Of a stretch of DNA of 64,000 nucleotides, positions 1 through 64,000 are shown one piece after another. The notes under the pieces are model-generated. The model worked only from the letters and a program-made list of their open reading frames with translations, had not been told where the DNA came from and did not search any database. Position 1 is the stretch's first letter. Each line of letters starts with the position of its first letter. This DNA is from Nitrosopumilus sp. (GTDB taxonomy: Archaea; Thermoproteota; Nitrososphaeria; Nitrososphaerales; Nitrosopumilaceae), in contig CBDBGZ010000009.1 in the NCBI GenBank assembly GCA_965205425.1, positions 704,001-768,000 of the forward strand, in the 5' to 3' direction. The position numbers and the translations under genes were made by a program.

Positions 1-351
1 AAAAATATTCTAGAATGTTGTTTGAGTATGATTGACTCTCATGATGAACTCAAAAAAGAACTTAATGCGGAAAATATTGATGAGTTAGATTACAAAATTA
101 GTGCAACGTATGGTTCTGTAAAAGTAGCAAAGAGCACTACATCAAAGATTTCAGATATTTTTGGACCTACAGTCAATAGATGTTTTAAAATAAATTCACT
201 GTGTCCAAAAAATAGTATTGTAGTTGGCATTAACTTGTATGAAATTTTGAAAGAATTTGATGAATACGAATTTACACAATTTTGCTCTATTGAAATGAAG
301 AAAAAATATGGCTACAGTATTTTTGAAGTAAAAAGAAGAAAACAGTATTAG
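1..351 (+). CDS. Class III adenylate/guanylate cyclase-like protein, C-terminal part (5' end outside the window)
   Basis: Frame is open from base 1; motifs YKISATYG and DIFGPTVNRCFKIN resemble the class III nucleotidyl cyclase core. Confidence 0.7.
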   Translation, partial: KNILECCLSMIDSHDELKKELNAENIDELDYKISATYGSVKVAKSTTSKISDIFGPTVNRCFKINSLCPKNSIVVGINLYEILKEFDEYEFTQFCSIEMKKKYGYSIFEVKRRKQY

Positions 352-404
352 AAAAGATTATCAAAAATATTTTTTAATCTAAAAACAAGTATTTGAGGCT
401 AGAT

Positions 405-767
405 TTAGCTATTATTTGCTATTTTTTGTGCATCAAGTGCCGCATGAATAAAATCGATTATTTTCAAATAATCGGCTCTTGGTTCGGTACTAAGCATAAA
501 TAATTCATTTGAATTAATTGGAATGCTGATCATGGTAACTAGTTCATATTCTGTGATTGATGATTTTTCAGACCCAATTTTGTATGCCAAATTAGTGTAT
601 AGATCTCTTTTTTGTAAAGCATAATGAATTGACATGTTAACCTCATCGCCAACTAATATTTTCTCAACATTTTCTTTATGTCCACCTGCAATCATCTCAC
701 CTTTACTATTTGCAACACCTGCAAATCTGACTTGCGAATCTAAATCAAGTACTTGAGACTTGGGCAT
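405..767 (-). CDS. Conserved thaumarchaeal roadblock/longin-like small protein, N-terminus altered by the adjacent IS
   Basis: LDLDSQVRFAGVANSKG motif; the ATG (765-767) lies inside the IS terminal repeat. Confidence 0.6.
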   Translation of the reverse strand: MPKSQVLDLDSQVRFAGVANSKGEMIAGGHKENVEKILVGDEVNMSIHYALQKRDLYTNLAYKIGSEKSSITEYELVTMISIPINSNELFMLSTEPRADYLKIIDFIHAALDAQKIANNS

Positions 768-1919
768 AATGATTTATAAAAATAATTTACAAAAATAATT
801 TCCAATATTTCTCTAACAGCAAAGCATTCTCTTTACAGTTCTTGGATTCTCTGCTCCAATTATACAGTTGTAGTAAACTATCAACTGATACACAAGAACA
901 CAAACCAACACAAATGATTTTACGTTGTCAAATCCTTTCACATGTACAGTTCTAATGTTGAACGTATCTTTGAATATTTCAAATAAAGGTTCAATTGAAA
1001 CTTTTCTTTGTGAGTACAACTCTTGACCTTGTACATAATTATAAAAATCTGCAAGTTTGATTCGCTCTGGCGGTGTTGATGGATATATTTTGATAGGACA
1101 AATCAATCTCAAATGTCTCCCATCACTAAACTGATATAATGATTTATCATCATATGGCACATCACATAGAACATTTTCAACTAGTCCTGCAAGTGGTTCA
1201 ACTAGTGTTTCAAACATTTTACCATCAGAAACATTTGTAGTTGAGACATCAGCAGATAGTGGGACAACCAGTTTGCCAGTACTACAACTCATATGCAGTT
1301 TGTACCCAAATATCCAACCCTTTGATTTTGAAAAACCCCATTTTGTATCAGTATCAATTCCTGGAATTGGTAAACGATTATTCTTCATGTCAGATTTGTG
1401 CCATACTGGACCTTTTGCTTTTAGTAATGATGAATCAACTGATGCAGATATGTCATCGACTAGTTTCTCTGATACAAACAGACTTCCCATATTACTGATT
1501 ATATCACTAATTGGCAGAACTTGGAATCGTCTGTCAATGGTTCTTCTGTTTGGAATTTGAGTTAATCTGCAAACCTTGAGCAGTTTGTCATTGGAAGGTT
1601 TGATTGAAAGGAAATAATGAAATGTGTTGTTGCTTGGTATTCTCATTGATGACTTTATGATGAACAATTGCACCATCTGGATGGTTGGATACACGTATGG
1701 TCTATGCCCGATCTGAATACTTCCTCATACAAAGACAACATTCCCACCAAATGTAACACGCCAATAAGAAATGATTCCGATAGAATCTTGCCTAGGGATT
1801 TTCATTTGTTTGGACATCATTCCAATAAACAAAACATGATAAGATCCTTAGCTTTTTTGATGGAAGAAATTTGAGAATTGACTCAAAAATTAGAATTAAT
1901 TATGCCCATGTCTCAAGTA
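750..1919 (-). mobile_element. IS element with an IS4/IS5-superfamily DDE transposase
   Basis: 21-bp terminal inverted repeats 750-770 (tacttgagacttgggcataat) and 1899-1919 (attatgcccatgtctcaagta), one mismatch; the outer TA may be a target duplication. Confidence 0.85.
813..1694 (-). CDS. DDE transposase (DDE_Tnp_1-like); 5' part up to about 1820 appears frameshifted
   Basis: VDSS, WIFGYKLH, LCDVPYD and YSQRKVSIEPLF motifs. Confidence 0.8.
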   Translation of the reverse strand: MYPTIQMVQLFIIKSSMRIPSNNTFHYFLSIKPSNDKLLKVCRLTQIPNRRTIDRRFQVLPISDIISNMGSLFVSEKLVDDISASVDSSLLKAKGPVWHKSDMKNNRLPIPGIDTDTKWGFSKSKGWIFGYKLHMSCSTGKLVVPLSADVSTTNVSDGKMFETLVEPLAGLVENVLCDVPYDDKSLYQFSDGRHLRLICPIKIYPSTPPERIKLADFYNYVQGQELYSQRKVSIEPLFEIFKDTFNIRTVHVKGFDNVKSFVLVCVLVYQLIVYYNCIIGAENPRTVKRMLCC

Positions 1920-1971
1920 TCTCAAATTCTTGTGAAGATTAATATCTTCAGAACATTTACAAAAACTGTTA

Positions 1972-3336
1972 ATGATTAGAGAAAAATTTCTCATTGTCGG
2001 AAGTGGAGGACGTGAAAGCGCTTTTGCAATGCGACTCATGCAGGATACTGAAGTTTATGCAGTCATGGCCCACAAAAATCCACTCATTGTAGATTGTGTG
2101 ATACAGTCTGGTGGAAAATATTTGGTGAGCAATGCTGATGATCCAGAAACAGTTTTAGAATTTGCAAAAGAGAACAACATAGACTATACTTTTGTGAGTG
2201 CTGACCAGCCTTTGGCCAATGGTGTAATTGACATACTACTGGAAAATAATTTTAAAGCAATTGGTGGAACAAAGGATGCAACACGCATAGAATGGGACAA
2301 AGTATACTCCATCCAAATAATGCAAAAAGTCTGCCCTGAATTTACTCCATTTTACAAAACAGTATCAAAGGTTGAAGAATTACAAGATGCAATAAAATCA
2401 TTTGAATCCAAAGGATTAGAAATAGTGGTAAAACCGCAGGGACTTACTGGCGGCAAAGGCGTAAAGGTAATGCCTGAGCATCTCTTGACATATCAGGATT
2501 GTGAAAAATATGCTTCTTCACTTTTTAAGAAAAATCCAGACGAAAAAGTATTGCTCGTAGAGAAACTAAAAGGAATAGAGTTTACAATCATGGGAATTAC
2601 TGACGGGCAACATCTCGTGGTATCTCCTGCAAGCTATGACTATCCATTCAGATATGAGGGAGATTGTGGTGCTGGAACTGGTGGCATGGGCTGCTTTACC
2701 AATTCAGAAAAGAAACTGCCATTTATGAGTCAAAAGGACTTGGATGACTGCACATACATCATGCAAAAAATAATTGATGAGATGAAATCTGAAAACCTAT
2801 TTTTCAATGGTGTACTTAATGGAGGATTTTTCAAAACCAAACAGGGCATAAGGTTCATGGAGTTTAACGGACGTTTTGGAGATCCAGAAGGGTTAAACAT
2901 ACTCAGTATTCTTGAGGGGTCATTTTCAGAATTACTGATACATATTTGGAACAAGACATTATCAGAAAATGTAGTTTCATTTGTCAAAAAGGCAAGCGTC
3001 GTAAAATATCTAGTGGCAAAAGAATACCCTGAGCAAAGTGGCAATGCAACATCTTTTAGTATAGATGAAGGTGCAATGATTGAGAAAGGAATAAAGATAT
3101 TCTTTGCATCATGTATCAAAACTGGAACACACCAATATGAAACTCTAAAAAAATCCAGAGTTTGTGCATTTAGTACGATTTCAGATAATATAGAAACTGC
3201 ATCATCAATCATAAACAAGGCAATTGATTCACATGTCACATATGTACAAGAAAACAAGCTAGAATATAGATCAGATATAGGTTCTCAAAAGAGCTTGGAG
3301 AAACTAAAATCAATATCAAGGCAGATGGTCAACTAA
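1972..3336 (+). CDS. purD: Phosphoribosylamine--glycine ligase
   Basis: GSGGRE, VVKPQGLTGGKGV, GTGGMG and EFNGRFGDPE motifs. Confidence 0.9.
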   Translation: MIREKFLIVGSGGRESAFAMRLMQDTEVYAVMAHKNPLIVDCVIQSGGKYLVSNADDPETVLEFAKENNIDYTFVSADQPLANGVIDILLENNFKAIGGTKDATRIEWDKVYSIQIMQKVCPEFTPFYKTVSKVEELQDAIKSFESKGLEIVVKPQGLTGGKGVKVMPEHLLTYQDCEKYASSLFKKNPDEKVLLVEKLKGIEFTIMGITDGQHLVVSPASYDYPFRYEGDCGAGTGGMGCFTNSEKKLPFMSQKDLDDCTYIMQKIIDEMKSENLFFNGVLNGGFFKTKQGIRFMEFNGRFGDPEGLNILSILEGSFSELLIHIWNKTLSENVVSFVKKASVVKYLVAKEYPEQSGNATSFSIDEGAMIEKGIKIFFASCIKTGTHQYETLKKSRVCAFSTISDNIETASSIINKAIDSHVTYVQENKLEYRSDIGSQKSLEKLKSISRQMVN

Positions 3337-3423
3337 GAATTTTAATTAGTTCAATTAACCTACTTTGATCAAAACTAGACATATTTTCGAGGAGTGATGA
3401 ATTTGGAGATTCAGTTTAGATTG

Positions 3424-3548
3424 AACAGTGTAGAATTTTTTTACACTGTTAATTGGCTGAGACCCTTTCGATAATTTTCATACAAATACATATTATAAAA
3501 GTTATACAGTGTTTTAAGATTTTTTAATACTTATATTCTAAAACACTG
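3424..3548. promoter_or_regulatory. Two inverted-repeat pairs (core CAGTGT...ACACTG) upstream of the Fic gene
   Basis: aacagtgta 3424-3432 / tacactgtt 3442-3450; cagtgtttta 3507-3516 / taaaacactg 3539-3548. Confidence 0.4.
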
Positions 3549-3556
3549 GATATACT

Positions 3557-4417
3557 ATGATGGCTTCAATCATCAACCGCAAGAAGGGAAAAAGTACTTA
3601 CTATTATCTAATCCACAACACAGGAAAAATTCAACATGAAAAATATCTAGGCAAAATAAAACCAAAAAATGTTGAAAAAATCAAGAGAGAGTTCTTGTTA
3701 TCATTATGGTGTGAGGATTGGGAAATAAATCTAAGGAAGATCAAGAAAGGATATTCTGCACAGGCTAAAACATCAATTAAAGACCATCTAAAAGAATTTT
3801 CTTTGTTATTTACACATGATTCCCAAAAAATTGAAGGCTCAACACTGACAAAAAAAGAAACTTTCAACTTACTCCGATTTTCATTAACTCCAAGTAACAA
3901 ACCAGAACATGACATGATGGAGGCAAAAAAACATCACAAAGTGTATCTGCAAATGCTAGAATCAATGCCCAAACTAACTGAAAAGACAATATTGTCATGG
4001 CACAACGAAATGTTTGATAAAACAAAACCAGAGTTTGCAGGAAAATATAGAAAAGATGCCGTATTTGTAACAAACAGCGAATCAACATTTCCTCATTGGA
4101 AATTTATACCCCGATTTATCAAACATTTTCTAAAAGAATACAGGGAATTAAAAAATACCAAACCAGTTCAATTAGCTGGCATTATTCATTTTAGATTTGT
4201 AAGTATACATCCATTTGGAGATGGAAATGGCAGAGTTTCAAGAATGATCATGAATTACATATTAATAGATAATGACTTTCCGCCACTTAACATAAAATAT
4301 TCTGATAGAGAGGGATACTACAAATCATTAGAAAAAGGACAAGTAGAGGAAAACGAGATTCACTTTCTAAAATGGTTCATGAAATATTATATAAAATCAA
4401 ACAAAAAATACATGTAA
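3557..4417 (+). CDS. Fic-domain protein (class II, with N-terminal inhibitory motif)
   Basis: Canonical HPFGDGNGRVSR motif; SQKIEGS matches (S/T)xxxE(G/N). Confidence 0.9.
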   Translation: MMASIINRKKGKSTYYYLIHNTGKIQHEKYLGKIKPKNVEKIKREFLLSLWCEDWEINLRKIKKGYSAQAKTSIKDHLKEFSLLFTHDSQKIEGSTLTKKETFNLLRFSLTPSNKPEHDMMEAKKHHKVYLQMLESMPKLTEKTILSWHNEMFDKTKPEFAGKYRKDAVFVTNSESTFPHWKFIPRFIKHFLKEYRELKNTKPVQLAGIIHFRFVSIHPFGDGNGRVSRMIMNYILIDNDFPPLNIKYSDREGYYKSLEKGQVEENEIHFLKWFMKYYIKSNKKYM

Positions 4418-4941
4418 ATTGTCTAATTCTGATCAATGTAATTGTCAATTGAAGACACAATGGTATTTAATTGCCTTAAACAATGATCATTTGATTTTGA
4501 CTGCAATCACCAAATAAACTATTTTACTAAAATTGCATTTGTTACTCTTTTTCGAGAAATCCTGAATTTAGATTTTAAAGAATACAGTAAGCGATTTTCA
4601 GGATTCGCAAGTTTCTATTCATCAGGCTCAAAAAACCTGTTTTCCATGCATCATCAGTAAAATTATCTTGTATATGTACAAGATCGAAAAGTTTTGTATT
4701 GCAAGCTGGACATATAGGAGCTGTTTTTGTTGATTTTTTGAGCTTTAGTTTGCTATATGAGAGAGTACCAAACCAAACAAAAGAATGCTGACGTTTCTTC
4801 TCTGAAAATAATAGATGATTATGTAGTTGATGGTATTCGCGTACTAATCTCTTTTTTTAATCCATCACCAAATGAAATAATAATTTAAGACACGACTACG
4901 CCTTTTATTCAAAACAGTCAAACTTGAAACTAGATGTATAG

Positions 4942-5762
4942 TATAGCGACGATCAAAAGTTCGCAAACATCTTTGCAGGATTTCTAAAGATATAATTTGC
5001 AACATCAAGCTTGAACTTTGTTACTCTAAAATATTTTGACACTATACCATTCATCATCGCAAACATTGCATAATATTCTGATACCAACAACTCATACTTG
5101 CTTATCTTCCAACACTGTTCTATCATGTTCAAGTACGGTGATCCTTTTGGCAACCATATTAGTTTGACATCTCTATTGTTTGCAAGATATTCTTTTACTT
5201 TTTTTGATTTATGAACTGATGCTCGGTCTAGCATGATTGCAATCTTGCCGTATTTCCAGTGCAACTCCTTTGGATACTCCACAAATGTTACAGCATTGAA
5301 TTTATCATAAACTCTAAACAGTTGACTGTTATTTTCCGTAATTGTTCCATATACTGCCAAGCTTTCATGATTCCCCGTATATGGAAGAAATATTCTCTTT
5401 GCAACTTTTGACCAATATTTTTTTCCTGTCTTTGCATCCCTTAGAAAAAATGCCTCATCAGCCATTGCAATGATAAATCCATTCTTTTTTAGGCGTGAAA
5501 TTCTCTTTCTGATGCGTTGCTGCCAGCTTCGCACAGCAGATACACTTGCATGGTTGATGTGATATTTTTGTGCAGTTTTTGCAGATATCATACTGATGCA
5601 TTATCTTTCTGATGTGAGTAATGTGAAATTTCACTCTAATGGAATAAGATATTGCTTGCTGTAGCATCACAGGAGTAAACAAAGTTAGCATTGCCTTTGA
5701 CATTATGCAATCCATTTTCTTCTTTGAAATTCTCCTTGGTCTTCCACACCTTGGGTGGTCGT
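4942..5762 (-). pseudogene. IS630-family transposase remnant with its right end; frameshifted near 5590 and 5'-truncated by the ISH3 element
   Basis: MADEAFF, LDRASVH and WLPKGSPYLNMIEQCW motifs; GRPRRIS upstream in another frame; end sequence tatagcga at 4942. Confidence 0.85.
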
Positions 5763-7082
5763 CAGTAGATGGGAAAGTAACTCAATTTAGATCAAAAACT
5801 ATCAATTATTCAATCAATCTATTCAGATAGAAAAAGCTTGATGGAAGTATGTCACTCCATCAAATATGCATTGTACTTCATTTGATACCATGACACACCA
5901 AGGCGTGATACTATCTAAAGCATTTGAGATTATCACTAAAATAATGTACAATATCTTATTGTTTCCATGCTCTAGTAAAAATAACTCACGGTTCCACAAT
6001 GCAGATGCACATAATTCTATCATGTCATTGTGTTTGGGAAATTCATATTCTGAATCTGGATTAAAGAGACTGGCAATGGAATCAGATAATGCTTCTCCAA
6101 CTGGTTTCATGGTTGAGAAAAATCATATCAAAAATATCACAAAAAACAATGCAAATTCAATTACATCGTTCACTAGATAGTACCATATCAAAATTACAAG
6201 AATTGGGAGTATTGGAGCAACCAGTTACTGTGGCAATTGACAAACATCTAATCCCAAGATATGACAAATTGCCAAATCATTCTTTAATAAAATCAAAATC
6301 TAAAAACAGTACTACTCATTTTGAGAGTTACTGCACCATGCAGTGCGTTGAAAAAAGAATCAGGGCTCAATTAGGTTGTTATCCTTTGTATGACAACATA
6401 TCAAATGCCGGTTTTGTGCGTAAATTACTCTCTGATGGCATCAATAATGGAATCAAGATTAAACTATTGCTAGTGGATAGGGAGTTTTTCACAGCTGGAA
6501 CAATTTCAGAAATAAAACAAAAGAATTTAAAATTTCTAATGCCTGCAAAAAAGAATTCTCGAATCAAAGATGCCATTTTACAATACGTTAATGGAGATAG
6601 AAAATCAATCTCGCCATACACAATAAAATCATCATCAGGACATGTAGAATCATTTAATCTAGTTATTCTACCAAACAAAAATGCAAGAAAAAAATCAAAT
6701 ATTATTGATCAGTATGTTGTGTTTGCAACAAACGTTTCACCAAAAGAAATATCATATAACATACAAAACATTCCAACTGATTACAAGAAACGTTGGGGGA
6801 TTGAAACAGGCTATGCATGTGTGGGAAGGTTCAGACCAAAAACCACCAGTTCAAACCAATCCATAAGATTGTTGTATTTTTACTATTCATTGATTTTGTA
6901 CAATGCATGGATAATTGCTAATTTGATTATCTCAGAAGAAACCAATGTAAAAAATTACAAACCAATAATATCAATTGAAATTCTCAAATATTTCTTTGTA
7001 AAGATAATTATTCATTACTTTAGAAATAACAAAAATAATTATTTCCTAGAATGTGTAATTTGATGTACTTTCCCATCTACTG
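5763..7082 (+). mobile_element. ISH3-family insertion sequence
   Basis: Perfect 17-bp TIRs cagtagatgggaaagta (5763-5779) / tactttcccatctactg (7066-7082); no target duplication visible. Confidence 0.85.
5866..7063 (+). pseudogene. ISH3-family transposase, frameshifted near 6105
   Basis: Overlapping ORFs 5866-6180 and 6089-7063; VAIDKH, LLVDREF and YKKRWGIETGY motifs. Confidence 0.8.
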
Positions 7083-7183
7083 GATATTGTCACAAAATTT
7101 AGTTACGTACAAAAACTCAATGGTGTAATGATTTTTTGAAATTATGCCTAAGTGTTAACCCCTCTAAAATTTTCAGAAAATAG

Positions 7184-7226
7184 AAAAAAAGGCTAGTTCA
7201 GTGGAGAACTAACTCGATCGTCAACC
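7184..7226 (-). repeat. Inverted partial copy of the 5' half of the adjacent tRNA-like gene, followed by a T7 tract (putative terminator) on the minus strand
   Basis: Plus strand tagttcagtggagaactaactcgatcgtcaacc versus tRNA sense tagtttagtggtataactttcgatcgtcaatt; A7 at 7184-7190. Confidence 0.7.
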
Positions 7227-7260
7227 ACATTGTATTGATAGTTTTTCTAATTAAACATTG

Positions 7261-7332
7261 TGGAGACGTCGGGATTTGAACCCGAGACCTTTCAATTGAC
7301 GATCGAAAGTTATACCACTAAACTACGTCCCC
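7261..7332 (-). tRNA. tRNA-like gene: alanine-type acceptor stem (G3:U70, A73) with an atypical anticodon loop UC-GUC-AA (nominally Asp, C33)
   Basis: GGGGACG/CGTCTCC-A acceptor stem, TCGGG-TTCAAAT-CCCGA T-arm, TTCGA/TTGAA anticodon stem; 72-nt cloverleaf. Confidence 0.85.
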
Positions 7333-7376
7333 ACAAAAATAATTGAACCATATCAGTTTTAGTTGTTTTGAAAAAT

Positions 7377-7708
7377 CTATTTTTCTTTTATCTTGGTTTT
7401 TTTAATCAAATGATAGGATTTTGAACTTTTTCCAGTACTGGCAAATCGAGGCAAATTTTTTGGAGTCAATTTATCAAGTTCGACAAGAATTTTTGTTTGC
7501 AGTTGTCTCAAGTCTTTATCAGAAAGTTTGAGCCAATCTGAAAATGCGTTATTTTCATTTTTTTAAAATCCTCATCAGAGATTTCAGGATCACCTAAAAA
7601 TTCTTGCAAATCAAAATCCTCATCAAGTTTATGAAATTTATGATTTACAACATGTTTTAGTTTTTGAATAATTGTAAACATTGCAAGATCTTTTACGTCA
7701 ATTTCCAT
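7377..7708 (-). pseudogene. Hypothetical protein, apparently frameshifted at an A7 run (7558-7564)
   Basis: ORF 7508-7708 continues in another frame (NENNAFSDWLKLSDKDL...) to a stop at 7377. Confidence 0.4.
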
Positions 7709-7968
7709 ATTTTGTATATCATAATTTAAAATAAAAACCCAAAAAACAAGTGATTTTTCTTAAGATTTGTATCGTAAACCCATGGTTTCAGAGTAAAATT
7801 AGCATGTTAAAGATTGATTTATGCGTAAAAAGAAATTCAAAAATTACTTTGCTGTAGAGATTTTTGTTATTCCTATAATGAGCACTATCTATACCTTGGA
7901 GGCATAATTCTTTGCAATTTTTCAAAACAAATAGCAATATTTTTTCATCAGTAGTTAGAAATGATTTC

Positions 7969-8200
7969 ATGAACATCACAAATGACGAGTTACTCCAGGC
8001 CTACAAAAAAGAAAAGTACGGTAAGAAAAAGGAAAGACTGCATGCAATGTGTATAATTAAGATCAACAAATCTACAATTGCTGAAACTGCCAACCAAATG
8101 TTTTGTACATAACCATATGTGCCAAAATCAGCTAGGAAATTAGATGGTACTTGCATTCGTATCAAGAAAGTAAGAAATGCAAACAAACACACTACCCTTC
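7969..8200 (+). pseudogene. N-terminal HTH fragment of an IS630-like transposase
   Basis: ELLQAYKKEK...KERLHA...AETA pattern followed by a stop. Confidence 0.5.
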
Positions 8201-8231
8201 CTGAAAAAAAATATTTGATGTTTGTAGGATT

Positions 8232-8490
8232 GGATGTTCCCAAGAGAATTCTCAAGTAGTATGATGGCAACATTACAAGTGATTCGTATCCTGCATGGAA
8301 CCATGTTGGAACAACTCACCAGAAATGTCACATCCATTATCTCAGAGAGGTTAATGATACCATTAATCACAAGAATCCCGGACCAGAATTTGCACCATTT
8401 GCCAAGAATCTCAAGAAAATAATTTATGACTCTCATGGTGTGGCAAAAATAAAATCAGAATCAGAAAGAATCCATGCAAAAAAGAATCTT
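8232..8490 (+). pseudogene. IS66-family transposase internal fragment
   Basis: Frame not in the ORF track reads YDGNITSDSYPAWNHVGTTHQKCHIHYLRE, matching the IS66 SDxYxxY...HQxCxxHxxR pattern; in-frame stop just upstream. Confidence 0.65.
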
Positions 8491-8566
8491 TACACTGTTC
8501 AATCTCCGGAGCTTTTCAACAGGGTGTTAAATTAGAGACTTTTTGTGTTAAGTTAGGTGCTTAATT

Positions 8567-8756
8567 CAAATCAAGTGATTTAGAATTAGCAGAGATGTGT
8601 TTAGAAACAAATTGTGCCGGTATGATGTGATAAGTGAGATTGTTTGCGGGATTGTCAATTTCAAGATAAAATGGAAAGAAGAATTTGTTGTAATTCCATA
8701 AAATTAGAAATTAAATGATAGAAAAGTTAGATTTTTGCTTGTAATTGCGCAACTCA
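8567..8756 (+). mobile_element. 3' remnant of the ISL2-like IS5-family element also found at 33673-35856
   Basis: Near-identical to the reverse complement of about 33673-33862. Confidence 0.8.
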
Positions 8757-8761
8757 ATCCA

Positions 8762-9820
8762 TTATTTGAAAAAGAAATTCCTTACTCTTTGAAATCTCGA
8801 GTCATTTATGCCGCCTAGTGTTGGGGTTGGTTTTTCAACTAGGATTCCCTGTGGCCTATACAACAAAATTGCAAGTAAAATTATTCCCAGCAACAAAAAG
8901 TCAAGCCAGACTATATCAAATGGAACAAATCCTTCAAAAGAGTCCTTAAAAAATATGATAAGCTTTCGCAGGGTAACAAAAATCAAGGTTCCAACTAGCA
9001 CACCCTTGTTATTTGCAAGTCCCCCAATGAGAATCATTAGAAACGGCCAAAATGTCCAGCTTGCTCTATCATAAGCAAATGCAATGGTCCCGCCGACATA
9101 AAATGCATACAATGCCCCGCCGATTGCTGCAAGTGCAGCTGAAATCATAATTATTTTGATTCTGGCATTTGTCGTATTTTTCCCCAAGGATTCCGCTGCT
9201 GTTTCATTGTCCCTGATTGCTTTGAGCATTCGCCCCAATGGTGAACGGAGCATCTTCTCACTATATGCATAAACTGCCATTGCAATGCACACCAGACCAA
9301 CTGTAGCTACTGAAAATCGAATCTCATCAGGCAGAAATGATAATGGATCTGGTACTTGAACTCCAAGTGTTCCACCAACTAGTGGGGCATAGTTATTTCC
9401 AATAATTCTTATGCTTTCACCAAATGCCAGTAATGTAATTGCAAGATAGTCTCCACGTAGTCTAATTGCTGGATATGATGTGAGTATTCCAATACCTCCA
9501 CCTATTACTGCTGCTATTGCCAGTGTCAGAAAGAAGATGGCAAAGCCTATCCCCACATTATCCACAAGCCACAAGTTAATTTCAGAGACAATTTGCAGAT
9601 TATCCAAAATATAGTCCCCCTTAATTTGTGCCATCTCTGCAAATATTCTACCAGGAATTGATGCTGCAACAAATGCACCGGCACCAACTGCCAAAACCTT
9701 GCCAAAGTTTGGAATTCCAGCATATCCAAACTCCATATTCAAGCTAAGATTGACAATTGCATAGACTGCAAATATTGCAAGCAAATCTACAAGGAATATT
9801 ATTTCAGTGTTTAGAGCCAT
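8762..9820 (-). CDS. livM: Branched-chain amino acid ABC transporter permease
   Basis: RLRGDYLAITLLAFGE, AIRDNETAAESLG and YRPQGI motifs. Confidence 0.85.
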   Translation of the reverse strand: MALNTEIIFLVDLLAIFAVYAIVNLSLNMEFGYAGIPNFGKVLAVGAGAFVAASIPGRIFAEMAQIKGDYILDNLQIVSEINLWLVDNVGIGFAIFFLTLAIAAVIGGGIGILTSYPAIRLRGDYLAITLLAFGESIRIIGNNYAPLVGGTLGVQVPDPLSFLPDEIRFSVATVGLVCIAMAVYAYSEKMLRSPLGRMLKAIRDNETAAESLGKNTTNARIKIIMISAALAAIGGALYAFYVGGTIAFAYDRASWTFWPFLMILIGGLANNKGVLVGTLIFVTLRKLIIFFKDSFEGFVPFDIVWLDFLLLGIILLAILLYRPQGILVEKPTPTLGGINDSRFQRVRNFFFK

Positions 9821-10730
9821 CTCTCCTCAACTTTGACCAGTTTATTCCTGCCAAGCCTTTTGGCGCCAAAAATAATGTCACTACAATGAAAATTAGTGGG
9901 ATTAGCGGACGATATGCAATAAGCCATGCTCCAAATTCTCCAGCCAAAAACCTCGTTCCCAAAATTTCTGTCAGCCCCACCAGAATTCCCCCCGTAATTG
10001 CACCATAAATGCTAAGAAAGCCACCCGTAATACTTGCTGCAAATACACTTGGAATTAGCTGTGGCCCAAGATTCGGGTCTCCCTGAAACCACATTGACAT
10101 TAGTGCTCCTGCAATTCCTGCAAAGCCCCCTCCAAGCAGCCAAGAAACTCCATAGATTAGTTTCACATTAATCCCAACTGTCTCTGCCAGATCAGAATTT
10201 TCAGTAGATGCCCTCATTGCAATGCCAAACTTTGTTTTACGCAGTATAATGTGCAGCGATACTGCAAGGACTGCAACTGCAATTGGCGCTACAAACACAA
10301 TTAATGGCAGTTCCATAAACTCTGCATCATAACTGCGCAGTGAGAATTCCCTTGATGTAATCTGGTATGTTTGGACTATATAGTCTGCAATGATGTTTAG
10401 TAGCGCAATTACTACTAGGTCAAAGGCCAAAGTTGCAATCATTTGAATTGCCTGAGATGCGCCCTTTCGAATCAGGGGTTTTATGATAAACGTGTACAGT
10501 AACACTGCAAGAACTCCAGAAATTACAAATGAGATAGGAACTGCAACATAGGGGGTCATCCCCCAGACATGGGTCACAATCAATGCAACATATACCCCAA
10601 TGGTTGCAAATGATGCATGGGCAAAGTTAGGTACTCTGGTTGTGATGTATGTCAGTGTCAATCCAATACAAAGCAGAGCCAAAAGACTGGCAAAAATTAT
10701 CGCATCAGAAAAAATTGGATCGTATGCCAA
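9804..10730 (-). CDS. livH: Branched-chain amino acid ABC transporter permease
   Basis: GLTLTY...NFAH, TKFGIAMRA and PKGL motifs. Confidence 0.85.
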   Translation of the reverse strand: MAYDPIFSDAIIFASLLALLCIGLTLTYITTRVPNFAHASFATIGVYVALIVTHVWGMTPYVAVPISFVISGVLAVLLYTFIIKPLIRKGASQAIQMIATLAFDLVVIALLNIIADYIVQTYQITSREFSLRSYDAEFMELPLIVFVAPIAVAVLAVSLHIILRKTKFGIAMRASTENSDLAETVGINVKLIYGVSWLLGGGFAGIAGALMSMWFQGDPNLGPQLIPSVFAASITGGFLSIYGAITGGILVGLTEILGTRFLAGEFGAWLIAYRPLIPLIFIVVTLFLAPKGLAGINWSKLRRDGSKH

Positions 10731-10786
10731 GCCATCAACCTACATACAAAACCCTTAATTTCTTTATGCTTTTAAAATGAATCATA

Positions 10787-11542
10787 ATGGTGATTCTGGA
10801 TATTTCAAATATCACAAAGAGTTTTGGGGGCCATACTGCACTTGATGGAGTTGACATAAAATTAAAAGAGGGAAAACTATACGAGATGATTGGCCCAAAT
10901 GGTAGTGGGAAAACCACTCTGATTAATGTAATCTCAGGGATGCTAAAACCTGATGATGGTAAAATTGTCTTTGGGGGCAATGATATTACAAAAAAGGGAC
11001 TCTGCGATACATTTGAGACAGGTCTGGTTAGAACCTGGCAGATTCCCCAGCCTTTTGCAATGCTGACAACTTTGGAGAATTTTGTACTATCAGGCGTAAA
11101 TAACTCCGGAGAGTCATATCTTTTGGCCCCATTAAAATCCAGATGGAAAAATGATGAGCAAAAAATTACAGATGATGCACAAAAAATCATGGAGATGCTA
11201 AATCTGACTAGTCAAAAAGATACGCTTGGCCAGAATCTTAGCGGGGGCCAGCAAAAACTCTTGGAGCTAGGCCGCGCCATGATGTCAGGGGCCAAGATGA
11301 TACTGATGGATGAACCAATTGCAGGTGTGAATCCCACACTGGCCCATGGCATATTTGAGAGAATCTCATCCATATGCAAAAGACAAAAAATTACATTTTT
11401 GATTGTAGAGCATAGGCTCGATATAGCATTGCAGTATGCAGACCATGTTTTTGCAATGAATCAGGGAAAAATTATTACTCAAGGCAGTTCTGAGCAGATA
11501 GTAAAACATCCCAAAGTTCTCAAATCATATCTGGGGGAATAA
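10787..11542 (+). CDS. livG: Branched-chain amino acid ABC transporter ATPase
   Basis: GPNGSGKTT, RTWQIP, LSGGQQKLLE and DEPIAGVN motifs. Confidence 0.85.
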   Translation: MVILDISNITKSFGGHTALDGVDIKLKEGKLYEMIGPNGSGKTTLINVISGMLKPDDGKIVFGGNDITKKGLCDTFETGLVRTWQIPQPFAMLTTLENFVLSGVNNSGESYLLAPLKSRWKNDEQKITDDAQKIMEMLNLTSQKDTLGQNLSGGQQKLLELGRAMMSGAKMILMDEPIAGVNPTLAHGIFERISSICKRQKITFLIVEHRLDIALQYADHVFAMNQGKIITQGSSEQIVKHPKVLKSYLGE

Positions 11543-12274
11543 ATGTCTCACAAACAATCTGATTTAGTAATTGATGTTAGTGATTTGAATTCAGGATATG
11601 TAAACAGTCATATTCTTTTTGGGGTTGATTTTGAGGCAAAGACAAAAGAGATTACAGTAATTATCGGTCCAAACGGTTCAGGAAAAAGTACGTTGCTCAA
11701 AAGCATTTTTGGTTTGTGTGATGTGTATTCTGGTCAAATCAGATACAACAATGAAGAGATTACAAAGATGGCACCGCATCAAATAGCAAGGAAGAAAATT
11801 GCATACCTGCCTCAGACCAATAACGTCTTTGCAAATCTTAGCATAAAAGAAAATCTTTTCATGGCAAGCTATACACTGGATTCAAAGGTACAGCCAGAGA
11901 GATTCTCTGAAATTTTTGAAACATTTCCTATTTTAAAAAAATATGAAAAATCAAAGGCAAGTACTCTTAGCGGAGGTCAACGCCAAATGCTTGCAATGGC
12001 CATGGCACTAGTCTGTCTGCCAAAAGTTATGCTATTTGATGAGCCCACTGCCAGTCTTTCTCCAAAACTGGCAGATGAGGTATTATCAAAAATAAAACAG
12101 ATCAGAGATGACTTTGGAATTACAGTAATCATGGTTGAACAAAATGTCAAAAGGGCGCTAAAGATGAGTGACTATGTCTATCTTTTGGCAAACGGCAAGG
12201 GTGTGTTCAAAGGAAGTTCAGAGGAGATACTGTCTCATCGGCAACTAGGCAAGCTGTATCTGGGGATCAGTTAA
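11543..12274 (+). CDS. livF: Branched-chain amino acid ABC transporter ATPase
   Basis: GPNGSGKST, LSGGQRQMLA, DEPTASLSP and VEQN motifs. Confidence 0.85.
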   Translation: MSHKQSDLVIDVSDLNSGYVNSHILFGVDFEAKTKEITVIIGPNGSGKSTLLKSIFGLCDVYSGQIRYNNEEITKMAPHQIARKKIAYLPQTNNVFANLSIKENLFMASYTLDSKVQPERFSEIFETFPILKKYEKSKASTLSGGQRQMLAMAMALVCLPKVMLFDEPTASLSPKLADEVLSKIKQIRDDFGITVIMVEQNVKRALKMSDYVYLLANGKGVFKGSSEEILSHRQLGKLYLGIS

Positions 12275-13532
12275 AAATAATCGAATCATCAAGGGTTGTG
12301 TATTTTCCAAGTTCAGTCCAATCTCCATCCCTTATTCCCCATACTTTGTAATCTGCTTGGGCCAGATCCCCTGCATCATTTAGTTTTGTGGATCCGATTG
12401 CCCCCATGTAATTCTCAGCAATTCCAGGTATTGCAGCCTTTATTGCACTGACATCAGTACTCTGAGTTTCAAGCATTGCCAGACCAATTAGCCATACTGC
12501 ATCATATGAGGAATGCACAAAGGTGTTGGGATCAGTGCCCAGAGTCTCACTTAGATGAGTTTGTACCTTTTTGTATGTAGGGTTATCAGCAGGTGCAAAC
12601 TGGACTGTTGTAAATGATACATCAGTTGAGAATTCCAGTCCTATTGGATCAGATACCAGATTGCGTTCCTTTGTAATGGCACCAGGTCCAAACCATCTTA
12701 CCTCGCCTAGTATCTCATGTCCTGATGCTGACTGCATAAACTGCAAGACCTCTGCAAATCCCAAAAACAAGACCCCTACCTTCTCAGATCCATACTCATC
12801 TGTATATTTTTGCACTTTTTGAGCCAAGAGTGAAGTTGATGCAGAAAATTCCGGAGATTCGGGATTATACCTAATATTATCATCTACTATGCCCCCTCTT
12901 TGCATGAATGAATCAGATGCTGATTCTCCAAGTCCGTCACCCCACGTATCTCCCCTCCATACTGGAATCATTACTTTGATTCCCTGGTCATGCATTAGCT
13001 TGGCAATTGCAGGTCCCTGATTAGAGTCATCAGGAATCAGACGAAATACGCTGTCATTTGGGATGGCAAGTGCAGGAGCTGACGAGCAGCAGCTGACTAG
13101 CAACATGTTATTAGAATCAGAATACCCCTTCATGTTTCTGATGTTGGAGCTGGTTTCAGGTCCCACTATAACTCCGATTCCTTTGGCATGCAGTGCAGTT
13201 AGTTTCTCCAATGCAACTACGGGGTTGGTTGCAGAGTCTTCTGAAACCATTTTGAGATGCCATGGCGCATCAATGCCTTGCAGATACTTGTTAAACTCTG
13301 ATACTCCAAACTTTGAGCCCTCATGGTTTTCTGCCCCATGAGTTGCCAAGTCTCCAGTCAATGGAAGAATCAATCCAATGGTTACCTCTCCGGACAATCC
13401 TGTTGCATTAACTGGCACTTGTACAGGATTTTCTGCATCCATACTTTCCGAACCTGCAGATAACACCACATAAGCAACACTGATAATAATTGAAATAGCT
13501 ACGACTGTAATTCCTATTTTTTTATAATCCAC
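12267..13532 (-). CDS. Membrane-anchored ABC substrate-binding protein (Leu/Ile/Val-binding family)
   Basis: N-terminal TM helix; IGLILPLTG, GPETS and YDAVW motifs. Confidence 0.85.
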   Translation of the reverse strand: MDYKKIGITVVAISIIISVAYVVLSAGSESMDAENPVQVPVNATGLSGEVTIGLILPLTGDLATHGAENHEGSKFGVSEFNKYLQGIDAPWHLKMVSEDSATNPVVALEKLTALHAKGIGVIVGPETSSNIRNMKGYSDSNNMLLVSCCSSAPALAIPNDSVFRLIPDDSNQGPAIAKLMHDQGIKVMIPVWRGDTWGDGLGESASDSFMQRGGIVDDNIRYNPESPEFSASTSLLAQKVQKYTDEYGSEKVGVLFLGFAEVLQFMQSASGHEILGEVRWFGPGAITKERNLVSDPIGLEFSTDVSFTTVQFAPADNPTYKKVQTHLSETLGTDPNTFVHSSYDAVWLIGLAMLETQSTDVSAIKAAIPGIAENYMGAIGSTKLNDAGDLAQADYKVWGIRDGDWTELGKYTTLDDSIIFN

Positions 13533-13604
13533 GTAAATTTTGTAAAACTTGTGATAATTAAACCTTTGAATTATGAGAGAACGGGATTTGAGACCAAAAC
13601 AAGA

Positions 13605-15884
13605 TCATTGAGACTTGTCATGGACGTAATACTGTGCATCTGAGGACAAAATCTCCAAGGCTTGCATCTCTGAGAGTTTTATGTATTGTTTTGTCTCATT
13701 GTCAATCCTCTCACCAATGACATAATCAATTGTGAGTGGATCCTCTGGTGTGCTCTGTATTGCACTACTGTCAAAAACGCCAGTAGCCCGGGCGACTTCG
13801 TGCTCCATTATATCATTCCATGCCGAATGCATTCTAGTCATGGATGTGGTGGACTTGTCCTGATGTCTTTCAAATTCATCAGGCGTTATTTTGCTCCAGG
13901 TCATAGAATCATTGTGCTCCCACAAGTTGCCAAATTGATCTGCATATGTGGAATACCGCCTGTCTATTTGTGTCAATTCCAATGTAATGCTAGCATCCTG
14001 GCTTGACCTCTTTGAGAATAGCTCATGTGTGACAGGCTCTAATAGGGATTCACCTGTAAACTCGACACCGTCGTTGATGTATGTGACAGTGCTGCGTCTG
14101 TCAAAGTCAGTTGCCGAGATTGCAAGGACATTTGACTTTAATGGTGCAGATATGCTAAAGTCTATTCCAATGATATAGCACAACTCATTAAGCGAATCAC
14201 TGGCACACTTTACCTTGGATATGCTAGAGTCTGTATCCTCCTCATTTACCAGAGATTCTTTTTGCTCATGGACTATTCCTGTAATGGTATAGTCATCTGG
14301 AATTGTATAGTCTCTGTCTAATTGTATGATAATGTCAGTCTCTGCCTCTGATGCCTTGCCGATTTCAGGCACTCCCAAAGACAGGGTCACATCGCGTAGT
14401 ATCTTATCTGTGTACACCTTGATATCGACATGGTTGGTATCACCAATTATTGATTCAGTGAGTACAAATTCGGTGTGGAAGTTGTCTGTTATATCCAGGG
14501 TATAGTCATTAAATGTGAATCCATTCTCCACTAGCTGTGCAGATGATACCTCCCATGACTTTCCAAAGGTAGGTTTCTTTTTCCAGTCATTGCTAGAGCC
14601 TCCACTAGCAGGCTCCTCAGGGTCCATCGGTGGCTCTGGAGGAATAGTAATTGTAAGATCACCTTCCAAGTTGGTAGTACTTAACGTAGACCCTACGGCA
14701 CCAGCATGAAGTCTTAATACAGGTGGATCATATGGTTCATTATTACTATTATCATCTCCCGTGAAAGAAACATTTATTCTATTCCACAGAGTTCTGTCTA
14801 CGAGGGTTATGGTAATTGTATTACCATCAACAACAAAAGTAGATGCAAATGGCGGGGTCTCATTTGTTCCTATTAGACGCAACTCGAACGGGATTGTGGT
14901 TCCTAGAAAATCAATTATCTGGAAGTTGGAGAGATTTACACTGTCAGGGACAATATCATCATTAAAAGTAACTATCAGTTCCCCGCTAAGATCTTCACCA
15001 TCATCATCAACAATATGATTGTATAATACACTAGTAGCAGATAACTGCAAACCATCTACGCCTATACTTGCTTGATTAGAGCGTGCAGATGTAACACCTG
15101 AATTGGTGGCAGTTGCAGTAAATGTGTGAGTAACAAAATTAGGTGATGTCCCTATTGGCACAGATATCTCCCAAAAGCCATTACTGTCTACGGGGGTATC
15201 ACCAACAGACGTGCCACGGTCAAACAGCTCAATGGAATGGCCTGTTAGTCCATTACCAATAACAGTCAGAATACGATCTATTCGGTCTAAATCAATATCA
15301 GAATCTATGATAGGTGGAGGTACAACACCTGGCTGTAAAATAGTCAATGGAATACCAGCAAACCCAATAATTTCAAGGCATTCTCCTCCCCGCTCAGCAG
15401 TAGCACATACGGCGTGGGGGATGTTGGGGGTTATATTGGTGGGACCATTACTTCTTAAAACGGGTATACTGATATGTGGATCGCTGATAGCCGTATCTAT
15501 TCTATCAGATATAGCAGATGTGGGGGATACGGTAATCGTATTACCACTAATATCATGAGACGATGACTGTAGATTTAGCGCGCGTTGGATGTCCCCATTA
15601 ACAAACCCACTAGGGAAAAAGAATAAGGATGGTTCGAAACTGTCAGGGTCAATTCCCTCATTAAAAACTATTGTCAAGTCCTTTGAGCCAGTATCATAAA
15701 ATACGTTGAGAATAGCCAAATCAATATCTGGCCTCTCCCCATATACATCATGACTGGGAATGGCAAGTGTAAGTACAGAAAAGAGTAAAACTGATGATAG
15801 TAACAGAATTTGAGGCTTCACTTTTAATCCAAAACTATTCAAGCATATAAATGATTTTGTAAAAAGACAGACATGACCAACCAT
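13605..15884 (-). CDS. Large secreted/cell-surface protein with repeated beta-rich (Ig-like) domains
   Basis: Signal-like N-terminus; two related domains (LTIVFNEGID / LIVTFNDDIV); Pro-rich linkers; acidic C-terminal domain starting KKPTFG. Confidence 0.65.
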   Translation of the reverse strand: MVGHVCLFTKSFICLNSFGLKVKPQILLLSSVLLFSVLTLAIPSHDVYGERPDIDLAILNVFYDTGSKDLTIVFNEGIDPDSFEPSLFFFPSGFVNGDIQRALNLQSSSHDISGNTITVSPTSAISDRIDTAISDPHISIPVLRSNGPTNITPNIPHAVCATAERGGECLEIIGFAGIPLTILQPGVVPPPIIDSDIDLDRIDRILTVIGNGLTGHSIELFDRGTSVGDTPVDSNGFWEISVPIGTSPNFVTHTFTATATNSGVTSARSNQASIGVDGLQLSATSVLYNHIVDDDGEDLSGELIVTFNDDIVPDSVNLSNFQIIDFLGTTIPFELRLIGTNETPPFASTFVVDGNTITITLVDRTLWNRINVSFTGDDNSNNEPYDPPVLRLHAGAVGSTLSTTNLEGDLTITIPPEPPMDPEEPASGGSSNDWKKKPTFGKSWEVSSAQLVENGFTFNDYTLDITDNFHTEFVLTESIIGDTNHVDIKVYTDKILRDVTLSLGVPEIGKASEAETDIIIQLDRDYTIPDDYTITGIVHEQKESLVNEEDTDSSISKVKCASDSLNELCYIIGIDFSISAPLKSNVLAISATDFDRRSTVTYINDGVEFTGESLLEPVTHELFSKRSSQDASITLELTQIDRRYSTYADQFGNLWEHNDSMTWSKITPDEFERHQDKSTTSMTRMHSAWNDIMEHEVARATGVFDSSAIQSTPEDPLTIDYVIGERIDNETKQYIKLSEMQALEILSSDAQYYVHDKSQ

Positions 15885-15934
15885 AACTAATCAACCCTCA
15901 AACTGTTAAAAAGAGCGTCGCAGTAGTCTATTGG

Positions 15935-16091
15935 ACAAATCCGTTTTCCTTTCCATCTTTTGTGTCGAAAACAGAACCCTACTTTTCGTCACACTATTTG
16001 CCAGTTTGATCGGATCAATCTCAGGCACAACTTAGGCATGAACAATTTAGAAATATTTCTTGTTATTTGTTCCAACTAAGGGGGTATTACC
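15935..16091 (-). mobile_element. Left-end remnant of an IS1595-family element
   Basis: Reverse complement of 16020-16091 closely matches the left end of the element at 36242; a degenerate RWKGKRICP zinc-ribbon start follows. Confidence 0.7.
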
Positions 16092-17241
16092 TAATTTTAG
16101 AAAAACCAAATTTTGATGCCCAACTCTGTTTTTGTTTTTTGGCTGGTTTTAGTGAAAGATTGTCTAGCATTGCATATGTTATAGTGAATCCATGCCCTAC
16201 CATAGTAGCATCTTTATTGTAATTTTCTTTATTAGATACAAATTCATCAGCCAAGTCTTTAATTTTTTTAGTTTTGAGATCAAACAATCTAATCTTTTTA
16301 CCATTTTCTAATTTGATGATTGCATCACCGCTCAAACCTTGAATAGAAAAATTCTCAAAAAATCGTATTGTTCCACTTTCTTTTAATATAATTTCAGAAT
16401 CATAAGTTAACTTTCCTCCATAAAATAAAATTTCCCTGGCAGATATAGTAACATCATCTTCAACATTCAAAACAATGATAGAATCTGCTTCAAGTAAAAC
16501 AGTATTTGCAAGATTTTCTGCAATAATTTTTCCATTTGGAGCTGATATGTGAGTTCTATGTTCTTGAATTTGGAAAACTCCTACACGTATAGGATCTTCA
16601 ACTTTAAATTTTCTTCCGTAAATATTTCCAACCACTACATTTCCATTATCAACAATAATTTTTGCACCATTATCAATTTTATATTTATTTTCTAATGGAT
16701 TAATGAATTTAAAATCTCCTCTAGTAAGATGAATATTTGTTTGGAATTCTTGTGTCCATGATGGACTAGTAATACTTCCTTGCATAATTATTGGACCATC
16801 ATAAGAAAATGTTCCTGCCATAAAATTTCCCTTTATTGATAAAGCACCATTAGCTTTTCGTTCTAATTCAATTTCTCCAAGAGTTTTTGAACCAAACAAC
16901 CTAGATGCAGTAGTGTTTGAATTATTCAAAGCAAAAGCCCAATCTTCAGCAGTTTTCATTTCTTTGAATAGTTCTTGACCCAAAATCTGATTTTTTCTTC
17001 TTACGTCAGCCTCAGAATCACCAGAATGTACTTTAGAATTTTTTAGTTTTTCATAATCTGTTTCTGGATATTTTTTACCTATTTTGAGATCATCATATGC
17101 TTGTTTAATTTTAATAAATTGTTCATTTTCACCTCCACGATCTGAGTGATATTGAAGAGCTAATCGTCTAAATGCATCACGAATTTCTTTTTCTGTTGAA
17201 CCCTCAATAATTCCCAAGATATCATAATTACTTTCTACCAA
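16087..17241 (-). CDS. J-domain (DnaJ-like) protein
   Basis: N-terminal YDILG...RRLALQYHSDRGG J-domain (HSD instead of HPD). Confidence 0.8.
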   Translation of the reverse strand: MVESNYDILGIIEGSTEKEIRDAFRRLALQYHSDRGGENEQFIKIKQAYDDLKIGKKYPETDYEKLKNSKVHSGDSEADVRRKNQILGQELFKEMKTAEDWAFALNNSNTTASRLFGSKTLGEIELERKANGALSIKGNFMAGTFSYDGPIIMQGSITSPSWTQEFQTNIHLTRGDFKFINPLENKYKIDNGAKIIVDNGNVVVGNIYGRKFKVEDPIRVGVFQIQEHRTHISAPNGKIIAENLANTVLLEADSIIVLNVEDDVTISAREILFYGGKLTYDSEIILKESGTIRFFENFSIQGLSGDAIIKLENGKKIRLFDLKTKKIKDLADEFVSNKENYNKDATMVGHGFTITYAMLDNLSLKPAKKQKQSWASKFGFSKIR

Positions 17242-17326
17242 AATCTACACCAAAGTTATTTTTTTAAATTCCTATACTTGTAGGTTATCAATTATAGAAT
17301 ATTAGGAATGTGGAAAATAAGAAATT

Positions 17327-17986
17327 TTAGTTGGTTTTTTTCGATTTTAGAAGAGCTAGAACTGCAATAACAATTCCAATTATTCCAACTACAATACCAA
17401 TGTAACCTACATTGTTTGATTGATTATTTTCCAGAATAGTTATTGATTCTTTTAAATCACCAACATCTTCAATTAATGCAGTATGCCCATCAATCATTTG
17501 TTGTATTGTAATATCTGCAGGTTCAGGAAATTCAATATAAGCACGTTCATCAACTTTGGGTGGATGCATTGATAAGCTAATTGGAGTTTCTACTATTGTT
17601 CCTAGAATATTTGCTTGATAAAATCCTGAAACTGTTGGATTTACAAATGCATAATATTTTCCCGGAATATTATGATCTGGTGATAAAGGAAGTGTAATGC
17701 TTTCATCTTTGTAAATTAATTTCATTTTTATGGTTTTTCTTAAATCTGAAATTCCATTTTGAAATTCTTGAGATTCAGCACATTTTATTGGTTCGGCAAT
17801 ATCTGGACATGGAATTAGAGGACTAACATAGAATTCAATGGCATTTGTTTCTCCAGACACAACAGGTTCATTCATCCAACCAATCTCAACACGATATTCA
17901 CCTACAGCATCAACTGTATGACCATAAGCAATGCCAGATAGGCCAGGTATGATTAACAAAAATATCATAAATAATTTTAATTGCAT
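17327..17986 (-). CDS. Exported protein with C-terminal membrane anchor, unknown function
   Basis: Signal peptide, IGWMNEP motif, C-terminal TM helix plus basic tail. Confidence 0.65.
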   Translation of the reverse strand: MQLKLFMIFLLIIPGLSGIAYGHTVDAVGEYRVEIGWMNEPVVSGETNAIEFYVSPLIPCPDIAEPIKCAESQEFQNGISDLRKTIKMKLIYKDESITLPLSPDHNIPGKYYAFVNPTVSGFYQANILGTIVETPISLSMHPPKVDERAYIEFPEPADITIQQMIDGHTALIEDVGDLKESITILENNQSNNVGYIGIVVGIIGIVIAVLALLKSKKTN

Positions 17987-18056
17987 ACTAAAAAAACTAA
18001 ATCTGATTTTAAAAACGTTCTACTAATTTTCATAAAATGGTTGATATTTGTACCAG

Positions 18057-19502
18057 TTAAGCATCAGCATACATTGAAACTTCCCATGCTGTAGGAGTTT
18101 GTGCAAATGCAGTATATTCTTTATATTTCAATTCAGAATATGCTTCAAGGAAATCTTTTGTGAAAACTTCTTCTAAGAAGATTGAATCACTTTTCAATGA
18201 ATCAAGTGCACCTTTCAATGAAACTGGTAGTGATCCAATGTTGTATTCTCGTTTCTTTTCTTGAGAAAGTTTGTATACATTTTCTTCAACAGGATCACCA
18301 GGATCAATTTTGTTTTTGATTCCATCTAATCCTGCAAGTAATAATGAGGCCTCTAAAAGATAGATATTTGCAGTAGGATCAGGTACACGATATTCAATTC
18401 TTTTACTTTTTTCTTGATTTCGATTATACATTGGAACTCTAATTGCAGTAGAACGATTTGCCAAACCCCAACAAACATTGACAGGAGCTTCAAATCCAGG
18501 AACTAAACGTTTGTAGGAATTAGTTGTGGGGTTTGATATTGCACATAATGCTGAAGCATGACTTAGAATTCCTCCAACATAATATCTACCAGTTTGACTC
18601 ATTTGTGCTACGCTATCATCTTGATCATACATGGCATTGGAATTTTCATTCCATAAACTCTGATGAGTATGCATAGCTGATGCATTATCACCAAAAATTG
18701 GTTTTGGCATAAAAGTTGCTACTTTATTTTTTCTTTTAGCTTTAACCTTTACTAAATTTTTTACTGCAATCACATTATCTGCCATGCTAATCATTTCATC
18801 ATAAACTAAATTGATTTCACATTGACCAGAAGTTGCTACTTCATGATGTTCAGCTTCAATTTTTATTCCAAAATAATTATACAAGTCATCACAGACGTCT
18901 TTTCGAAATCCTTCTAAGGTATCTTTTGGTTGTGATGGATAATATCCTTCTTTGATATCTATGGCAGTACTAACATTTCCTTTTGCCCAAGGAGATTCTT
19001 TAGATTCTATTGAATATCCAGAGCCACCTCCAGAATGAGTTGCAGCATAAGGTGACGGATATACATTGATGGCATCAAATACAAAAAATTCTATTTCAGG
19101 TCCCCAGTTAGTATGAGTAAAACCAAATGTACCAAGTTTCTCTGATGCTTTAAACGCAATACCTCTTGAATCTCGATTATAACGTGATTCTTTGTTTGTG
19201 CTACCATCATATAGATCACAAAATATTCTTGCATTTTTTCTATTTCCAGGATCATAATCATTTGGAAGAATTTTAAATGAATTAGGATCTGGCATTAAGA
19301 TCATGTCTGAATTATTTACAGATTTGAATCCAACAATAGAACTTGCATCTAGTTTTTCAAGACCATTTACAAAGCTATTTTTATCAATTGCATAACTTGG
19401 CATTCCAACATTATGGAGTTCACCAAAAATATCTACAAACCAAAAATCAATGAAGGAAATTTTTTCATCTTTAATAGCTTGTAATACTTGATCTGCATCC
19501 AA
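18057..19502 (-). CDS. glnA: Glutamine synthetase type I (paralog 1)
   Basis: GPEIEFF, HHEVATSGQCE, TFMPKP, SYKRLVPGFEAP and RIEYRVPDP motifs. Confidence 0.95.
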   Translation of the reverse strand: MDADQVLQAIKDEKISFIDFWFVDIFGELHNVGMPSYAIDKNSFVNGLEKLDASSIVGFKSVNNSDMILMPDPNSFKILPNDYDPGNRKNARIFCDLYDGSTNKESRYNRDSRGIAFKASEKLGTFGFTHTNWGPEIEFFVFDAINVYPSPYAATHSGGGSGYSIESKESPWAKGNVSTAIDIKEGYYPSQPKDTLEGFRKDVCDDLYNYFGIKIEAEHHEVATSGQCEINLVYDEMISMADNVIAVKNLVKVKAKRKNKVATFMPKPIFGDNASAMHTHQSLWNENSNAMYDQDDSVAQMSQTGRYYVGGILSHASALCAISNPTTNSYKRLVPGFEAPVNVCWGLANRSTAIRVPMYNRNQEKSKRIEYRVPDPTANIYLLEASLLLAGLDGIKNKIDPGDPVEENVYKLSQEKKREYNIGSLPVSLKGALDSLKSDSIFLEEVFTKDFLEAYSELKYKEYTAFAQTPTAWEVSMYADA

Positions 19503-19592
19503 TTTTGATATTTTTTAGAAATTATTTTACTAATGTGGTCTTGTAAGTTAGAATTGGCAAGTTAGTCAGGTAAATTGTAAAATTTATTGGAA

Positions 19593-20990
19593 TTAACTCA
19601 TCTTTGATGCTTTAATATCATCAAGTTCATCTTCAAAGAAGAATTTTTCTCCAAATGCAGGTTTTAGATCATCTAACCAGATTGCATTTTCATCATATTT
19701 TGCAAAGAATGGTTGATCAACCCATTTAGGATTTCTTCCTTGTAAAAATCGTAAAATGAGTATTTTTTGATCATTTAGTTTTGATGTTCCTACAACTTGC
19801 ACTTTTCCTGGAGTGGCAGACATACTTGGACCACGAACAGTTCTAGCTAGTCCACTAACAGAAGAATATGCTTTGCTAAAAATCTCATATGCTTTAACCA
19901 ATGGAACTCCAAAATAGTGTTGAGCCCCTGTATCCCTTACTACGAACATGTAGTATGGTATACAACCTAGCTGAACTTGTTTAGTCCACATTTTTGCCCA
20001 CATATCAGCATCATCGTTAATGTGTGATAAAAGAGGAGATTGAGTCCTAATTTCTGCACCAGTTTTTCTTACTGCTTTGATTGCAGATTTTACAGCTTCT
20101 GTAGATAATTCATTGAGATGGTTAAAGTGACCCATAAAAGCAAGATGTAATCCACTATCAGTTATTCTTCTAAACACATCTAACATTTCTTCAGAATCTG
20201 AATCAGTTAAAAATTTGTAAGGCCAATATGAAAGAGCTTTTGTTCCAATTCTAATTGTTTTTAGATTTTGAGGTTTTGATTCAATTATAGTATCAATATA
20301 TTTGGAAAATATTTTTGCTTTCATTATCATTGGATCACCACCAGTAAATAGCACATCACTAATTTCAGGATGTTCAGTAACATATTGTACTAATTGTTCA
20401 CCTTCTTGCATGGCAAACTTCATTTCATCCATTCCAACAAATTGTGGCCATCTAAAACAAAAACTGCAATAAGCATGACAAGTTTGACTTTGACTAGGGA
20501 AAAAAAGACAAGTTTCTTTGTATTTGTGTTGCATTCCATAAAGTTTGGTCCCATCTTTTAACATTGGAACATTGAGCTCCATTTGTCCTGCAGGATGTGG
20601 ATTTAATTGTAAACGAATTTCATTTGCTATGTTTGCTATTTCTTTTTTATCAGAATTATTTTTTAATGCGGTTTCCATTTTTTTGTAATGTTCAGATTTT
20701 AGCATTCCTTTTTGAGGAAAAGTTAAAACATACATTGGATCGTTTGGAATATTATTCCAGTCAATTAGCTGTTCAACAACATAATTATTTGCTTTAAACG
20801 GTAAGACATTTCCCACAACTTCCATTTCAAATTGTTTTTCTTCTCCAAGATTTTGGATTTGTGGAAGAGTACGAAAATTTGATAATGTGTAAGATTTCAG
20901 TGATGGTGAATCATCCCATACTGATTCCTGATAGGTCATGTTGTAAATAGTGTGTTTACCCTTGTTAAAGGTTACAAGCTTTTTAGGCAT
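19593..20990 (-). CDS. KamA-family radical SAM protein (lysine 2,3-aminomutase-like); true start probably 20939
   Basis: CHAYCSFC, LFTGGDP, IRIGTK and PYYMF motifs. Confidence 0.85.
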   Translation of the reverse strand: MPKKLVTFNKGKHTIYNMTYQESVWDDSPSLKSYTLSNFRTLPQIQNLGEEKQFEMEVVGNVLPFKANNYVVEQLIDWNNIPNDPMYVLTFPQKGMLKSEHYKKMETALKNNSDKKEIANIANEIRLQLNPHPAGQMELNVPMLKDGTKLYGMQHKYKETCLFFPSQSQTCHAYCSFCFRWPQFVGMDEMKFAMQEGEQLVQYVTEHPEISDVLFTGGDPMIMKAKIFSKYIDTIIESKPQNLKTIRIGTKALSYWPYKFLTDSDSEEMLDVFRRITDSGLHLAFMGHFNHLNELSTEAVKSAIKAVRKTGAEIRTQSPLLSHINDDADMWAKMWTKQVQLGCIPYYMFVVRDTGAQHYFGVPLVKAYEIFSKAYSSVSGLARTVRGPSMSATPGKVQVVGTSKLNDQKILILRFLQGRNPKWVDQPFFAKYDENAIWLDDLKPAFGEKFFFEDELDDIKASKMS

Positions 20991-21069
20991 AAATTTTTTA
21001 GGATTTAATTAAAAATTGGCTTAACCTTTGTATTCTAGGACATGAATTTGATTAGAATGGTGATTATGT

Positions 21070-22809
21070 ATGGCTGAAGAAGACTTGTCACAAATTTCTG
21101 TTGGCGAATTTGAAACAGTTTCACAACTTATAGCATCATCTGAATCACTTCAAATTGCATTTTCCTTAATGATTATAGGAATAATTGGAATAGCTATTGG
21201 GTATAGGAAATTTTCATCTTGGGTTGGTTCTCAAAAATTCTATTATCAAAGACCACATTTTTCACGATTTGTACGTAGAGCAGTTCTACCATTTTTTGCA
21301 ATTGCATTAATTACAGCAATTAATGTACACATACAAACTGGGGTCTTGTTTGGAGAAAATTTATCAATAATTGAAGGTGAAGATGTATCACCTGCAGAAA
21401 CATTTGCAAAAATTCTCAATACATTCAATATTTTAGTAATAGGATACACAATTTCTCATCTAATTCCAATTGCCCTCACAAAACGTGAAAAATCTACTTT
21501 AGAAAAAGAAGATTTTGGTGCATGGTTTGAAATGAGAGGATTTGTTGATGATGAAGACCTATTTCATAAAGTGTACAAATGGGTTCCGCCAAATGTTACT
21601 CCAGAAGATATTGAAGAAGCAGAATTCAATGAAATGTTGAAAACGAAAGAAGGTATGTTAGAATTAGAACAATTCAGAACTACAAAGGGAAATCCAATCG
21701 GAGGATATGAGAAATTAATTGATAATCCTTTTGAAAAATGGAAAAAATCTGAACGTTCAAAATATGAAAAATATTATCAAAATTGTGTAACTGGTAACAA
21801 TCAATCTGGAAGAAAATTAAGACCTGGTGCAAAACCTGATGAAATATTTCCAATTGATGTTTGGAGAGAAGAAAAAAGAACGAATGGATATGAGCCACTA
21901 ATTCCTAGTTCACGCCCTCCAGGATTTGCTAAAAGAAAAAGAGAAGGCATTCCAAAGTCTGCAAAACAAATTCTTCCAGTTGGAATTTTTATTGCGACAA
22001 TTTTAGGAATTGTATCTTGGTGGGGAGTAGATTTGATTGTACTTGCTACAGCTACAGGAGGATTAGCAATTGGTTTAGGTTTAGCATTACAAGAAACTAT
22101 GCAGAATTATTTTGCATATATTCTCATTAGAAAAGATAAGATATTTGTTGAAGGCGAACGCATTAAACTTGATACAGGATACAACGGTTACGTACATAAA
22201 ATTACGCCTAGAGTAACCTATCTCAGAGATGCATTAAACGAATCTATTGCAATAATTCCAACAAGACAACTAGTTAATGCACAGGTGATTAATTACACAC
22301 AGGGAATAAAGATGGTACCTGCAATTGTAGATGTAGGTGTTTCTTATCTAAATGATCCTAAACAAGTTTCAGCTATTCTTGTAAAAGTAGGAAAACGGGC
22401 AATGAATGAAGTTATTGATAACAAAGGTAGACACCTCATTAGACAAATACGATGTCCATACTTGAAACATAACCAACCAAGTTGTGGTTGTGATAAAGAT
22501 ATTCATGTTGATATCAATCAACCAGTTGTAAGGTTTAACCAATTCAATGATTCTGCATTAGATTTTTCATTATGGGTTTATGTAAGAGATTATGGTGCGC
22601 AATTCAAAACTAAAACTGATATGAGAATTATCATGTATGAAGAATTCAAGAGATATGATATTAGAATTCCATGGCCAATTAGAACAGTATACCAAGGAGA
22701 TGAAAAACATGAACAAGAAGAGATTGATAAGCTCAAGGATCAGAGAAATGGGGTTATTGATGAATATGGTACAGGGGACATTGGTCGTGGTAGTGGCGAA
22801 GATGAGTGA
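21070..22809 (+). CDS. MscS-family mechanosensitive channel
   Basis: GLAIGLGLALQET, VDVGVSY, FNDSALDF and IPWP motifs. Confidence 0.85.
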   Translation: MAEEDLSQISVGEFETVSQLIASSESLQIAFSLMIIGIIGIAIGYRKFSSWVGSQKFYYQRPHFSRFVRRAVLPFFAIALITAINVHIQTGVLFGENLSIIEGEDVSPAETFAKILNTFNILVIGYTISHLIPIALTKREKSTLEKEDFGAWFEMRGFVDDEDLFHKVYKWVPPNVTPEDIEEAEFNEMLKTKEGMLELEQFRTTKGNPIGGYEKLIDNPFEKWKKSERSKYEKYYQNCVTGNNQSGRKLRPGAKPDEIFPIDVWREEKRTNGYEPLIPSSRPPGFAKRKREGIPKSAKQILPVGIFIATILGIVSWWGVDLIVLATATGGLAIGLGLALQETMQNYFAYILIRKDKIFVEGERIKLDTGYNGYVHKITPRVTYLRDALNESIAIIPTRQLVNAQVINYTQGIKMVPAIVDVGVSYLNDPKQVSAILVKVGKRAMNEVIDNKGRHLIRQIRCPYLKHNQPSCGCDKDIHVDINQPVVRFNQFNDSALDFSLWVYVRDYGAQFKTKTDMRIIMYEEFKRYDIRIPWPIRTVYQGDEKHEQEEIDKLKDQRNGVIDEYGTGDIGRGSGEDE

Positions 22810-23726
22810 TCTTCTCAAAACTTAAGAATCCCGTTAATTCACATTTCTTGTTGAGTAAGTTATCAGTAATTGCTGGAAAATCATCTGAAGAAATATCAAG
22901 AAAACTATCTAGAAAAATAAAAGCAAATCTAGTAAAGACACAAATCAGGATTTTTGCTGATGGTGAAAGTAAGATAACTCTTAGTGGAAAAATATCTAAA
23001 AGAAAATCTGTTGTTGTACAATCAATTTACCCTCCAGTTAATACAAATCTAATTCAAGCATTATCACTTATTTCAAAAGCTAAAGAAACATCCTCAGAAG
23101 TGATTGCTGTAATTCCATATATGGGATATGCAAGACAAGACAGAGAATTTTTACCTGGGGAAATTGTAACTATGAAAGTTCTTGGAAAGTTGTTTAAAGG
23201 AGCTGGTGCATCAAAAATTATTGCTGTTGATATTCACAGTATGATTGGATTCAAACATTTTTCTATCAAAACAAAGAATGTGTCTGCAGTTCCAGAATTG
23301 GTACGATATGTCAAGAAATTGAGCCTGAAAAATCCATTAGTAATCTCTCCAGATCAGGGGGGAAAGGAGAGAGCAAAAGAATTTGCAAAAGAATTAAGTT
23401 CAGAGTATATTGCATTAGAGAAAAAGAGAGACAGGAAGACAGGAAAAGTTCAAATTAAAACAAAGAATCTAGATGAAGTTGCAAAGAGAGATTTAATTTT
23501 AGTTGATGATATGATTAGTACTGGAGGAAGTATTGTTAAAGCTACTCAGTTTCTTAAAAAACAAAAATGTAAAAAAGTGTATGTAGCATGTACACATGCG
23601 TTATTGATGAATGATGCAGAAAAAAGAATTAAAAAAGCAGGAGTTAGCAAAATTATTAGTACAAATACAATTCCAGGTAAAACATCGATTGTAGATATAT
23701 CCAATACAATTGCAAAGGCAATTTAA
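22806..23726 (+). CDS. prs: Ribose-phosphate pyrophosphokinase (start probably TTG at about 22851)
   Basis: FADGES, PYMGYARQDR, DIHS, SPDQGG and VDDMISTGGS motifs. Confidence 0.95.
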   Translation: MIFSKLKNPVNSHFLLSKLSVIAGKSSEEISRKLSRKIKANLVKTQIRIFADGESKITLSGKISKRKSVVVQSIYPPVNTNLIQALSLISKAKETSSEVIAVIPYMGYARQDREFLPGEIVTMKVLGKLFKGAGASKIIAVDIHSMIGFKHFSIKTKNVSAVPELVRYVKKLSLKNPLVISPDQGGKERAKEFAKELSSEYIALEKKRDRKTGKVQIKTKNLDEVAKRDLILVDDMISTGGSIVKATQFLKKQKCKKVYVACTHALLMNDAEKRIKKAGVSKIISTNTIPGKTSIVDISNTIAKAI

Positions 23727-23728
23727 TA

Positions 23729-24676
23729 ATGCCAGAAAGCTTTTTTGTTTTATCTAAAGATTATCTGGAACTTGCAACTGATGAAATTACTGCAATTGCA
23801 AAAATGTATGACAGATTTTCTAAAATTAAAGTAATTTCTAATCTTGTTATTGTACAATCAAAAACAAATTGGAATGAAATTGCAAAGAGAGCAACATTTG
23901 TGAAAACGTCTGGACAAATATTACGAAAAATGTCTGGATTATTTTTGGATGAAGAAAATATAGGTGTTTTAAAAAATGCTAAAACATTTGTTTGTAGAAT
24001 TGTTAATTTATCATCAAATCAATTTAACATACCTGAATTAGAAAGCTCAATGGGAGATATGATATCAAAATTTTCTCACGCGAAAGTAAACTTAGATAAT
24101 CCAGATATTACAGTATATTTGATTTTTACAAATAATGAAAACTTTTTTGGGTTTTCAAAACGAGTAAAAGGTCAAACTAGACCAAAAAAGATCAAAAAAC
24201 ACCCTCATGAATTAGATTGGAAGCTAACAAGATTAATGATTAATCTGATAGGAATGAAAAAAGGAGAAACTGTTTGTGATCCATTTTGTGGAACAGGTAC
24301 TACACTTCTTGAAGCAGAGTCAATGGGAATCCATGCAATTGGCTTAGATTTTGATGAAAAAATGTGTAAAATTACTAAAGAAAATCTCAAGGTGAACAAA
24401 TATCATTCAGAAGTAATCAAATCAGAATTTCAGGGATTATCAAAATTATCTGATAAATTTGATGGAATTGTAACTGATTTACCATATGGGACTGCTTCAA
24501 AAACATCAGAAAAGCCACAGGAAATTCTAAAGAAATTTTTTGGTAGTCTTCCTAAGAAAAAAAGAGTAGCAATAATGTACAAAAAAGAATTAGATTTTAA
24601 TTTAAAATTAAGTGGACTGAAAAAATATCATATCTATAGGCATAAAAGCTTGACAAGAACAATCCTGATTAAATGA
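23729..24676 (+). CDS. THUMP-domain SAM-dependent RNA methyltransferase (Trm11/TrmG10-like)
   Basis: DPFCGTGT and TDLPYG motifs. Confidence 0.8.
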
Positions 24677-25572
24677 AACTAGTATTTTTAGGAACATCGG
24701 CAGCTCAACCTACAGAAAATAGAGGATTATCATGTATTTGTTTAGAAAGAGATGGTGAGATCTTGATGTTTGATGCTGGTGAAGCTGCTCAAATATCATT
24801 TATGAAATCTGGTTTGGGTTGGAATAAAAAAATGAAATTATTTGTTACACATATGCATGGTGATCATTGTATAGGAATTTTAGGATTATTACAAACAATG
24901 TCAATGCAAAATAGAACTGAAACATTAGAAATTTTTGGACCAAGTGGAATTGAAGAATTTATTGGTGCTAATATTAAGATATTAAATTTTGGATTATCAT
25001 TTCCAGTTTTAATTACAACAATCAAAGAAGGAAAAGTATTTGAAGATGAAAAATTTTCTATGTATGTTTGTAAAGCAAATCATTCTGTAACAGCATTTTC
25101 ATATTTATTTGAAGAAAAAGATAAACCAGGAAGATTTAATCTAGAAAAAGCAAAAGAATTAGGAATACCTGAAGGAAAATTATGGAGTGATTTACAAAAA
25201 GGTTGTAAAATAACGATTAATGAAAAAATGATAAAACCTGAACAAGTATTAGGTGAAAAACGTCCAGGAAAAAAGATTGGAATTTCTGGTGATACAATGC
25301 CTACACCAGAGTTAGAAAAATTTTTTGAAAATTGTGATTATCTTGTATTTGATTCTACATTTTTAGATGAAGAAAAATTAAGAGCACAAGAAACATGTCA
25401 TTCTACTGCAAAACAAGCTGCAACAATAGGTAAAAATGCTAAAGTTAAAAATTTAATTTTAACACATTTTTCAGCAAGATACAAAGATGAGGTTGATCAT
25501 TTGAAAGAAGCACAAGAAATTCACAGTTCGGTGATTACAGCTAGAGATCTTTTAGAAATAGAAATTAAATAA
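24673..25572 (+). CDS. rnz: Ribonuclease Z
   Basis: FLGTSA, THMHGDH, SGDT, HST and THFSARY motifs. Confidence 0.95.
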
Positions 25573-25573
25573 A

Positions 25574-26299
25574 ATGTTTGAATTAATTGAAGAACAAATT
25601 AAGAAATTTGGGAAAATAGTTTTTGTGACAGGAGCTGGCATTTCACAAGAAAGTGGAATACCTACCTTCAGAGGAAAAAATGGATTATGGAGAAACTATG
25701 ATGCTATGAAATTAGCCACTATTGATGCATTTTATGATAATCCAAAATTAGTTTGGGAATGGTATAATGAAAGACGAATGAATATTTTCCAGGCAAAACC
25801 AAATCCAGGCCATACAGCAATTGCGGAACTTGAAAAATATGCTGAAGTTGTGGTTTTAACTCAAAATATTGATGGATTACATCAAAAATCAGGCAGTTCA
25901 AAGGTGTTAGAACTACATGGAAGCATTATGAAGATTAAATGTACAGTTTGTGATTATAAAGAAGAAATTTTAACAGAAATTTCTAATTTCCCACCTATTT
26001 GTAAATGTGGAAATATGCTCAGACCTGATGTTGTATGGTTTGGAGAATCATTACCTCAAGATGTATGGCAAAATGCTATGAATTTGGCAAGCAAATGTGA
26101 TTTGATGATTATTGCAGGTACATCACTTGTAGTATCTCCAGCAAACACATTACCAATCTATGCAAAACAAAACAATGCCACATTAATAGAAATCAATCCA
26201 GAAAATACAGAAATGTCAGGAGAAATGAATTTGGTAATTAGAAATACAAGTGCAAAATCGCTACCAAAATTAGTTTCATTATTTAAAAATAAATTATGA
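25574..26299 (+). CDS. cobB: NAD-dependent protein deacylase (Sir2/CobB)
   Basis: TGAGISQESGIPTFRG, TQNIDGLH and RPDVVWFGE motifs. Confidence 0.9.
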   Translation: MFELIEEQIKKFGKIVFVTGAGISQESGIPTFRGKNGLWRNYDAMKLATIDAFYDNPKLVWEWYNERRMNIFQAKPNPGHTAIAELEKYAEVVVLTQNIDGLHQKSGSSKVLELHGSIMKIKCTVCDYKEEILTEISNFPPICKCGNMLRPDVVWFGESLPQDVWQNAMNLASKCDLMIIAGTSLVVSPANTLPIYAKQNNATLIEINPENTEMSGEMNLVIRNTSAKSLPKLVSLFKNKL

Positions 26300-27031
26300 T
26301 TGTGAAAAAATTCCGTTAATTTTTGTATCTGAAGAATCTCCTGGATTATAAACTGATGATGTTACTGTTCCATAGTCTTCATGATCAACTACCATATCTA
26401 CATAATATGGAATTCCAATTGCATCATTTACATTTGTATCAAACATTGATGTGAAAAATGTTCCAGAGAAAATTTCTTTATCTGCAGTTCTGATTACTAC
26501 ATTAACACTTTTTGTTTTACCACTTGTATCAACATATTGAAGAAGAATATTATCATCAGATTGTTGTTTGGTTGACAAGGATAAAGTTTCAGGAGGTATT
26601 GGAATAGTATTTTGAGTAGAGACATTATTTGTTGATTCTTTAGTAGTTGTTGATGAACTAATTGATTTTGAATTTGAACCACCTGTAAAGATATTTTGGA
26701 TTGATTCTATTGGATTAAAATTTGAAATTTCTTCTTGAATTGTCTTTTGAGAAGATTCTTTTACTTCAGAAATTTCATTTGTTACTTTATCTCCAGCTTC
26801 GCTAATTTCTTCAGATATTGACTCAGTTGTCTTATCCACAATTTTATTAATTGATGAATCAATTCTTTGTTCTACAGAATCTGAAGCTTTAGAGCCAAAG
26901 CTTGATACGTCTTCTTTTAAAGAATCAAAAACCGTGGCAGATGTTGATGGAAATAAAGTGTCAATTTCGTTTGAAAATACCATACCTCCTAAAATTACAA
27001 TACCAGCAATTATGCCTAGTTTTATGAACAT
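26294..27031 (-). CDS. Exported Ser/Thr-rich hypothetical protein
   Basis: N-terminal TM/signal segment; long ORF. Confidence 0.6.
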   Translation of the reverse strand: MFIKLGIIAGIVILGGMVFSNEIDTLFPSTSATVFDSLKEDVSSFGSKASDSVEQRIDSSINKIVDKTTESISEEISEAGDKVTNEISEVKESSQKTIQEEISNFNPIESIQNIFTGGSNSKSISSSTTTKESTNNVSTQNTIPIPPETLSLSTKQQSDDNILLQYVDTSGKTKSVNVVIRTADKEIFSGTFFTSMFDTNVNDAIGIPYYVDMVVDHEDYGTVTSSVYNPGDSSDTKINGIFSQS

Positions 27032-27115
27032 CGATGTTAATCCAAAAAAATAGATTTTAGATTCAAACTAAAAAAAATAGTCAAAAATGAGTTAATTTTG
27101 TTAGCTAATTTTCCA

Positions 27116-27523
27116 CTAATTTACAAAAGCTAGCCAATCAATAATCCTATCAATATTGGATGAAGTTAGAGTAACCTTGATTGGTCCTAATGGAGATTCT
27201 TCAGATTCATCACAAATAGCAATTTTTTCTACAAATGCTGCTTGTTTATTTAAAAAAAACCAAGTTTGGTTATCTTCTAAATTATTTTCCAAATTTCGCG
27301 TATAGCTTTTTTGAGATTGTGTAGAAGTAATTGTTTCATAAATTTTTTCTAACGATCTTAATTCTTTTGATTGCGCCTTGATTGAAAAATTCTCATTTGT
27401 AATATCAGAGAACGGAAATATGTTTAAAATAGATTGTTTTACTTTTTCTGGATCTTCGGATAGATTTACTGGACATACCATTTCAATTTTGCAATTAATA
27501 GTTGGAATTTTCATTCTGCCCAA
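27116..27523 (-). CDS. Archaeal RNA-binding-domain protein (DUF54/UPF0201-like)
   Basis: SEDPEKV, LNKQAAFV and ESPLGPI motifs. Confidence 0.75.
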   Translation of the reverse strand: MGRMKIPTINCKIEMVCPVNLSEDPEKVKQSILNIFPFSDITNENFSIKAQSKELRSLEKIYETITSTQSQKSYTRNLENNLEDNQTWFFLNKQAAFVEKIAICDESEESPLGPIKVTLTSSNIDRIIDWLAFVN

Positions 27524-28062
27524 CTTTGAATGATTTTAAAAGTTTGTTCAATTAATTCTTCTTTAGTTAAACCAATATTTGAAATTGCATAATCGGATAG
27601 AGCAATTGAATTACTTATACCAACACCCATTTCACGATTATCTCTTTCTTCAAAGTGTTCTTTTGTTTGAGGATCATCAGATCTTCCTCTTTTTTGTAAA
27701 AAATCAAATCTAGTATCAGTTGATGCATGAACTGCCAATAATTTTACAGTACCAAATTTTTTCAATACTTGAATTTCATCATTTGATCTTACTCCATCCA
27801 TTAAAATTACATTTGATGTAGAAGATTCAATTTGTGGTTTAACCAATTCTGCAATTGCACCAGGCCCATTTTTTTCTCTAAGTTCAAGCATTAATTTTCC
27901 AAGATTTTCTCTAGATGATTCTAAATTTCTCTTTTTAGCTTCTTCCCTAACTGCATTACCCATATTGATTATTTCGTATCCTTTAGATTTCAAGCCATCA
28001 GCAATTGTAGATTTACCTGCACCAGGCATTCCTGTTAGACATACAATTAGTTTAGTCAACAT
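27511..28062 (-). CDS. P-loop kinase, dephospho-CoA kinase-like (UPF0200-like)
   Basis: TGMPGAGKST, DGVRS and RGRSDD motifs. Confidence 0.8.
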   Translation of the reverse strand: MLTKLIVCLTGMPGAGKSTIADGLKSKGYEIINMGNAVREEAKKRNLESSRENLGKLMLELREKNGPGAIAELVKPQIESSTSNVILMDGVRSNDEIQVLKKFGTVKLLAVHASTDTRFDFLQKRGRSDDPQTKEHFEERDNREMGVGISNSIALSDYAISNIGLTKEELIEQTFKIIQSWAE

Positions 28063-28131
28063 ATATCAGAAAAAAGGCTCGTCTATGAAGTTACCGGAAA
28101 TAATTATAAACACAATTCAAAAAATCTTATA

Positions 28132-28663
28132 ATGCGAGTTTTTGTAGCAATTGAAATCACAAATAAAGCAGTAATTAATTCAATTAAAAAATTTCAAGAT
28201 GAATTAGAAATTGATGCAAGACCAGTTGAGCCACAAAATTTTCATTTCACATTACAATTTTTAGGGGAAATTTCATTAAAAATCACTAAAGCTCTACAAA
28301 CAATAGAATTCTCAAATTTTGATATAGTTTTGAAAGGAATAGGGGTTTTTCCTAAACCTAGTTTTCCTAGAGTAGTTTGGATAGGTTCAGATGAAATAGG
28401 AGGAGATTTACTAATTCAACTATCTAAAAAGGTCGTAAAAGTACTTGAACCATTAGGATTCTTTCAAGATAAACCATTCAAACCTCATATCACAGTATTT
28501 AGAATTAAAAAGAAGATTGGAGATGTATCAAAGGAATTGGAAAATAAAAAAAATGATAAATTTTGGAATACAAAATGTATCTAACATTAAATTGAAAAAA
28601 AATGAACTTACTTCAAGTGGACCAATTTATTCAGATTTAGTGGAGGTTATGGCAAAAAATTGA
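28132..28663 (+). pseudogene. thpR: RNA 2',3'-cyclic phosphodiesterase (2H family), frameshifted at A8 28546-28553 (real or sequencing error)
   Basis: HFTL and PHITV motifs; C-terminus LTSSGPIYSDL lies in another frame ending at 28663. Confidence 0.8.
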
Positions 28664-29991
28664 AGCAAATAATTTCGAAAATTTCTAAAACTGTAATACC
28701 TTCAAAAATAACTGAAAAATCAAAAGAAAAAATTGCAGAAATAGCTTTTAGTTTAGTTGAAAAAGAAATTAAGAAGTATCCAGAAGTAGTTGGATTAGAA
28801 TTTGGTGGATCATTTGCAAAAGATACTTGGTTAACTAAAGATGCAGATATTGATATTTTTATTAAATTCAAAAAAAATGTATTAGAAGAAAAATTTGAAA
28901 AAATTTCTAAAAAAATAGGATTTGATTCATTAAAAAAATATTCTCCATATGTTAGATATTCTCAACACCCATATGTTGAGGCTAAAATTAAAAATACCAA
29001 AATCAATGTTGTACCATGTTATGATGTAAAGATTGGAGAATGGAAAAGTGCTGCAGATAGATCTCCGTTTCATACTAAATTCATGAAAAAATCATTAACA
29101 CCAAAAATGAAAAATGAAGTACGAGTTCTAAAGATATTTCTAAAATCAAATGGAATTTATGGTGCAGAAATAGCAAAACAAGGATTTAGTGGATATATTT
29201 CAGAAGTTTTGATTCTAGAGTTTGGAAGTTTTGAAAACCTTATAAAATCAATTTCAAAAATTAAAGAAAATCAAATTATTGGAAAAACAAGTAAAAAGTT
29301 TGATACATCAATTGTGGTGATTGATCCAATTGACGGTAATAGGAATTTAGCTGCTGCTGTTTCTGATGAAAATATTGGAAAATTCATTATTATTTCAAGA
29401 GCGTTTAAGGGAAAACCAAGTATTGGATTCTTTAAGATTAAAAAATCAAGAATATCAAATAAATTTTGGAATAATTTGTTGGTTGTTAAATTTAATTTCA
29501 AAGCTAGAAGTCCAGATATCATATGGGGACAAATTAAAAGAGCAACTTCAACAATATCTACACAGTTAGAATTAGGAGGATTTACTGTATTAAGAAGTAA
29601 ATCTCACACAGACCAACAAAATGAAGCCTACCTTTTGTTCTTTTTAGAGTCTACAAAAATTAATGAGATCTATTCTAAAAAAGGACCAGAATTTTTCAGA
29701 GAAGATAGTACCCATAGTTTCATTGCCAAGAATCTCAAAAATGCTGAATTAGTATGGGTTGGAAATGATAGAAAAATAATTTCATTAGAAAAAAGAAATC
29801 ATGTAGACGCAGTAAGTTTTATGAAAGAATTCTTAAAGAAAAATCTTCAAGTAGGCATACCAAAAGGTCTCCAGACGGATTTTAAACAAGGTTTTAAGGT
29901 ATCCATAGGAAACAAAAATCTAAGCAAATTAATTAAAGAGGAAGCAGCTGAATTGATTTCAGTAGATGGCACACTCCTTCATTTCAATTAA
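28660..29991 (+). CDS. cca: Archaeal (class I) CCA-adding enzyme
   Basis: GGSFAKDTWL, DIDIF, HPYV, SAADRSPFH and GFSGYISE motifs. Confidence 0.92.
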   Translation: MKQIISKISKTVIPSKITEKSKEKIAEIAFSLVEKEIKKYPEVVGLEFGGSFAKDTWLTKDADIDIFIKFKKNVLEEKFEKISKKIGFDSLKKYSPYVRYSQHPYVEAKIKNTKINVVPCYDVKIGEWKSAADRSPFHTKFMKKSLTPKMKNEVRVLKIFLKSNGIYGAEIAKQGFSGYISEVLILEFGSFENLIKSISKIKENQIIGKTSKKFDTSIVVIDPIDGNRNLAAAVSDENIGKFIIISRAFKGKPSIGFFKIKKSRISNKFWNNLLVVKFNFKARSPDIIWGQIKRATSTISTQLELGGFTVLRSKSHTDQQNEAYLLFFLESTKINEIYSKKGPEFFREDSTHSFIAKNLKNAELVWVGNDRKIISLEKRNHVDAVSFMKEFLKKNLQVGIPKGLQTDFKQGFKVSIGNKNLSKLIKEEAAELISVDGTLLHFN

Positions 29992-30727
29992 GAAATTTTT
30001 AGAAGAGCCATACTCAAACATTTTAGGATATCCAAATGCAACTAAGCGTCAAATAAAATCAAGAATCAATGAATTAGAAAAATTAAAAATTAAATCAATT
30101 TCTTTAACAGGTCCTACTACACTAGGAAATTTGGCAATTTTAGGAAAAGGATACGTTGGAGTTGTAGTAATTGCAAAAAAAGGAAACAAAGAGATAGCTC
30201 TTAAAATTAGAAGAACAGATTCTCCAAGAAAAGATATGAAAAATGAAGCAGTATTATTAAAATTGGTTAATTCAGTTAAAGTTGGTCCAAAAATGATCGA
30301 TGTTAGTAAAAATTTTTTGGTTATGGAATATCTTGAAGGAGAAAAATTTAGTGATTGGATTGAATTGTTAAAAGGAATTGGAAGTGTAAAGAAATTAAAA
30401 TTTACAATGAAAAGTGTATTAGAAGATTGTTATAGATTGGATCAAATAGGATTGGATCATGGTGAATTAAGTAATATTTCAAAGCATGTTATTGTAGGTA
30501 AAACAAAATCTTCACTAATAGATTTTGAGAGTTCTAGTACAAATAGAAGACCATCTAATGTTACATCAATTACTCAAGCATTTTTTATTGGATCGGGAAT
30601 TTCTAAAAAGGCTCAGAAAATTTATAAAAATTCATCCAAAGAAAAAATTATTGGGGCACTAAAATCATACAAACAAGAAAAATCAAGAGAAAATTTTGAA
30701 AAATTACTTAAAATTCTAAAATTATAA
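29966..30727 (+). CDS. RIO/Bud32-like Ser/Thr protein kinase
   Basis: LGKGYVGVV, ALKIRR, HGELS and IDFES motifs. Confidence 0.8.
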   Translation: MAHSFISIKKFLEEPYSNILGYPNATKRQIKSRINELEKLKIKSISLTGPTTLGNLAILGKGYVGVVVIAKKGNKEIALKIRRTDSPRKDMKNEAVLLKLVNSVKVGPKMIDVSKNFLVMEYLEGEKFSDWIELLKGIGSVKKLKFTMKSVLEDCYRLDQIGLDHGELSNISKHVIVGKTKSSLIDFESSSTNRRPSNVTSITQAFFIGSGISKKAQKIYKNSSKEKIIGALKSYKQEKSRENFEKLLKILKL

Positions 30728-30748
30728 TGGGATCGGCAGATTTGGAAC
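30726..30748 (-). repeat. Degenerate direct repeat of the tRNA-Pro 3' end (putative att site)
   Basis: aatgggatcggcagatttggaac versus aatgggaacggcaggatttgaac at 35895-35917. Confidence 0.65.
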
Positions 30749-30802
30749 GTATTTAGTGGTTATTTTGATACCAAATAGGCACAAAAATAATTAATTTTAT
30801 TT

Positions 30803-30970
30803 TTTCTTCTTAGCTGGTTTCTTCTTAGCTGGTTTCTTCTTAGCTGGTTTCTTCTTAGCTGGTTTCTTCTTAGCTGGTTTCTTCTTAGCTGGTTTCTTCT
30901 TAGCTGGTTTCTTCTTAGCTGGTTTCTTCTTAGCTGGTTTCTTCTTAGCTGGTTTCTTCTTAGCTGGTTT
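30803..30970 (-). repeat. Tandem repeat, 11 x 15 bp (tagctggtttcttct), encoding (KKPAK)n
   Basis: Exact units with tagctgg at 30811 + 15n up to 30961. Confidence 0.95.
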
Positions 30971-31300
30971 TTTATTAAGTTTCTTTTTTGTTCTTTTTAA
31001 TTTTTTCTTAAACCCTAAAATTAGTTTTTTAGTTTTTGTGTTTTTTTTGTAAATTTGTAATTGCTTTTGCTGTTTGTTTAGAAATTCTATCTCCTGTAAA
31101 TTTGTCAATTACACCGATTGCTCCAAAGGTTTGAAGAACTATTTCTAATACTTGATAACAAATCTGAATATCTGGAGGGATAAAACCGCCAGTAATTTTT
31201 TCTTCTTTACTTATTTTTTTAATTAATTGTATTTCCACATTATTGGTAATTCTAGATTCTTGAGATAATTCTTTTACAAATTCAAAAGTTGCAAGTATGT

Positions 31301-31436
31301 TATAGCGAAAAGACAAAGTTCGTGAACTAAATAATTTCAAAAAACTAGGAATCAGTTGATCTTGCCTATAGGTAAATACGAATAAACAAATTGAAACACC
31401 TAAAAAATAACTCACGAACTTATGCTTCTCGCTATA
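31301..31436 (+). mobile_element. IS630-derived MITE, copy 1
   Basis: tatagcga...tcgctata ends with TA duplication; three related copies nearby. Confidence 0.9.
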
Positions 31437-31566
31437 GATGCAGTTACAGGAAACGCATGTTTTTTTAATAAAATTTCAACAAACTCTACTTCCTTTTTTG
31501 AACTATATCCAAAATCAACTGCAAAAGAATATGGGAAATAAAATTTATCAGGTATATTTATGGACA

Positions 31567-31815
31567 TTAAATTTCACAAGTTTCTTGTGCCAATTCATCC
31601 GCTATAGGAGATAATCTATTGAATACTCCTTCATCTGCGCAAATAAATCCTTCTTGATCTCTAGAAAATATTTTACCTGCAACGATTTCATATATTGCTG
31701 TAAGATATGAGATGGATTGTTCAGATCTAGTAGATCTATGACCAATCATTCTTGCTTTTTTCCATAATTCTTCTTCTCTCATTAATACAGACGAGCCTGC
31801 TCTAACTGCATCCAT
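31567..31815 (-). CDS. Small hypothetical protein, possibly 5'-truncated by MITE copy 2
   Basis: 82-aa ORF whose stop abuts the downstream gene start. Confidence 0.35.
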   Translation of the reverse strand: MDAVRAGSSVLMREEELWKKARMIGHRSTRSEQSISYLTAIYEIVAGKIFSRDQEGFICADEGVFNRLSPIADELAQETCEI

Positions 31816-31816
31816 G

Positions 31817-31951
31817 TATAGCGAAAAGATAAAGTTCGTGAACTAAAAATCATCAAAAAACTAGAGATTAGATGATTTTACCTAAGGTAAATACGAATAA
31901 ACAATCTGAAACACCTTGAAAATAGTTCATGAACATATGCTTCTCGCTATA
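31817..31951 (+). mobile_element. IS630-derived MITE, copy 2
   Basis: Same TIRs; one mismatch to the reverse complement of copy 4. Confidence 0.9.
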
Positions 31952-32012
31952 TTATCTTGATTTATGCATAAATCTTGATAAATACAAATACTGGTATTAA
32001 TTTAATTAATCA

Positions 32013-33197
32013 ATGACAACAAAACTAGCAATTTCATCTATCTTTGCAATTCTGTTTGTTGGGATTATAATTCCTATCTTTGCAGACCAAATGAATAACC
32101 CTGATGATGATGATGTAGCCCCGGCACCTCCAAGTATTGGAGCTGACATTCCCTTAACCTACTTTGGTCCAGCACCAAGTGATGTACAAAAGGAATTGAT
32201 TGGTCCATACCAGTTACTAAAATCTGGTCAGATTGATCTTGATGAGGCAACAATCACTTTACCATTGTATAAGGGTCTGGTTCGTGATGGCTTTGATAAA
32301 TACAAAACTGTCTGGTATATCTTAACTGATACAACTGACAAAGGAAATGCAGAAGCTTTAGGGTTGAATCATTCACCCAAGCTAAAGTATTCTGAAATAT
32401 CACAATCAATAAGATATGCAAAAATAAATGAAAACGCAGAACTTGTGTTTACTAGAGGCATGGTTGATTTCTCACCTGAACGAATCGTATCTCCTGGTAT
32501 TGATTCACCATTCCCTCCAGAAATCTTTCAGCCAGGATCTGTAGGTGATGAGCATTATTCACCGTTGGTACTGGTAACTAACGCAGGACGGGAAATATAC
32601 AATGCACCAATGATCGCAGCAGGTGATGGATTCTCATACTGTGATGGAACGCCTGATTATTCAAAAGTACATGATAAGGTAGTGGCGTTTTGTCCTGAAG
32701 AGGGAACAGTTACCATAAAACTAACACCTGGGTTTAGCTTTGCAAGACCCGTGCTGTATATCAGCACTGAGAGCAATCATCCATTAGCTGCAACACTTGA
32801 AGGTGCAACACTAACACCGTCTCTAGGAAAAATCCCAATAGGTGGTGATGATTCTGCATTCTCGGCAGTTGAGAGAATCTTTGTAATGGCTAATGGTCCA
32901 ACAGGTGATAAAAATCCACAAAGACAGGGATTAAATTCAGCAATTGTTGATCATAGATCTCCACTAAATGTGTTAGGTGGAATACCAACTATAGCTACTG
33001 ATTACTCACCGCTTTGGGATGTTAATCTAGGATTTTGGACGGATGAAGCACTAGAAAAACACTATGACTCTAGGGTTACTGAGGAATTCCAAATATTAGG
33101 CCTTGTAGAGCAAGGATGGATTACAGGTCCTGATGGTGGAGAGTTTGGCAGTACAGGTATAATAGTTAACTGTCCAATTGTGTTTAGATTTTTATAA
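32013..33197 (+). CDS. Secreted protein of unknown function
   Basis: Signal peptide; repeated YSPL motifs; C-terminal VNCP. Confidence 0.75.
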   Translation: MTTKLAISSIFAILFVGIIIPIFADQMNNPDDDDVAPAPPSIGADIPLTYFGPAPSDVQKELIGPYQLLKSGQIDLDEATITLPLYKGLVRDGFDKYKTVWYILTDTTDKGNAEALGLNHSPKLKYSEISQSIRYAKINENAELVFTRGMVDFSPERIVSPGIDSPFPPEIFQPGSVGDEHYSPLVLVTNAGREIYNAPMIAAGDGFSYCDGTPDYSKVHDKVVAFCPEEGTVTIKLTPGFSFARPVLYISTESNHPLAATLEGATLTPSLGKIPIGGDDSAFSAVERIFVMANGPTGDKNPQRQGLNSAIVDHRSPLNVLGGIPTIATDYSPLWDVNLGFWTDEALEKHYDSRVTEEFQILGLVEQGWITGPDGGEFGSTGIIVNCPIVFRFL

Positions 33198-33447
33198 ACA
33201 CTCTTTTCTTTTTTTAGCAAAATGTCTCCAAAAAAATCAAGACAATATTTTTGGCAATGCACCGTCAGTTGGAACAAAGAATAACCATAAACAGATGGAA
33301 ATGCCCGAATTAAATTTTCGTATATTATAATCATCATCTCAAATTATACGACACTTGGCTGTTGCGTGCAAACTTTGCATACAAAAACAATGCCTGTTGG
33401 AAGTACTGCAATGTACGATACAGATGACGGACGGACAGGCGGTTCAT

Positions 33448-33672
33448 CAGTAGATGGGAAAGTACCTCAATTTAGATCAGAAACTATCAAGTGTTTCATC
33501 TAATTATTCAGATAGAAAAAGCTTGATGGAAGTGTGTCGTTCCATCAAAGCATGTGTTGTACTTCATTTGATACTCTGAGACACCAAGGTCTAAAATCAT
33601 CACAGGCATTTGAGATTGTCGCTAAAGTAATGTATAGCATCTTGTCGTTTCCATGTTCTGTAAAACACAAAA
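33448..33672 (+). mobile_element. 5' remnant of a second ISH3-family element
   Basis: Starts with the same TIR cagtagatgggaaagta and aligns with about 5763-5985. Confidence 0.8.
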
Positions 33673-33937
33673 TGAGTTGCGCAATTACAAGCAAAAATCT
33701 AACTTTTCTATCATTTAATTTCTAATTTTATGGAATTACAACAAATTCTTCTTTCCATTTTATCTTGAAATTGACAATCCCGCAAACAATCTCACTTATT
33801 ACATCATACCTGCATAATTTGTTCCTAAACACATCTCTGCTAATTCTAAATTTCTTGATTTGGGCAATGACGTGCTCTACTTTGATTCTAATCTTTGATT
33901 GTGTCTTGTTCCACTTTTTCTGAGAAATGGTTAACTC

Positions 33938-34908
33938 GGCCTTGTAGAAACCATCTGATTTTAACCCAATTGTGATACATTTTAGCTAATTTAGATCCAT
34001 TAGGATTGTATTTGCAGATTACAGTATGGTCTCATCATACGTCAAAATGTGCAAAACACTACTCAATATAATCACCAGATGCAGAATTCCCAGGTTCTTA
34101 CATCCAAAATCAAATCATATCTATTCTGTTTGGACACATCTCATACTCTTGGCAATACGACAGTACGAATCAAAGAGTTATAGAAGATTTACAGAATTTT
34201 TAGAAGAATGTGTAGGAATTCAGGAATATCTTGGTTTGTCTACCATTCCACATTACACCACACTACAAAAGGCAGCTGCAAGACTGGAAGGAAATCTGTT
34301 ACATAAAATGTTGCAGGAATTCATTTTGTACAAAAAAGTCAGACTGGTTCTAGCTGGAATTGATGGTAGCGGATTCAGTTACAGTACAGCATCATACTAT
34401 TATACAAAAAGAGTACAGTTACGCAGGAATTTCCTAAAAGTTGTTGTTTGTGCTGACATGAATACACAGCTTGTTTGCTGTGTCATGACACACCACAACA
34501 TGCAACATGATAATCCTGATTTTCTGCCATTGTTGTACAAAACCAACAATATTGTTCCAGTTGATATTGTGTTAGGTGACATGGGTTTTGATGATGAGAA
34601 TAACCATGTTGGTGCAGAACAGATCAACACAGCTGCAATAATTCCAACTCGATATGGAACAGTTCCAATTTACAGAACCAGTGGAATTCATAGAAAGGAG
34701 ATGAAGAGGAACTTTCCTGTACAATTGTACCATCAGAGAAACAAATCTGAAACAATCTTTTTTGTGATCAAACAGATAATGTCAGGAGATGTCACATCAA
34801 GAAATGTTACAACTCAGGACAATGAGATGTTGTACAGGTTAATTGCATACAATGCTTACAGGATTAGAAAATTAGATTTTGTTATTTTATCATGGTTTCT
34901 ACAAGGCC
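33938..34908 (+). mobile_element. Intact 971-bp IS5-family element
   Basis: Perfect 17-bp TIR ggccttgtagaaaccat; 9-bp target duplication ggttaactc (33929-33937, 34909-34917). Confidence 0.95.
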
Positions 34909-34946
34909 GGTTAACTCTTTTCCTTTTTTCTTCTTGTATGGTATAG
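34026..34946 (+). CDS. IS5-family DDE transposase; reads through the right TIR
   Basis: IDGSGF, LGDMGFD and YHQRNKSETIF motifs. Confidence 0.9.
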   Translation: MVSSYVKMCKTLLNIITRCRIPRFLHPKSNHIYSVWTHLILLAIRQYESKSYRRFTEFLEECVGIQEYLGLSTIPHYTTLQKAAARLEGNLLHKMLQEFILYKKVRLVLAGIDGSGFSYSTASYYYTKRVQLRRNFLKVVVCADMNTQLVCCVMTHHNMQHDNPDFLPLLYKTNNIVPVDIVLGDMGFDDENNHVGAEQINTAAIIPTRYGTVPIYRTSGIHRKEMKRNFPVQLYHQRNKSETIFFVIKQIMSGDVTSRNVTTQDNEMLYRLIAYNAYRIRKLDFVILSWFLQGRLTLFLFSSCMV

Positions 34947-35077
34947 CGAAAAGATAAAGTTCATGAACTAAATAATTTCAAAAAACTAGAAATCAGATGA
35001 TTTTACCTATAGGTAAATACGAATAAACAGTCTGAAACACCTTGAAAATAGTTCACGAACTTATGCTTCTCGCTATA
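34942..35077 (+). mobile_element. IS630-derived MITE, copy 3
   Basis: Same TIRs; inserted at a TA within the ISL2-like transposase. Confidence 0.9.
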
Positions 35078-35896
35078 GAATGCTGATTTGATCTTCAAAA
35101 TCTTTTTGAATCCCCAAATATCCAAGGTCATAAAATATCATCACATCTTCGTGTAGTGTAGGATACTTTATTTTCAGTACGGCATAATCATGTTTTTTAC
35201 CTGGAGAATGTGGGGGTTTGTGGATTATCTCACCTTTCTGGTTTATGATGATTTGGTTTTTTATTGTGTGTTTTTTCTTTTTGCCTGAATAGTGAGTCTT
35301 TCTTTTCTTTTTGTTCTGGGGTCTTGGGATTGGTTGTTCAGTACCATCAGTCATTGCAATCAATTCTGGAAAGAACAGTTGGAGTTGCTGTACATCATTT
35401 ATTTTTTTAGAATCAGAGTATAGTTTTGCAGGAATAGGAACTGTTTTTCTCACTGCAGGCTCTAAATACCTGATGTTTCTGTAGACGTTGCTCTGGTCTA
35501 ATCCAAACAGATATCCTGTCAATTCACATGTCAGGTACATCCGATAGTAAACAAACAACATTACAAGCTGGTCTTCAAGACTCAAATCAAACTTTCGCCC
35601 AGCTCCGATACTTCTTTTTCTCTTTGCTTTGGATAATCTCTTCTTTTCTTCTATACGGTGATTCTTTCTGACATCCTTTAGAATCACATCAAACTGTTGC
35701 CTAGTCACTCCAGTAAAAGAGAGAAGTGATTTTGGCTTTTTTGAGAGTTGCTTGTATGTTAACATGAAATGTGTTAAGGTTGTTCTTAGCTTTGGATCTT
35801 GCTGTGAAGGAATTTGTGTAATATGATAAAATATGTCTAATTACGCAAGAGGTCTAGTAATTACTTGATGGTACTATTATAGTGACTAAATAAGAA

Positions 35897-35970
35897 TGGG
35901 AACGGCAGGATTTGAACCTGCGACCACTAGTCCCCCAGACTAGTATCATACCAAGCTAGACTACGATCCC
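35897..35970 (-). tRNA. tRNA-Pro(GGG)
   Basis: Cloverleaf GGGATCG...CTAGT-CTGGGGG-ACTAG...GCAGG-TTCAAAT-CCTGC-CGTTCCCA; U5:U68 mismatch. Confidence 0.95.
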
Positions 35971-36023
35971 TCGCTTCAGAGGCACAAAATGAAATTATTA
36001 AATCGTCCTATTGATAAATAGAT

Positions 36024-36221
36024 TTGATGAAACTTTGTAATATTTGTCACAAGATTTCTGGAACTGACCAAGATCATCTTGATTGTATTCAAAAAAGAAG
36101 TATAGAATTAGAAGCTGAAGATTTTAAAAATAATATTCCAGAAAAACTTAATCTTTCAAATAATACTCAAGAAATAGGTGTGGAAGTTAGAGCAATTTTA
36201 GAACATCTCTCAAAAAAATAA
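36024..36221 (+). CDS. Small hypothetical protein with a CxxC...H..C motif
   Basis: 65-aa ORF with host-like codon usage. Confidence 0.5.
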   Translation: MMKLCNICHKISGTDQDHLDCIQKRSIELEAEDFKNNIPEKLNLSNNTQEIGVEVRAILEHLSKK

Positions 36222-36241
36222 AGATTCAGATGAATAAATTA

Positions 36242-36703
36242 GGTAATACCCCGTCAGTTGGAACAAATAACAAAGAATATTTTCAAATTATTTATGCCTA
36301 AGTTGTGCCTGAGAAACTTTGTTTCCCAATTACACTATTTGAGCCTGAAAATTTATGATCCAAGTCTTCTTCAATGATACTTTGAGCCTAGATTGTATAA
36401 TTAGGAAACAAAGTTCTACGCCGATGAGTATACAGCATATGCATCATTGATAATGAGAGGAAAACACAAGGTTGTATCTCATGGAAAAGATGAGTATGCT
36501 AGAGGCGATGTTCACATCAATGGAATGGAGGGATTTTGGAGTTATGCTAAAACTTGGATGTATCATTACAGAGGAGTTTCTAAACAGTATTTTCATCTGT
36601 ATCTCAAAGAGATAGAATTTGGATTCAACAACAGAGATGAGAATATCTTTGAAATGTTAGCAAAAATGCTTGTAAAACCTGTTCCAAATGAGTAGGTATT
36701 ACC
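36242..36703 (+). mobile_element. Internally deleted IS1595-family element
   Basis: TIRs ggtaatacc...ggtattacc; 8-bp duplication ataaatta (36234-36241, 36704-36711); residual ORF 36447-36695 with HINGMEGFWS and YLKEIEFGFNNR. Confidence 0.9.
36311..36418. mobile_element. Second-type MITE (about 108 bp) inside the IS1595 remnant
   Basis: Inverted ends aactttgtttcccaattacac / gtataattaggaaacaaagtt. Confidence 0.6.
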
Positions 36704-36708
36704 ATAAA

Positions 36709-37534
36709 TTAAAACCATTTTGATAGTCTTTCTTTTTCAAATTCAATTTTTTTAGAAAGATTATCAGTTGTTGATTCTGTAAGATTTGTTAATGGTTTAT
36801 CATTTGAAAACATATCAACTTCAATAATATAGCGAGAAGCATATGTTCATGAACTATTTTCAAGGTGTTTCAGACTGTTTATTCGTATTTACCTTAGGTA
36901 AAATCATCTAATCTCTAGTTTTTTGATGATTTTTAGTTCACGAACTTTATCTTTTCGCTATAGGAGCTGGACTGTAAAAGTCAATTTGTATAGAATCACG
37001 AATTACACGTTTTCTAAGCATGGAATCTATTAGTAAACTAGCCTCAAATGGTGCTGGTGTACATTTGTAAGGCATTCCCATTATAGAAATTGCAATTTTC
37101 CCAGATGTCATAGTCTCAAGTTTCTTACGAATTTCTGAAAGTTGATTATGATCATATAGATTGAATCCATATTCTTCTAATCCTGATATTTTTTGAGGAG
37201 CTAATACTGCACCCATTGAAATGATTAGAAAATCAAAAGAAATTGTTTGTGATTTAGTTTCAACATTTTTGTTTGTAAGATTTATTGATAAAATTTCATT
37301 TTTAATGAAATTAATTTCTTTTTTTGGTAATTCGTTTAGTGAACCAATTGAATTTTCAAAGGTACGAGTTCCATTAATGATCCATAATTTTGCAAATCCA
37401 ACCATAAACCAATCTTTTTTATCAATTACAGTAATTTTCACTTCAGATGATGATAATGTATTTCTTAATTCATTTGCAGATGAAAGTCCTCCAAAACCTC
37501 CTCCTAAAATTACAACATGAGGAATATTTGACAA
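36709..37534 (-). pseudogene. Sulfide:quinone oxidoreductase-like FAD-dependent oxidoreductase, middle replaced by MITE copy 4
   Basis: GGGFGG and YKCTPAPFEA in 36947-37534; probable C-terminal piece IEVDMF...FEKERLSKWF at 36709-36827. Confidence 0.75.
36828..36962 (-). mobile_element. IS630-derived MITE, copy 4 (inverted)
   Basis: Reverse complement of copy 2 with one mismatch. Confidence 0.9.
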
Positions 37535-37535
37535 C

Positions 37536-38297
37536 TTATCTTTCTTGAGTTGTAGGTCGAATTAGAATTTCATTTACATTAACGTATGATGGTGAATCAA
37601 CAGCATACAAAATTGCATTTGCAATGTCTTCTGCATGTAAAGCTTCCATCTTTTTTGCATTTTCAATAAATCCTTGTAAGGATTCATCAGTAATTGTATC
37701 ATTAAGTTCTGTATCAACAACTCCTGGTTCAATGCTAGTCACCCTAATGTTGGAACGTACACTAAATTCTTGTCTTAATCCCTCACTAAATGCTGCAACT
37801 GCATGTTTTGTTGCACAATAAACACTACCAGCAGGAAAAACAATTCTTCCAGCTACAGAAGAGAGATTAACTATATGGCCAGATTTTTTTTCTTTCATAT
37901 GGGTAATCACAGCACCTGTTGAATACAAAACACCTTTGATGTTGACATCAATCATTCTATCCCATTCATCTACTTTGAGGCTTTTGAAGAAACTAAGAGG
38001 CATCAAACCAGCATTATTTACAAGAATATCAATAGATCCCCATTTATCTAAAACCGCTTTAGCAAAATTTTCACATTCAGATCTTTGTGTTACATCTAAT
38101 TTTTGAAAAAATACTTCTCCACCATCAGAAGATATTTTTTTTGCGAGCTCTTCTAATCGGTCAACTCGTCTTGCACCTATAGCAACTTTTGCTCCAGCTT
38201 TTGATAAGGCTAAAGCAGTAGCAAATCCAATACCACTACTTGCACCAGTAATAATTGCAACTTTATCTTTAATCATAAAAAAACTAAATTTGATCAT
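37536..38297 (-). CDS. Short-chain dehydrogenase/reductase
   Basis: TGASSGIG, NNAG and YCATK motifs. Confidence 0.92.
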   Translation of the reverse strand: MIKFSFFMIKDKVAIITGASSGIGFATALALSKAGAKVAIGARRVDRLEELAKKISSDGGEVFFQKLDVTQRSECENFAKAVLDKWGSIDILVNNAGLMPLSFFKSLKVDEWDRMIDVNIKGVLYSTGAVITHMKEKKSGHIVNLSSVAGRIVFPAGSVYCATKHAVAAFSEGLRQEFSVRSNIRVTSIEPGVVDTELNDTITDESLQGFIENAKKMEALHAEDIANAILYAVDSPSYVNVNEILIRPTTQER

Positions 38298-38375
38298 CGT
38301 AAAAATGTTTAGACCATACTAAAATTAAGAACAAATACTAGCACCTTTATTAAAAGAAAAATAGTAATTGGAAAT

Positions 38376-38597
38376 ATGGAATCTGAAAAATGTGCATATT
38401 GTGGAGATTTAACAGATATGCCATTTCAGTGTAATTATTGTAAAGATCCTTTTTGTGCGGAACATAGACTTCCTGAAGAACACAGATGTGTAAAACTAAG
38501 CCAGATTAGAGCAAAAAGATTTGGTGAGAAAAAAATTATTCGTGATGGTGGACGTAACAAACCAAATATTTTAAAACGAATTTTTGGAAGATTTTAA
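38376..38597 (+). CDS. AN1-type zinc finger protein
   Basis: CxxC...CxxC...FCxxHRLPEEHxC. Confidence 0.85.
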   Translation: MESEKCAYCGDLTDMPFQCNYCKDPFCAEHRLPEEHRCVKLSQIRAKRFGEKKIIRDGGRNKPNILKRIFGRF

Positions 38598-38599
38598 AA

Positions 38600-38914
38600 T
38601 CAATAAGGACTTTTGTCTGGAGAGATTTTTGCCCGTCTTCCTTGGTAAATTAAAGCAATAGCAAGTGCAAACATAACCATTGCAGTCATTGGAAAATTTT
38701 TAGGCGGAGATAAAATTAACCAAATATCAACATCAACCATGCTTCCTAGACCATATGATATTGCAAATCCAATCGATACAATAGCCTGTATCCATAATTT
38801 TATCCATTTTGGAGCTTTTACCAATCTGCTTATAGCTTCAATAGCAAAAATTCCCATCACTGGAAAAATAGAGTATAAGAGAAAATCAAAAACTTCAACG
38901 CCTGTATGAGACAT
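38600..38914 (-). CDS. Small membrane protein
   Basis: Three hydrophobic segments. Confidence 0.6.
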   Translation of the reverse strand: MSHTGVEVFDFLLYSIFPVMGIFAIEAISRLVKAPKWIKLWIQAIVSIGFAISYGLGSMVDVDIWLILSPPKNFPMTAMVMFALAIALIYQGRRAKISPDKSPY

Positions 38915-38945
38915 ACAATATGATATTGATAGGTATAATTTCTAT

Positions 38946-39503
38946 CTAGTCTTCCAAATGTACCTTCGTTGCAACATTTTTGGCAATTAAAGCCTGGGCA
39001 TTCTCATATGGAATTGTAGCTATATCTTCAGTTTTGAAAGGTCCATATTTTTCAAGATCAGCACCGACAATTTCATCTACTTCATTTAGAAATCGAATAA
39101 CTATTTTCTTAGTTTTATGGTTTTGAGCTAATGATTCTAAAAATTTTGATTTTCCATTAATTGTTGCAGAAAGAATCGTCTCTGTCCTCTCTTTTTGATC
39201 CTCTTGTGAATCAAGAATGAATTTTTCTTCATCTAAGAGGTGACTTATTTCAAAATCTTCGGATTTTGAAATTTTTTCTAATCGAATTTCTATTAGTAAT
39301 GATGCTAATTCTGTAACCATTTCTATCATTGTGTCTTTGATTTTATTTTCTACTCCATCAAACTCTTGTTTTCTTAAATTTCCAATAAAATCAGCTAGAT
39401 TTCTGTAAAAGTTTGGATTAATTTCTAAAATTGAATCACTTTCAGTTTCACGTAAAACAGAATGATGTAGAGAATTGATATCGATTTGATTTGATTCTGA
39501 CAT
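38946..39503 (-). CDS. GINS complex subunit (Gins15/Gins51-type)
   Basis: Helical A domain, then C-terminal B domain (RFLNEVDEIVGADLEKYGPF...ENAQALI). Confidence 0.8.
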   Translation of the reverse strand: MSESNQIDINSLHHSVLRETESDSILEINPNFYRNLADFIGNLRKQEFDGVENKIKDTMIEMVTELASLLIEIRLEKISKSEDFEISHLLDEEKFILDSQEDQKERTETILSATINGKSKFLESLAQNHKTKKIVIRFLNEVDEIVGADLEKYGPFKTEDIATIPYENAQALIAKNVATKVHLED

Positions 39504-39544
39504 TTCTTACCTAATCCTTAAATGGCTGATGTATTTGTGTTTGA

Positions 39545-41017
39545 TTGAAGAATAAATTGCCATATAAAGTCAGCCACGGTAAAGCAATCCCAATATCATA
39601 CTCATCTGACGAAGTCTTTTCAAGAATTCAACATGAAGGTATTCAGTTTATCGATCTACAATTTACAGGACTTACAGGTCATTTTCATCATACCACAATT
39701 TCAGCAAATACCTTTACTCCAGAACAAATGAGAGATGGATTACCAAAATTAGATGGTTCATCGATTATTGGTTTTACAAGTATTGATGATTCAGATTTAC
39801 TTTTAAAACCTGATCCAAATACATTTGCAATAATTCCTTGGATGACTGAAAATAAAACTGCCAGACTTCTATGTGATGTTTATTGGGGTGAAGATAGAGG
39901 ACGATTATCAAGAGATCCTAGAGGCATTTCTCAAAAAGCTGAAGAATATATCAAAACTCAAGGATATGATTTTAGTACATGGGGTCCTGAAGTTGAATTC
40001 TTTGTATTTGATAAAGTTCATTGGGATGTTCTAACACCATACAAAGGTCAATCATATTCAATTGAATCAAAAGAAGCTCCATGGAATCAATCAGGTGATG
40101 GATATCCTATGGGATTACAGGAGGGTTACTATCCAAGTACTCCAGCAGATACTCTTACACCATACAGGAATGAATGTGTAAATATTCTCAATAAAAATTT
40201 CGGAATTTTATGTGATAACCATCATCATGAAGTAGCAACAGCAGGACAGTGTGAAATTGATATCAAATATGATCACATGACAAATGCTGCAGATGCTGCA
40301 CAATCATACAAGTATGTTATTAGAAATGTCGCACAAAAATATGGCAAAGTTGCAACAATGATGCCAAAACCAATAGCAATGGATTCAGGTTCTGGTATGC
40401 ATGTTAACGTTAGTTTATGGAAAGACAATCTCAATGCATTTTATGATCCAGATGATGAAATTGAATTAAGCCAACTTGGAAGATATTTCTGTGGTGGAAT
40501 AATTAACCATGCAAAAGCATTATCTGCTATTTGTAATCCGACTACCAATTCATACCATAGATTAGTTCCAGGATATGAGGCTCCAGCATATATTGCATGG
40601 AGTTCAGGAAACCGTTCTGCAATAGTTAGAGTCCCAAAACATCTTAGAGGAAAAAATTATGCTAATCTTAAAAGACTTGAATTTAGAGCACCAGATCCTT
40701 CATCAAATCCATATCTTGTATTTGCAGCAGTTACTGCAGCAGGAATGGATGGAGTAAAGAAAAAGATGGATCCTGGAGAGGAAGTTCGTGATGATATCTT
40801 CAAAATGACAAAATCAGATAGGGCAAAAAGAGGAATTGGAGTTTTGCCAAAAAGTCTCGGTGAAGCATTAGATGAGTTAGAGAGTGATAGAAAATTCCTT
40901 AATCCAATTTACACAAATGACGTTGTAGACAAAATTATTGAATTAGAAAGAAGAGATCAGCGTGAAATAGCCATTAGACCACACCCACATGAATTCTATC
41001 TATACTTTGATGTTTAA
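39545..41017 (+). CDS. glnA: Glutamine synthetase type I (paralog 2)
   Basis: DGSSI, GPEVEFF, HHEVATAGQCE and RLEFRAPDP motifs. Confidence 0.95.
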   Translation: MKNKLPYKVSHGKAIPISYSSDEVFSRIQHEGIQFIDLQFTGLTGHFHHTTISANTFTPEQMRDGLPKLDGSSIIGFTSIDDSDLLLKPDPNTFAIIPWMTENKTARLLCDVYWGEDRGRLSRDPRGISQKAEEYIKTQGYDFSTWGPEVEFFVFDKVHWDVLTPYKGQSYSIESKEAPWNQSGDGYPMGLQEGYYPSTPADTLTPYRNECVNILNKNFGILCDNHHHEVATAGQCEIDIKYDHMTNAADAAQSYKYVIRNVAQKYGKVATMMPKPIAMDSGSGMHVNVSLWKDNLNAFYDPDDEIELSQLGRYFCGGIINHAKALSAICNPTTNSYHRLVPGYEAPAYIAWSSGNRSAIVRVPKHLRGKNYANLKRLEFRAPDPSSNPYLVFAAVTAAGMDGVKKKMDPGEEVRDDIFKMTKSDRAKRGIGVLPKSLGEALDELESDRKFLNPIYTNDVVDKIIELERRDQREIAIRPHPHEFYLYFDV

Positions 41018-41292
41018 GCTCTTCCAGTAAATTGAAAAATATAGTATAATGAAATAGCCATTAAAGCAAATCCACTTCCTAGAAATATTGCTCTTTTACT
41101 TTCAGATGTAGCAGCTCTGTATAACAAAACTCCACCTGCAAGACCAACAAATAATATCAATACTCCACTAATTGTTCCGTTGAAACTTGATTCGGTAATA
41201 AGCGGATGAAAGATTCCTGAAAGTAATGCAAAAAAGGCAACTAGGTAAACGTATTTGAAACTAGTTAGCATTTTGGAAGATGTTTTATTCAA
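41014..41292 (-). CDS. Small membrane protein
   Basis: Three hydrophobic helices. Confidence 0.6.
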   Translation of the reverse strand: MNKTSSKMLTSFKYVYLVAFFALLSGIFHPLITESSFNGTISGVLILFVGLAGGVLLYRAATSESKRAIFLGSGFALMAISLYYIFQFTGRA

Positions 41293-41346
41293 TGTTGTTC
41301 GTAAATTTGATTAACAATTAAAGTTTTGAAATTTTTTCAAAATAAT

Positions 41347-43056
41347 TTACATCATTCCGCCCATGTCAGGCATTCCACCCATACCAGGTGGCATTCCACC
41401 CATACCACCCATACCAGGTGGCATTCCACCTTCTCCACCAGGTGGTCCGCCGGCAGATTTTTGAGTAGCAATAACATCATCGATTCTAAGAATCATACAT
41501 GCAGCTTCTGCAGCAGCTGAAACAATTTGAAGTTTAACTGCAAGTGGTTCAATGATATCACTAGATTTCATGTTACCAATCTTTGCTTTCATTACGTCAA
41601 TTCCAGTCCATTTTTCTCCTTTCTGTTGTTTTGAACGAAGAAGTGTAAGTGTATCAATTGGATCCATTCCAGCGTTATCAGCAAGTGCCATTGGAAGTTC
41701 TTCTAACGCATCAGCAAATTTTTCTGCCGCAAGTTGTTCTCTACCTTCTAAAGATTTAGCCCAACCTCGGATTTTGGTAGCTGCAAATGTTTCAGGAGCA
41801 CCGCCACCTGCAACGATTTCAGGTTTTAAAATTACGTCTTTTACGACCATTAAAGCATCATGAACAGAACGTTCTACTTCATCTACCACTCTTTGTGAGC
41901 CTGCACGAAGAAGAAGTGTTACAGATTTTGGATGTTTACATCCCTCAACAAATACCCATTTATCCTCTTCAATTTTTTTCTCTTCTACAAGATTAGCAGA
42001 ACCAAGATCTTTTTCAAAAAGATCATCGAGATTTGTAACTATTCTAGCTCCTGTTGCTTTTGCAAGTTTTGTAAGATCACTTTCTTTAATTCTTCTAACT
42101 GCAATAATTCCAGCTTTTGCTAGATAATGTTGAGCCATATCATCTAATCCTTTTTGACACAAAACTACATTTGCACCAGAACCAATTACTTTGTCAACCA
42201 TTGTTTTGAGCATTCTATTTTCTTCGTCAAGAAATGATTTTAGTTGTTGAGGGTTTGATATGTTAATTTTAGCATCAGTTTCAGTTTTACTAATTTCTAA
42301 TGCAGTATTGATTAATGCAATTTTAGCATCAGTAATTTTTCTAGGCATGCCTCCATGAACAATTTCTTTATCAAGAACAATACCTTGGATAATCATAGAA
42401 TCTTTGATAGAACCACCTGCTTTCTTTTCTACTTTGATATCATCAATATCAACATCAAAATTTTCGCCATCTTTTTCAGCTACAGCAAGAACGGATTTTA
42501 CAATAATATCTGCAAGTTGATCAGAATCTTTTCTAACAAGTTTTGTTTGCATTGATGTTTTAGCGATTTTATTTAGAATGTTTTTATCATTTGCTGAAAT
42601 AGTATCTGCAATTTCTTCAAGGTATTCTTTGGCTTTTCTTGCAGCTTTTCTATATCCATCAACAATGATTGTTGGATGTACTTCTTGATCAATTAGTGAT
42701 TCAGCTTGTGAAAGCAGAGCTCCTGCCAAGATAACAGCAGATGTTGTACCATCTCCAACTTCATTATCTGTAGTTTTTGAGATTTCAACTAACATTTTTG
42801 CTGCTGGATGTTGAACATCAATTTCTTTGAGGATGGTTGCACCATCATTGGTAATTGTAACGTCGCCTAATGAGTCGACTAACATTTTATCCATGCCTCG
42901 TGGACCAAGGCTGGTATGAACAATTTCAGCAACAATTTTAGCTGCTGCAATGTTATTCTTTTGGGCTTCTTTTCCTTTAGTTTCAGAACCGCCCTCTTTT
43001 AGCAAAACAACAGGCATATTTCCTTTTGAAGTTGCTTGCATTCCCATAGAAGCCAA
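41347..43056 (-). CDS. Thermosome (group II chaperonin) subunit
   Basis: [22 protein letters not shown] and ILRIDD motifs; GGM-repeat tail. Confidence 0.95.
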
Positions 43057-43150
43057 AACTCCGGATTCCCCTTTTATACCTTCCAGATCAAGATCGGGAA
43101 TTTTGAAATCATATCGGTGTTTTTAAATTGGGAAAATTAAGATCCAAAAT

Positions 43151-44473
43151 ATGGCTAAATCACAAAATCGACAGTCTTATGATAAAATATTTACAAAATT
43201 AAAGGATCATCACAAATGGTTTGAAAATTCAATTCCGTTGATTGCAAGTGAAAACATACCAAGCCCTGCAGTTAGAGAAGCAATAATTTCTGATTTTGGA
43301 AATAGATATGCTGAAGGATGGCCCGGTGAAAGAGTTTACGCAGGTTGTGTCTACATTGATGATGTAGAGTTTGAATGTATGAAATTAGCTAAAAAATTGT
43401 TCAAAGCAAAATTTGCCGATGTAAGACCAATTTCAGGTGTTGTTGCAAACTTGGCAGTGTATTCTGCATTTACAAATCCTGGAGACATTATGTTAGCACC
43501 TTCAATTCCAGCTGGTGGACATATTTCCCATGGAAAGAAAGAACATTCTGGAACTGCGGGACTAGTTCATGGATTAGAGATAGAGTTCTATCCTTTTGAT
43601 GCTGAAGAAATGACAATTGATGTTGATAAGACAAAACAAAAAGTTAAAGATCTCAAAAAAGCAAATCGTCTGCCAAAAATGGCAATGTTTGGTGGCTCAT
43701 TGTTTTTGTTTCCTCATCCTGTCAAAGAATTATCAGATTTTCTAAAGAGTTATGGTATGCATATCAATTATGATGCAGCTCATGTTGCAGGATTAATTGG
43801 TGGTGGAAAATTCCAGGATCCTCTAAAAGAAGGTGCAGACACTATGACTATGAGTACTCATAAGACTTTGTTTGGACCTCAAGGTGGACTTGTTTTAGGT
43901 TCAAAAGAACATGAAGAGGTAATCAAAAAAGCAACTTTCCCTGGTCTAACTAGTAGTCATCACATTCATCATATGGCAGGAAAAGCAGTTGCTTTTGCTG
44001 AAGCATTAGAATTTGGTAAAGATTATGCAGTCGAGGTAATCAAAAATGCCAAAATGTTTGCAGAAGCCTTGAGCGATATGGGATTCAAAGTGTTAGGTGA
44101 AAGTAGAGGATTTACACAATCACATCAAATTGTTGTTAATGTATTAGATTATTCTGATGGTGGAAAAGTAGAAGCTGATTTAGAAAAAGCAAATATCATA
44201 GTAAACCGACAACTCATTCCAGGAGATATTAAAGCTGGAAGAAATTATTTCCATCCAGGTGGAATTAGGTTAGGAGTTTCTGAGATTACACGACTTGGAA
44301 TGAAAAAGAATGAGATGCAAGAAATTGCTTCGTACATTAAACAAGTTGTAATTGATAAAAAAGATCCAAAGAAAATACTTTCAAAAATTAAATCATTTAG
44401 AAAAGACTATCAGAAAGTCAAGTTCTGTTTTGATAATAAATTGGGTGCTTACGAGTACGTCAAATTAAGATAG
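43151..44473 (+). CDS. glyA: Serine hydroxymethyltransferase
   Basis: LIASEN, RYAEG, GGHISHG, YDAAH and STHKTLFGPQGG motifs. Confidence 0.95.
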   Translation: MAKSQNRQSYDKIFTKLKDHHKWFENSIPLIASENIPSPAVREAIISDFGNRYAEGWPGERVYAGCVYIDDVEFECMKLAKKLFKAKFADVRPISGVVANLAVYSAFTNPGDIMLAPSIPAGGHISHGKKEHSGTAGLVHGLEIEFYPFDAEEMTIDVDKTKQKVKDLKKANRLPKMAMFGGSLFLFPHPVKELSDFLKSYGMHINYDAAHVAGLIGGGKFQDPLKEGADTMTMSTHKTLFGPQGGLVLGSKEHEEVIKKATFPGLTSSHHIHHMAGKAVAFAEALEFGKDYAVEVIKNAKMFAEALSDMGFKVLGESRGFTQSHQIVVNVLDYSDGGKVEADLEKANIIVNRQLIPGDIKAGRNYFHPGGIRLGVSEITRLGMKKNEMQEIASYIKQVVIDKKDPKKILSKIKSFRKDYQKVKFCFDNKLGAYEYVKLR

Positions 44474-44475
44474 AT

Positions 44476-47400
44476 TTACGCATAATCAGTAAGTAGGGAT
44501 TGATCTCCTTGACTCTTTCCAAAAACTAATTCTATTTCATCAGATAAAGCATGAATTCTTCCCTTTTGATATTCCCCAACATCATATTTCTCAACTAGTC
44601 TCTTTGCAAGTTTTAGATATTTTTCTACAGAACCTCTTGTAATTGTGGCAATTAGTTTATGCCCACAAACACAGGTTTGGATTAAGGGCATTCGACGAAA
44701 TGATTTTCCACAGGCAGTACATCTAAAACTTTGTCTAGCATATGCCCTAAGATTTCCCATTAAATCTGGAACTAGATGTGTTGAGATTACGTTTGAAACA
44801 AGTTCTGCCGGATCTACAACATTGATCAACTCTGCATTTTTGACTTGCATATCAAATTTATCCAGCATAGAACCAAGTGTAGAATATGCACTCCTAGATT
44901 TGGACGTAGTAAGAGATGAAGTGAGATGTGTAAAGTGATAATCATAGAATTGTCTTTCAGTATCAAGTCGGGCTTTGATTATCTCAATTGATGTTACATC
45001 TGACGCTTTTACTTGTTTAAATGTCGATTCAAAGAATTCCAAAGGAAGTATTTTTGTAACTTCAAGATTATGCGCTTGAGGTTGAGATTCATGTGGTAAA
45101 ACATGTGGTTGAACAAGTAATGGTGCATCCATTAAACCACCTATTGCATCAGATAGATATTGTTTTGAAAAATTTAGTAGGCTATCCATCAAAAGCATTA
45201 TAGAATCAGCATCTCCATCAGCATCTCTTCTTTTTGCAGAATGCCAATTCGGAGTTCCAAAACAAACATGTGTTTCAGAATACCCTATAATTCTGCCAAC
45301 TATTCCTACGGAGGTATGAGGAGCTAAACCAATTATTAAATGTCCAATTAATTCCTCTGAATTTTTTACATTATAAAATGAGGATTTTCCATAAAATTTC
45401 TGTAAAAGAACATCGATGTATTTGCATGTGGAAATTAAATATTTTCCACTTTCATAAGGAATAACAACGTCCTGCATTCGAAGTTCAATTATTTGATCTA
45501 TTGATTCAAGAGGTTTTCCGTCAATATCTTGAAAATACCCAAGTTCTTTTAGTTTCTCAATAGATGTTCCAATCCACGATGGTTTGAATTGTGTTAACGG
45601 AGAATTTGTAGCATCAGATCTTACTGTTCCATCTTTGAAAGTAGTTAATCCAAAGTTTTGTCTCACAAGTCCTTTTTCTAGAGGTTCTGCAATTTTGTCT
45701 TGACTGATTAATTCTTTTACTCCCTTGAAGGGTTCTTTGGCACGAATTCCCATCTTTTCTTGAGCTAAAAGTAATCTTGTTTTTAGTGGAAATGTTTGGT
45801 GAGTATGAGCAGGGGCTTTACGCTTGCATTTTTCACAAAATGGTTCTTGAAGGGTATCTCTGCAACTAGAACATCTGTATGAAATTGATGTTTTAGTACC
45901 ACAAATTGAACATTTTATGCTAATTGATGGTTGATTACATTGAGCACAATGACGATTGAAGATATTGGCAAAAAAATGTTCAGTTCTTGATGCTTTTAGT
46001 AGATCTCTTGTAGGTCCTCCTTTATCACTAATTGGAAATAATACATGTGTTGGAGGTTTCATTTGTCTTGGAGCTGCTTTTTCAGGTCTTCCTATTCTAA
46101 CTCCAATACTTGTTGAAAATTTATTTTTGATTTGAATTCCAGAAGAATTGGTTAGGATTTTTGGGACAGATAAATCACTGATAATTGGTTTTTCTCTAAA
46201 GAGTAAGTTAAAGAAAATTTTTGCTTCTTGTGATTCTAGAATTAAAGTTTCATTTTCAATTTTATGTGGAGTTCCCAAATTTTCAAGAATTTCTTTTATT
46301 TGAATTGAATATTCAATAGATGTGTCATTAACTTTTTTTGGTTCTAAAAGTTTGGTGAGTTCTTCAGATGATATTCTATCCCAGAAATACAAGTATTGAG
46401 GATGTAGTGGAATTTTAAAATCAAGTGAAATTTTTAATGCTTCATCGATTGTGGGAATTCTATTCAAAAATTGATTTAGATGTTGATCATTAGGCTCATA
46501 TTTTTGAATTTTTTGTTTTAATTCCTCTATCCAAAATTCTTCAACATAAGCTGATGGAACCAATTGTGCATTATTCTCAAGGAAATCTCCAAATGAAATT
46601 AGTATGTCACCTAAATGTAGAATTTTTTCAATTTCATTTTTAATTTCTACTCCATGTTTAACATCTCTAATTTTTACAACATTACCATTATTGAGACGAA
46701 CTGTTGGAGTGTCAATTGAATCTACAAAGGCTATAGTTGCTCCTTTTCCTGGAATGTCAATTTTGATTTGTGTTCCAACGGCGATTGTATGATCAAGAAT
46801 TTCTGCAATGACTGGATGAATACCTACTGCTGCAAAGCCAGTGTTACAAGCTCTTCCATATCTTAATCGAAATCCACCTAATTTGTTAGGCATAGATAAT
46901 ACTGATCTTCCAGTAATTACTTCACGCATTCTTTTCGCAGCAGCATCTTCTTGATTATCACCAGTTTGAACGGCTCCTTTCAAATCATTAAGCCATTCCC
47001 AACCATCTAGATTATACAATTCAATTCTTTTGAGGAGTTTTTTTGATCTTCCAATCAATCCATCATTAAGTACACGTAAAGCCCCACCTCTTACTCTATC
47101 AGTTTTAATTCTAGTCATGGATTTGTGATTAACAACTTCATATGGATCTGTATCCACACCAGCTAATTCGACTGGAAGATTAGAAATGACATGTTCAATA
47201 TCCTCATCCAATATATGAAATTGAAAACTACTGGCTTCTCTTTCATAGATTCGTAATTCTTCAACAAATCTGCCTGTTTCATCATCAAATGAGTTTGCTT
47301 GAAATTTTGATAAACCAGCTATTTTCCGTACATGATCTGCAATTAACAGAGTTACTGCAGATTCAGTTCCGCCTGCTGAACGCATTGGTCCAGCAATTGA

Positions 47401-47853
47401 AACAGAAAGATATTCTGTACCATCTTTGTTTTTCTTTATTTTTACTTCACTAATTCCTTGAAGTGGAGCAATAGTTACTCCTTCAGTAATAATTGCCAAT
47501 CCTACACGGACAGCAAGATCTAATTTGTCTTCTAAAGTGGCATCTGGAAGACAATATTTGCCTGATGCAATCTCTTTAGCTAAAATTAATGCTGAAAGCT
47601 CCTTTCCATTAATTTTTAAAATTTCTCTTAAAGGATCAGCAATATCGATTTCGTGCATTTTTGCAACTCTATCTGCCAAATCAAATGCAATTTTTGGTTC
47701 AATAATTCCTGATGAATCTGCTAAGCTAGATTTTGCTGCTGCTGCATGCTCAAATATTCTATATGTCTCAGTAGATAGGCTAGAATAGTAATCAAGATAA
47801 TAACTTGGCATTGCAATATCACTAATTCGAGATATTGCATCGTTTTCAGACAT
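44476..47853 (-). CDS. polC: DNA polymerase D large subunit (DP2)
   Basis: AGPMRSAGGT, GGFRLRYGR, RIGRPEKA and AKRRDADGDADS motifs; zinc fingers. Confidence 0.95.
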   Translation of the reverse strand: MSENDAISRISDIAMPSYYLDYYSSLSTETYRIFEHAAAAKSSLADSSGIIEPKIAFDLADRVAKMHEIDIADPLREILKINGKELSALILAKEIASGKYCLPDATLEDKLDLAVRVGLAIITEGVTIAPLQGISEVKIKKNKDGTEYLSVSIAGPMRSAGGTESAVTLLIADHVRKIAGLSKFQANSFDDETGRFVEELRIYEREASSFQFHILDEDIEHVISNLPVELAGVDTDPYEVVNHKSMTRIKTDRVRGGALRVLNDGLIGRSKKLLKRIELYNLDGWEWLNDLKGAVQTGDNQEDAAAKRMREVITGRSVLSMPNKLGGFRLRYGRACNTGFAAVGIHPVIAEILDHTIAVGTQIKIDIPGKGATIAFVDSIDTPTVRLNNGNVVKIRDVKHGVEIKNEIEKILHLGDILISFGDFLENNAQLVPSAYVEEFWIEELKQKIQKYEPNDQHLNQFLNRIPTIDEALKISLDFKIPLHPQYLYFWDRISSEELTKLLEPKKVNDTSIEYSIQIKEILENLGTPHKIENETLILESQEAKIFFNLLFREKPIISDLSVPKILTNSSGIQIKNKFSTSIGVRIGRPEKAAPRQMKPPTHVLFPISDKGGPTRDLLKASRTEHFFANIFNRHCAQCNQPSISIKCSICGTKTSISYRCSSCRDTLQEPFCEKCKRKAPAHTHQTFPLKTRLLLAQEKMGIRAKEPFKGVKELISQDKIAEPLEKGLVRQNFGLTTFKDGTVRSDATNSPLTQFKPSWIGTSIEKLKELGYFQDIDGKPLESIDQIIELRMQDVVIPYESGKYLISTCKYIDVLLQKFYGKSSFYNVKNSEELIGHLIIGLAPHTSVGIVGRIIGYSETHVCFGTPNWHSAKRRDADGDADSIMLLMDSLLNFSKQYLSDAIGGLMDAPLLVQPHVLPHESQPQAHNLEVTKILPLEFFESTFKQVKASDVTSIEIIKARLDTERQFYDYHFTHLTSSLTTSKSRSAYSTLGSMLDKFDMQVKNAELINVVDPAELVSNVISTHLVPDLMGNLRAYARQSFRCTACGKSFRRMPLIQTCVCGHKLIATITRGSVEKYLKLAKRLVEKYDVGEYQKGRIHALSDEIELVFGKSQGDQSLLTDYA

Positions 47854-47866
47854 AATATGTCCTCTA

Positions 47867-48619
47867 TTACTTGCTTCTTTGAATTGCTTTTGCTATTTTT
47901 TCGAGTTTTGTGAGACTTCCACCCTTTTCAAGGAAGGTTCCAATTACTAGAGCATCTGCTCCCGCTTTAACTAGACTTGCAGCAGTTTTTTCATCTTTGA
48001 TTCCACCACCAACAATCAAAAATCCATTAAATGCACGTCTTACGGTTTTTACCATTTCAGGCGTAATATTGGTTTTAGCACCAGATCCTGCTTCAAGATA
48101 GACAAATCTCATACCAAGAAATTGAGCTGCCAATGAATATGCTGCTGCGATTTTTGGTTTTTCAAATGGAATTCCTCTTGCTGAACCAACAAACCATGCA
48201 GATGTTCCATCTCCAATTACCAGATATGCTGTTGGAAGTGGTTCTAATCCAAATTTAAGGACACTAGGTGCCCCCAAAGCTTGTGCTTGGGTAATAAAAT
48301 ATGGATTTTCAGAATTCATTAGTGAACTAAACAATATAGCGTCAGCGTCAGGCACAACACCTGTGACATTGCCTGGGAATAGAATTATTGGAATTTTTAG
48401 ACCTTTTTTGATACCTTTAACTACTTGGGCCATCTCAATTTGATCAGTAGCGGATGAACCTCCAACTAAGATAGCTGATGCTCCAATCTTCTCAACATCT
48501 TTAGCAAGCTTGTTTGATGCTTCTAGATTTGATACTTCTGAGTCGATTAATACGAATAGTAATGCATTTTTCTTTTTTAATTCTGATTTTAGGAATGATT
48601 CTACTTTATCTCCAGCCAT
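47867..48619 (-). CDS. Geranylgeranylglyceryl phosphate synthase
   Basis: LVGGS, LFPGN, YLEAGSGA and VGGGIK motifs. Confidence 0.92.
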   Translation of the reverse strand: MAGDKVESFLKSELKKKNALLFVLIDSEVSNLEASNKLAKDVEKIGASAILVGGSSATDQIEMAQVVKGIKKGLKIPIILFPGNVTGVVPDADAILFSSLMNSENPYFITQAQALGAPSVLKFGLEPLPTAYLVIGDGTSAWFVGSARGIPFEKPKIAAAYSLAAQFLGMRFVYLEAGSGAKTNITPEMVKTVRRAFNGFLIVGGGIKDEKTAASLVKAGADALVIGTFLEKGGSLTKLEKIAKAIQRSK

Positions 48620-48683
48620 AAAGTGGGTTTGTGTATGTCTCTTTAAAGTTTAATTGGAATGCTGTATACAGATTTGTATAGTT

Positions 48684-49046
48684 ATGGATGAGTTAGAAGA
48701 ATCCAATTTTAACAACATTATACGAAAAATTATCAAAAAATCACTGTTTACAGAGCGACAAGTTGAAATTATTTTAAATCAAAAGGATCTTCTAGAATCT
48801 AATTTTTCTATAACTAAAGGTGCGTATTACAGGCAAGTTGGGCAATCTAGAGACAAATTAATTGGATTATTCTATTCAATCATACTTTTTCGTGGTCTAG
48901 GCATACTTTTGCCTGATGATATAGATGTGATATCAAAGCTTTCTGAACAGATTAGTGTGATTAATGAGAGTGATATTTTTCCTGAAAGGGAAGATGAAGT
49001 GATTAGTGTGGTAGATAGGCTCATCCGTCAGGCATGCAATATGTAA
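48684..49046 (+). CDS. Conserved small helical protein, possibly HTH-like (track start 48654; ATG at 48684 preferred)
   Basis: FTERQVEI...ITKGAYYRQ pattern; origin-proximal. Confidence 0.65.
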   Translation: MDELEESNFNNIIRKIIKKSLFTERQVEIILNQKDLLESNFSITKGAYYRQVGQSRDKLIGLFYSIILFRGLGILLPDDIDVISKLSEQISVINESDIFPEREDEVISVVDRLIRQACNM

Positions 49047-49606
49047 TAGATGTGATATGGTAGTTCGGTAACAAGGTAGAATGTGATAATTTGTGTGAGT
49101 TTGTTAATCTAAAGTGTGAATTATTGTTGTTCAATCACGATAAATCACGTCATAGGCATAGATGTTGTGATGTTAGTAGAAATTCCTGACCCTGAAGTGA
49201 TTTTAGGTGTGATTTTAGCATTTATTGTAGGAATTGTAGGTTTGTATGCATACTTCAAGATACGTCCATTTGTAAAAACTAGGAATGAGGTATTTGATGC
49301 ATCACAAGCAGAACGATTAGAATATTATGAAAGACAACTAATCGATATGAAAATACGCCTAGATGCCTTAGAAATTCAAGGAATTGAGCAAAAAGTAGAG
49401 GATCCCAATCTTGATCTAAAACAATTCTTAAAAAAGTTAGCAAAGAATGAAGAAAGACCTGTGGAGGTTGTTAACAAACCTGAAATTGTACCTGAAAAGG
49501 TGATTTCTACACCTAATATGCCTTCTATTATATCTACAAACCCTGTTGATTATGTGTTGCATCTAATCACAAACAAAGCTATGACATCACGTGACATACA
49601 AATCAC
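48927..49606. repeat. Dense GTGAT/ATCAC motif array overlapping two CDSs
   Basis: 16 exact copies counted in about 680 bp. Confidence 0.75.
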
Positions 49607-49748
49607 ATTAAAAAAGAGTAGAGAGCATACTTCACGCCTAATGAAAAAGATGTTTGAAGATGGATTTGTACAAAGAAATACCGAATCAAAACCATATACT
49701 TATTCAATTACTGAAAAAGGAATGGCAAAAGTAGAAGTAATCCAATAA
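49170..49748 (+). CDS. Membrane-anchored winged-helix DNA-binding protein (track start 49116; ATG at 49170 preferred)
   Basis: N-terminal TM helix, coiled coil, C-terminal TSRDIQ...SREHTSRLMKKM...GFV...YSITEKG wHTH. Confidence 0.75.
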   Translation: MLVEIPDPEVILGVILAFIVGIVGLYAYFKIRPFVKTRNEVFDASQAERLEYYERQLIDMKIRLDALEIQGIEQKVEDPNLDLKQFLKKLAKNEERPVEVVNKPEIVPEKVISTPNMPSIISTNPVDYVLHLITNKAMTSRDIQITLKKSREHTSRLMKKMFEDGFVQRNTESKPYTYSITEKGMAKVEVIQ

Positions 49749-49877
49749 TAAAATAGAATTTTTAGAGATAAATTTCAAATCTTTCCCTTAATTTTAGGGA
49801 AATTAGTCATATTTAGTAATGATAATAGAATTAAATAATTTATTAAATTATATATATTATTAAATTATAATAACAAT

Positions 49878-50039
49878 ATGTCAGTAAATGAGAATGAAGT
49901 ATTAGTGAAAATCACTTCTGCCGGAACAATTTCTATTCCAAAACAGTTTAGAAAGTATATGGACATCCAAAAAGGAGAATATGTTAAAGTAATTCTCGGA
50001 AAAGATCAATTATTGGTTAGAAAAGTTACTATTTCTTAA
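49878..50039 (+). CDS. AbrB/MazE/SpoVT-like small DNA-binding protein (53 aa, not in the ORF track)
   Basis: MSVNENEVLVKITSAGTISIPKQFRKYMDIQKGEYVKVILGKDQLLVRKVTIS. Confidence 0.8.
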   Translation: MSVNENEVLVKITSAGTISIPKQFRKYMDIQKGEYVKVILGKDQLLVRKVTIS

Positions 50040-50043
50040 TTGG

Positions 50044-50430
50044 TTATTGTTGTTTTTGAGGTATTTTGATAACTTGATATGTCCATTCTCTACCAGTTCT
50101 GGTTCTATTTACCCTACCTTTTGTAGAAAATCTTGATAGATATGTGGAGATTACACTAAGTTTAACAGGCTCATTATATTCATCTTCATATTTTTCTAGA
50201 ATGTTAGTTGATGTGAATTTTCCCATTGGAAAGAATTTATCCACAATATTCCAAATTTTAGAACCTACAGAATCCATGTTTGTAACTTCTTGTTCTTCTT
50301 CAATATTCATCAAGTCCATCATTTCAAAAATTTTGAGGATTTTGTCTCTTGTTACATTACCTTCTAATTTGATGTTATAACGAGCACCATCCGAGTCTTC
50401 CATGTCTATTCTAATCCGTTTTTTGGCCAT
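50044..50430 (-). CDS. Winged-helix domain protein divergent from cdc6
   Basis: C-terminal FTSTNI...LSVISTYLSRF...GRV...GREWTY wHTH pattern. Confidence 0.7.
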   Translation of the reverse strand: MAKKRIRIDMEDSDGARYNIKLEGNVTRDKILKIFEMMDLMNIEEEQEVTNMDSVGSKIWNIVDKFFPMGKFTSTNILEKYEDEYNEPVKLSVISTYLSRFSTKGRVNRTRTGREWTYQVIKIPQKQQ

Positions 50431-50449
50431 CTTTGAGATCTAACGGATC

Positions 50450-50913
50450 AAATGTTAACAGTTCAAATGATCCGCGAATATTTGTTAACTAAATGATTTG
50501 TTAATATTGACTGCCTAGCCCATGCCTAACCTATTTTTTGTTATTAACAATTAATTCATAATTAGCCCCCAAAATTAGGACTTTGTCATGACTGGAGTGG
50601 AAATAAAGGGGTTAGATTTAAGATATTCACAATGTTAACACTCATCTTAACGCCTGGAATGGAAATTAGGGGGTCAAAATGGGCTTTTCTAGGCTTTTCT
50701 TAACACCAATTTAACAAAAATGTTAACCCATAACAAACTACGACTAAACCCACACACCAATATTTCCACTCTATCTTTTTCTTTATTTTTTTAATAGAAA
50801 ATCTAAAACTAACTAAAAATAATTAATTACAAACTAAACTACTATTACTATTCTATTCTATACTCTCTTAATTTAGATATGATTGTGTTATTGTTGAGAG
50901 GAAACAAAGGTGT
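50450..50913. other. Probable chromosomal replication origin (oriC)
   Basis: ORB-like boxes at 50592-50611 (ctggagtggaaataaagggg), 50654-50673, inverted 50749-50771 and 50896-50914; AT-rich stretch at about 50772-50895; directly upstream of cdc6. Confidence 0.8.
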
Positions 50914-52122
50914 GTGAGTATGTCTGATCCAATTGATAGATTACTTGATGCAGCTGAATCAGGAAAATCGATAATAAAAAATCGAGATACTCTTCATTTT
51001 ACATATATTCCTGAAATTATATTTCATAGAAATTCTGAACAAGAACAAGTCACACAATCTCTATTACCAATCTTAAAACAATCCAGGCCATCAAATCTTC
51101 TAGTTTATGGAAAACCTGGTACTGGTAAAACTCTAGTTGTAAAAAAAGTAATTTTTAAAATTCAAGAAAGGGTAGAAAAATCAAATTTTCCAATTAAACT
51201 AATTTATTCAAATTCAAAAGAAGAGACAACACTTTATGGATTATTAGTCAGTTTAGGCAGGCAATTAGGCCTAAATGATAAGGAATTACCCACAACTGGG
51301 CTTGCAATTAGTGAAGTGTTTAAGAGACTACTTAACAAAATTGAGGAAGGAAAACTTAACGCAATTTTTGTAATTGATGAAATTGATTATCTGGCTCAAC
51401 TAGTAGTAAAAACAGGGAAGGATGTTTTATACCAACTAACTAGGGCAAATGAGCGTCTCAACCAAGGCTCATTAACTTTGGTTGGAATTTCAAATGATCT
51501 TACATTCAAAGAAAAACTAGATCCTAGAGTAATCAGTAGTCTGGGAGAAGAAGAGGTTGTCTTTACCAATTATGATGTTGAACAAATCAAAAAAATACTT
51601 GAAGAAAGAATCAATGAATCATTTATTGAAAATTCAGTAGAGGAACCGGCCCTAAATCTTATCGCTGCACTTGCTGGAGGAGAACACGGTGATGCTCGTC
51701 GGGCCATCGATTTACTTCGTGTAGCAGGAGAACTTGCTGAGCGACAACAATCCGATAAAGTCACGGCTGAAAATGTTCGAGAAGCCTCTCAAAAAATGGA
51801 AGAAAATAAAGAAGAAAAATCTCTCAAATCATTCCCACTACACGAAAAATTGGTACTTATTGCAATCATGAAGGCAAATGGTTCTTCTACTGGTGAAATC
51901 TACTCATCTTACAAAAATCTCTGTAAGGCAGTTGGGAAAGATGAGCTTACCCCAAGAAGAATCACACAAATGCTTAGTGAAATTGAATTATCTGGATTAA
52001 TCTCTGGAAGACTAATCCATCAAGGAATTCATGGTAGAACAAAAAAATTCAAACTTACAATATCATCTGAAATGATAAAAAAGACATTCCAAAATGATCT
52101 AACTTTGCAAGACATTGTCTAA
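50914..52122 (+). CDS. cdc6: Orc1/Cdc6 replication initiator
   Basis: YGKPGTGKT, IDEID and HGDARRAIDLLR motifs; C-terminal wHTH. Confidence 0.95.
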   Translation: MSMSDPIDRLLDAAESGKSIIKNRDTLHFTYIPEIIFHRNSEQEQVTQSLLPILKQSRPSNLLVYGKPGTGKTLVVKKVIFKIQERVEKSNFPIKLIYSNSKEETTLYGLLVSLGRQLGLNDKELPTTGLAISEVFKRLLNKIEEGKLNAIFVIDEIDYLAQLVVKTGKDVLYQLTRANERLNQGSLTLVGISNDLTFKEKLDPRVISSLGEEEVVFTNYDVEQIKKILEERINESFIENSVEEPALNLIAALAGGEHGDARRAIDLLRVAGELAERQQSDKVTAENVREASQKMEENKEEKSLKSFPLHEKLVLIAIMKANGSSTGEIYSSYKNLCKAVGKDELTPRRITQMLSEIELSGLISGRLIHQGIHGRTKKFKLTISSEMIKKTFQNDLTLQDIV

Positions 52123-53559
52123 ATTTGAACTATAATTTTGGTGGAAGACTTGGAGAGTTTTCAAATTTACCATTATTGCAATACCTGGATTTGGAGTCAT
52201 TCCAACACTTGCCTGAAAAGGTGTCTGTTTTTGCCAAGAACCAGAATTTACCAATAATATTCCCTTGTACATATCCAACTGTGCTCTATGAACATGACCC
52301 ACATGAAAAATATCTGGAATGTCTTGAATAACCAAAAGATCCTCCATTTCAGGTGCTATAGGGGTCTGACTACCATAAATTGGACTAAGATGTCTTGCTC
52401 TGAGTAGATGTCTCATGACATTTGTTGGTTGGTCATAACTTAGACCAGGTGTGGTTTTTACAATATCATCTATACTTTGACCATGAAACATTGAGACAAT
52501 TACACCATTTAATGAAACTACGGCGGGATTTCCTACCATTACCACATTTTCTTTTTCCCACAGATTTGAATTATATTTCTTAGGTATGGCTGGTTGTGGT
52601 AAGGCCCTTCTACCAGGATCGTGATTTCCAGGCATTATGATAATTTTAACATTTTTAGGAATTTTATCAATCAAATCCTCGGCTTTTTTTAATTGCTCTT
52701 CTATCGTCTGACAAACCAATTCTTTATTCTGATTTGGATAAATCCCAACCCCATCTACCATATCCCCTCCAATTAGAACAAATCGAATCCTTCTTGCAAT
52801 TTGATCAGGACTAGATATCCATGCTACAAATTCTGAGAATTCTTCTTCCATGAAATACTTGCTTCCAATATGCAAATCAGAAACAAATACAGCATATGCA
52901 TCACTTTCTGACTTGTTTTTTGCCTGCTCTGGAATATCTGGCAGTATCAAATCTTTAATGATATATCCTGAATTTTTTGCTGAACCTATTCTTGCCATAA
53001 CAAATTGATCTAAAAGAAGGGTTCCCGCAGTTTTTTGTAGTTCCTCATCAAAAATTATACCCTCAAACGAGCCTGAAGGGTCTTCCAGAACGATCTTGGT
53101 GATATTTCTCTCAGAATTTCTTGTTGTGACTAATCCACATACGTAGAGGTCATCTTCAATTTTTGTATTTTTTAGAGATGCTGTTGATTTGAGCATTTTT
53201 GATTCTGGTCTATCTAAGATAATTCGTTTAAGTTTGTTAAACCGACTTGAAAATAATGCATTGTAACCTTTGACACCCTCTCCCGATGTTATCTTACTAG
53301 TTGGATCAGACAACACCTTAACTTCATTTTGTAATGATGAATCCTCCTTAATTCCAAGATATGTTTCCAAATCATCTTGGTTGATCTGAAATAATTTCTG
53401 CTTTGTCTTTTCTCGAACTATTTCTTTGATAATTTTCTCTAATTTTCTTACATCAACATTTTCTAAAATCTTAAAAGCATCAGGATGAATTTGAAATCCC
53501 TTGTTTAGTGCATAGTTTAGGGCAAAGGAGAGTTCCTTTTTCATATCAAAAAATATCAT
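52099..53559 (-). CDS. polB: DNA polymerase D small subunit (DP1, exonuclease)
   Basis: SDLHIGS, GDMVDGVGIYPNQ, PGNHD, RHLSP and GHVH motifs. Confidence 0.95.
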   Translation of the reverse strand: MIFFDMKKELSFALNYALNKGFQIHPDAFKILENVDVRKLEKIIKEIVREKTKQKLFQINQDDLETYLGIKEDSSLQNEVKVLSDPTSKITSGEGVKGYNALFSSRFNKLKRIILDRPESKMLKSTASLKNTKIEDDLYVCGLVTTRNSERNITKIVLEDPSGSFEGIIFDEELQKTAGTLLLDQFVMARIGSAKNSGYIIKDLILPDIPEQAKNKSESDAYAVFVSDLHIGSKYFMEEEFSEFVAWISSPDQIARRIRFVLIGGDMVDGVGIYPNQNKELVCQTIEEQLKKAEDLIDKIPKNVKIIIMPGNHDPGRRALPQPAIPKKYNSNLWEKENVVMVGNPAVVSLNGVIVSMFHGQSIDDIVKTTPGLSYDQPTNVMRHLLRARHLSPIYGSQTPIAPEMEDLLVIQDIPDIFHVGHVHRAQLDMYKGILLVNSGSWQKQTPFQASVGMTPNPGIAIMVNLKTLQVFHQNYSSNLDNVLQS

Positions 53560-53599
53560 TCGGTTTAATTAAATCTGCGCCTACATCAACCCTCAAATA

Positions 53600-54166
53600 T
53601 TGTTCATGAGGTATGGCAATGTGAATAAAATCAGAATAATCGCATTCTTTGTATTTTTAGGACTTTTTGTTGCAGCATATCAAATTGGATCAATGTCTAC
53701 TGTTAGTGAAGAAGAAGCAAATGCATTCATGGTAGAATTTGAAGAACTTGTTTTAAATATTGATGCATTTGGAATCTTTACTCATAACTTGACTATTGCG
53801 TTACCGATGTTTATCCCGGGATTTGGGATTGTGTGGGGCCTTTTCTCTGCTTGGTCAACCGGTTTTGCATTTGCATCAATAGCACTTACAGCACCTGAAA
53901 TCCTGGCCGAAGTACACCCACTTGAAATTCTTTTCTATACTCCATTTGGATTAATAGAGCTTGTAGCATATTCTATTGGTCTTTCTAGAAGTTTTATTCT
54001 GATTAGAGCAATTATAAAAAAAATTGATTTGCTTACATTAGCCAAACCAACACTTATTGAAATTGGAATTGTTACAGGACTTCTTTTGGCTGGAGGATAC
54101 ATTGAATTTTACATGATAGAATTTGCTCAAGAACAAGGGTTGATGGATATGCCTGGGTTTGAATAA
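53600..54166 (+). CDS. SpoIIM/DUF95-like integral membrane protein
   Basis: IFTHN and PFGLIEL motifs; multiple TM segments. Confidence 0.7.
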   Translation: MFMRYGNVNKIRIIAFFVFLGLFVAAYQIGSMSTVSEEEANAFMVEFEELVLNIDAFGIFTHNLTIALPMFIPGFGIVWGLFSAWSTGFAFASIALTAPEILAEVHPLEILFYTPFGLIELVAYSIGLSRSFILIRAIIKKIDLLTLAKPTLIEIGIVTGLLLAGGYIEFYMIEFAQEQGLMDMPGFE

Positions 54167-54247
54167 TTGCATTACCCATGGATTTGCCTAATCAGTCTAA
54201 AATTATTTAGTAGCAAATTATAAACCAAATTAAATGAGAAATTAATC

Positions 54248-55246
54248 ATGAGAGTAGCCATTACATTACTAGCTCTACTTGTAATTTCATCAGGATATTT
54301 TGTAAATGAATCATTTGCAGAAATTTCTGAAAAACAAGCATTTCTTTTAGAAGGATCTGGTTTTGCCGTAACTGAAGAAATAATCAAAATATCTGAAATT
54401 GATTTAGGTTTATCATCTCAAGATCAACGTGGAAGTACAATTAATTTTTTGACTGAGGATGGTTTTATTACATTAGATAATGAAGAATTTATAATTTCTA
54501 ATTTAGAAGGAAAATTTTTGCGTGAAGGAAAATACATTCGAGTAAATGGAGAAATTGAAAGCTCAAATGGTTTTGATACCTCAATTAGTTTCTTTGGAAG
54601 ATTAGTTGATGAAAGTAAAGATGCAGCAGTTTATGGTTTTACTGGTAGAATTACTACCTCTGATGATACTTACAAAGTAATTTACACGACAAAATTATCT
54701 ACACTATCACAAATTACTACAACTACAGAGTCTGAAGAATTAGATGATCTTACACTACGTATTCTCCCAGGAGCATCATCAGTAGGAGTTACCGGAAGTT
54801 ACATTGAAGCAGGTAATACTCAAGATACAACTGATCCATCTAGATTAAGATATTTCTCACAAGATAGAATTTCAGTAGAACCAGGTACTAGTATTACAAT
54901 AATTAATGATGATGTAATGTCTCATAGTTTAGTCAGTGGTATTGTCGTAGGTTCAGAAAGAGATCTTGATAAAGGAAATATTTGTAGAGATATTGATATA
55001 TCACTTGCTGAAGGATTTAGTACTTTTGGTGAAGGTTCAGAGGTTTACAATTGTGACTTTGTTATTGATAATAGAGTGAACACTGATATGATTTTACCTG
55101 GAGAATCAACATCAATCACTTTTAATGAATTGGGATTCTATAGATTAATTGATCCTGATTATGGATGGATGAGAATTATAGCGTATGTGTTTCCAAGTTC
55201 AGATAATAATGTAATTTTACGTGAAGGACAAAACTTGGGAAATTAA
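54248..55246 (+). CDS. Exported protein with a C-terminal cupredoxin-like domain
   Basis: Signal peptide; ISVEPGTSITIINDDVMSHS and ILPGES...F...G.Y patterns; type-1 copper Cys/His ligands not evident. Confidence 0.6.
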   Translation: MRVAITLLALLVISSGYFVNESFAEISEKQAFLLEGSGFAVTEEIIKISEIDLGLSSQDQRGSTINFLTEDGFITLDNEEFIISNLEGKFLREGKYIRVNGEIESSNGFDTSISFFGRLVDESKDAAVYGFTGRITTSDDTYKVIYTTKLSTLSQITTTTESEELDDLTLRILPGASSVGVTGSYIEAGNTQDTTDPSRLRYFSQDRISVEPGTSITIINDDVMSHSLVSGIVVGSERDLDKGNICRDIDISLAEGFSTFGEGSEVYNCDFVIDNRVNTDMILPGESTSITFNELGFYRLIDPDYGWMRIIAYVFPSSDNNVILREGQNLGN

Positions 55247-55959
55247 TTTTCCCATTGCCATCTATAATTCATGTATGAGTCTAAACTAGTCTGATTAAAC
55301 ACCATTACAGACAAATCAGAAAACTCTTTTCCCTCTAAATCATTTACAGTACCAACAAATTTTGTTTCATTTTCAGTAGTTATTGCCTCAAAAACATGAA
55401 CCTTCATATTTTTTGTGTCAAAATTATGTTCTCTGAGATATATTGCTATTTCAGATGGCATGAAATGTTTGTCGGGTTGTTTTGACCAAGGTCTTGGAAC
55501 TAAAACTACACTAAAACCATCAATCAATGCTTTTTGTAATTCTAATTTTTTATCTTCAATTGGGGTTGTAACATGCATTGTGATTACTTTTGATTTATCA
55601 AGAGGAACCTTTGCTCTAGATGCAGCTACTTGAATTGAACTAATTCCTGGAATAATTTCTACTTCACCAAAAATTTCTATTAATCTATCTACAACTTCTG
55701 ATTCTGAAAAATTTACATCACCAGTAAATGGAATTACTAGAGTTCGCTCACCAAGTTTTGGAAGAATTTTTTGATAAGAATCTTCTTGATCATTCATAGT
55801 AATTTCATAAATCTCTTTACCTTGAATCAAATCTTCTATTGTTTTTAGAGTATACTTGTATCCAATTATAACATCACAATTTTGAATTATTTCTTTTACA
55901 ATTTCTGTTACATATTTTGGAGAACCTGGTCCAACTCCTACAGCGAAAACTTTTCCCAA
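55243..55959 (-). CDS. cbiE: Precorrin-6Y C5-methyltransferase
   Basis: VGVGPG, TGDVNFS and IPGISSIQVA motifs. Confidence 0.8.
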   Translation of the reverse strand: MGKVFAVGVGPGSPKYVTEIVKEIIQNCDVIIGYKYTLKTIEDLIQGKEIYEITMNDQEDSYQKILPKLGERTLVIPFTGDVNFSESEVVDRLIEIFGEVEIIPGISSIQVAASRAKVPLDKSKVITMHVTTPIEDKKLELQKALIDGFSVVLVPRPWSKQPDKHFMPSEIAIYLREHNFDTKNMKVHVFEAITTENETKFVGTVNDLEGKEFSDLSVMVFNQTSLDSYMNYRWQWEN

Positions 55960-55961
55960 TT

Positions 55962-56453
55962 TTACTTCGTAAAGTTTTGTCTGTCTTTAATATATTGCAC
56001 AAAAGGCGCCCAATCCACTTTCATGTATTTCGTAGGCTCTTTTGCAGGATATTTTACCCAATTTTGGGCTATTGAATACTGAAATTTCTCTTCTTTTCCA
56101 TCTTTTTGATACTCTAACTGTAAGGAACTTCCCCAATCCTTTTCTGTAAAACTTATACCGGAAATATCATCAAATGATAATTCCATATTTCTATCATCTT
56201 CACAATCATTCATCAAATCTTCTTCATTATATCCATCATGACGAATCATCGTATTTTTTGATTTTATAAAATTAATTACCTGTCTTTGAGTAATGGCTTT
56301 CCACCAATTCATCTTTGATTCAGTTTTATGTACATACATCAAATGTTTGTCAGTTAATACCAACATGCCTTCTTTTCCACCAATCGAAAAAAACTTTTTT
56401 GATTCTCTCCACACTGAAACTAGATGTGCCTGAATCTTTTCATCAGGTTGCAT
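55962..56453 (-). CDS. Hypothetical protein (possible PH-like fold)
   Basis: GMLVLTDKHL motif. Confidence 0.55.
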   Translation of the reverse strand: MQPDEKIQAHLVSVWRESKKFFSIGGKEGMLVLTDKHLMYVHKTESKMNWWKAITQRQVINFIKSKNTMIRHDGYNEEDLMNDCEDDRNMELSFDDISGISFTEKDWGSSLQLEYQKDGKEEKFQYSIAQNWVKYPAKEPTKYMKVDWAPFVQYIKDRQNFTK

Positions 56454-56526
56454 ATCGGATGATTTATTGAACTTTGTTAAAAACTAATACAATTGGCTTT
56501 TAAGTAAGCAATATTGAAAAAAATTA

Positions 56527-58071
56527 TTGAATAAAACTTTCATATTCTTATTATTTTCATTATTTATAGTTAGTTCAGGAAGCTATACCTTTGCCCAAAC
56601 AGTTGAATTTAATGAAATTAAAATTATGGATCCTGTAGTAATTTTAGAAACTGATTTGGGAGAAATTGTTATAGCATTCTTCCCAAATGATGCTCCAAAA
56701 CATGTTGAAAATTTCATCATATTATCCCAAACGGGATTTTATGATAATGTATTATTCCATAGAATCATTCCTGGATTTATGATTCAAGGCGGTGATCCAA
56801 ATACGATTGATGGTGATCCAAATACTTGGGGAACTGGTGGCCCAACCACAAGTGTAGATGCAGAGTTTAATACAATAAAACATAATCGTGGAATTGTTTC
56901 AATGGCAAGATCTGCTGATCCGAACAGTGGCGGCTCTCAATTTTTCATAGTTCATCAAGATTCTAATTTTCTTGATGAACAATATACCGTATTTGGTAGA
57001 ATTATAACTGAAGAAAGTTTTGAAACACTAGATAAAATCGCAGCCGTTAAAATAGGAATTAGTGACAGACCTATGGATCCTGAACAAGTTAGAATTACAA
57101 AAACTACAGTAGTTAGTATATCTGAAATTCAAAATCTTCTTGACTTAGGAGATCCTGAACGAACTCAATCAGTTGTAACTCCATCAACAGGCAATCAACC
57201 ATATCAAAGTACAGAACATGAGATTAAACTAAGTGTACCTGAAGGTTGGTTATTACAAGAACAAGATAAAACCCAACCAGATTCTCCGGATGTAGTTGCA
57301 GTTGGTCCAAAAACTGGCATAATGAATCCGGTAATATCTTTAACAATTATAGAATCTAATCAACGTATGTTTGATGAATTAATTTCTGAAAAACTTGCAT
57401 CAATTCAACAAGTAATAGAAACAGGTGAGTTGAAAATAAGTTCACAGAAAAAAATGACTATAAACGAATATGATGCATATGTTACTGAAGCAGAAGGACT
57501 ATTCTCAGCAAATGGAGAAAAATATAATGTTCAATTCAAAGAAATCATGTTTTATGATAATGAAAAAGTTTACACCCTTGCATATAGTAATGGTGTAGAT
57601 GATTTTGATTCACAACTACCAAGATTTGATGAAACCGTTGATTCTTTTGAAATAATCTCAGACGAACAAATTAATACAACCCCTGGAGGAACAACAGGAG
57701 AAGAAAATGGTGGTTGTTTAATTGCAACTGCAGCATTTGGTTCTGAAATGGCACCACAAGTTCAACAACTCAGAGAGCTTAGAGATAATATAATATTATC
57801 AACAGAATCTGGAACTGCATTTATGAGTGGATTTAATCAATTCTATTACTCATTTTCACCTGTAATTGCTGATATGGAACGTGAAAACCCTCTTTTCAGA
57901 GAATTTGTAAAACTTTCCATTACTCCAATGTTATCAACATTATCAATTCTAAATTATGTTGAAATTGATTCAGAAACTGAAATGTTATCTTATGGAATTG
58001 GAATTATTTTAATGAATGTTGGAATGTATTTTACAGCACCTGCAATAATTATCTACAAAATTAGGAAATAA
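56527..58071 (+). CDS. Cyclophilin-type peptidyl-prolyl isomerase with C-terminal CFI-box-CTERM anchor
   Basis: FHRIIPGFMIQGGDP, SMARS and SQFFI motifs; GGCLIATAAFGS tail. Confidence 0.9.
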   Translation: MNKTFIFLLFSLFIVSSGSYTFAQTVEFNEIKIMDPVVILETDLGEIVIAFFPNDAPKHVENFIILSQTGFYDNVLFHRIIPGFMIQGGDPNTIDGDPNTWGTGGPTTSVDAEFNTIKHNRGIVSMARSADPNSGGSQFFIVHQDSNFLDEQYTVFGRIITEESFETLDKIAAVKIGISDRPMDPEQVRITKTTVVSISEIQNLLDLGDPERTQSVVTPSTGNQPYQSTEHEIKLSVPEGWLLQEQDKTQPDSPDVVAVGPKTGIMNPVISLTIIESNQRMFDELISEKLASIQQVIETGELKISSQKKMTINEYDAYVTEAEGLFSANGEKYNVQFKEIMFYDNEKVYTLAYSNGVDDFDSQLPRFDETVDSFEIISDEQINTTPGGTTGEENGGCLIATAAFGSEMAPQVQQLRELRDNIILSTESGTAFMSGFNQFYYSFSPVIADMERENPLFREFVKLSITPMLSTLSILNYVEIDSETEMLSYGIGIILMNVGMYFTAPAIIIYKIRK

Positions 58072-58076
58072 TTTTT

Positions 58077-59450
58077 TTACCAAACATCATCTACTTCATC
58101 AAGAAGCTTGTATTCTTTTTCTGTTTCATATTTCATCAGTTTTAGTCTAGAGATATCTCTATCAAAGAACAAATCTATTGCCCAATCAAGAAATACACGT
58201 ATTTTTTTATCAAACGTTGTGATTTTTGAGAGATATACATTTCTCCAAATTAGCCAAGCCCAAAATCCAGAAATATTCATTCCCAAAAAGGTAGCGATTC
58301 CTGATCTTTTTCCAATAATTGCCATTTGGCCTTTAGAATGATAAACAAATTTTTCTTTTGTAGAATTTTTAATTAACGAAATTAAATTTTTAGCTGCTAT
58401 CTTTGCTTGTGCCTCTGCAATTTGAGCAGTAGGTGGCAATGGTCTTTGTGTTTCAGGATCAATATGTAATGCACAATCACCAATTGCAAATACTCCTGGG
58501 AAATCTGTAACCTCTAGATAATCATTTACAATGAGTTTTCCTTTCTCTGTCTTGAACATAGATCTCTTAATTGTATTAACTGGAGTAACTCCTGCAGTCC
58601 AAATCAATGTCTTTGTAATTATTGAATCAATTTCAGATGTATTGATTGAATCTTTTGGATGATCATCTAATGATTTTGTAGTAACTTCATTTCCATCAAA
58701 ACTAGTTACAGCTGTTTTTAATCTAATGTCAATTCCTCTTTCCACCATCTTGTCTTTAGCAAAATCTGCTAGTTTTGTATTAAATCCAGGTAAAATCATA
58801 CCTAGTGCCTCTAGAACAATTACTTTGAGATCTTCTTTAAGAATTGTAGGGTAATGTTTTCTTGCATCCAATAAAAGATCCATTAATTCCCCAGCGGTTT
58901 CAATTCCTGCAAATCCTCCTCCAACAACTACAAAATTCAAAAAACTTTTTCGCAGTATTGGATTAGTTTCATTTTCTGCCTGTTCTAACATGTCAATAAC
59001 TCTATTTCTTAACACAACAGCATCACTGAGTGTCTTCATTGTATATGCATTTTTTTCAACATCTGCCATTCCAAAAAAGTTAGTTTCACTACCTAGTGCA
59101 ACAACTAGAAAATCATAATGTATTGAAATACTTCGTTTATCCCCAGTTCCCCATAATGTTACAAGTTTTCCATAAGGATCAATATTTTTAATTCTACCTT
59201 CATAAAATTTTATTTTTTTACAAACAGTTCTAATTGGCAAAACAATATGTCTAGTTTCAATCATTCCTGAGGCTACCTGTGGCAGCATTGGTGTGAATAA
59301 TAGAAAATTATCTTCACTTATCATTACCAATTCAATTTCAGGATTATTTCCAAATTCTTTTTCTAATTGTCTGGCACATTCTACACCCGCAAATCCTCCG
59401 CCCAAAATCACTATTTTTTTCTTATTTCTAGCCAATCGTGCCCTTTCCAC
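58077..59450 (-). CDS. Type II NADH dehydrogenase-like flavoprotein
   Basis: Two GGGFAG motifs, FTPMLP, GDCA and PPTAQIA. Confidence 0.85.
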   Translation of the reverse strand: MERARLARNKKKIVILGGGFAGVECARQLEKEFGNNPEIELVMISEDNFLLFTPMLPQVASGMIETRHIVLPIRTVCKKIKFYEGRIKNIDPYGKLVTLWGTGDKRSISIHYDFLVVALGSETNFFGMADVEKNAYTMKTLSDAVVLRNRVIDMLEQAENETNPILRKSFLNFVVVGGGFAGIETAGELMDLLLDARKHYPTILKEDLKVIVLEALGMILPGFNTKLADFAKDKMVERGIDIRLKTAVTSFDGNEVTTKSLDDHPKDSINTSEIDSIITKTLIWTAGVTPVNTIKRSMFKTEKGKLIVNDYLEVTDFPGVFAIGDCALHIDPETQRPLPPTAQIAEAQAKIAAKNLISLIKNSTKEKFVYHSKGQMAIIGKRSGIATFLGMNISGFWAWLIWRNVYLSKITTFDKKIRVFLDWAIDLFFDRDISRLKLMKYETEKEYKLLDEVDDVW

Positions 59451-59504
59451 AAATTGGGTGAATATATGCTATAAGAATAATTTTCAGTAAATTCACTACT
59501 ACGC

Positions 59505-60170
59505 TTAGGTTCTCATAATATCTGAATGTAAAATATCATAGGCCCTAGAAGAATCCCTTTCATTTAGAATAATTGTGATATTATCCTGACTGAAAAATGC
59601 GTTAACCAATTCTACTCCATTTGCGTGTAATACTTCAGCTACATAGGATACTACATCTGATTGATTTTGTGCATTGGGGATTGAAATTCTAATTTTTGCA
59701 AGACCAGTACTAAACATATCATCATTTTCTGGAACGTTACTGAAAATCTGTCTAATGTCATCCATATCTTCAGCTAGAAATCTAAACGAATCAGATAGTC
59801 TGAAAAAATCATAATTGTTAGTCACCTTAGAGAATTTATCTAAAATTGCCATTGGATCCATTTCATTTGAATCCTTTACTGAAAACTTTACATCCATTAT
59901 TCCATCAGTCAAAGCCAATCTTGCATTTTTCAAAACTGATTCATCTTTGACTTCATCCTTGATTTCAAATGAATCCGCATATCTTTTGATTGCAACAACT
60001 ACAGTGTTAACATTAACGGAATTACCTAGAATTCTTTCAATCTCTGGTTGAATCTTTACTGCCAAAGCTGTATAGTTTATCAAATCCATTTTCATACAAT
60101 CATAAATTGAACGATTTCTGGTGATGATTTCTCTAACAACTTCGGGTATGGACACGTTTGTAGTCCTCAT
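59505..60170 (-). CDS. ACT-domain protein
   Basis: LINYTALA N-terminus; C-terminal ACT-like fold. Confidence 0.65.
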   Translation of the reverse strand: MRTTNVSIPEVVREIITRNRSIYDCMKMDLINYTALAVKIQPEIERILGNSVNVNTVVVAIKRYADSFEIKDEVKDESVLKNARLALTDGIMDVKFSVKDSNEMDPMAILDKFSKVTNNYDFFRLSDSFRFLAEDMDDIRQIFSNVPENDDMFSTGLAKIRISIPNAQNQSDVVSYVAEVLHANGVELVNAFFSQDNITIILNERDSSRAYDILHSDIMRT

Positions 60171-60274
60171 TAAGCTTATTATATTATGTCAGTTATAATA
60201 GGATTATGTAAGAAATCAAAGAAATACTGATAATCTTTATATAATGTCATATATATTACATATAGTAGATATAT

Positions 60275-60775
60275 ATGACAAACTTCTTTGATAGTGAATT
60301 TGATAGAATCTTCAAAAAAATGTCAAGCTCTTTTTTCAATATAGATGACGTTTTTGAGGAATTCAATGGAAATGGTTCTGAATCCGGCCCATATTATTAC
60401 GGTTATACAATGACCGTTGGTCCTGATGGAAAACCTATTGTAAACGAATATGGCAATGTCAAACCAGGCCTTGCTCCATCTTTTGATACACGCAAACCAC
60501 TTGTTGACACAATTGTCGATGAAAAAGAAAAGGTAGTAAAACTCATAGCTGAGATGCCAGGAGTCGAAAAATCTGATGTTAAGATTGTTGTTGAAAACAA
60601 AACAGTAGATCTTTCAGCAGAACATGATGAGAAAAAATATCATGTCAAAGTTCCTGTGCAACACAAAGTTGATGAAAACTCTGCAAAAGCCTCTTACAAG
60701 AATGGAGTTTTGCAAATCGTCTTCAAATTAGTTGCAGAAGAAAAACCAAAAGGCAAAACGGTGGAGGTTGAATAA
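60275..60775 (+). CDS. hsp20: Small heat-shock protein (archaeal Hsp20)
   Basis: YGYTMTVGPDGKP, AEMPGVEK and ASYKNGVL motifs. Confidence 0.9.
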   Translation: MTNFFDSEFDRIFKKMSSSFFNIDDVFEEFNGNGSESGPYYYGYTMTVGPDGKPIVNEYGNVKPGLAPSFDTRKPLVDTIVDEKEKVVKLIAEMPGVEKSDVKIVVENKTVDLSAEHDEKKYHVKVPVQHKVDENSAKASYKNGVLQIVFKLVAEEKPKGKTVEVE

Positions 60776-60802
60776 ACCCCTCTTTATTTTTGAGGTAATG
60801 AT

Positions 60803-62941
60803 ATGAGTGAAATAATTTTAAAAATTGAAGAGAGCCCACAACAACATGTTGGTATGGGCAGAGCAATTATTGATCCTAAAATTATTGAGGATCAAAAATG
60901 GAATTCTGGCCAAATTCTTGAACTTACATTCAATAAAAAAACACATGTAAAACTTTGGCCCGGTGCACCTGAAGAATATGGTTCAGGTATTATCAAAATA
61001 GATGGAATGACAAGACAAAATATTGGAGCTGGAATTGGTGATAAAATTTCACTAAAAACAGTTGAAGCTGTAAATGCTGAACAAATTGTTTTGTCACCAA
61101 CTGAAAAGATTGCTGCAGAAGGATTGCAAGAATACATGATTTACAATTATCTTAATCATGTTTTTACAACAGGAGATTCAGTTTCTCTTAACACACAGAT
61201 GGGTGGAAGAGTTCAATTTGTTGTAACAAGTACCAAACCATCTAAACCAGTTTTAGTTACAGAAAATACTGTATTCAAGCTTGGTGCAATGACTAAGGCA
61301 GTTGATTCATCATTTCCAAGAATCACATATGATGAACTGGGAGGCCTAAAAAATGAAGTCCAAAAAATTCGTGAAATGGTAGAGTTACCAATGAGACATC
61401 CTGAATTATTTGATAAAATAGGCGTGGAAGCACCAAAAGGCGTACTATTGTATGGTCCCCCAGGAACTGGAAAAACCCTACTAGCAAAGGCAGTAGCTGG
61501 AGAAACTAATGCTCATTTTATCTCTCTAAGTGGTCCTGAAATAATGGGTAAACATTATGGAGAAAGTGAAGAAAGAATTAGAGAAATCTTTACGCAAGCT
61601 GAAGAAAATGCCCCTAGCATAATTTTCATAGATGAGATTGATTCTATTGCTCCAAAAAGAGATGAAGTTTCTGGTGAACTAGAGAAAAGAATTGTTTCAC
61701 AATTACTAACTCTAATGGATGGTATGAAGTCTAGAGGCAAAGTTGTTGTAATTGCAGCTACTAACAGACCAGACTCAATTGATCCAGCACTTCGAAGACC
61801 AGGTAGATTTGATAGAGAAATTGAAATTGGGATTCCAGACGATGAAGGAAGATTCGATATTCTTTCAATTCATACACGTGGTATGCCAATTGATGAGAAA
61901 GTAGATCTAAAACAAATCTCAAAAACTATACATGGATTTGTAGGAGCTGATTTGGAAATATTATCTAAAGAAGCTGCAATGAAATCTCTTCGTAGAATTC
62001 TTCCTGAGATTGATTATGATGAAGAAAAAATTTCATCAGAGATACTTGAAAAGATCCAAATCACAAGTGAAGATTTTAGAGATGCACTAAAAGAAGTCAG
62101 TCCTAGTGCACTCAGAGAAGTCCAAGTCCAAATTCCAAATGTAAATTGGGATGATGTTGGTGGTTTAGATGAATTAAAAGAAGAACTCAAAGAAGCTGTT
62201 GAATGGCCAATCAAGTACAAGGATGCATATGATTATGTAAATGTAGAAACACCAAAAGGAATTCTACTTCATGGTCCTCCAGGTACTGGTAAGACACTGA
62301 TTGCAAAGGCTCTTGCAAAAATGACCGAATCTAATTTTATCAGTATAAAGGGTCCTGAGCTACTTTCAAAATGGGTAGGAGAATCTGAAAAAGGCGTCAG
62401 AGAAATATTCAGAAAAGCCAGACAGGCAGCACCATGTATTATTTTCTTAGATGAAGTTGATGCACTTGTTCCAAGAAGAAGAGGAGGTTCTGATTCACAT
62501 GTTACAGAAAATATAGTATCTCAAATCTTAACAGAAATCGATGGATTAGAAGAACTAAACAATGTTTTGATAATTGGTGCAACAAACCGATTAGACATTG
62601 TTGATGAAGCTCTTCTCAGACCAGGCAGATTTGATAGAATCATCAAAGTTCCAAATCCTGATGAAAAAGGAAGACAACATATCTTTGAGATTCATACAAA
62701 GAACAAACCTCTTGCAAGTGATGTAAAAATCTCAGAAATTGTAAAATTGACTGATGATTTTAGTGGTGCTGAGATTGCAGCAGTTGCAAACAGAGCCGCA
62801 ATTACAGCTTTGAAGAGATATGTTTCTGGCAAATCAGAAAATGTCAAAGAGATTAAGATTTCTCAGCAAGATTTAGTTGATGCTGTGGATAAGGTAAAGC
62901 CTCGAAAGAAAGAGGCACCTATACCTCAATCCATAAAATAA
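60803..62941 (+). CDS. cdc48: CDC48/VAT AAA+ ATPase
   Basis: Two AAA modules ([15 protein letters not shown]). Confidence 0.95.
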
Positions 62942-62971
62942 TCTAAATACTAAGGAAAATGAGGAAGAAAC

Positions 62972-63190
62972 ATGAAACTCTATCTTGACTTTGAACCATG
63001 CAAAGAGTGTAATGAAATGATGACTGGATTAAGCAGTTCTGAGATGTTATTTGCTGATGAGAAAACTAGGGCAGACGAATCTGCAAAATTTCTTAGACAT
63101 TTAACATACAATCACAACGAAGTGGTTCAAGCTGTAATGGAAGATCTTCCAAAACAAAAAAGAGATCAAGAGCCTGATTTTTACAAATAA
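62972..63190 (+). CDS. Small hypothetical protein (CxxC, HxxxxH)
   Basis: 72-aa ORF with a purine-rich leader. Confidence 0.55.
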   Translation: MKLYLDFEPCKECNEMMTGLSSSEMLFADEKTRADESAKFLRHLTYNHNEVVQAVMEDLPKQKRDQEPDFYK

Positions 63191-63264
63191 CCCTTTTTCG
63201 TTCTTAGAAATTAGTAATCACATTCATATACAAAAATGTCATAAGCTTTTTGTGAAATTATAAC

Positions 63265-63702
63265 ATGAAATATGGTCTGATTTTTGCCATGATTGCCATC
63301 ATTGCATCTGTTAGTTTTATACAAATTTCATTAGCAATTGAAACAGAACAAGAACCAGAACCACCACAAATTCCACAACCTAGTCCAGCACCAGAACCAA
63401 TTAAAATACCAGATCCTGCACCTGTACCAGATCCTTTTCCAGAAGAATCTGATTCAGAAAAAGTGAAACGACTAACTGAAGAAAATAATAATCTAAAACA
63501 ACAAAACTCTAATCTGCAAAGTCAAATATCTTCATTAAAAAATGAAAAACTAAGATTACAAGCAGAAATTTCTGAACTAAATGATTCCATACAAAGTCTT
63601 AAAGAAATTACATTGGAACAAGTTCGTGTAATTATGGAGTTGGCAAATCAAGTTAAAGAAATAATTTATGAAAAAATATTTGCTCCTACAATAAAATTGT
63701 AG
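63265..63702 (+). CDS. Exported Pro-rich/coiled-coil protein
   Basis: Signal peptide, PEP repeats, heptad region. Confidence 0.6.
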   Translation: MKYGLIFAMIAIIASVSFIQISLAIETEQEPEPPQIPQPSPAPEPIKIPDPAPVPDPFPEESDSEKVKRLTEENNNLKQQNSNLQSQISSLKNEKLRLQAEISELNDSIQSLKEITLEQVRVIMELANQVKEIIYEKIFAPTIKL

Positions 63703-63708
63703 GATTAT

Positions 63709-64000
63709 CTACTCAATTAGCTTTAATGTTTTCTTAATCAAGACTGCTCTGTTTCTAATAGTAACATCACTTACTCCAGATTCTACTGCAAACTTTTTCT
63801 GGCTAATTTTCTCGCCATTCAAAATACATGAAATGTATAATGATGCAGCAGCTTGTGCTACTGGGTGTTTTCCTGCAGTAATCTGTTCTTTTTCAGAGCG
63901 TGCTAGTATCTCAAATGCATCTCGTTTTGTTTTTTCTTTTAGATTCATGTTGTTTGAGATCTTTGAGATAAACGAGGCAGTGTTATACTGATTAAGATTC
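63709..64000 (-). CDS. tfb: Transcription initiation factor B family protein, C-terminal part
   Basis: AGKHPVAQAAASLY and GVSDVTIRNR cyclin-fold motifs; ORF runs off the window end. Confidence 0.8.
   Translation of the reverse strand, partial: NLNQYNTASFISKISNNMNLKEKTKRDAFEILARSEKEQITAGKHPVAQAAASLYISCILNGEKISQKKFAVESGVSDVTIRNRAVLIKKTLKLIE

Follow-up and report, generated by a model that had tools for sequence, protein, structure and literature searches.

A Candidate RNA-Only Toxin-Antitoxin Cassette Pairing a Mixed-Identity Alanine tRNA with an Antisense Small RNA

An Extra tRNA Gene and Its Antisense Neighbour

The window, that is, the whole 64,000-nt stretch of Nitrosopumilus DNA that was analysed, carries on its minus strand an extra tRNA gene accompanied by a block of sequence complementary to it. 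The features of this locus and its immediate surroundings are as follows.

6089-7063, plus strand: DDE transposase (Pfam PF01609) of a high-copy insertion sequence, outside the cassette
7184-7190, minus strand: T7 run, predicted terminator (from the sequence)
7184-7228, minus strand: predicted antisense small-RNA gene of about 43-45 nt (anti-tRNA; putative antitoxin), its start inferred from TATA spacing
7192-7213, minus strand: small-RNA hairpin of 8 bp, 7213-7206 with 7199-7192 (from folding)
7213-7226, minus strand: single-stranded 5' tail matching the anticodon arm (7294-7307) in antisense, without mismatch at 7214-7224 (from the sequence)
7248-7255, minus strand: TATA-like box (TTTAATTA), predicted small-RNA promoter, about 29 nt before the antisense block
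7261-7332, minus strand: extra tRNA gene with an Ala acceptor and the Asp anticodon GUC, putative toxin (ARAGORN, Rfam)
7264-7330, minus strand: G3 (7330)·U70 (7264), the AlaRS identity element, with the discriminator A73 at 7261 (from the sequence)
7296-7302, minus strand: anticodon loop with C33 (7301) and anticodon GUC (7300-7298) (from the sequence and ARAGORN)
7333-7395, minus strand: region 5' of the tRNA that is common to two copies in genome G014 (blastn) and ends in the family's GT before G1

The tRNA gene scores 65 bits against the Rfam tRNA model and is assigned the anticodon GTC by ARAGORN. Its acceptor stem starts with G1-C72, G2-C71 and G3·U70 and is followed by A73, and these three pairs and the discriminator are identical in the genome's three tRNA-Ala, bearing out the alanine identity that the original prediction had given it. 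By itself, G3·U70 is reported to satisfy AlaRS, an enzyme that ignores the anticodon (PMC11415595), and G73 is described as a major determinant for aspartate (PMC9976931); the normal host tRNA-Asp, with its G73, is kept elsewhere (C9:482364-482441). The tRNA in the window has a dual identity, combining the acceptor marks of alanine with the anticodon of aspartate, and is supernumerary to the normal tRNA set. Natural tRNAs of mixed identity have been reported to be toxic in E. coli (PMC10404621). The anticodon arm is weak, with a computed opening cost of about 1.5 kcal/mol.

After the tRNA, a 34-nt spacer leads to the antisense block (7226-7191) and then to T7 (7190-7184), all of which were re-found with the sequence and coordinates of the original prediction. 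The perfect 11-mer that it reported over the anticodon loop (7224-7214 against 7306-7296) is exact, and its 11-nt match to the D arm (7204-7194 against 7315-7325) is present. The four G·U oppositions (7226:7294, 7225:7295, 7213:7307 and 7199:7320) that it took as a sign of selection on RNA pairing are also real, but G7199 and G7213 are used in the small RNA's own hairpin as well, so that these oppositions are not clean evidence of selection. The TATA-like box in the spacer, the columns of which are conserved in an alignment of 11 tandem copies (A1), and the hairpin within the trailer are features absent from that prediction. Folded alone, this hairpin reaches −9.7 kcal/mol with a z of only −1.5; complementarity to the tRNA D arm (7315-7325) involves its 6-nt loop (7200-7205) together with its 3' arm, and the duplex of the 5' tail with the anticodon arm is computed at −19.3 kcal/mol. 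As judged from its promoter- and terminator-like signals, the trailer is likely a separate small-RNA gene.

Neither the window copy of the small RNA nor its homologues matched an Rfam family, and the coding capacity at the cassette amounts to just an overlapping 28-aa antisense ORF. An independent DNA contig spans 7160-7931 with zero differences from the window, indicating that the cassette is not an assembly artefact; the DNA contigs showed no variant within the cassette usable for covariation. No RNA record was listed over 6900-7700, an outcome that is neutral as to expression. The tRNA/antisense pair was absent from the 25 longest inverted repeats of an ungapped repeat search. Box C/D guide RNAs carry conserved C (RUGAUGA) and D (CUGA) boxes. 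An archaeal guide RNA of this class was rejected, as there are no conserved boxes in A1, no Rfam match, and the design is also bacterial. A two-piece or permuted tmRNA was rejected too: ARAGORN finds 0 tmRNA in the genome, the Rfam tmRNA model stays below gathering in the homologues, and the partner is only about 43 nt long.

The Cassette in the Host Genome and in Archaeal Relatives

Seven tRNAs of the host genome, all supernumerary to the normal tRNA set, combine G3·U70 with a non-alanine anticodon (three GTC, two GAA and two AAG). Each of them (7/7) has an adjacent antisense block over its anticodon, with scores of 12.5-16.5, and a block score of 12 is reached by 0/52 of the other host tRNA calls. 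The standard host tRNAs Tyr, Leu-CAA, Glu-CTC, Thr-TGT and Ser-TGA each occur twice, which fits a contamination of 5.2% or a strain mixture, and the seven cassettes may span more than one strain. The partner of three paralogues is located upstream and on the other strand, and one G014 copy has a convergent partner.

This type of tRNA was found in 9/401 genomes of the order, namely the host and 8/112 other members of its family, with 0/288 in other families. Partners scoring at least 11 accompany 21/23 distinct archaeal tRNAs; a TATA-like motif is present at −36 to −21 in 16/21 of these partners (background 12%), all of them (21/21) have a T-run at a distance of 34-44 nt from the start of the block, and GT directly precedes G1 in 20/21 of the partnered tRNAs. 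The two partnerless tRNAs (2/23) also lack the AT-rich upstream region and the GT before G1, and a transposase gene ends 65 nt upstream of one of them. A search of the genus for the hairpin pattern gave 18 matches, of which the five without a tRNA nearby were taken as chance, being at about the control rate.

Several variants were also seen. A convergent cassette at L023:4060-4134, the tRNA of which has A3-U70 and not G3·U70, adjoins an integrase gene; this tRNA may have been inactivated or may have a different identity. Cassettes of differing specificity are combined in arrays and mosaics at G000 C4:165846-166126, L040, L047, L051 and L415/L418, which suggests recombination between modules and the hoarding of orphan antidotes. 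The host also has five odd tRNAs with long variable arms and Ser-/Leu-type bodies, three with GAA, one with CCT and one with ACC (G000 C8:120792-120883, C9:254931-255020, C9:901280-901368, C9:356124-356210 and C9:1042184-1042268); no antisense partner was found within 130-300 nt of them, and an Ala-type cassette is 430 nt away from one of them.

Covariation, Specificity and tRNA Anatomy

In alignment A1, which was given the structure of the window's copy, 85.8% of the tRNA-partner cells are paired, against at most 45% in slid controls, and 17/25 tRNA-partner pairs have changed on both sides, which 0/500 shuffles reach; as the structure comes from one of the sequences and the sequences are kin, these figures are not probabilities. 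The original prediction of selection on RNA pairing is upheld by this test, in that the 11 tandem homologues have the complementary partner and its pairing covaries. Two-sided changes affect 12/14 pairs between the 5' tail and the anticodon arm, and the pairs of the D loop with the small RNA covary as well. Both RNAs keep their own folds: the cloverleaf (96.8%) with its 7/5 fold and 7-nt loop, and the partner hairpin with 94% of its cells paired. G3·U70 is present in 11/11 copies while pairs 4-7 covary, 3/11 of the cassettes having come from patterns requiring a G3·U70 end. G·U oppositions outnumber A·C by 17 to 8, and by 27 to 10 in A1, a modest excess that leaves room for DNA-level copying, which may help to keep the match.

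Co-folding of 14 tRNAs with 14 partners gave a mean of −17.4 kcal/mol for cognate and −1.8 kcal/mol (sd 3.3) for non-cognate pairs. The cognate partner was best in 13/14 rows, the exception involving two copies with near-identical arms. For the window's small RNA, the host tRNA-Asp reaches −3.6 kcal/mol and the cognate tRNA −14.2 kcal/mol. C33 is found in 26/64 of the partnered tRNAs that have an Asp anticodon, and in 60/74 partnered tRNAs just three or four of the five anticodon-stem pairs are formed; both traits may blunt decoding, so that the tRNA could be weak or non-ribosomal.

Recurrence in Bacteria, Viruses and Metagenomes

A pattern for tRNAs that combine G3·U70 with A or U at position 35 returned at least 111 loci from a genome collection, and the titles of 80 loci name Acidobacteriota, Patescibacteria, Actinomycetota, Gammaproteobacteria, Dehalococcoidia, Bacteroidota and Nitrosopumilus. 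Among the matches listed, 58/107 distinct tRNAs have an antisense block of at least 12 within 200 nt and 33/107 score below 10. Acidobacteria account for many of the rows, and such kin are not independent. The same block threshold is reached by 0.9% of 642 swapped pairs and by 3.1% of 325 same-anticodon swaps. The partnerless rows include L135, the genome of which is flagged unpublished. Ordinary tRNAs with an Ala anticodon, sought in viral contigs with the same type of pattern as a control, were partnered in 1/111 among the matches listed.

The 74 partners scoring at least 10 fall into four layouts: 49 are downstream and 16 upstream on the same strand, 6 are divergent and 3 convergent. Bacterial partners scoring at least 11 have a sigma70-like promoter 2-22 nt upstream in 49/60 (six archaeal rows and two with little upstream DNA being left out), compared with 1.8% of 4708 control positions, and terminator hairpins are visible downstream. 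The antisense core opposite a GUC-AA loop resembles a −35 box. The −35 box was rejected as an explanation, since the match continues into stems that vary, shows covariation and is also present where the anticodon is GAA or AAG. Of the 11 partners without a recognised promoter, 10 belong to a class, found mostly in Patescibacteria, that precedes the tRNA on its own strand and has the anticodon block near the 3' end of the RNA. A second partner design was seen at L133, L142, L143, L150, L171, L185, L211, L222 and L230, mostly Patescibacteria: the partner precedes the tRNA on the same strand, the segment near its terminator pairs with the anticodon loop and the 3' strand, and the anticodons are mostly GAC (Val) or GTC/ATC.

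In one acidobacterial family, an Asp-type member is present in 20/201 genomes (a count that includes the unpublished genome G540), and 18/20 distinct tRNAs score at least 11 (that of G540 being left out). Viral loci with partner, promoter and terminator number 5/56, with four distinct tRNAs, and include a provirus and a complete virus record; one further partnered viral locus came from a separate scan for G3·U70 tRNAs. A tandem pattern gave 19 metagenome matches with three clear members (L051, L056 and L059), and its sole match in viral contigs (L032) was rejected as chance. When viral sequences were scanned for G3·U70 tRNAs having C or G at position 35, the matches were mostly ordinary tRNA-Ala or poor cloverleafs without partners, and a further scan for such tRNAs gave 0/6. 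Two queries, the window and one acidobacterial cassette, had no match in plasmids.

Across these recurrences the anticodons are GUC, AUC, GAA, AAG, GAC, GAU, CUC and CAG, a spectrum that is approximate because automatic calls are partly mis-phased ('TGA' rows, for example, being GAC-type loops). At four Bacteroidota loci (L421-L424), G3·U70 tRNAs carry anticodons other than those of Ala and lack an antisense partner, none scoring at least 12 being found within up to 1.5 kb on each side; G3·U70 with a wrong anticodon can thus exist without an antisense antidote. An AT-rich inverted repeat immediately before G1 in three of them is perhaps another route of silencing. At L064:521-700, a metagenome tRNA-like gene (A3-U70, irregular loop) is followed by a partly complementary hairpin.

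The breadth of this recurrence bears on the notion that the arrangement is a neutral DNA relic, that is, part of a tRNA that was copied in inverted orientation or is repeated at an integration site, the copies being homogenised by gene conversion. Inverted and direct repeats can indeed homogenise, the cassette of the window sits between insertion sequences, and the G·U excess is modest. The promoter and terminator framing nevertheless argues against such a relic, as do the confinement of the block to mismatched tRNAs, both in the host and relative to the ordinary Ala tRNAs among the matches listed, and the occurrence of one design in distant lineages whose promoters are of different types, leaving this explanation a probability close to negligible.

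Genomic Context and Orphan Partners

Around purD, the window holds an island of DDE transposases at 813-8450 (813-1694, 4953-5591 and 6089-7063, with remnants near 7900-8450), within which a Fic-domain gene is located at 3557-4417. The cassette and a 66-aa unknown ORF (7508-7708) sit between two high-copy elements, the second of which begins near 7880, and the depth on either side is 20-100 times that of the cassette. A transposase, integrase or TnpB domain was found near 13/28 archaeal loci (74/139 ORFs scanned), in genomes that are IS-rich. The 12 bacterial neighbourhoods contain ordinary, unshared genes, with no transposase, integrase or mobile-element domain found in a scan that formed part of 95 proteins, 90 of them from 135 ORFs at the loci. 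The distribution across genomes is patchy. The lack of mobile elements at the bacterial loci, together with the lack of a plasmid match, weakens a simple role as an addiction module.

Seven small-RNA genes persist without an intact cognate tRNA. These orphans are found following an insertion sequence, next to a truncated tRNA, at CRISPR-like repeats and in mixed arrays; the one at L042:1350-1500 immediately follows CRISPR-like direct repeats. That antisense genes outlive their tRNAs is a pattern like that of toxin-antitoxin systems and is no more than suggestive, the counts of orphans and of partnerless tRNAs coming from different searches and not amounting to a formal test.

The layouts and orphans also bear on how the two RNAs meet. 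The original prediction favoured a single precursor in which refolding hides the anticodon behind the trailer, as a maturation switch, or else a cut trailer that stays bound as a two-piece Ala-charged RNA. The 149-nt strand (7184-7332) does fold in this manner, at −52.3 kcal/mol (z = −6.3, 0/200 shuffles as stable), the tandem layout is the commonest (49/74), and the longest T-run in the spacer between the tRNA and the final T7 is at most 3, so that read-through may add cis pairing in the tandem copy. The acceptor stem, which was supposed to stay intact, is broken in the minimum-energy cis fold, the partners have their own promoter-like signals and terminator, some partners are orphans, and those on the opposite strand or upstream, including the divergent and convergent ones, imply that pairing must work in trans. 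Nothing beyond the pairing itself speaks for a two-piece Ala-charged RNA. Cis refolding as the main mode is therefore highly improbable; of the proposal that the trailer is a cis-antitoxin for a mistranslating tRNA, the antitoxin part is supported and the mainly-cis part is not.

It is also conceivable that the tRNA acts off the ribosome, as an alanyl donor, as a decoy for AlaRS/AspRS or for an anticodon nuclease, or as an uncharged-tRNA signal, in which case the small RNA would mask the anticodon so as to bar translation or to switch the decoy off. The non-canonical C33 and the mismatched anticodon stems are in line with this, and several allo-tRNAs are described as translation-inactive, two of them nonetheless having caused cell death (PMC5389517). 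Against it, no conserved neighbour enzyme gene was found across 17 bacterial/viral and 28 archaeal loci, the full cloverleaf with its 7-nt loop is conserved, and a sense anticodon that needs a dedicated mask would be costly if decoding were never used. We regard such a function as quite improbable.

A further reading keeps the same molecules and the miscoding and regards them as a regulated, useful switch, serving stress-adaptive mistranslation or the spoiling of an invader's proteins. The bacterial copies do lie among ordinary chromosomal genes, C33 and the weak stems suggest a tuned, low activity, and tRNA-ProX has been reported to raise antibiotic tolerance in E. coli (PMC10404621). The orphan small RNAs, the orthogonal multi-copy arrays and the patchy spread fit a selfish toxin-antitoxin system instead, and the anticodon varies freely among copies, which is unexpected for a specific recoding benefit; a useful switch thus appears unlikely.

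Proposed Mechanism

We consider the locus to be a two-gene RNA cassette in which a mistranslating Ala-tRNA and its anti-tRNA form an RNA-only toxin-antitoxin pair, a reading that is drawn from sequence and to which we assign a probability of about 0.65. Both RNAs would be made, the small RNA from its own promoter. AlaRS, blind to the anticodon, would charge the tRNA with alanine, and A73 would disfavour AspRS. Left free, Ala-tRNA(GUC) would insert alanine at GAC/GAU codons throughout the proteome and growth would be impaired, as the identity rules and the pattern of orphans suggest. The 5' tail of the small RNA is envisaged to invade the weak anticodon arm while the hairpin loop touches the D loop; this invasion would block decoding or promote decay of the tRNA and spare the host tRNA-Asp. 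Upon loss of the cassette or a halt in its transcription, the small RNA would decay and the stable tRNA would be freed, with addiction, dormancy or abortive infection as possible outcomes.

More likely than not, what recurs across domains is a previously undescribed class of selfish or defensive RNA-only module in which a programmable miscoding tRNA is combined with an orthogonal anti-tRNA small RNA. Depending on the copy, it would plausibly place alanine at Asp, Phe, Leu, Val, Ile or Glu codons. Its carriers would, on balance, be ammonia-oxidising archaea, Acidobacteria, Patescibacteria, other bacteria and viruses, with some 150 nt probably sufficing to poison a proteome once released.

Relation to Known Systems

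The antitoxin of E. coli SdsR is RyeA. In type VIII toxin-antitoxin systems (CreTA, SdsR), as in the cassette, toxin and antitoxin are both RNA and translation is the target (PMC11951105, PMC12737573). The locus does consist of two adjacent non-coding RNA genes without a toxin protein, and is a candidate member of the type VIII (RNA-RNA) class. In Haloarcula hispanica, a rare host tRNA is described as being sequestered by CreT, a mini-mRNA whose promoter CreA represses via Cascade (PMC11951105, PMC12737573). In the cassette, by contrast, the putative toxin is a tRNA, the antidote pairs directly with its anticodon, and most loci need no Cas link, although one orphan adjoins CRISPR-like repeats. 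A CreTA system would call for a crRNA-like antitoxin within a CRISPR-cas locus and for a toxin having a strong ribosome-binding site and rare codons. Membership of CreTA itself was rejected, as the toxin candidate is a tRNA and no Cas effector family was found among the neighbour ORFs scanned. One IS-type TnpB domain turned up in that check, beside L043.

Type I antisense RNAs (hok/sok-like) are small and separately promoted, lie in tandem, divergent or convergent to their targets, consist of a 5' tail and a hairpin, and form orthogonal pairs. The cassette resembles type I systems in these layouts, in its orthogonal pairs and in a probably separately promoted antisense RNA with a single-stranded 5' tail and hairpin, but the target is a tRNA anticodon arm and not a toxin mRNA, and no toxic peptide is encoded.

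The tRNA-ProX of Streptomyces and Kitasatospora are, like the cassette tRNAs, extra tRNAs in which acceptor and anticodon disagree and position 33 is not U, and they are reported to mistranslate and to be toxic in E. coli (PMC10404621, PMC11415595). They differ in having Pro identity with a ProRS isoform encoded alongside, whereas the cassette has Ala identity and no enzyme gene, and the cassette also occurs in archaea and viruses. The cassette tRNAs come with a cognate antisense RNA, and the word 'antisense' is absent from the main texts of PMC10404621 and PMC11415595. Pro identity of the ProX type with a linked ProRSx was rejected for the cassette, which has Ala identity and no synthetase among the neighbours scanned.

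Allo-tRNAs (8/4 and 9/3; Mukai et al. 2017) likewise include Ser- and Ala-inserting missense tRNAs in Acidobacteria, a phylum with many matches to the cassette as well, and are described as often lying near protein toxin-antitoxin genes (PMC5389517). The cassette tRNAs differ in their ordinary 7/5 fold and short variable loop, and membership of the allo-tRNAs was rejected because an 8/4 or 9/3 fold is absent. The main text of PMC5389517 contains neither 'antisense' nor 'complementary', and its supplementary figures could show related loci. Charging of G3·U70 tRNAs by AlaRS regardless of the anticodon is also reported for the tRNA-Ala(CAG) of CUG-Ala yeast and for human tRNA-Ala variants (PMC11415595). 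As described there, these are codon reassignments or polymorphisms without a silencing RNA, whereas the cassette host keeps a normal tRNA for the codon.

A description of a mismatched tRNA paired with an antisense RNA was found neither in Rfam nor in the literature outside subscription journals, in agreement with the original remark that an equivalent was not known.

Implications

If the reading as an RNA-only toxin-antitoxin pair is true, the cassette would represent a new toxin principle, in which the genetic code is corrupted by a tRNA, and tRNA anticodons would become a new class of target for antisense RNAs. It would account for many tRNA-Asp, -Phe and -Val genes that count as 'extra' or are oddly annotated and would show how codon-reassigning tRNAs can be safely harboured and evolve in cells. 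The pairs would furthermore offer natural orthogonal on/off switches for the control of suppressor tRNAs, and a cassette of about 150 nt would be common to both prokaryotic domains and their viruses.

Follow-up and report, generated by a model that had tools for sequence, protein, structure and literature searches.

Bacterial proteins that combine an HTH domain, a coiled coil and a membrane anchor position chromosome origins, as described in the accessible parts of the reports on RicO (bioRxiv 10.64898/2026.03.06.710092) and RocS (PMC11500499). The sites of RicO in Staphylococcus aureus, ricS, are sequence-specific and lie near the origin (nine 18-bp sites over 700 kb), and the anchor of RocS can be replaced by unrelated transmembrane domains, according to the same partial texts. 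Further related reading, likewise available in part, is PMC7617429.

Chromosome segregation in archaea outside the Sulfolobales and the halophiles is an open question, and most of the Nitrosopumilaceae searched have no ParA. The locus described here supplies a site, a candidate reader (TMwH), three residues of that reader and a link to the membrane, and it is conserved across much of the phylum. The literature search found no account of the array or of TMwH; subscription papers, such as the 2013 origin mapping of N. maritimus (Pelve), and supplements were outside its coverage and could mention the repeats. Worked out here are the code of the candidate reader, the evidence from natural variation and the occurrence outside the class.

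The array and its neighbourhood

The window is the whole stretch of 64,000 nucleotides of Nitrosopumilus sp. DNA that was analysed. The features at the locus are as follows.

47867..48619, minus strand: PcrB-family (GGGP synthase) gene, divergently oriented to hyp120, with a 1125-aa ORF after it
48665..48680: palindrome TATACA-N4-TGTATA immediately before hyp120, the sole exact copy in the genome
48684..49046, plus strand: hyp120, 120 aa, conserved, all-helical, no Pfam family; its 3′ end bears four boxes
48927..49606, both strands: GTGAT/ATCAC array, 16 boxes and GTGAC at 49591, from motif count, genome comparison and shuffles
49134..49171, plus strand: likely TMwH promoter, with TATA-like ATAAAT at 49140-49145, from conservation and the genome TATA-like peak
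49167..49748, plus strand: TMwH gene, start GTG 49167 or ATG 49170; predicted membrane helix, coiled coil and winged helix
49878..50039, plus strand: AbrB/MazE-type gene, 53 aa, in Nitrosopumilaceae loci only and not in all of those
50044..50430, minus strand: wH128, 128 aa, conserved winged helix, between TMwH and the origin
50592..50919: predicted oriC, with ORB-like repeats at 50592, 50654 and 50893 and an inverted copy at 50748-50771
50914..52122, plus strand: cdc6/orc1 initiator gene

The sequence-only reading had counted 16 copies of GTGAT or ATCAC in 680 bp where about 1–2 were expected. Every coordinate proved exact, with GTGAT at 48927, 48957, 48970, 48999, 49052, 49083, 49167, 49197, 49209 and 49500 and ATCAC at 49134, 49144, 49301, 49566, 49586 and 49602, and the genome-wide rate is 1.6 per 680 bp. 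As it had claimed, the array spans both coding sequences and the gap between them (8 boxes in the TMwH gene and 4 each in hyp120 and the gap) and differs in reading frame: the coding boxes, 12 of the 16, occupy all three codon frames, the deepest lying 435 bp inside the gene.

A genome-wide k-mer search showed that the array is the top GTGAT/ATCAC window of the 2.2 Mb genome. The runner-up windows (11, 9 and 9 copies) belong to one repeated segment, whose GTGATCAC palindromes are counted twice. With the refined pattern H-GTGAY-D, the array scores 16 and the next best window in the genome 8. Dinucleotide-shuffled versions of the 680-bp array, 2000 in number, had 2.5 copies on average and 9 at most. 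The word itself is not over-represented (genome-wide observed/expected 1.03). The array ranks 99th among all 5-mer clusters of the genome, so its function cannot be proved by enrichment alone; conservation does prove it. Many of the clusters ranked above it look like low-complexity or tandem repeats.

The segment with GTGATCAC palindromes and a 448-aa ORF occurs three times (G000:C8:85500-86100, C9:2100-2700 and C8:20000-20600). We take the ORF to be transposase-like, and two of the three copies adjoin an ORF that is presumably methyltransferase-like. The segment is either a mobile element or an assembly duplication; the contamination of the genome is given as 5.2%. A long gene-poor gap at G000:C5:53270-54060 contains 26 GTGA/TCAC words (4 expected), including four CTAGTCAAGCTCAC repeats; an integrated element may have its iteron origin there.

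The box consensus from the pooled arrays is (T/C)GTGA(T>C)(A/G/T)T. A preceding G is depleted in arrays (8% vs 27% outside), a following C is rare, and GTGAC is the sole clearly enriched variant. Avoidance of GATC methylation was rejected as an explanation: GTGATC occurs at the background rate in arrays (16 vs 13.3), so it is merely not a favoured variant. Box spacing is irregular, and GTGAT lies mostly on the plus strand in the left half and mostly on the minus strand in the right half. The repeat search found no long repeat within the array, and no long palindromic repeat. Iterons are direct repeats of about 17–22 bp at regular spacing; the iteron likeness that had been suggested fails here on the irregular spacing and the lack of long in-phase repeats. 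An Rfam scan of 48000-51500 gave no match. A scan for sigma-70 promoters and terminators stayed at chance level, its model being of the bacterial type and wrong for archaea. In lineages without the array, the search for substitute motifs returned A/T-rich words only, none convincing.

Three boxes lie over the likely TMwH promoter: ATCAC at 49144 overlaps ATAAAT, a second ATCAC lies at 49134, and GTGAT at 49167 falls on the start codon. ATAAAT is 27–30 nt before the TMwH start, and the TATA-like peak of the genome is 28–32 nt before ATG. Because three boxes overlap this promoter, autorepression of TMwH is likely. The protein hyp120 is possibly a degenerate sigma70-region-4-like HTH; its model (pLDDT 72) had no Foldseek match at E≤0.001, only helical-hairpin matches (Z≤7). 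The palindrome TATACA-N4-TGTATA is likely hyp120's own operator. Of 95 loci from the whole phylum, 80 have it with at most 2 mismatches, a raw count with no chance background.

The repeats in the gap before cdc6 presumably resemble ORB, and from this likeness and from cdc6 we infer that the gap is the replication origin. The 1125-aa ORF beyond the PcrB-family gene is, we assume, the PolD large subunit, and the gene of the small subunit follows cdc6 in the gene order of the window. N. maritimus has a single mapped origin, according to the available part of a review (PMC4010727). GC skew did not locate the origin. The array had been placed about 1–1.5 kb from oriC; the closeness stands, and the distance to the first ORB-like repeat (50592) was measured as 1.0–1.7 kb. 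No box lies inside the predicted origin itself. In and beside the origin, at 50162-50726, TGTTAA/TTAACA occurs eleven times (0.64 expected) and is a third motif, perhaps for wH128.

Selection, conservation and range of the array

The array is a selected, conserved DNA element beside the predicted origin. In orthologues, the motif is kept at synonymous positions, as both codon shuffles and fixed rare codons showed. Synonymous-codon shuffling gave 93 boxes observed against 28.6 expected in hyp120 and 139 against 54.3 in TMwH (21 loci each), 12 against 7.6 in wH128 (20 loci), and 339 against 285 in long control ORFs. The repeated use of GTG Val codons had been pointed out, and at 48927 and 48957 GTG is kept in 79 of 79 orthologues; ATC at 49566 is kept in 80 of 80. 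In the genome, GTG makes up 10.4% of Val codons, and the figure for ATC is 16.9%. The other coding boxes are kept in 44–79 of the 80 Nitrosopumilaceae-type loci, and box 49500 is unconserved (4 of 78 orthologues). The 79 scorable loci of these 80 have 11–20 boxes each (0.5–2.6 expected); as these loci are related to one another, the counts are not independent trials but a sign of constraint when set against control genes.

TMwH matches were found in 230 of 251 class genomes, and hyp120 profile matches in 114 of 301 phylum genomes. A set of 100 distant loci was picked by hand, with 31 of the 38 class-level hits and 20 of the 69 hits in other classes; L113, whose TMwH runs beyond the contig end, was left out, and our own locus was added. 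Within the order, 47 of 50 loci have a strong array, defined post hoc as a best 800-bp window with log p ≥ 4; outside the order, 35 of 50 do. Across the distant loci listed, the gene order hyp120-TMwH-wH128-cdc6 is seen again and again. Genome-wide searches with a three-box pattern matched the genome's own locus in four of five distant genomes (1/1, 3/3, 5/6 and 2/3 of the matches lay at the array; 0/1 in G114), and the motif searches indicated one array locus per genome and no regulon. L123, L118 and L115, from another class, have a second dense intergenic cluster, of 6–13 boxes, some 360–450 bp ahead of their hyp120 homologue. A taxon look-up of 10 representatives returned Nitrosocaldaceae as the only name; Bathyarchaeia among the relatives (Atlas neighbours at 0.85–0.86) are a lead only.

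The array is linked to TMwH and to cdc6. The hyp120/TMwH module lies within 60 kb of cdc6 in all 9 measurable rearranged genomes, and on another contig in the tenth. When the module has parted from cdc6, the array stays with hyp120 and TMwH. In G160 and G129, it persists 41 and 59 kb from cdc6. The linkage of array and cdc6 could be synteny inertia.

TMwH, the candidate reader

TMwH has a short N-terminus, a predicted membrane helix at about residues 11–31, a variable linker and a C-terminal winged helix. Its model (pLDDT 85) shows a long helix (9–76), a low-confidence linker and the winged helix, for which the best matches among the families listed are MarR/PadR-like (Z 11.9, rmsd 1.9, 69 aligned) and generic. 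The predicted coiled coil (L51-Y54-L58-M61-L65-L68) is read from the heptad pattern and the long helix. An early hydrophobic helix occurs in 146 of 149 representatives, and in these 146 proteins a median of 8 and a maximum of 35 residues precede it. K/R residues around the helix number 0.05 before and 3.3 after it; since basic residues follow the helix and almost none precede it, the winged helix is predicted to be cytoplasmic, with no sensor domain outside. The Pfam/NCBIfam search of TMwH found no cyclic-nucleotide-binding domain, the region being the membrane helix and the long helix. Homodimer prediction scored 0.00 and gave no answer, which bears neither way on dimerisation.

The recognition helix carries the motif R152-E153-H154-x-x-R157. 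This R-E-H-x-x-R is invariant in 60 of 60 aligned TMwH sequences, and in 149 of 149 representatives selected with a profile that contained the motif. In CRP, RETVGR reads TGTGA through R180, E181 and R185, according to the accessible text of PMC10187061. Both proteins thus have R-E-x-x-x-R at the start of the recognition helix with equal spacing, and both sites share the TGTGA core. By this analogy, each TMwH winged helix very probably reads one (T/C)GTGAT box with R152, E153 and R157, as CRP reads TGTGA. The CRP code for TMwH is an analogy, given the weak similarity to the CRP-family protein Vfr (E 0.5) and the generic MarR-like fold.

Among loci with canonical TMwH, 79 of 87 had a strong array; among those with altered TMwH (a changed wing, a lost anchor or a replaced R152), 3 of 13 did. 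This co-variation rests on two or three evolutionary events. Twelve of the 13 altered loci could be placed on the PolD tree and fall in two separate clades; the tree has four very long branches (L071, L078, L084 and L097), probably from non-matching segments. In L116 and L121, R152 is replaced, the hyp120 helix is kept and the array is absent, while the palindrome upstream of hyp120 remains (2–3 mismatches). In family f9, the hyp120 helix is changed as well as TMwH, and the array is lost. Family f11 has hyp120 in inverted orientation and its helix changed, yet in all 10 loci scored 7–14 boxes straddle TMwH and extend into the gene downstream of it. In family f6, 4 of 6 arrays are weak although TMwH is canonical. 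In L114, where a gene has been inserted in between, the array remained with hyp120 and lies about 1 kb ahead of the TMwH start. The TMwH membrane helix is missing from six loci outside the class, two of which retain an array. TMwH homologues without a membrane helix were seen in L111, L112, L116, L121, L122 and L128, one clade outside the class.

In family f10 (L131-L135, five genomes), the profile search did not find TMwH or hyp120, so the array-TMwH system is not universal. At the three cdc6 loci of f10 read upstream, TMwH, hyp120 and the array are all missing beside cdc6. In this family wH128 is oriented towards cdc6, elsewhere away from it. From these sequence comparisons, TMwH is a well-supported candidate and likely the reader of the array.

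Proposed mechanism and known systems

We propose an origin-to-membrane tether that also regulates itself, with a rough probability of 0.5. Many TMwH proteins set in the membrane would grip the array and so tether the origin region to the membrane. The boxes would be single half-sites, irregularly spaced and in both orientations, with the grip coming from many anchored proteins on flexible linkers. Through the three boxes over its TATA box and start codon, TMwH would act as the repressor of its own gene and keep its abundance steady. The tethering may serve chromosome positioning and segregation, with SMC and without ParA, which is the least certain step. With a little less credence than this, we also consider that the locus may be an ancient, ParA-independent chromosome anchor common to ammonia-oxidising archaea and several other Thermoproteota lineages. 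In such an anchor, a single-pass membrane protein would grip a centromere-like array in its own gene beside oriC through a CRP-type code and tie the origin to the membrane.

The tether is favoured over a pure operator because boxes lie 400 bp inside the gene, the membrane anchor has no sensor and there is a single target locus. An extended operator alone is the main rival, though rather unlikely; in this reading TMwH is a membrane-bound one-component autorepressor (perhaps also of hyp120) and proximity to the origin is incidental or a matter of gene dosage. Within the family, boxes do lie on the TATA-like element and the start codon, several distant loci concentrate them upstream of hyp120 and TMwH, and an array that follows the genes rather than cdc6 would also be expected of an operator. 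This leaves the 12 coding boxes, up to 435 bp inside the gene and at a cost in codon choice, and the f11 boxes that enter the next downstream gene; moreover, there is no outside sensor domain and no second array in the genome, and a regulator that targets only itself has no output. The notion that the array simply reflects amino-acid content (Val-Ile, Ile-Thr) or Shine-Dalgarno-like sequence, or arose by chance, is refuted. Many boxes do fall on Val-Ile or Ile-Thr pairs, and GTGAT is part of the archaeal SD complement, but the codon shuffles and fixed rare codons contradict this origin, boxes are also intergenic and on both strands, and G is depleted before the box, opposite to SD.

A role in initiation control, in which TMwH keeps the DNA flanking the origin at the membrane so that initiation is licensed, timed or sequestered, and does not serve segregation, is improbable. 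It would suit an array that normally lies about 1–1.7 kb from ORB-like repeats and, throughout the phylum, among cdc6 and the genes of the two PolD subunits, and archaea have accessory origin binders such as UBP, as the available part of PMC12141716 describes; against it stand the box-free origin and the arrays kept 41 and 59 kb from cdc6. We give still less weight to another reader of the boxes, be it hyp120, wH128, Cdc6 or an unlinked factor. The L114 array that stayed beside hyp120, the distant loci with clusters on both sides of hyp120, and the loss of the array with the changed hyp120 helix in f9 point that way. They are opposed by hyp120's own palindrome, which outlasts the array in L116/L121, by f11, which keeps the array despite its altered hyp120, and by f10, which keeps wH128 and cdc6 with no array adjoining. 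Even if the array were an operator, the locus would still supply the DNA motif bound by an origin-linked protein that is near-universal and uncharacterised, in archaea that are very abundant in the sea.

Returning to the tether, the multivalent protein-binding array near oriC that the sequence-only reading had put forward appears well founded, given the conservation at synonymous positions. Its comparison with parS or a centromere survives only for a putative origin-to-membrane anchor site overlapping a promoter, and falls for ParABS, as the genome has no ParA and the locus no ParB gene. ParABS combines a ParA ATPase with a ParB that binds a 16-bp palindromic parS, which were not found here; a site close to oriC is shared. 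In the genome (99.6% complete), the sole AAA_31 match covers profile positions 2–40 and lies in a 370-aa ORF, which we take to resemble Mrp/NBP35. A full-length ParA-type match occurs in 2 of 36 family genomes. SMC is present in the genome. Eight ParB_N matches were seen in G000 (C4, C5, C7, C8 and C9), several in near-identical 270-aa frames; none of the eight lies in the window or is linked to the origin.

ToxR, TcpP and CadC have an N-terminal DNA-binding domain, a single membrane helix and a sensor outside. They share the single membrane helix and cytoplasmic winged helix with TMwH, which has only about 8 residues outside and no extracytoplasmic sensor domain. CRP has a cyclic-nucleotide domain, TGTGA-N6-TCACA palindromes and a regulon, and the TMwH system has none of the three; the inverted spacing of 9 that TGTGA-N6-TCACA needs occurs twice among the pair spacings listed.

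In SegAB/segS of the Sulfolobales, short repeated sites adjoin the gene of the binder near the origin, as here; as far as the available text describes it, SegB is a ribbon-helix-helix protein working with a ParA-type SegA, unlike the winged-helix TMwH, which has no ParA-type gene at its locus (PMC12139799). AspA of plasmid pNOB8 is an archaeal winged-helix centromere binder with its site upstream of its own gene. In the accessible part of that report, AspA is a soluble protein that binds a single 23-bp palindrome and spreads, and it depends on ParB and ParA; the TMwH array is unlike it on each point (PMC5120986). AspA is among the TMwH fold matches, at ranks 10 and 13, no better than the generic MarR/ArsR rows, and an aspA-parB-parA cassette with a single 23-bp palindrome is absent at the locus. 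By their defining features, the array and TMwH fall outside ParABS, SegAB, AspA, CRP, iteron and ToxR-type systems.

RicO (bioRxiv 10.64898/2026.03.06.710092), RocS (PMC11500499) and RacA have an HTH, a coiled coil and a membrane anchor in the parts of the accounts available, and TMwH is predicted to have the same. Their DNA-binding domain is N-terminal and their anchor C-terminal, whereas TMwH is reversed, with a true N-terminal membrane helix. Their fold is MerR-type, and the best matches of TMwH are MarR/PadR-like, where families not listed may also match. The RicO sites, in the same partial text, are 18 bp over 700 kb; here, boxes of 5–8 bp lie within 0.7 kb over the reader's own gene. If the tether is true, it would correspond in archaea to RicO/RocS and supply the segregation device that is missing in the lineages concerned. 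By analogy, and not by demonstrated homology, the array and TMwH would be most like RicO and RocS in their way of working.
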